Positions 1-14,819 of a DNA stretch of 14,819 bases are shown in pieces; within the stretch, counting starts at the first letter, position 1, and each line of letters starts with the position of its first letter. The position numbers and the translations under genes are program-made. The notes below the pieces were generated by a model that did not search any database, was not told the origin of the DNA, and worked only from the letters and a program-made list of their open reading frames with translations. Origin of the DNA: Candidatus Odinarchaeia archaeon (GTDB lineage Archaea; Asgardarchaeota; Odinarchaeia; Odinarchaeales; Odinarchaeaceae); the NCBI GenBank assembly GCA_029856525.1, contig JAHQXC010000030.1, positions 1-14,819 of the forward strand, in the 5' to 3' direction.

Positions 1-1
1 A

Positions 2-556
2 TATGTAGCTGAAACCGGTTTACAGGATAAAATCGTTTATAACTCTCTTAATTTAAAAACACCTGTAGAAGAGTTTAACCTGCTTAAAGAAAACTATATT
101 ACTTCGGCTTTACTTTTAGCTTACAGTGACGACGCGTTCACTTCAACTAAAAGAATTGAAAATATTAAAAAATTATTAGAGTTAACTTCAAATTTTATCA
201 CTAAACCTTTAATCGACACATATATTCTAGATATTCCAAGTCTAGGAATGGCTTGTAAAGCCATGGCTAAGATTAAAGAAGACTTAGGGCTCCCTGTAGG
301 AGGGGGTACAGAGAACGCGGTTGCAACTTGGAGAGGGCTGGCAACTAAATTCGGCATAGAATATAAGAATTCCTGCGTTGCCGGTGCAGCTGCCACAGCT
401 GCATGTTTCGGAGCTGATTTCATACTTTACGGTCCGATAGAAAGATGCAGCTATGTTTTTCCAACAGTTGCAATGGTGGATGCTGCCATTCAGCAGACAG
501 TTATAGAAGAAGGTGGTAAGCCGAATCGATCTTTACCGTTATTTAAAATCGGTTGA
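2..556 (+). CDS. mtrH: Tetrahydromethanopterin S-methyltransferase subunit H (MtrH family), 5'-truncated by window edge
   Basis: The frame is open from position 2 (YVAETGLQDKIVYNSLN...KPLIDTYILD...) into the listed ORF 248..556. Motifs IYNS, KPLID, GLPVGGG.EN and GADFILYGPIE...VFPTVAMVD match MtrH. Stop TGA at 554-556. Confidence 0.88.
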   Translation, partial: YVAETGLQDKIVYNSLNLKTPVEEFNLLKENYITSALLLAYSDDAFTSTKRIENIKKLLELTSNFITKPLIDTYILDIPSLGMACKAMAKIKEDLGLPVGGGTENAVATWRGLATKFGIEYKNSCVAGAAATAACFGADFILYGPIERCSYVFPTVAMVDAAIQQTVIEEGGKPNRSLPLFKIG

Positions 557-572
557 TGAGAGGTGTATTAAT

Positions 573-1136
573 ATCTCTCTTCCAGCTAAAAAAGAAATAT
601 ATCAATTTTTCAGAGAATTGAAGCTTGAAAAAAATATTATAAAACATAGTGAAGCTGTGTGTAACGCGGCTTTAGAAATCGCTGGATTAATTGAAACCTC
701 GCTTGCACCTGTGAATCTTAGTCTAGTTGAAGCCGGGGCTCTTCTCCATGATATAGGACGGAGTAAGGTGAACGACCTAACTCATGGTTTTATAGGGGGT
801 CAAATAATATTAAGTAAAGGCTGGCCTGTAGAGCTTAAAAGAATTGCTGAAACACATATTCTAGGCGGTTTAACTGAACAGGAGGCAGTTATACTCGGTT
901 TACCTCCAGCGGATTACACTCCTAAGACTATCGAAGAAAAAATTTGCTGCTACGCTGATAAAATCACTTTAGAGACTAAACGTGTTTCAGTTGATGAAAG
1001 ATTCCAAGTATGGTTCTCTAAATACGGTGAAACACCGCTTATTAAAGAAGCTTATCAAAGGGTTAAAGCAATAGAGGCTGAGCTTACTAAAACCTTCAAG
1101 AGGACTGGAGGCTCTTCTTCAACTCTTCTATTTTAG
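573..1136 (+). CDS. HD-domain (HDIG-type) metal-dependent phosphohydrolase, archaeal TIGR00295-like
   Basis: Motifs HSEAV, GALLHDIGRSK, HGFIGG, ETHI and EEKICCYADK. The ORF track starts at GTG 513 inside mtrH. A GAGGTG RBS at 560-565 points instead to a start at 573 (ATC) or 567 (ATT); see findings. Confidence 0.85.
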   Translation: MSLPAKKEIYQFFRELKLEKNIIKHSEAVCNAALEIAGLIETSLAPVNLSLVEAGALLHDIGRSKVNDLTHGFIGGQIILSKGWPVELKRIAETHILGGLTEQEAVILGLPPADYTPKTIEEKICCYADKITLETKRVSVDERFQVWFSKYGETPLIKEAYQRVKAIEAELTKTFKRTGGSSSTLLF

Positions 1137-1620
1137 CGATTAACACGTTTATAAGCTTAGAGTTATCTTTATATAAAAGCTGGCCGCCGCAATTCGGACA
1201 TTTAAACATAGCTTCCATAGCCTCCTCGAAAGTTAACCTAACGTTCTCATCTTTCTCGCATTGATAAAATTGATGCTCTCTCTCATATTTTAAACGGTCT
1301 TCGAGAACTTTCAAAACAGTTATCTTTCTCCGATTGACTACATCATATATTTTTTTGGGGTTTAAACGCCAATAGTAAATATACCAACCGGTGTTTTTAT
1401 CCCGTTCCCGGCGATAAGAAGCTATATGATTATCGTAAAGCTTGTAGAGGATTTTTCTAACTAAATTAAGTTTTAAACCAGTTTTTTGAGAAATATACTC
1501 GTCTGTAACCTCTTCATCATCTTTTAACAAGCTTACAACATTCATATCGATTTCAGTGTCTAAATCCCCTATTATACTATTAAACGGTTTATTTTTTAAC
1601 TCCGAATTCATATCAATCAT
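1096..1620 (-). CDS. tfe: Transcription factor E (TFE alpha)
   Basis: Winged-helix segment (DEYISQKTGLKLNLVRKILYKLYD...GWYIYYW) plus Zn ribbon (C...LTFEEAMEAMFKCPNCG). Confidence 0.95.
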   Translation of the reverse strand: MIDMNSELKNKPFNSIIGDLDTEIDMNVVSLLKDDEEVTDEYISQKTGLKLNLVRKILYKLYDNHIASYRRERDKNTGWYIYYWRLNPKKIYDVVNRRKITVLKVLEDRLKYEREHQFYQCEKDENVRLTFEEAMEAMFKCPNCGGQLLYKDNSKLINVLIAKIEELKKSLQSS

Positions 1621-1713
1621 CTATAATGTTAAAGAGAAATAAAATAAACGAACTCTTTATTTATAAATATTCTTTTTATAAAGTTTAAATATTATGTTTT
1701 GAAGGGCATCCGT

Positions 1714-2238
1714 ATGATCGGTGTTTTAAGGCTAGGTCACAGGGTTGAAAGAGATAAGAGAATCACCACTCACGTATTTTTAACAGCAAGAGCATTTGGC
1801 GCAGACTTCGGGGTATTCACCGGAGATAGAGATAACAATATTATAGAATCGCTGGCGGAGACTGTTAGAAGATGGGGGGGAAGCTTTAAAGTCGAGTATA
1901 GTGAGAGCCACGTTAAAACGATAAATGAATTTAAGAGTAAAGGGTTTAAAATAGTTCATTTAACAATGTACGGTCTCCCTGTTAAAGCTAAAATACGCGA
2001 ATTAAAATCTTTTAAAGATATCTTGTTAATCGTCGGAGGCGCGAAGGTTCCAAGAGAAGTATATACTTTATCAGATTATAATATAAGCGTGGGCTCTCAG
2101 CCTCACAGCGAAGTAGCCGCGTTATCTATATTCTTACACGAATACTATGAGGGTAGAGAACTTGAAATATCCTTCCCAAACGCTCGACTAGTAGTTGAAC
2201 CTCAGGAGAGAGGTAAAAAAGTTTTGAAACGTTTCTAG
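1714..2238 (+). CDS. trm56: tRNA (cytidine(56)-2'-O)-methyltransferase, SPOUT family
   Basis: Motifs RLGHRVERDKRITTHVFLTARAFGAD, VHLTMYG, VGGAKVP and NISVGSQPHSEVAAL. Likely start is ATG 1714 rather than TTG 1699. Confidence 0.95.
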   Translation: MIGVLRLGHRVERDKRITTHVFLTARAFGADFGVFTGDRDNNIIESLAETVRRWGGSFKVEYSESHVKTINEFKSKGFKIVHLTMYGLPVKAKIRELKSFKDILLIVGGAKVPREVYTLSDYNISVGSQPHSEVAALSIFLHEYYEGRELEISFPNARLVVEPQERGKKVLKRF

Positions 2239-2407
2239 TGAGCTGAATAGTCTAAAACAGTTTCTCCAGTATACTTGTCCTGTTAACTAATAAGCGGGAA
2301 GGTTAACTATACCGGCGGCAAGCCGATATAATATGGAGTTTAGAGGCTGTAAACTTACCAGCCTCACACAGTTCTGAAAACTAATCTTGTTCAGTTATGG
2401 TTGTATT

Positions 2408-2893
2408 TCATATCTTCTTTTTCTTAAGATTTACCACGTCACCTAATGTTAACTCTCCGCTTGTAGAAGATGGTTTAGAAGCCGACAACTCCGTTGACTC
2501 AATTAATCTTATATTAAAGAATTTCTCTAATTTTCGAATTAGATTTTCATCAGGTTCAAGTCTCCCCGTCTCTATTTTGCTTATAACCGAAGGCTTCTCT
2601 TTGATAAGTTTAGCTAGCTCATCCTGGGTAAGCTTCCTCCTCTCTCTTTCATTCTTTATAATTTTAAAATAATCGGGTTTAAGCTCAAAGATTCTCTCCG
2701 CTGTAGTATCTAGTTTAGCTTTCACAATATTTTTAGCAGATTCCGCTCTTCTTTTAGTTTTAACTTCAAGTAGCTTGCTCTCTTCAACTATGGTCCCGTA
2801 TTTCGAGCAATCCTCGCAGACTGATAAAACCGCCCCGTCTAAAGATATGTAAAATGTTTTAGACGTGTTTTTCCCGCATATCTCACATTGCAA
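2408..2893 (-). CDS. mbf1: Archaeal multiprotein bridging factor 1 (Zn ribbon + HTH)
   Basis: N-terminal CEICG...CEDCSKYG, HTH (LTQDELAKLIKEKPSVISKIETG) and C-terminal LTLGD. TTG start with a GAGGGG RBS. Confidence 0.93.
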   Translation of the reverse strand: MQCEICGKNTSKTFYISLDGAVLSVCEDCSKYGTIVEESKLLEVKTKRRAESAKNIVKAKLDTTAERIFELKPDYFKIIKNERERRKLTQDELAKLIKEKPSVISKIETGRLEPDENLIRKLEKFFNIRLIESTELSASKPSSTSGELTLGDVVNLKKKKI

Positions 2894-2932
2894 TATAAAT
2901 CCCCTCTAAACTCTGTTAAATCCGTGAATAAT

Positions 2933-2946
2933 AAAGGTTAACCTTT
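2933..2946. promoter_or_regulatory. Perfect 14-bp palindrome (AAAGGTTAACCTTT) in the divergent mbf1/pan promoter region; candidate operator
   Basis: The palindrome is read directly. It overlaps a TTTTATAAAA TATA-like tract (2944-2953). Function is inferred. Confidence 0.35.
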
Positions 2947-3117
2947 TATAAAAAATTATTAAGTGGAGTTCACATTAGAATATGCATGAAAGCGATGTAT
3001 TTAAAATATAAAGTCAGTTTTTAAATATAATTGGCATAAAAATGTTAATGATAAATTTTTAATTAGGTTTGATTAAATTCTTTTATAGATTTACCCTCTC
3101 TTTGGAGGTATATTCAT

Positions 3118-4314
3118 TTGACTGAAACATCAGGTGCTAAAAAAGAAGTTGAAGAAGACTCTTATCTAGTAACATATACTAAGCATTTAGAGCGTAAGAT
3201 ACGGGCGCTGGAAACTGAGAAACAGCTGATCGACGCTGAAAGAATCAGGCTTGAACGCGAAGTGCACGCTATAAGAACCGAGTTAGAGAGAATGAGGCAG
3301 ACGCCTCTTATAGCTGCGACTGTAGTGGATGTTTTAGAGGATGGTAGGGTTATTGTTAAAAGCAGTACAGGGCCTCACTTCGTAGTTCAGGCGTTCAGCG
3401 GTTTAGGTTCGTCTAAAATAGTTCCAGGGGCTCGCGTAGCTTTAAATCAGAGAACCTTCTCGTTAGTAGAAGTACTACCGCCTACTCGAGACCCGTTCGT
3501 TAGAGCTATGGAGGTTGAAGAAGCACCACAGGTAACTTATGATGATATAGGAGGTTTAAAAGAGCAGATAAGAGAGATCAGGGAAACAGTTGAACTCCCC
3601 TTGTTGAAACCTGAACTGTTTAAAAAAGTGGGTATAGATCCTCCTAAAGGCGTCCTCCTATATGGTCCTCCTGGAACAGGTAAAACAATGGTTGCCCGAG
3701 CAGTCGCTCATGAAACTAAAACCACGTTTATCCGCGTTATCAGCTCCGAGCTTGTACAAAAGTTTATAGGAGAGGGGGCTAGGCTTGTAAGAGACATTTT
3801 TAATATGGCTAGGGAGAAAGCGCCTAGCATCGTATTCATAGATGAAATAGACGCTGTGGGCAGTAAGCGAATGGATTTAGCTACAAGCGGGGATAGAGAG
3901 GTTCAACGAACACTTATGCAGCTTTTAAGCGAATTAGACGGCTTCGATGCTAGAGGAGACGTGCGGATTATAGCCGCCACCAACCGTCCTGATATATTAG
4001 ATCCAGCTTTACTCAGACCGGGTAGATTCGACCGGATGATAGAATTCCCGCTTCCTGATGAAGAGGCTAGAGCGGATATTTTCCGAATTCACACTAGGCG
4101 TATGAATTTAGATGAATCGATCTCCTTCGCTGAATTAGTGAAAAAGACGGACGGAGCGACAGGGGCGGATATTAAAGCGATATGCACTGAAGCCGGTATG
4201 TTCGCTATAAGAGAGTTGAGGGATAAAGTTACAATGGAGGATTTCCTGAACGCTGTGGATAAAATAATGGGGAAGGAGAAGAGCGAGAGGTTTCACCACC
4301 AACTTTACGGTTAA
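3118..4314 (+). CDS. pan: Proteasome-activating nucleotidase (AAA+ ATPase)
   Basis: N-terminal coiled coil and OB domain, Walker A GPPGTGKT, Walker [32 protein letters not shown] and C-terminal HbYX motif (LYG). GGAGGT RBS before the TTG start. Confidence 0.97.
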
Positions 4315-4323
4315 CTTTCAGAG

Positions 4324-4842
4324 TTGTCTTCGATGAATACTGGTAGCGTAAACTTATACGATGTTAAACGGCTTATCTTACTGTTCAACTATCAGTATAG
4401 AACTAATAAGGGTGAAGAATATTTTAATATCCCTTTATCTGTGCGCAGATCAGGGCGGACGGGTAGAATCCGTTACATCTATTCGGATAAAGTTTTAATC
4501 GCCACTCTGAAACCTACAGACGGTCATCTTATTCTATCGCTGAAAGGGGCTGAGCGATTTTTAAAGATTATTCCTAAACCTTCAAGTAGAGTTATAGTAG
4601 AGTCAGCTGTTGAGTCATTTATACGAGAGGGTAGAAATGTTTACGCTAAACATGTTAAGTCTTGTGATAGAGAGATTAGACCTTTAGATGAAGTATTAGT
4701 AGTTAATGATGAAGATGAGCTTTTAGCAATAGGACGCGCCCGTCTTAACGGTGATGAAATGAAGTTTTTCAAATACGGGGTTGCTGTTGACGTGCGAAAG
4801 GGGGTTGATAGTTTAAATGATGAGGAGAAAGTTGAATCCTAA
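4324..4842 (+). CDS. PUA-domain protein resembling the C-terminal domains of archaeosine tRNA-guanine transglycosylase
   Basis: Motifs YQY, SGRTGRIR, DGHLILSLKGA, GRNVYAKHV...IRPLDEVLVV and GVAVDVRKG. No TIM-barrel catalytic domain. Start may be ATG 4333. Confidence 0.85.
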   Translation: MSSMNTGSVNLYDVKRLILLFNYQYRTNKGEEYFNIPLSVRRSGRTGRIRYIYSDKVLIATLKPTDGHLILSLKGAERFLKIIPKPSSRVIVESAVESFIREGRNVYAKHVKSCDREIRPLDEVLVVNDEDELLAIGRARLNGDEMKFFKYGVAVDVRKGVDSLNDEEKVES

Positions 4843-5200
4843 GTTGATGAAAAAAGCGATGAAGAAAATGGGGATAAACGTTGAAGAAATACCGGACGCC
4901 ATTGAAGTTATTATAAAATGTTCTGAGAGAGAGTTGATCATCTCGAATCCGCAGGTTACACGGATAACAGGCGCCGGTCAGGAGAGTTTTCAAGTTACCG
5001 GTGTGGTTAGTGAAAGAGGTTTGAATGTAACTGCATCGCGCCAAGTCGCCGATGAAACCTCAGCGAATTTAGAAATACCGGTAGAGGATGTTAAACTAGT
5101 CTGCTCTCAGACTGGAGCTAGTGAAGAGGAGGCTGAGGAAGCGCTCAGGTTAGCAGGCGGAAACATAGCTCAAGCTATAATAAATTTAAAAAACAGGTAG
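4817..5200 (+). CDS. nac: Nascent polypeptide-associated complex protein (NAC + UBA domains)
   Basis: Motifs NPKLMKKAMKKMGI.VEEI...EVII...I.NPQV, and UBA-like EDVKLVCSQTGASEEEAEEAL...GNIAQAI. Confidence 0.95.
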   Translation: MMRRKLNPKLMKKAMKKMGINVEEIPDAIEVIIKCSERELIISNPQVTRITGAGQESFQVTGVVSERGLNVTASRQVADETSANLEIPVEDVKLVCSQTGASEEEAEEALRLAGGNIAQAIINLKNR

Positions 5201-5836
5201 CTATCTTTCACTAAGTTTCCTTTTAATAAATTTAAGTCTAGTGAAATCCTCTCTCTCAGCTTCTTCAAGGTGAAGTTCAATATAATTTATAGTCGCCTCT
5301 ATCCTCGGGATTACAATAAATTTAAGCGCGTTAACTCTTCTCTTAGACTTCTCTATTTCTTCAGCTAACCTTTTAACACTACCCTCTATCTCAGCTAGTT
5401 TAATAATAGTATCCAAGGCTTTTGTAAAATACCTTTTAGCGTCATCTGTTTTAGATGAGAATCCTATTAAACTATGTTGAGCTGTATCCTCCTCTCTGCT
5501 TATAATATTTAGTTTAGGCATTTTAACACCCATCACATTATGGGTTTCCACCTCTAAGTTTAACGTTGGTTTTATAGAGGCTGCTAAACTGTATAATTTA
5601 AGCGGACCGTCGATCATCTTAGCATACTTTAAATTTAGAAAAGCCTGGGCTAAATCTTCTTGAAGTTTATCTCTAAGATCTTTAACATCTTCTATCAGCC
5701 TGAAAAACTCCATGATTAACGCATCCCGCTTCTCTTTTAACAATTCGTATCCTTTCTGGGCTAGCTGCTTCTTCTTTTTAAGTGCGAGAAGCTCCATTCT
5801 AGTAGCTTTAACACCGGTTATTATACTAGCAGGCAT
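5201..5836 (-). CDS. atpD: A/V-type ATP synthase subunit D
   Basis: Motifs TRMELLALK..LAQKGYELLKEKRDAL, NVMGV and EIEKSKRRVNALKFIVIP. Confidence 0.95.
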   Translation of the reverse strand: MPASIITGVKATRMELLALKKKKQLAQKGYELLKEKRDALIMEFFRLIEDVKDLRDKLQEDLAQAFLNLKYAKMIDGPLKLYSLAASIKPTLNLEVETHNVMGVKMPKLNIISREEDTAQHSLIGFSSKTDDAKRYFTKALDTIIKLAEIEGSVKRLAEEIEKSKRRVNALKFIVIPRIEATINYIELHLEEAEREDFTRLKFIKRKLSER

Positions 5837-5898
5837 GTAACCACATCCAAGATGAGTGTTTAATATAAGAGTATAAATATTTTACAGCGAGCGGGAAA

Positions 5899-7164
5899 TT
5901 AATTGTTTTTCTGGATGTCACTGAACGTTATTAATTCCGTTTCCATAGGTTTCTTCTGTATTTTCCCGATTCTAGCACCTATAATATATCTTATTTTTTT
6001 CTGTGAGGCTAAGTCGACAATTCTCTGGGTTATAACTCCGTCGAAGGCGACTGTATTAGCCCCCTCTATGCTTTCAAGTTTATCAGCTAACTCTGAGACA
6101 GGCAGCCGAGCGATTTCTTCACCCCCCTCGTTTAGAATTAAAGCCTGAGATGTTTCAGGCAGCGTGGAGATTTTATCAACGACAGCGTCAGGTAAGCTGA
6201 TAGAGGGTTTAACCCGTCTGCCTCTCTTCACAGCTCTATGAGGATATGCATGTCTGCTCACATTCATCTCTTTACCCTTCTCTTCTACCGGTTCAGATTG
6301 AGGCTTATACTCTTTGTAGACTGGTTTATATTGGCTTAAAATCTGTTCTACAGGCACCTTGTTTCTAAGACACTTCACTATTTCTTTTCTCGTAAGCTCC
6401 TCCACTTCCTTCCCAGGAGGGGCTCTAGCCACGTAATCTATATCTGCTACTTGAAGAAGCTCTTTTAGAATAAGCTCTCCGCCTCTATCTCCGTCTGTGA
6501 AAACCGTCACCACTTTCTGATTGCAGAGATCTATTATAGACTTAGGTATATTTGTACCTTCCACGGCGACAGTGTTCCTGAATCCGTGTTTCAACAGATT
6601 TATAACATCCGCTCTTCCCTCTACTATTATTATTGAATCAGACTCTTCTAATCCTGGACCAGCCGGCAGCTCCTCCGGTCCATACTTAGTTATAGACTCT
6701 GTTTTAATAGCGCGCATCACAGCGTCTGTTATATCCGCGGTCTCCGGGGCCACTGTCTCAGTCCATTTTTTTAGAATATCAGCGGCTCTATCCAGTATTT
6801 TCTCTCTTTTAGCACTTCTAACATCTTCGATTTTCTCTAACGTCATTCTCGCAGTGCACGGTCCCACTCGATCTATGGTTTCGAGCGCTGCGGCTAGTAT
6901 AGCTGTTTCAGCTCTGTCTAAGCTCGACGGGACAGTGATCTCGCCTGTTGCTTTCCCGTTTTTCAATTCTAATGTGACGCCTATTCTTCCTATTCGCCCT
7001 GTTTTCTGCAGCTCTCTGAGATCTAGTTCATCTCCTAGCAATCCCTCTGTTTGACCGAAAACAGCCCCTATAACATCCGGTTTTTCAACAACACCGTCAA
7101 CTTCAAACCTGACTTTTATAATATATTTTATAGTGTTAAATTCTTCTTTATCATTTAATGACAA
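5899..7164 (-). CDS. dnaG: Archaeal DnaG-type primase (exosome-associated Toprim protein)
   Basis: Motifs GVVEKPDVIGAVFGQTEGLLG.ELDLRELQKTGRIGRI, Toprim VEGRADV...FTDGDRGG and DGVITQRIVD. GGAGG RBS before the TTG start. Confidence 0.97.
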   Translation of the reverse strand: MSLNDKEEFNTIKYIIKVRFEVDGVVEKPDVIGAVFGQTEGLLGDELDLRELQKTGRIGRIGVTLELKNGKATGEITVPSSLDRAETAILAAALETIDRVGPCTARMTLEKIEDVRSAKREKILDRAADILKKWTETVAPETADITDAVMRAIKTESITKYGPEELPAGPGLEESDSIIIVEGRADVINLLKHGFRNTVAVEGTNIPKSIIDLCNQKVVTVFTDGDRGGELILKELLQVADIDYVARAPPGKEVEELTRKEIVKCLRNKVPVEQILSQYKPVYKEYKPQSEPVEEKGKEMNVSRHAYPHRAVKRGRRVKPSISLPDAVVDKISTLPETSQALILNEGGEEIARLPVSELADKLESIEGANTVAFDGVITQRIVDLASQKKIRYIIGARIGKIQKKPMETELITFSDIQKNN

Positions 7165-7313
7165 TGATGATCATCCTCCCGTGATTGAGTTAATTATAGG
7201 TGAATTAGTTGATTATAGATTAAGCTGATAATCTCTTTAAGCGGGATTATCTCACATAAAACAATTCTTTTTTAGAATAAAAAGCTAATCTTTTTAATAC
7301 TATAACCTTTTAA

Positions 7314-7498
7314 CTTTATCGGCGGGGAAGTCCCCTGTGAAAGCTGAAAAGTATTTATAGTTTCCAATTCAAAAGGATAAAGATGCGGGGCTGGGACACC
7401 CTGAGACGCCTGCTGAGATAGAGCTTCTACCGGTCGAAACACCAGCAAGCTCCGTCATTGAAGCAGGAAACCCCATTCGATGAGGAGGGGTAGTTCAC
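7314..7498 (+). mobile_element. Non-autonomous IS200/IS605-family (tnpB-type) miniature element/remnant
   Basis: The right end GCAGGAAACCCC-N12-GGGGTAGTTCAC has the characteristic subterminal hairpin and a TCAC terminal motif. The frame from 7382 translates DAGLGHPETPAEIELLPVETPASSVIEAGNPIR*, resembling the TnpB C-terminal tail that overlaps the omegaRNA. No tnpA or tnpB body is present. The left boundary is uncertain: after TTTAA (7313) or after TTTAT (7319). Confidence 0.78.
7346..7360 (+). promoter_or_regulatory. BRE + TATA box inside the IS remnant
   Basis: GAAAAG (7346-7351) followed by TATTTATA (7352-7359). The expected start site is ~7381-7385, exactly where the tnpB-tail/omegaRNA-like sequence begins. 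Confidence 0.55.
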
Positions 7499-7518
7499 TC
7501 TATTCTATCATAATATCC
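7383..7518 (+). ncRNA. Putative orphan TnpB omegaRNA (reRNA): scaffold ~7383-7498 plus ~20-nt flank-derived guide
   Basis: Nested helices CCUGC(7409-13)/GCAGG(7463-67), GAGCUU(7421-26)/AAGCUC(7447-52) and GGU/ACC around CGAAAC. RE hairpin CCCC(7471-74)/GGGG(7487-90). The scaffold ends at UUCAC 7498. Guide length is inferred from TnpB biology. Confidence 0.65.
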
Positions 7519-7884
7519 TTTACTCCTCAAAAATTTTGATAGCCCTTCTATCTGAATGATAAAACCTTTTAAAACACTTTTAAGCAGCTTATAATACCGT
7601 AAATTAACTTTAACACCAACGGTTTGGAAATCTTTCACCAGCTTATTTTTTATTTTAGATCCTTCACTATCATAATCAGTTAAAATTATTACTTCTCTGT
7701 ATATTTTAAGCTCCTCTACTAATTCACTTATACTTCTACCGTTTATGCTATGAATGAGCCCTGTGACCCCGACTCTTCTAAGGCTTTCAGCATCTTTTCT
7801 ACCTTCAACTATTATCGGTATAGTGTTAGAGCTGCTATCTAATTCTTCTAAAAGGGCTTGGAGTTTTTTTAAATCTATGTTCAT
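7495..7884 (-). CDS. Small stand-alone Toprim-domain protein (RNase M5/primase-like)
   Basis: Motifs IIVEGRKDAESL and VIILTDYDSEG. Its TGA stop (7495-7497) is the complement of TCA in the IS right end. Confidence 0.88.
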   Translation of the reverse strand: MNIDLKKLQALLEELDSSSNTIPIIVEGRKDAESLRRVGVTGLIHSINGRSISELVEELKIYREVIILTDYDSEGSKIKNKLVKDFQTVGVKVNLRYYKLLKSVLKGFIIQIEGLSKFLRSKGYYDRIE

Positions 7885-8006
7885 TTCAAATTCCTAGTTC
7901 AGCGGTTACCTTAATAGAATTATTGAAATTCTAGTATTTAAAAATCAATAAAATAGTTTTATATTTGATTTTATTCACATTTTTTAAAGCTGAGATGGTG
8001 TGCTCT

Positions 8007-9092
8007 ATGAATGTTAAAGATAAAATAGAATTGATAACTCGTCCCCCAGTTGAAGAAGTAATCACAATGGATGAGTTAACAGCTCTTTTAGAGGAGAAGA
8101 GAACGCCTGTTGCTTACGACGGTTTTGAGCCTTCAGGTTTAGCTCACATCGCCTCAGGGTTAATGAGAGCTTTAAAGATAGCTGACTTATTAGAGGCTGG
8201 TGTGAAATTTAAACTTTTAATCGCCGACTGGCATGCTTGGATAAATGAGAAGATGGGCGGTGATTTAAATTTAATTCAGGATGTTGGTCATTATATTATT
8301 AAAGTCTGGGAGTCGCTTGGAGTTGACACCTCGAAAGTAGAGGTTGTGTGGGCTAGCGATCTGGTTAAAGACCGAGAGTATTGGAGGAAAGTGGTTTTAG
8401 TGATGAAGCATACCACTCTTAAAAGAATGACTAGAGCGTTAACGATAATGGGTCGAACTGAAGGTGAACTACAGTCTTCCGCTCAATTCCTTTACCCTGC
8501 GATGCAGGTCTCGGATATTTTTCAATTAGACGTTGACATTTGCCAGCTTGGGATAGATCAAAGGAAGGCTAATATGCTAGCGCGCGAGATCGCTGAAAGA
8601 CTCGGCTGGCGTAAACCTGTATGTGTTCACCATCATATGTTAATGGGTTTAAAGGGTCCTACAAAGATGGGTGGATTTGATGAAGAAGAGAGGCTGAATC
8701 TTCAAATAGCGTCTAAGATGAGTAAAAGCCATCCTGAAACTTGTATCTACGTTCACGATCCGCCGGAAATTATACTGAGTAAATTATTGGGCGCGTACTG
8801 TCCTGAAAGAGAAGTGGAGTTAAACCCTGTTTTAGATATAGCTAAAAATATAATATTTAGGGGTCAAAGAATGAGATTTCTAATAGAGAGGCCTTCGAAA
8901 TTCGGTGGTGATATAGAGGTCTGCGACTACGGTGAATTAGAGAAACTATACGCGGAGGGGCGTCTTCACCCTCTAGATCTTAAGAAGGCTACCGCTAAAT
9001 ATCTTAGCGATATGCTTAAACCCTGCAGAGAGTATTTTGACAAGCATCCGGAGTACTTGGAGCGTGTAAAAGCTGTGAGCGCTAAATCCTAG
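8007..9092 (+). CDS. tyrS: Tyrosine--tRNA ligase (archaeal/eukaryotic type)
   Basis: Motifs AYDGFEPSG.AHIASG, ADWHA, YPAMQVSDIF, GIDQRKANMLARE, KMSKS and LHPLDLK. Likely start is ATG 8007, downstream of a GATGGTG RBS. Confidence 0.96.
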   Translation: MNVKDKIELITRPPVEEVITMDELTALLEEKRTPVAYDGFEPSGLAHIASGLMRALKIADLLEAGVKFKLLIADWHAWINEKMGGDLNLIQDVGHYIIKVWESLGVDTSKVEVVWASDLVKDREYWRKVVLVMKHTTLKRMTRALTIMGRTEGELQSSAQFLYPAMQVSDIFQLDVDICQLGIDQRKANMLAREIAERLGWRKPVCVHHHMLMGLKGPTKMGGFDEEERLNLQIASKMSKSHPETCIYVHDPPEIILSKLLGAYCPEREVELNPVLDIAKNIIFRGQRMRFLIERPSKFGGDIEVCDYGELEKLYAEGRLHPLDLKKATAKYLSDMLKPCREYFDKHPEYLERVKAVSAKS

Positions 9093-10266
9093 TAACCTCT
9101 CCGTTATCGATTAAAACACTCACAGGCTCACCGGTTTCGAAGCGCAGTGAAAAAGTGTTACAATACGCTCCCGTGTTAATTATACCGATATAGTCCCCGA
9201 TAGATATTCGTTCAGGTAGACAGTAGCTTCGATTTAAAACGTCGAATGAGGCTGGTAGAGGCCCGCCTATCGAGTACTCCTTAGAGTAGTGATCTAACAG
9301 TCTGTTAGCTACTATAAACCTATGGTGGGCTCTGCTTAAAGGCGATATTATATTCGAACCGGCATCTACTATTATCCAGTTTCTGCCACCTATTCTTTTA
9401 ATATTTAACACTTTAGTTAATAGAATAGCAGCGTCACCGATTATGAAACGCCCAGGCTCAAAGTAAATCTCACAGTTTAATGATAAATTTTCCAGTTTCT
9501 CTTTTATCCTACTCCCTATCTCATTTATTTTTTTACCTATAATAGCTGCTTCAGGTAATCCGCCGCCTAGATCGAAAACACTTATTTCACAGCCGGTTTT
9601 ATCTCTTATCAGATTTGAAAGCGCACTCATATGTGTAAGTGTTTCCGTATAATGGTTTAAATTAAAATCCTGTGTTCTTAAATGGCGGTGAAGCGCTGAA
9701 AGTCTAATATAATTTAATTTTTTAACATATTCTTCAAGTATAGCGGTTTCTGCTTCATCTAAAAAAACTCCTATTTTAGAATGTGAACCGGGATTTAATG
9801 TTAAACCGACTTTTTGTATAACCCGCAGCTCTCTAGCGACGCTATTAATGGTTTTAAGTTCTTCTAAACTATCCGCGTTTATCAGATTCACACCATACTC
9901 AACAGCTTTTCTAATCGCATGTAAAGGTTTATGAGGACCGTTAAAAATAATCATATCCGGGTTAACGTTATTCAAAGCTATCTCTAGTTCAGTGTCTGAG
10001 CTAACTTCAGCTCCAATTCCATTTTCATGTATTATACTGCATATCTTAGAATTCGGATTCGCTTTATAAGAATAAAAAATCCTGTTTTTAAAATATCCTT
10101 CAAATATTCTTCGAAGTGTTATACAATTCTCTTTTATTCGCTTAGTAGAATAAACATAGACGGGTGTTCCAAACTCTTCTACAATATCTTTAAAACAGAT
10201 GTTTTCAATTAGAAGGCAGCCTTCACCGTCTGATTTAAAATGCGGATACTGTGTTAAATTGAACAT
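9082..10266 (-). CDS. Fold-type III PLP-dependent decarboxylase homologue (DAP/Orn/Arg decarboxylase family), atypical active site
   Basis: Motifs FGTPVYVYS, YSYKAN (PLP Lys68), FNGPHK, DLGGG, FEPGRF, VDAG and NTGAY. The canonical GP.C..D motif reads GPLPASFD and H.GSQ reads HLRTQ, so lysA is not assigned. Confidence 0.8.
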   Translation of the reverse strand: MFNLTQYPHFKSDGEGCLLIENICFKDIVEEFGTPVYVYSTKRIKENCITLRRIFEGYFKNRIFYSYKANPNSKICSIIHENGIGAEVSSDTELEIALNNVNPDMIIFNGPHKPLHAIRKAVEYGVNLINADSLEELKTINSVARELRVIQKVGLTLNPGSHSKIGVFLDEAETAILEEYVKKLNYIRLSALHRHLRTQDFNLNHYTETLTHMSALSNLIRDKTGCEISVFDLGGGLPEAAIIGKKINEIGSRIKEKLENLSLNCEIYFEPGRFIIGDAAILLTKVLNIKRIGGRNWIIVDAGSNIISPLSRAHHRFIVANRLLDHYSKEYSIGGPLPASFDVLNRSYCLPERISIGDYIGIINTGAYCNTFSLRFETGEPVSVLIDNGEVTRI

Positions 10267-10267
10267 T

Positions 10268-11110
10268 TTAATCTACCTGGATGTCTAATCTTACATGCTC
10301 TTTACGCGGAGCGAATGATTTAATTCTCTTACACCCGAGTAATTTCACATCTGTTTCTGGTAGATCGGCGGCGATTAGAAACTCTTTTAAAAGGCTTTCA
10401 CATTGGTTTCTATAGTCACATAACCCTTCGTAATGTACTACGCCCGGTCTTCGCAAAATTTTTAGAGCTGATTTCACGTAATTTTTAGGCGTAGGCAGAA
10501 GCCCCATTATCACTCTATCAGCCTTGCAGTTTAACTGATTGCAAACCACGCCGGCATCTCCATGCACCGGTTCTATTACATGCTCTACTTTATTAAGTCT
10601 TATATTTTCTAGGAGATACCGGTAGGCTACAGGGTTAAGTTCAATCGCTATTATTTTTTTAGGCTTAGCGTGAACAGCTATATTTATTGAAAAATATCCT
10701 ATTCCGGCAAACATGTCTACGACAATCTCCCCCTCTTTTACAAATTCTGCTATTCTACGCCGCTCCGTTATGTTTCCTTTAGAGAACATTATATTCATTA
10801 CATCTAGTTTAAATATGCAGTTGTTTTCAAAGTGAACTGTTTCAGTACCCCCCTCGCCTTTTATAATCTCTAAATTAGGTTTTCTAAAATCACCGGTGAT
10901 GCCGCCTTTTTTAAGCAACACCATTCTAGTGTGAGGTATCAGCTTGATAAGCTCTTCAGCTATAATTTCACGGTACTGGTTGAGTTCAGATTTAAGCGTT
11001 ATTATCATGATATCCCCTATCTTCTGGTAGCCTCTAGGCAGTAGATTAATAATATCACGGGGGATCCGCTCTGCTAACCTCTCTTTTAAAATATTGAAAA
11101 TCCGGGTCAT
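10268..11110 (-). CDS. taw2: tRNA(Phe) 4-demethylwyosine(37) aminocarboxypropyl-transferase Taw2/TYW2 (Trm5/Met10-like class I SAM enzyme)
   Basis: Motifs MFSKGNITERRRIA, VVDMFAGIGYFS, IELNPVAY.YL.ENI.LNKV, ADRVIMG and VVHYE fit Taw2 better than Trm5, but a Trm5a-type paralogue cannot be fully excluded. Confidence 0.75.
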   Translation of the reverse strand: MTRIFNILKERLAERIPRDIINLLPRGYQKIGDIMIITLKSELNQYREIIAEELIKLIPHTRMVLLKKGGITGDFRKPNLEIIKGEGGTETVHFENNCIFKLDVMNIMFSKGNITERRRIAEFVKEGEIVVDMFAGIGYFSINIAVHAKPKKIIAIELNPVAYRYLLENIRLNKVEHVIEPVHGDAGVVCNQLNCKADRVIMGLLPTPKNYVKSALKILRRPGVVHYEGLCDYRNQCESLLKEFLIAADLPETDVKLLGCKRIKSFAPRKEHVRLDIQVD

Positions 11111-11163
11111 AGACTCTGAGCTCCAGCTCTCTGAAATCTATTGAACAAGTATAGAAGTTGAAT

Positions 11164-11441
11164 GGGCGCGTCATGTCCCCCGCCATTAACGCTTAGCATC
11201 ATAGACGGGGTTTTGCGCCCCCCTCAGCTAAGTTCTCTATGCCGGGGTTTCACTGACGCGTTGGGTTGATGTACCGCATCTGGGTTAACCCCGCCTCATC
11301 TACTAGGTGAACCACCTTAATCGGCTAAGGGCCTATCATTGCGTTTACTCAACCCTCAGCTCCAGTGTTGCCTTTCTCTTGCTCTAGGCTTCATATTTAC
11401 CTCCGCCAGCCCTCGAAGAAAGGCTAGTCTATCATCGCTAA
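11164..11441 (-). ncRNA. Candidate structured non-coding RNA of unassigned family (~280 nt)
   Basis: No ORF over ~35 aa on either strand. About 53% GC by hand count (148/280 over 11161-11440), against very AT-rich intergenic DNA elsewhere. Many helices close with G-U pairs on the minus strand but would be A-C mismatches on the plus strand. A TATA-like TTTAAAAA lies ~25 nt upstream. Confidence 0.62.
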
Positions 11442-11455
11442 ATCTAGTTTAACTT

Positions 11456-11471
11456 TTTTTAAATAAAAAAA
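11456..11471 (-). promoter_or_regulatory. Oligo-T terminator of pheST overlapping a TATA-like box for the downstream RNA
   Basis: The minus strand reads TTTTTTT (11471-11465), 14 nt after the pheT stop, then A-TTTAAAAA (11463-11456). Confidence 0.45.
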
Positions 11472-11485
11472 TTATGTTTCATCTT

Positions 11486-13195
11486 TTAGGCATTGGTATC
11501 CTGTTGCAGTTTGCTTGAATCCGGTTTAAGAGCCGCTTCTAAACTTGTTAAAGCGAATTCAGCTGCGCATACAGGGTATTCTATTTCAAAATTATTTAAA
11601 ACCTGAGGGTGTATTTCTCCAATCCATCCTATTTCCACACTATTACACGTTAATGCAGCCCCTCTCCCTTCTAGTATAAATGGTTTTTTAAAATAATTGT
11701 AAACGATATTTCTTAAGCCTAATTCTCTTATGAATGCTTCTGTTAACTCTTTTATCAGCGTGTAGTTCGCTGAGTCGTCCATTACTGCAAAAGCAACGTT
11801 TACCTCTCTTCTAGTCTTGGTTTCCAGGTTAGACTCGTCTATTTTAAGTACATCCCCTATCTCGAATATTCGCTGAGGTAGCTGTGCATGTCTGTTTATA
11901 CTGAACACTTTTAGTAAACTCGGTAGAATATTTATTCTAAAAATCGTGTATTCGCTGCTCACAGGGTTTAATAATTGAACATGCTCCTCTTCTAAGAGCA
12001 TTTTCCTAAAGTGGTCTTCTTCATTTGTAAGAGAGGAGGTTACAACCTCTAATAATTGTAATCCTACCAGTATTCTCTTTAATTGGGTTATAAGCTTATT
12101 TTTACTAGAGTAGGATCCTGTTGTAGGCGCGTGCCTGTACAGTGGTTTAATTTCATCGTATCCGTATCCTACAGCTAACTCTTCCACTAAATCTATTTCA
12201 TGAAGAATGTCGAATCTATATGGGGGAATGTATATTTTGAATTTTTCCTCGCTTTCAGATACTTTTTCAGCTTTAAATCTAACCCTGCTGAAACACTCCA
12301 CTATTTCTTTATCTGAGAGATTTAAACCGAGTATTCTAACAGCCTCCCTCTTGTTAAGCGTCATGATTTCAGGTTCAAGTGTGGGTGTAGTCAATGTTTT
12401 ATCCGGATATTTAACGTTAACAGTCTCCAATCTCGCACCCGAATCATAAAGAGCGGTGCTTAGAATGTTAAGCGCCATTAAAATATTCGACATACTGTAA
12501 CCTGTTATATCTAGAAATATGTTTTCAGTCTCCTCTGTTACCTGGGTTAACACACCGTTTATGATAGGTGGAAATGATAAAACTTTTCCCTCTCTGTCTA
12601 TTATTAAAGGATATCTGTCATATTTATTGACTAGGTGAGCGTATTCTACTCCTTTAGGATGTTTTTCAAGTATTTCTTTAAGATTCATTTCAACACGCTC
12701 ACCTAACGGTATGAATTTCACATCTTCCGGTCTAACACCTAAATATTTGAATGGAGGTGTGACCTTATCTAAGTCGTGTACCCCAATAGCTGCTTTAAAA
12801 CGGTCTCTTCCAACTAATCTATGCAGGTCTTCTTGGATTTTCATCAATCTCTGGATTTTCTTGTAATCTAAAACTACATTTCTAGCTATTCCACAGACTA
12901 TGAGAGGCCTTATCTCAGACACACTTTTATCGACAGTTAACGTCACCGACCCTTTCTCTATTTTAAACTCAGGTAGCCCTTTCTCTAACCCTAGTCTACC
13001 TTTAAGCTGTCTTACAACTCCCTCAATTGTACAGTAATCCGGTCTATTCGGATTATACTCTGCTTTTATAACACCGTTTTCCACGCTCTCCACTGAGATA
13101 GCTATTTGACTTAAATTTTTTTTCAAATCATCTATTGAAAGATTTAATCCTATTAAACGGTTTAACTCTTCGATTTCCAAGTCTATCGAGGGCAT
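11486..13195 (-). CDS. pheT: Phenylalanine--tRNA ligase beta subunit (archaeal type)
   Basis: Motifs NPNRPD, QEDLH..VGRDR.K.AIGVHD, LSFPPIING, PPYRFDILHEIDLVEE.A..YGY and IGEIHPQVL.NF. Confidence 0.97.
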   Translation of the reverse strand: MPSIDLEIEELNRLIGLNLSIDDLKKNLSQIAISVESVENGVIKAEYNPNRPDYCTIEGVVRQLKGRLGLEKGLPEFKIEKGSVTLTVDKSVSEIRPLIVCGIARNVVLDYKKIQRLMKIQEDLHRLVGRDRFKAAIGVHDLDKVTPPFKYLGVRPEDVKFIPLGERVEMNLKEILEKHPKGVEYAHLVNKYDRYPLIIDREGKVLSFPPIINGVLTQVTEETENIFLDITGYSMSNILMALNILSTALYDSGARLETVNVKYPDKTLTTPTLEPEIMTLNKREAVRILGLNLSDKEIVECFSRVRFKAEKVSESEEKFKIYIPPYRFDILHEIDLVEELAVGYGYDEIKPLYRHAPTTGSYSSKNKLITQLKRILVGLQLLEVVTSSLTNEEDHFRKMLLEEEHVQLLNPVSSEYTIFRINILPSLLKVFSINRHAQLPQRIFEIGDVLKIDESNLETKTRREVNVAFAVMDDSANYTLIKELTEAFIRELGLRNIVYNYFKKPFILEGRGAALTCNSVEIGWIGEIHPQVLNNFEIEYPVCAAEFALTSLEAALKPDSSKLQQDTNA

Positions 13196-13196
13196 T

Positions 13197-14747
13197 TTAA
13201 ATCTCCTTCTTTATAATACTCGGCATGCTTCTTAACCAGTTTATATCATTCCGATATAATACTCGAACATCAGTGAGCTCTAATCTCAGCATAGCTAAGC
13301 GCTCGAACCCCATCCCCCATGCTAGAACAGGTGTTTTAACCCCTAGTGGAGCGGTTACCTCCGGTCTGAAGACCCCGGCTCCAACCATCTCTATCCACTG
13401 ATTCAATTTATCCGAGTATAAGTCTACTTCTATACTCGGTTCTGTGAAAGGGAAGTAGCCTGGTCTAAATCTGATTTTATTAAAACCCAGCCGCTTGTAA
13501 AATTCTTGTAAAAACCCGAATAGTTCTCTTAAAGATGCATTTTCATCGATGATTATCCCCTCGATTTGCATAAATTCTGCAAGATGCCGGTAGTCTGTTC
13601 TCTCATTCCTATAAACCCGGTCTATGCAAAATACTTTTCTAGGAGGCTCAGGATGCTTAGCCGCGTATCTGATAGTGGCTGCTGTTGTATGTGTTCTAAG
13701 AATAAGCTTCTCAGCTTCGCTTTGATTCCAAGTATAACCCCAGCCTTTAGAGCCTGTTACCCAACCGTTTTCATGAACCGCTTTAACCTTAGCGACGATT
13801 TCATCATCTTTAAGAACACCTCTACCAGGTTTCTTAAGATAAAATGTATCCCAAGCATCCCTCGCAGGATGGTCTTGAGGAACAAATAAGACATCGAAAT
13901 TCCAGAACGTGTTCTCTACTAGGGGGCTCTCTATCTCCTCGAAACCGAATTCTAGAAATATCTCTCTTATTTCATCTATAAGAAGCGTGATCGGATGAAG
14001 TTTACCAGGGTAAACTTTGCTGACAGGAGATTCTAAATCAAATTTTTTAAATGTTACCTGCCTCCAACCTCCTGATTTAATAAGTTCAGGTGTTAGCTGG
14101 GTTACTTCACGTTTAATTTCAACTTCTTTAAGTAAGGTTTCCGCGCCTAACTTTGTTATTTTCAGATACCTGTAGGTTACAGGCGTGATTTCAACAAATT
14201 CTCTTCTCCGCTTTAACTCTTCTAATGCTTTTCTAAACTCACTGTTTAACTGCTCGTATGATACCTCCCCTCTCTCTCTTATATATTTTAAAAGCACTTC
14301 ATCAGCGCTCTTCTCAGGAATTCTCTCAACATATAATATTAAACTACTATTTTTCTTAACGACTTTAACCCAGTTTTTAGCGCGGAGCCATCCTAATATA
14401 ATTTTAAGGTCGTCTTGGTTAACTGAAAGCAAATTCTGTAAACTCGTTAAGTCCGCTGAGCCGCCTAGACTATGTATTTTTTCAACTGCGATCCTCTCAG
14501 GTAACCCTTCATCAGCCGCCTTCAACCCTGCTGGTAGCAGCCTTATAATTTTTTGTGTAGATGATTCAATTTCTAGGAATCCTTTACCAGCTAATTCTTG
14601 CGCTACTCGAAGAATCTCAACATAGCTTTTCTTAAGCTCTCCAGCTATAATTCTTAACTCACATCCCCCGCCACGCTCCTTTAATAATCTTAGTAATTCG
14701 AACTCAAGCTGAGTTAAACGAATTTTATCATCCGGCAATTCAACCAC
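13197..14747 (-). CDS. pheS: Phenylalanine--tRNA ligase alpha subunit (archaeal/eukaryotic type with N-terminal winged helices)
   Basis: Motifs GKLHP, WNFDVLFVPQDHPARD..DTF, LRTHTT, RVYRNE...HLAEFMQIEG, YFPFTEPS and AWGMGFERLAM. GTG start. Confidence 0.97.
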   Translation of the reverse strand: MVELPDDKIRLTQLEFELLRLLKERGGGCELRIIAGELKKSYVEILRVAQELAGKGFLEIESSTQKIIRLLPAGLKAADEGLPERIAVEKIHSLGGSADLTSLQNLLSVNQDDLKIILGWLRAKNWVKVVKKNSSLILYVERIPEKSADEVLLKYIRERGEVSYEQLNSEFRKALEELKRRREFVEITPVTYRYLKITKLGAETLLKEVEIKREVTQLTPELIKSGGWRQVTFKKFDLESPVSKVYPGKLHPITLLIDEIREIFLEFGFEEIESPLVENTFWNFDVLFVPQDHPARDAWDTFYLKKPGRGVLKDDEIVAKVKAVHENGWVTGSKGWGYTWNQSEAEKLILRTHTTAATIRYAAKHPEPPRKVFCIDRVYRNERTDYRHLAEFMQIEGIIIDENASLRELFGFLQEFYKRLGFNKIRFRPGYFPFTEPSIEVDLYSDKLNQWIEMVGAGVFRPEVTAPLGVKTPVLAWGMGFERLAMLRLELTDVRVLYRNDINWLRSMPSIIKKEI

Positions 14748-14772
14748 TTACCTATAATTTTAACCGCAACCA

Positions 14773-14780
14773 TTTAAATA
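14773..14780 (-). promoter_or_regulatory. TATA box of the pheS-pheT operon
   Basis: TATTTAAA on the minus strand ends 25 nt upstream of the pheS GTG, which suggests a leaderless or very short-leader transcript. Confidence 0.4.
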
Positions 14781-14819
14781 GTGCGCGCATTTGTTCTAGC
14801 GCGATAACTGATTAGAATA

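Follow-up and report, generated by a model that had tools for sequence, protein, structure and literature searches.

The omegaRNA (reRNA) of IS605/IS1341-type TnpB systems, e.g. that of ISDra2, overlaps the 3' end of tnpB and folds into a multi-stem scaffold with a long-range, pseudoknot-like pairing near the guide; the RNA ends at the transposon right end (RE), with the adjoining flank serving as the guide. Among the relatives of such transposons are palindrome-associated transposable elements (PATEs), and the PATE/MITE elements of Haloquadratum and Geobacillus stearothermophilus are protein-less, multi-copy elements that retain the left end (LE) and RE of a tnpA/tnpB parent, insert on the 3' side of a short motif with no duplication of the target, and carry an omegaRNA needing a TnpB in trans. 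PATE-like IS605 elements without genes often encode omegaRNAs, which must be used in trans by the TnpBs of other elements (Meers et al. 2023, PMC10055086).

Here we analysed the window, i.e. the whole stretch of 14,819 nucleotides under study, which belongs to a MAG of the Asgard phylum (1.32 Mb, 127 contigs, 93% complete, 38% GC). On sequence grounds, its plus-strand segment 7315-7498 is a non-autonomous, protein-less IS200/IS605-family element (PATE/MITE), fitting the published description of protein-less PATEs that carry omegaRNAs. The element shares each of the properties listed above with the Haloquadratum and Geobacillus stearothermophilus elements, and resembles ISDra2-type omegaRNAs in its origin from a tnpB 3' end, its multi-stem fold, its long-range pairing and its termination at the RE. 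Unlike the described PATE/MITE elements, it resides in an Asgard-phylum archaeon, it has an archaeal BRE/TATA box directly before the scaffold, such that the whole transcript would be guide RNA, and its cognate TnpA and TnpB were not found in the genome. In contrast to ISDra2-type omegaRNAs, which are processed from the tnpB mRNA, the RNA is detached from any tnpB ORF, is compact (~118 nt) and would use a dedicated promoter. To the published PATEs, this locus appears to add two details, an archaeal promoter immediately in front of the scaffold and the repeated occurrence of this arrangement in independently formed MITEs, which have different junctions, in genomes G014 and G018 (the latter of the same phylum, with a contig identical to one of Candidatus Wukongarchaeum yapensis). 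The origin and anatomy of the element, as an IS200/IS605 derivative consisting of promoter, omegaRNA scaffold and transposon ends, are well supported, and we regard them as close to certain.

Anatomy, insertion site and dispersed copies

The window is AT-rich, and within it a GC-rich block (7381-7498) sits between two minus-strand Toprim genes (Table 1). This block matched no Rfam family at gathering thresholds, giving chance-level matches only at E-values up to 10, and no tRNA was predicted in it by ARAGORN. The ORFs of the element encode neither transposase nor nuclease, only a frameshifted relic of ~38 codons. An initial annotation of this DNA had proposed a BRE/TATA box at 7346-7359, and its conservation beyond the window bears that proposal out. 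The 3' end of the 129-aa Toprim gene is overlapped in antisense by the presumed guide, and a possible archaeal terminator, the first T4 run, occupies 7534-7537.

Table 1. Features of the element, its predicted RNA and the neighbouring genes in the window.
Feature	Position	Strand	Remarks
TTAAC, target/likely TAM	7310..7314	+	directly 5' of the element; TTTTAAC from 7308; a TTTAAC-like sequence precedes nearly all copies and all parent LEs
Left end (LE), truncated	7315..7345	+	TTTATCGGC and GGGGAAGTCCCC kept; 3' arm of the LE hairpin missing (alignment A1)
BRE/TATA box GAAAAGTATTTATA	7346..7359	+	tnpA promoter of the parent element; conserved in copies and in LEs of full-length elements
OmegaRNA scaffold	7381..7498	+	remnant of the final ~38 tnpB codons together with the right end; covariance model R1 match, peptide homology
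Hairpin 1	7388-7401	+	loop GGGAC; covariation in parents
P2	7409-7413/7463-7467	+	covarying helix
P3	7417-7424/7449-7456	+	covarying helix
Apical stem	7430-7434/7441-7445	+	
Terminal hairpin	7470-7475/7486-7491	+	
Tail AGUUCAC	7492-7498	+	
Long-range pairing	7394-7397 with 7493-7496	+	hairpin-1 loop GGAC with tail GUUC
Right end (RE) terminus ...GTAGTTCAC	to 7498	+	near-invariant in parents
Presumed guide segment, 3' flank UCUAUUCUAUCAUAAUAUCC	7499..7518	+	assigned by position and by analogy with TnpB omegaRNAs
129-aa Toprim-domain gene	7495..7884	-	TGA stop (7497-7495) supplied by the terminal TTCAC of the element
421-aa Toprim protein, downstream neighbour	5899..7164	-	Pfam Toprim_4/Toprim matches

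Relative to most copies and parents, the LE of the window copy has a 14-nt deletion that corresponds to the 3' arm of the LE hairpin (alignment A1). The same arm is deleted in four other copies, and a 4-bp alternative GGGG/CCCC hairpin exists; parent LEs possess a covarying outer stem (TCGGC/GCCGA) and an inner hairpin (CCCC..GGGG). The RE hairpin of the window copy is present with one to two mismatches, the hairpin-1 stem is weakened, and P3 and the apical stem each contain a single mismatch. Decayed mobility had been suspected in the initial annotation from a GAAA tetramer near the RE, where GAAG would be expected. The tetramer was read accurately, most parents having GGAAGC, but GAAA is also found in the intact elements L092 and L114, and in the RNA its last base closes the terminal hairpin (G-U to A-U). 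Mobility has probably decayed as suspected, but for a different reason, namely the deleted 3' arm of the LE hairpin.

At the window locus, the left flank (to ~7318) and the right flank (from ~7502) are contiguous in congener G001, with the junction resolved only to within a few bases because the intergenic DNA has diverged, and all three congeneric genomes are without the element at the orthologous position. For a second copy (C29), the empty site in congener G002 reads cggcTTTTAAC and continues directly into the right flank. At the empty orthologous sites of these two copies TTAAC is kept and target duplication is absent, and the occupied site is laid out as X-TTAAC-TTTATCGG...GTAGTTCAC-flank, the element extending from TTTATCGG to GTAGTTCAC, again with no duplication. 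Judged from these alignments, the window insertion is lineage-specific, TTAAC is likely the TAM, and TTCAC its likely counterpart at the right end. Insertion replaced the last codons of the 129-aa Toprim gene, whose G001 ortholog ends in ..DELK and whose window version ends in ..DRIE before the stop; the 421-aa neighbour is read as DnaG-like from a scan that matched Toprim domains only. Empty-site searches for two further copies (C16 and C93a) gave unreadable junctions, the intergenic DNA being diverged or extra sequence inserted. The C16 copy (C16:6428-6980, L002:1401-1953) lies inside a segment of ~554 nt that is absent from the orthologous site in G001, with ~340 nt of extra DNA accompanying the MITE.

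Whereas the initial annotation envisaged a single orphan guide-RNA gene, the cassette still carries its LE and is one of ~21 dispersed copies. A search of the genome with window 7300-7530 returned 28 matches, and by means of blastn, MAFFT and nhmmer we identified ~21 near-full copies of a ~190-bp unit together with partial copies and variants. Sister copies with different flanks, which the annotation had proposed to look for, are therefore present, but the intact cognate tnpB and tnpA that were to be sought alongside them were not found in the genome. Copy boundaries are sharp, beginning with (T)TTTAAC-TTTATCGG and ending with GGGGTAGTTCAC between unrelated flanks, and the box AAAAGTATTTATAG is kept across the MITE family. 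Among the 17 copies of this genome in alignment A1, 12 represent a short form which lacks 24 nt (window 7390-7413) and hence hairpin 1, and consequently also the long-range pairing; the window copy represents the long form. Pairwise identity between copies ranges from 0.55 to 0.89 with a median of 0.78 (11-45% diverged), and there are no near-identical pairs. Segment-wise comparison found conservation among copies to be even along the element, with no stronger constraint on promoter or RNA; given this divergence and even conservation, no recent burst is visible. Three contigs (C17, C31 and C85) terminate inside element copies, and copies are absent from the three congeners of the same genus.

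Covariation in the omegaRNA scaffold

A covariance model, as the initial annotation had recommended, was built (R1) from alignment A4, comprising 36 intact tnpB 3' ends from other archaea, and from these parents alone. The window element aligns with all 36 tnpB 3' ends over its whole RNA part, and R1 matched window 7381-7498 with 91.9 bits (E 4.5e-18, model positions 1-121), its best match in the genome. Re-scanned training parents scored 96-107 bits, and independently formed MITEs in two other genomes scored 111 and 88 bits. Homology of the block to tnpB 3' ends and IS200/IS605 right ends, on which the earlier reading had been staked, is thus present.

Five helices are supported in alignment A4, corresponding to hairpin 1, P2, P3, the terminal hairpin and the long-range GGAC-GUUC pairing. 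In the parents, 95.7% of cells are paired, as opposed to 36-47% with partners slid, and changes on both sides of a pair occur in 116 cells versus 36.6 in shuffles, with none of 500 shuffles reaching the observed value; both-side change is seen in 16 of the 28 pairs. The long-range pairing is kept in all 36 parents and includes two A-U to G-C compensations. Two stems drawn in the initial annotation (7409-13/7463-67 and 7421-26/7447-52) fall into the register of the covarying P2 and P3, and the CCCC/GGGG hairpin with terminal GTAGTTCAC that it placed at the end of the RNA is near-invariant across the 36 intact parents. Its candidate pseudoknot partners for the tail, UGAG (7402-05) and UGAA (7459-62), do not hold, the tail GUUC covarying instead with GGAC at 7394-7397. 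Single-sequence folding of the window was not better than that of shuffles (z = -0.91), and the case is accordingly built on homology and covariation, with folding energy set aside.

Parent elements and the search for a partner

Same-phylum relatives carry full-length elements with the same ends. Element L058 comprises LE, TATA box, decayed tnpA, tnpB and RE, element L056 comprises LE, tnpA, a frameshifted tnpB and RE, and L059 and L060 are tnpB genes terminating in the same RE. An HMM of the MITE matched the LE of full-length elements (e.g. L056, L058, L084, L111 and L118) with E-values of 1e-10 to 1e-17, and the tnpB 3' end/RE of the same elements with E-values of 1e-10 to 1e-24. From a one-genome-per-species scan, the parent TnpB clade was found in many archaeal phyla, with the nearest parents in Brockarchaeota (L118), Bathyarchaeota (L111) and Nitrososphaeria (L084); the closest full-length relatives found are from hot-spring MAGs. 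These three parents have a common C-terminus, ..IKMRGW(D/N).P..PAE..PL....PASS(I/L)(I/V)EAGS.LR, that ends at the stop codon, and the DNA string ATAAAGATGCGGGG is common to them and the window.

The TnpB-like C-terminal tail recognised in the initial annotation is corroborated by a relic frame, ..PETPAEIELLPVETPASSVIEAGNPIR, which matches the intact TnpB C-termini of L118 (..PDSPAETKPLLVEIPASSIVEAGSSLR) and L058 (..VIPVSSVIEGGSPLR), all three ending in a stop codon, as well as further TnpB C-termini of same-phylum relatives (..GLGQPFVPLEMKPLRVIPVSSVIEGGSPLR and ..EIEPLPREISASSVVEAGSFLR, likewise followed by a stop). Upstream, the relic ATG-CGG-GGC-TGG (MRGW) matches the parents' IKMRGW; a 1-nt deletion, located behind 7397, accounts for the change of frame. 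Full-length elements of other phyla have the BRE/TATA box in their LE as well, 25-35 nt ahead of the tnpA ATG, and so the cassette would represent a tnpA promoter fused to a tnpB end. An internal deletion fusing promoter to omegaRNA, as suggested initially, is supported by the match of the parents' LE promoter, tnpB 3' end and RE, and would have placed the tnpA promoter ~25 nt in front of the remaining 3' portion of tnpB (its last ~118 nt) and the RE. We considered a deletion junction at the ATG (7383) and dropped it because the nearest parents show ATAAAGATGCGGGG to be already tnpB sequence; the junction would accordingly lie a few bases further 5', at a place that cannot be fixed exactly.

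The TnpBs of the three nearest parents (L084:1171-2301, L111:1171-2373 and L118:1171-2301) are without the CxxC...CxxC zinc ribbon that L058 and L059 possess. In these unusually compact proteins, ..NPRGTSEGLSYENPYRDWISA.. runs straight into the C-terminal tail.

Searches for a partner protein were carried out across the MAG and its relatives. The parent clade was not found in the 93%-complete assembly by tblastn with three parent TnpBs, nor did a profile search find a parent-clade TnpB in the MAG or its three congeners, which include a single-contig genome; the same profile search found it in 17 of 37 more distant relatives. Only two full-length TnpBs are present in the MAG (C93, 426 aa; C44, 428 aa), both ~25% identical to the parents, and R1 fits the tnpB 3' end of C93 weakly (20.7 bits) and that of C44 not at all. 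The sole TnpA (C44) is 32% identical to the TnpA of the nearest parents, and a parent-clade TnpA was not found in the 93%-complete assembly or the three congeners. Apart from these, the MAG gave a TnpB-like match to a zinc-ribbon fragment of 112 aa, which has 46% identity with part of the TnpB of C44, and two zinc-ribbon matches below threshold; no nuclease-dead TnpB was identified in the genome, neighbouring the element or elsewhere. With a parent-clade TnpB not found and a nuclease-dead TnpB not identified, these searches lend no support to the idea, put forward in the initial annotation, that the RNA is loaded by a TnpB or a nuclease-dead regulator encoded elsewhere. Comparison of the guides of 17 copies with the genome yielded partial matches of 14-19 nt only, none shown to be TAM-adjacent, which we read as chance, and the guide of the window copy matched only its own flank, with no second TAM-adjacent match in the genome.

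Among public sequencing runs, the locus was found in DNA contigs of a sediment metagenome only and in no RNA run. We compared window 6900-7900 with the DNA contigs of this metagenome (run X1), the probable source of the genome. One contig matches the LE and promoter of the window as far as 7368, where it passes into an L084-like tnpA start, and in other contigs there are tnpB 3' ends of the parent type, with the additional A behind 7397 by which the frame is restored. The occurrence of such tnpA start and tnpB 3' end contigs implies that full-length parents exist in the same sample. Depths of the parent-like contigs were 129.5 and 6.75, compared to about 16-18 for the genome itself. No joint skipping the element was found among the X1 contigs, a result that is uninformative on excision as contigs drop rare variants. 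Given the contigs ending in copies, the parent-like X1 contigs and the incompleteness of the MAG, a full-length cognate element may be present in the same organism.

Proposed origin, alternatives and significance

As the best explanation overall, we consider it very likely that the element is a protein-less PATE/MITE which arose by internal deletion, spread, and is now most likely an orphan relic that no longer moves. Within a tnpA-tnpB parent, the deletion would have removed the DNA from the tnpA start region through to the last ~118 nt of tnpB, leaving the LE with the tnpA promoter, a complete omegaRNA scaffold and the RE. This remainder would then have spread to ~21 sites in the genome, with the window copy landing directly 3' of TTAAC, within the final codons of the small Toprim gene. 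Should the promoter be active, a transcript begun at ~7381-7384 would comprise the scaffold followed by a guide copied from the 3' flank, and within the IS200/IS605 life cycle a TnpB acting in trans with such an RNA would cut the empty donor site (TTAAC and flank) again and thereby bring the element back. An immobile relic is the most likely present state because the partner was not found, the copies have drifted and the LE hairpin arm has been lost, and the window element itself is probably an inactive orphan. We infer transcription, guide use and present inactivity of the cassette from sequence features. Within the genome, the RNA part is best preserved in the window copy, where it comes close to those of intact genes; for an old relic this is somewhat unexpected. 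Furthermore, in three MITEs of independent formation the complete scaffold follows a TATA box at a distance of ~25-30 nt, a retention of promoter and scaffold that hints at selection for a transcribed omegaRNA.

Such retention in independent MITE lineages would also be in keeping with a transcribed, active guide gene operating in trans, with a cognate TnpB, unassembled or borne by a virus or plasmid, taking up its omegaRNA and re-cutting empty TTAAC sites to hold MITE copies in place; homing in trans of this kind has been proposed for PATEs (PMC10055086). The full-length scaffold (91.9 bits) and conserved promoter are consistent with this possibility, as are a source sample containing parent-like tnpA starts and tnpB 3' ends and the contigs that break inside copies. 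We nevertheless hold it to be unlikely, since a parent-clade TnpB is absent from the assembly and three congeners, 12 of the 17 A1 copies lack hairpin 1 and the long-range pairing, nothing in the divergence of the copies (11-45%, without near-identical pairs) suggests recent activity, and the parent-like metagenome contigs differ in depth from the genome (129.5 and 6.75 versus about 16-18). It is, in our estimation, quite unlikely that the ~21 promoter-omegaRNA mini-elements are as a group live guide-RNA genes loaded by a TnpB encoded apart (unassembled, virus- or plasmid-borne, or a distant resident). If true, the host or the element family would be maintaining, or making use of, many programmable guides served by one nuclease, and a division of labour resembling that of a CRISPR array would have arisen within a family of transposons in an Asgard archaeon.

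An exapted role is improbable. The outward promoter might drive an antisense RNA over the Toprim 3' end, the insertion might insulate the two Toprim genes from one another, or the RNA might guide a nuclease-dead TnpB-like regulator, as in TldR-type domesticated TnpBs, where the guide RNA would similarly be used outside its transposition role. In favour of exaptation, the promoter is aimed into the 3' end of the minus-strand Toprim gene, for which the element supplies the stop codon; yet the insertion is lineage-specific and one of ~21 scattered copies, and conservation is even along the element. Unlike in TldR systems, the window guide matches only its own flank, the guides are without a second TAM-adjacent target, and no nuclease-dead TnpB was identified in the genome, whose TnpB-like matches beyond the two full-length TnpBs are the 112-aa zinc-ribbon fragment and the two sub-threshold ones. 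That the 3' block comprises only single-stranded DNA signals for TnpA at the right end, and not RNA, is extremely improbable: although IS200/IS605 right ends classically have such a terminal hairpin and TTCAC, and the LE and RE hairpins are alike in each having GGAAG followed by CCCC..GGGG, covariation runs through P2, P3 and hairpin 1, >100 nt from the end, the long-range pairing reaches the tail just before the guide, and the block corresponds to the omegaRNA-encoding region of characterised TnpB systems (PMC10055086).

Viewed as a PATE/MITE formed by internal deletion, the locus would provide a clean natural minimal unit of an RNA-guided transposon, consisting of ends, promoter and guide scaffold with no protein, and would illustrate how RNA-guided elements outlive their nuclease. 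The locus and the 36-member alignment jointly define a compact, ~118-nt omegaRNA for a TnpB clade with members in many archaeal phyla, and the resulting model, with its five helices, covarying pseudoknot-like pairing and likely TTAAC TAM, could guide reconstitution experiments.

Additional mini-elements were also observed in the genome. At C44:8000-8185 (L026/L027), a second mini-cassette abuts an intact tnpA (8180-8611) and tnpB (8616-9899); it begins much like an LE, has a TATA-rich promoter of a different kind and includes an omegaRNA-like block that closes with the relic of a TnpB C-terminus (..EAYGFNRG and stop), and its 3' half resembles the adjoining tnpB's own 3' end. This cassette is either a tandem of MITE and IS or an element with a duplicated guide module. 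Five other mini-elements (C18:1813-2049, C91:3130-3363, C125:9400-9552, C93:3500-3720 and C33:15331-15650) combine a window-type left end and a TTCAC-type right end with different internal sequence. Solitary left ends that continue into unrelated DNA are found at C10:5042, C3:4618, C82:20388 and C84:613, the one at C3:4618 being accompanied by an inverted LE-like copy (4791-4824). Lastly, a tnpB-only element (C93:26009-27305, L021) terminates exactly at the contig end with GGAGTAGCTCAC and has five mini-derivatives (C125:32-230, C71:10614-10760, C29:3851-3970, C77:29838-29927 and C78:10460-10531) that keep only the last 24-49 codons, and in one case also the first 20; these constitute a second omegaRNA-bearing MITE family, the TnpB of which is present in the genome.

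Follow-up and report, generated by a model that had tools for sequence, protein, structure and literature searches.

The closest described systems to the RNA reported here are the guide RNAs Pab40, Pf7, Pho40 and Afu4 of Rfam family RF00064 (HgcG/Pab40), which are found in Euryarchaeota and consist of three H/ACA motifs in tandem, every one of them carrying an ACA box and a K-turn or K-loop. Archaeal H/ACA RNPs obey a spacing rule that places the ACA box 14-16 nt from the top of the guide pocket (PMC2377435; PMC7075261). Motif 1 of Pab40 makes ψ2588 in P. abyssi (PMC2377435), and motif 2 of Afu4, Pf7 and Pho40 is expected to act on the equivalent of P. abyssi 2678 (Muller et al.). Furthermore, the position equivalent to E. 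coli 2586 is a pseudouridine in Drosophila and mouse (Muller et al.). A second point of reference is sR-h45 of Haloferax, in which stem-loop 1 makes ψ2605 and stem-loop 2 makes both ψ1940 and ψ1942 through a helix 69 pocket that leaves four target bases unpaired (UNUN); the same work showed that pairing of the 3′ arm matters most for guide activity (PMC7075261). In yeast, listed sites and guides include ψ2865 (snR46), ψ2258/2260 (snR191) and ψ2264 (snR3) (PMC5699541).

We analysed a 14,819-nt stretch of DNA from Candidatus Odinarchaeia archaeon (hereafter the window, at its full length). Its minus strand encodes an RNA of ~270 nt that is very probably a three-module box H/ACA guide sRNA, the Odinarchaeota counterpart of Pab40/Pf7/Afu4, with a predicted role in guiding pseudouridylation. 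Judged from its sequence and those of its relatives, it is a known kind of RNA and not a new class, and one that standard annotation misses. The target predicted for module 1 is exactly that of the family, and modules 2 and 3 fit the family's other two sites less firmly. A literature search, necessarily incomplete, returned no publication linking Asgard archaea or Odinarchaeota to H/ACA guides.

Genomic locus and homologues

The host genome is a MAG of 1.32 Mb in 127 contigs, 93% complete. The RNA lies in the 375-nt gap between pheT and a Trm5/Tyw2-family methyltransferase gene, as follows (window coordinates):

10268-11110, minus strand: taw2-like gene for a Trm5/Tyw2-family methyltransferase, 3′ neighbour (Pfam TRM5-TYW2_MTfase, TYW2_N_2)
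11168-11438, minus strand: whole conserved RNA block, 271 nt, with 93-95% identity in congeners and divergence outside; ends approximate
11456-11471, minus strand: A/T-rich TATA-like box read from the sequence, ~25 nt 5′ of the conserved block; putative promoter element
11486-13195, minus strand: pheT, phenylalanyl-tRNA synthetase beta chain, 5′ neighbour (Pfam tRNA_synthFbeta, B5, B3_4)

The initial annotation had described a structured, GC-rich (~53%) block between pheT and taw2, and indeed the block has a GC content of 0.52-0.53 against ~0.38 in its surroundings; the longest ORF within it is 43 aa. Folding compared with shuffled controls gives z = -3.96 for the minus strand and z = -2.19 for the plus strand, in agreement with the strand originally proposed. 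The TATA-like box, also part of that proposal, was found at ~11456-11471, and its T-run and A-run are kept in all four members of the genus. The minus-strand RNA (~11438-11168) is evidently the product of a genuine, conserved non-coding RNA gene, which very probably stands alone.

At Rfam gathering thresholds, the whole window contains no RNA match. In a permissive cmscan of 11050-11550, the complete RF00064 model aligns with minus-strand positions 11169-11482 and scores 43.2 bits (E = 1.2e-10; E = 7.4e-11 for the same match in a genome-wide search), and no other Rfam family comes near it. Models of RNase P, MRP and SRP have no match in the same interval even at E <= 10, in line with the earlier remark that the SRP helix-8 signature and RNase P CR-I are lacking. 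The gathering score of RF00064, on which formal Rfam membership rests, is 77 bits, and a match of 43 bits is therefore left unannotated by Rfam. Given that nothing reaches gathering level, the original label 'unassigned' was fair for the output of standard annotation, whereas the sub-threshold, full-length match to RF00064, obtained by the very Rfam check that had been suggested, makes the RNA one of a known kind. A search with RF00064 across 151 genomes of the phylum gave sub-threshold full-length matches in 14 of them and none at 77 bits. By homology, then, we regard the RNA as a distant relative of HgcG that is, under Rfam's operational rule, a non-member of RF00064.

Copies with 93-95% identity are present in three congeners (G001-G003), and copies with ~70% identity in two members of the sister family, again directly 5′ of the methyltransferase gene; at these sister-family loci (L005 and L006) a similar ORF start lies 3′ of the RNA, so that the methyltransferase adjacency is kept. 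Homologues in other Asgard families were found by the covariance model itself. Scanning metagenome and genome contigs for a conserved 19-nt pattern matched only four Odin-order genomes that were already known, the remaining 59 loci being chance matches without similarity to the RNA.

Module architecture and the module 2 clamp

With window position 11438 taken as RNA position 1, the RNA folds into three hairpins. Each is built from a lower and an upper stem with a two-stranded pocket between them, topped by a K-turn or K-loop and followed by an ACA box. Counting from the first guide base of the 3′ arm to the first A of ACA gives exactly 14 nt in every module (RNA positions 57/71, 153/167 and 249/263). 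The elements, from the 5′ end of the RNA, are:

11427-11438, minus strand: 5′ leader with C-box-like word GCG-AUGAUAG, kept in the genus; CAAUGAAGG in the sister family
11366-11424, minus strand: module 1, same architecture in 15 sequences
11417-11424 / 11370-11377, minus strand: module 1 lower stem, GCCUUUCU/AGAAAGGC
11410-11416, minus strand: module 1 5′ pocket strand, UCGAGG(G)
11384-11409, minus strand: module 1 upper stem CU-GGC/GCC(U)AG with K-loop GGA...UGAA
11378-11383, minus strand: module 1 3′ pocket strand, (A)GCAAG
11366-11368, minus strand: module 1 ACA, read as A-ACA
11349-11365, minus strand: 5′ strands of the module 2 clamp in the consensus fold, P-1 CUGGAGC (11359-11365) and P0 GGGUUGA (11349-11355)
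11270-11345, minus strand: module 2 core, with UGCGG(U/C)ACAUC invariant in six sequences
11340-11345 / 11273-11278, minus strand: module 2 lower stem, AACGCA/UGCGGU
11330-11339, minus strand: module 2 5′ pocket strand, AUGAUAGGCC
11323-11329 / 11289-11295, minus strand: module 2 upper stem, CUUAGCC/GGCGGGG
11296-11322, minus strand: module 2 K-turn CCGA ... GAU-GA-GG with capping hairpin AGGUG/CACCU
11279-11288, minus strand: module 2 3′ pocket strand, UUAACCCAGA
11270-11272, minus strand: module 2 ACA
11253-11269, minus strand: 3′ strands of the module 2 clamp in the consensus fold, P0 UCAACCC (11263-11269) and P-1 GCGUCAG (11253-11259)
11174-11247, minus strand: module 3, same architecture and covarying stems in 13 sequences
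11239-11247 / 11177-11186, minus strand: module 3 lower stem, CCCCGGCAU/AUGGCGGGG
11233-11238, minus strand: module 3 5′ pocket strand, AGAGA(A)
11227-11232 / 11192-11197, minus strand: module 3 upper stem, CUUAGC/GCUAAG
11198-11226, minus strand: module 3 C/D-type K-turn (CUGA ... AUGAUG; UAU-GA-U strand) with capping hairpin
11187-11191, minus strand: module 3 3′ pocket strand, (C)GUUA
11174-11176, minus strand: module 3 ACA
11168-11173, minus strand: 3′ trailer UGACGC (D-box-like UGA plus CGC), end of conservation; CCUGACCC in the sister family

Folded with the guide bases held open, the 15 module 1 and 13 module 3 hairpins each adopt one architecture with differing, in module 3 covarying, stem sequences. 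The lower stem of module 1, for instance, varies among GCCUUUU, GGCUCCUC, GCUCCAUG, CCCGGCC and UCCCAC, while the guide words CGAGG/GCAA and GUUA are constant across homologues. Between the two Odin-order families, compensatory changes in the upper stems convert CUGGC to CUGACCC in module 1 and CUUAGC/GCUAAG to CUCGGC/GCUGAG in module 3. The initial annotation had proposed a search for compensatory changes among homologues, and these are present in the module stems and in P0. Its K-turn or box C/D-like words are genuine halves of K-turns and K-loops, and the K-turn or K-loop at each upper stem is a candidate L7Ae site. The leader and trailer pair weakly (-4 to -7 kcal/mol); more speculatively, they may form a terminal K-turn.

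Some of the helices first proposed coincide with this fold and others do not. The helix GCCUUUCU/AGAAAGGC is the conserved lower stem of module 1. The long-range helix drawn between 11441-11427 and 11206-11193 (13 bp) reflects a real complementarity (-14.7 kcal/mol) but is not a conserved fold: on the 3′ side it would use the K-turn strand and upper stem of module 3, both of which covary with local partners; the sister family gives -8.2 and -5.7 kcal/mol with a different pattern; and the complementarity involves in part the near-palindromic AUGAU words. The CGGGGUU/AACCCCG pseudoknot and the CCUUAG/UUAAGG helix compete with conserved module stems and are absent from the consensus fold.

Module 2 differs from its neighbours in being enclosed by two further helices, P0 and P-1. 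The GGGUUGA/UCAACCC pairing of P0 had been recognised at the outset together with its CUGA/UCAG and CGCA/UGCG extensions; all of these are correct, and GGGUUGA/UCAACCC and CGCA/UGCG are kept. In P0, five of the seven pairs are changed on both sides among relatives in the consensus fold, the sister family having GGAGCCG/CGGCUCC and GAAGCCG/CGGCUUC. P0 is, on this covariation, evidently a real, lineage-specific helix that closes the base of module 2. Since it starts directly after the ACA, the ACA of module 2 would lie in a 3x3 internal loop; we are aware of no active H/ACA unit that has been described with a closing helix in this position. The RF00064 consensus has no P0-like helix, and cmscan put the motif 2 lower stem of RF00064 on P-1, skipping the inner core. 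Three features nevertheless argue for the inner core as the homologous part: UGCGG(U/C)ACA is invariant, the spacing is 14 nt, and the AACCC arm recurs in the RF00064 consensus.

In this genus, the 3′ strand of P0, UCAACCC, exactly matches the motif 2 guide arm found in other Asgard families; it is also complementary to positions 2974-2980 of the genome's own LSU rRNA (own-LSU), where UA follows. An 'outer pocket' of module 2, with UCAACCC as 3′ arm, P-1 as lower stem and AAA as box, was considered as a working guide. Its 7-bp fit to own-LSU 2974-2980 is real, but it is ruled out by the lack of a 5′ arm, by a box spacing of 19 nt and by the sister family, in which the strand reads CGGCUCC.

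Predicted ribosomal RNA targets

Guides were scanned against the genome's own rRNA operon, and E. coli numbering was obtained by alignment to rrlH. Taken straight from the cmscan alignment, the pockets of modules 1 and 3 had one base too many and gave no target; redrawing the pocket top led to U2604 for module 1. In this form, UCGAGG and GCAAG of module 1 pair over 5+6 bp with own-LSU CUUGC-U2604-A-CCUCGA. U2604, which aligns with E. coli 2496, is the sole LSU or SSU site to reach 11 bp or more in pocket geometry, a score that none of 500 shuffled guides attains. Furthermore, module 1 of three other genomes (G008, G085 and G111) matches the same position on their respective own LSUs. P. abyssi ψ2588 we take to be this E. 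coli 2496 position, from our reading of the Rfam consensus pocket and a numbering offset of 92 nt. CCUCG is also the site read by the consensus pocket of RF00064 (CGAGG / GCGAC), which argues that the motif 1 target is shared with Pab40. Own-LSU U2604 (E. coli 2496) is thus a firm prediction for module 1.

For module 2, the 3′ arm AACCCAG pairs over 7 bp with CUGGGUU immediately 5′ of own-LSU U2694, which aligns with E. coli 2586; no LSU site scores higher for the guides of this genome or of its congener G001. The 5′ arm, GGxC, faces GACC. In G001 (GGUC) it forms four Watson-Crick pairs, to give 7+4 bp; U2694 is the best rRNA site of that guide, and 2 of 500 shuffles reach its score. In the genome studied here, the 5′ arm (GGCC) has a C·A mismatch and three Watson-Crick pairs, to give 7+3 bp. 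Two guide bases (UU) are left unpaired at the top of the pocket. The sister family keeps the 3′ arm AACCCA, and its 5′ arm misfits the LSU site of the present genome; LSU rRNA is absent from the sister-family assemblies (G004-G006). With the 92-nt offset found for module 1, P. abyssi 2678, the site expected for motif 2, converts to E. coli 2586. The same position is presumably that of Haloferax ψ2605, by the numbering offset between H. marismortui and E. coli. U2694 is, on these grounds, the probable target of module 2, a prediction held with less assurance than that for module 1.

Two other sites considered for module 2 were rejected. An unconstrained scan matched it to helix 69 (UAACUC-U2033-C-UUAAGG, 6+6 bp), through guide segments that belong to the conserved upper stem, at a distance of 19 nt from the ACA and of 3 bp from the K-turn. 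A match to E. coli 2555 through an 8-bp 5′ arm has no 3′ arm in the pocket.

Both arms of module 3 are complementary to the 3′ strand of own-LSU helix 69, UAACUCUCU (UAAC-UCUCU). Canonical geometry puts U2031 (UAAC-UC-UCUU, 4+4 bp; E. coli 1921) first, yet 53 of 500 shuffles equal its score, which is not significant alone. The relatives point to another uridine. The homologous module of Asgard family f4 (G008 and G085) has a 13-bp fit to E. coli 1915. A by-eye reading of the helix 69 sequence of a further genome, G047, places the 3′ arm GUUAGU flush with the U at E. coli 1915 over 6 bp and pairs the 5′ arm GAGAC with GUCUC after three skipped bases; a scan of G047 in flush geometry ranked another site first. 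Placed in this register, AGAG of the Odin arm pairs with CUCU, and at E. coli 1920 the rRNA base and the guide base facing it change together (C-G in G047, G-C here). For module 3, the E. coli 1915 assignment requires five unpaired target bases. By numbering conversion, we take Haloferax ψ1940 and ψ1942 to be E. coli 1915 and 1917. The f4 fit, the G047 register, the UNUN precedent of sR-h45 and the primacy of the 3′ arm together favour E. coli 1915, so that helix 69, at E. coli 1915 and perhaps 1917, is the most likely predicted target of module 3, in an atypical UNUN mode. The alternative is E. coli 1921 (own-LSU U2031) in the canonical mode. The U of helix 69 at this position, a G in E. coli, is presumably that of yeast ψ2264 (snR3), and if the canonical reading were true, an Asgard archaeon would have, through module 3, a helix 69 modification of eukaryote type.

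Alternative readings and relation to known guide RNAs

The clamp raises the question of whether the middle of the RNA acts as a guide at all. Modules 1 and 3 alone might be active, and the middle domain (117 nt, 11249-11365) might be a structural or L7Ae-binding spacer or a decayed guide. P0 and P-1 can be read as one continuous irregular stem that encloses the ACA, the 5′ arm of module 2 is weak in this genome and misfits in the sister family, and cmscan aligned the motif 2 lower stem with the outer P-1 and not with the inner stem. Against this stand the invariance of UGCGG(U/C)ACA, the exact 14-nt guide-to-ACA spacing that module 2 has in common with modules 1 and 3, the conservation of an AACCC 3′ arm that is also part of the motif 2 consensus of RF00064, and a 7-bp fit at the very site expected for the family's motif 2, made by the 3′ side, whose pairing is the most important for activity (PMC7075261). 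We therefore consider a two-guide RNA with a passive centre to be somewhat unlikely, though the most serious of the alternatives to three guide modules. Doubtful to a greater degree is a combined reading, in which the clamped module 2 would be an autoinhibited or switchable guide, or would hold a nested second pocket, and module 3 in canonical mode would select the eukaryote-type uridine of helix 69.

Other classes of RNA account for the data far less well. A cis-regulatory 5′ leader of the taw2/Trm5-like gene, or an element of the pheT 3′ UTR, would fit an RNA that lies on the same strand as both neighbouring genes and whose methyltransferase adjacency is kept in two families; it is nevertheless very improbable, as the RNA has its own TATA-like box, conservation stops ~55 nt ahead of the taw2 start, the covariance model finds homologous RNA in other Asgard families, and the pockets match rRNA and not the neighbouring mRNAs. 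Slightly less probable still is a composite RNA with a box C/D methylation guide as one part. It is suggested by the C-like and D-like words and by weak similarity to sR53 and sR10 (E 0.09-0.2), but these matches are insignificant, GAUUA stands where the C box would be, the 5′ word of the sister family is CUGA and not a C box, the spacer lengths are unsuited to a C/D guide, and every C/D-like word is accounted for by an H/ACA K-turn, of which it forms one half. As to a diverged RNA paralogue, RNase P-like or otherwise catalytic or structural, the size and GC content are compatible and there are faint sequence echoes; we give it hardly any credence, the RNase P, MRP and SRP models being without a match at E <= 10, the three H/ACA modules accounting for all conserved helices, and the long-range helix not being conserved. 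Of the L7Ae-binding RNA that was originally put forward, the multi-hairpin guide option therefore stands, while its newness, the RNase P-like paralogue and the leader do not.

The three-module H/ACA guide remains the preferred reading. From established H/ACA biology, L7Ae would bind the K-turn or K-loop of each hairpin, and Cbf5-Nop10-Gar1 the lower stem and ACA box; the pocket strands would pair with the 23S rRNA flanking the target U, which Cbf5 would turn into pseudouridine. The genome encodes a complete Cbf5 (domains DKCLD, TruB_N, TruB_C_2 and PUA), Gar1 and two L7Ae-family proteins. Nop10 was not found in this 93%-complete assembly; it is present in the three congeners (G001-G003) and in a sister-family genome (G005).

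The predicted targets, E. coli 2496, 2586 and helix 69, are functional-centre positions that are modified in Pyrococcus and Haloferax. Placed at the peptidyl-transferase centre and in helix 69, they would support the idea of an ancient core set of guided pseudouridines, and they offer concrete sites for testing in Asgard rRNA. The RNA also fills an annotation gap: Asgard archaea would carry the triple H/ACA guide known from Euryarchaeota, for which the Rfam model is too narrow.

Compared with the Pab40 family (Pab40, Pf7, Pho40 and Afu4), the Odinarchaeota RNA has the same three tandem H/ACA motifs with K-turn or K-loop and ACA, a motif 1 pocket (CGAGG / GCxA-type) on the E. coli 2496 position, a motif 2 3′ arm (...AACCC...) on the E. 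coli 2586 region and a motif 3 3′ arm (GUUA) on helix 69. It differs in its host, Odinarchaeota instead of Euryarchaeota, and in module 2, which is ~40 nt longer and carries the extra covarying helix directly after the ACA; this clamp is a small structural novelty. The pairing site of the module 3 5′ arm (AGAGA) is shifted down the 3′ strand of helix 69 relative to Pyrococcus and Asgard family f4. Haloferax volcanii sR-h45 is alike in its target sites, by numbering conversion E. coli 2586 and 1915/1917; it has two stem-loops and an H-box-like hinge and is without an E. coli 2496 module. We take yeast ψ2865, ψ2258/2260 and ψ2264 to be E. coli 2496, 1915/1917 and 1921, respectively, from the offset given by Um2921 = Um2552 and Am2256 = A1913. 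The corresponding guides, snR46, snR191 and snR3, are eukaryotic two-hairpin snoRNAs without K-turns, and they resemble the RNA described here in their target positions alone.

Leader and trailer of the H/ACA RNA

The three hairpin modules of the minus-strand H/ACA RNA are flanked by two short elements:

Window 11438-11427, minus strand: 5′ leader, GCG-AUGAUAG, C-box-like
Window 11173-11168, minus strand: 3′ trailer, ACA-UGA-CGC, D-box-like

The sister family (G004-G006) carries CAAUGAAGG and CCUGACCC at the corresponding places. Together, the leader and trailer resemble a C-box/D-box pair, and they could form a fourth K-turn closing the whole RNA; the pairing between them is weak (−4 to −7 kcal/mol).

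The P0 clamp strand and its match in 23S rRNA

The 3′ strand of P0, the clamp helix around module 2, reads UCAACCC (window 11263-11269); in other Asgard families (G008, G085 and G150) the 3′ guide arm of motif 2 has the identical sequence. The clamp strand is also perfectly complementary to GGGUUGA, followed by UA, in the 23S rRNA of the same genome (positions 2974-2982; locus L007, minus strand; E. coli 2836). At this site UCAACCC has neither a matching 5′ arm nor matching box spacing, and because of this, the clamp strand may be a leftover of an older guide, or the match may be a coincidence.

Insertions in 23S rRNA genes

In the congener G002, the 23S rRNA has a 30-nt insertion (L009:3539-3568) directly 3′ of the helix 69 3′ strand, after UCUCUUAA; this insertion is absent from the 23S rRNA of both the host genome and the congener G001 and looks like a mini-intron of the rRNA gene. 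In other Asgard genomes, the 23S rRNA genes (loci L027, L028, L100 and L101) are 3.4-3.8 kb long with insertions, compared with 3.06 kb in the host, and these insertions are probably introns or expansion segments. In G111, one insertion lies within or adjoining helix 69, and the LSU match falls into two pieces.

Protein partners and relatives in other genomes

Cbf5, Gar1 and L7Ae were found in the host assembly, while a search of the whole genome did not detect a Nop10 gene. Nop10 is present in all congeners, and its absence from the host is most likely an assembly gap.

In a phylum-wide search, full-length RF00064 matches were obtained in 14 of 151 Asgard genomes, at 19-52 bits, and the gathering score of 77 bits was reached in none of the 151. 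The Rfam seed appears too narrow for annotating the family beyond Euryarchaeota. In G065 and G094 (loci L020 and L025), the first hairpin, 5′ of the helix 69 module, is a near-perfect long stem (UGGCACGGCUC/GAGCCGUGCCA) without an obvious pocket, and in this respect it differs from module 1 of the other genomes.
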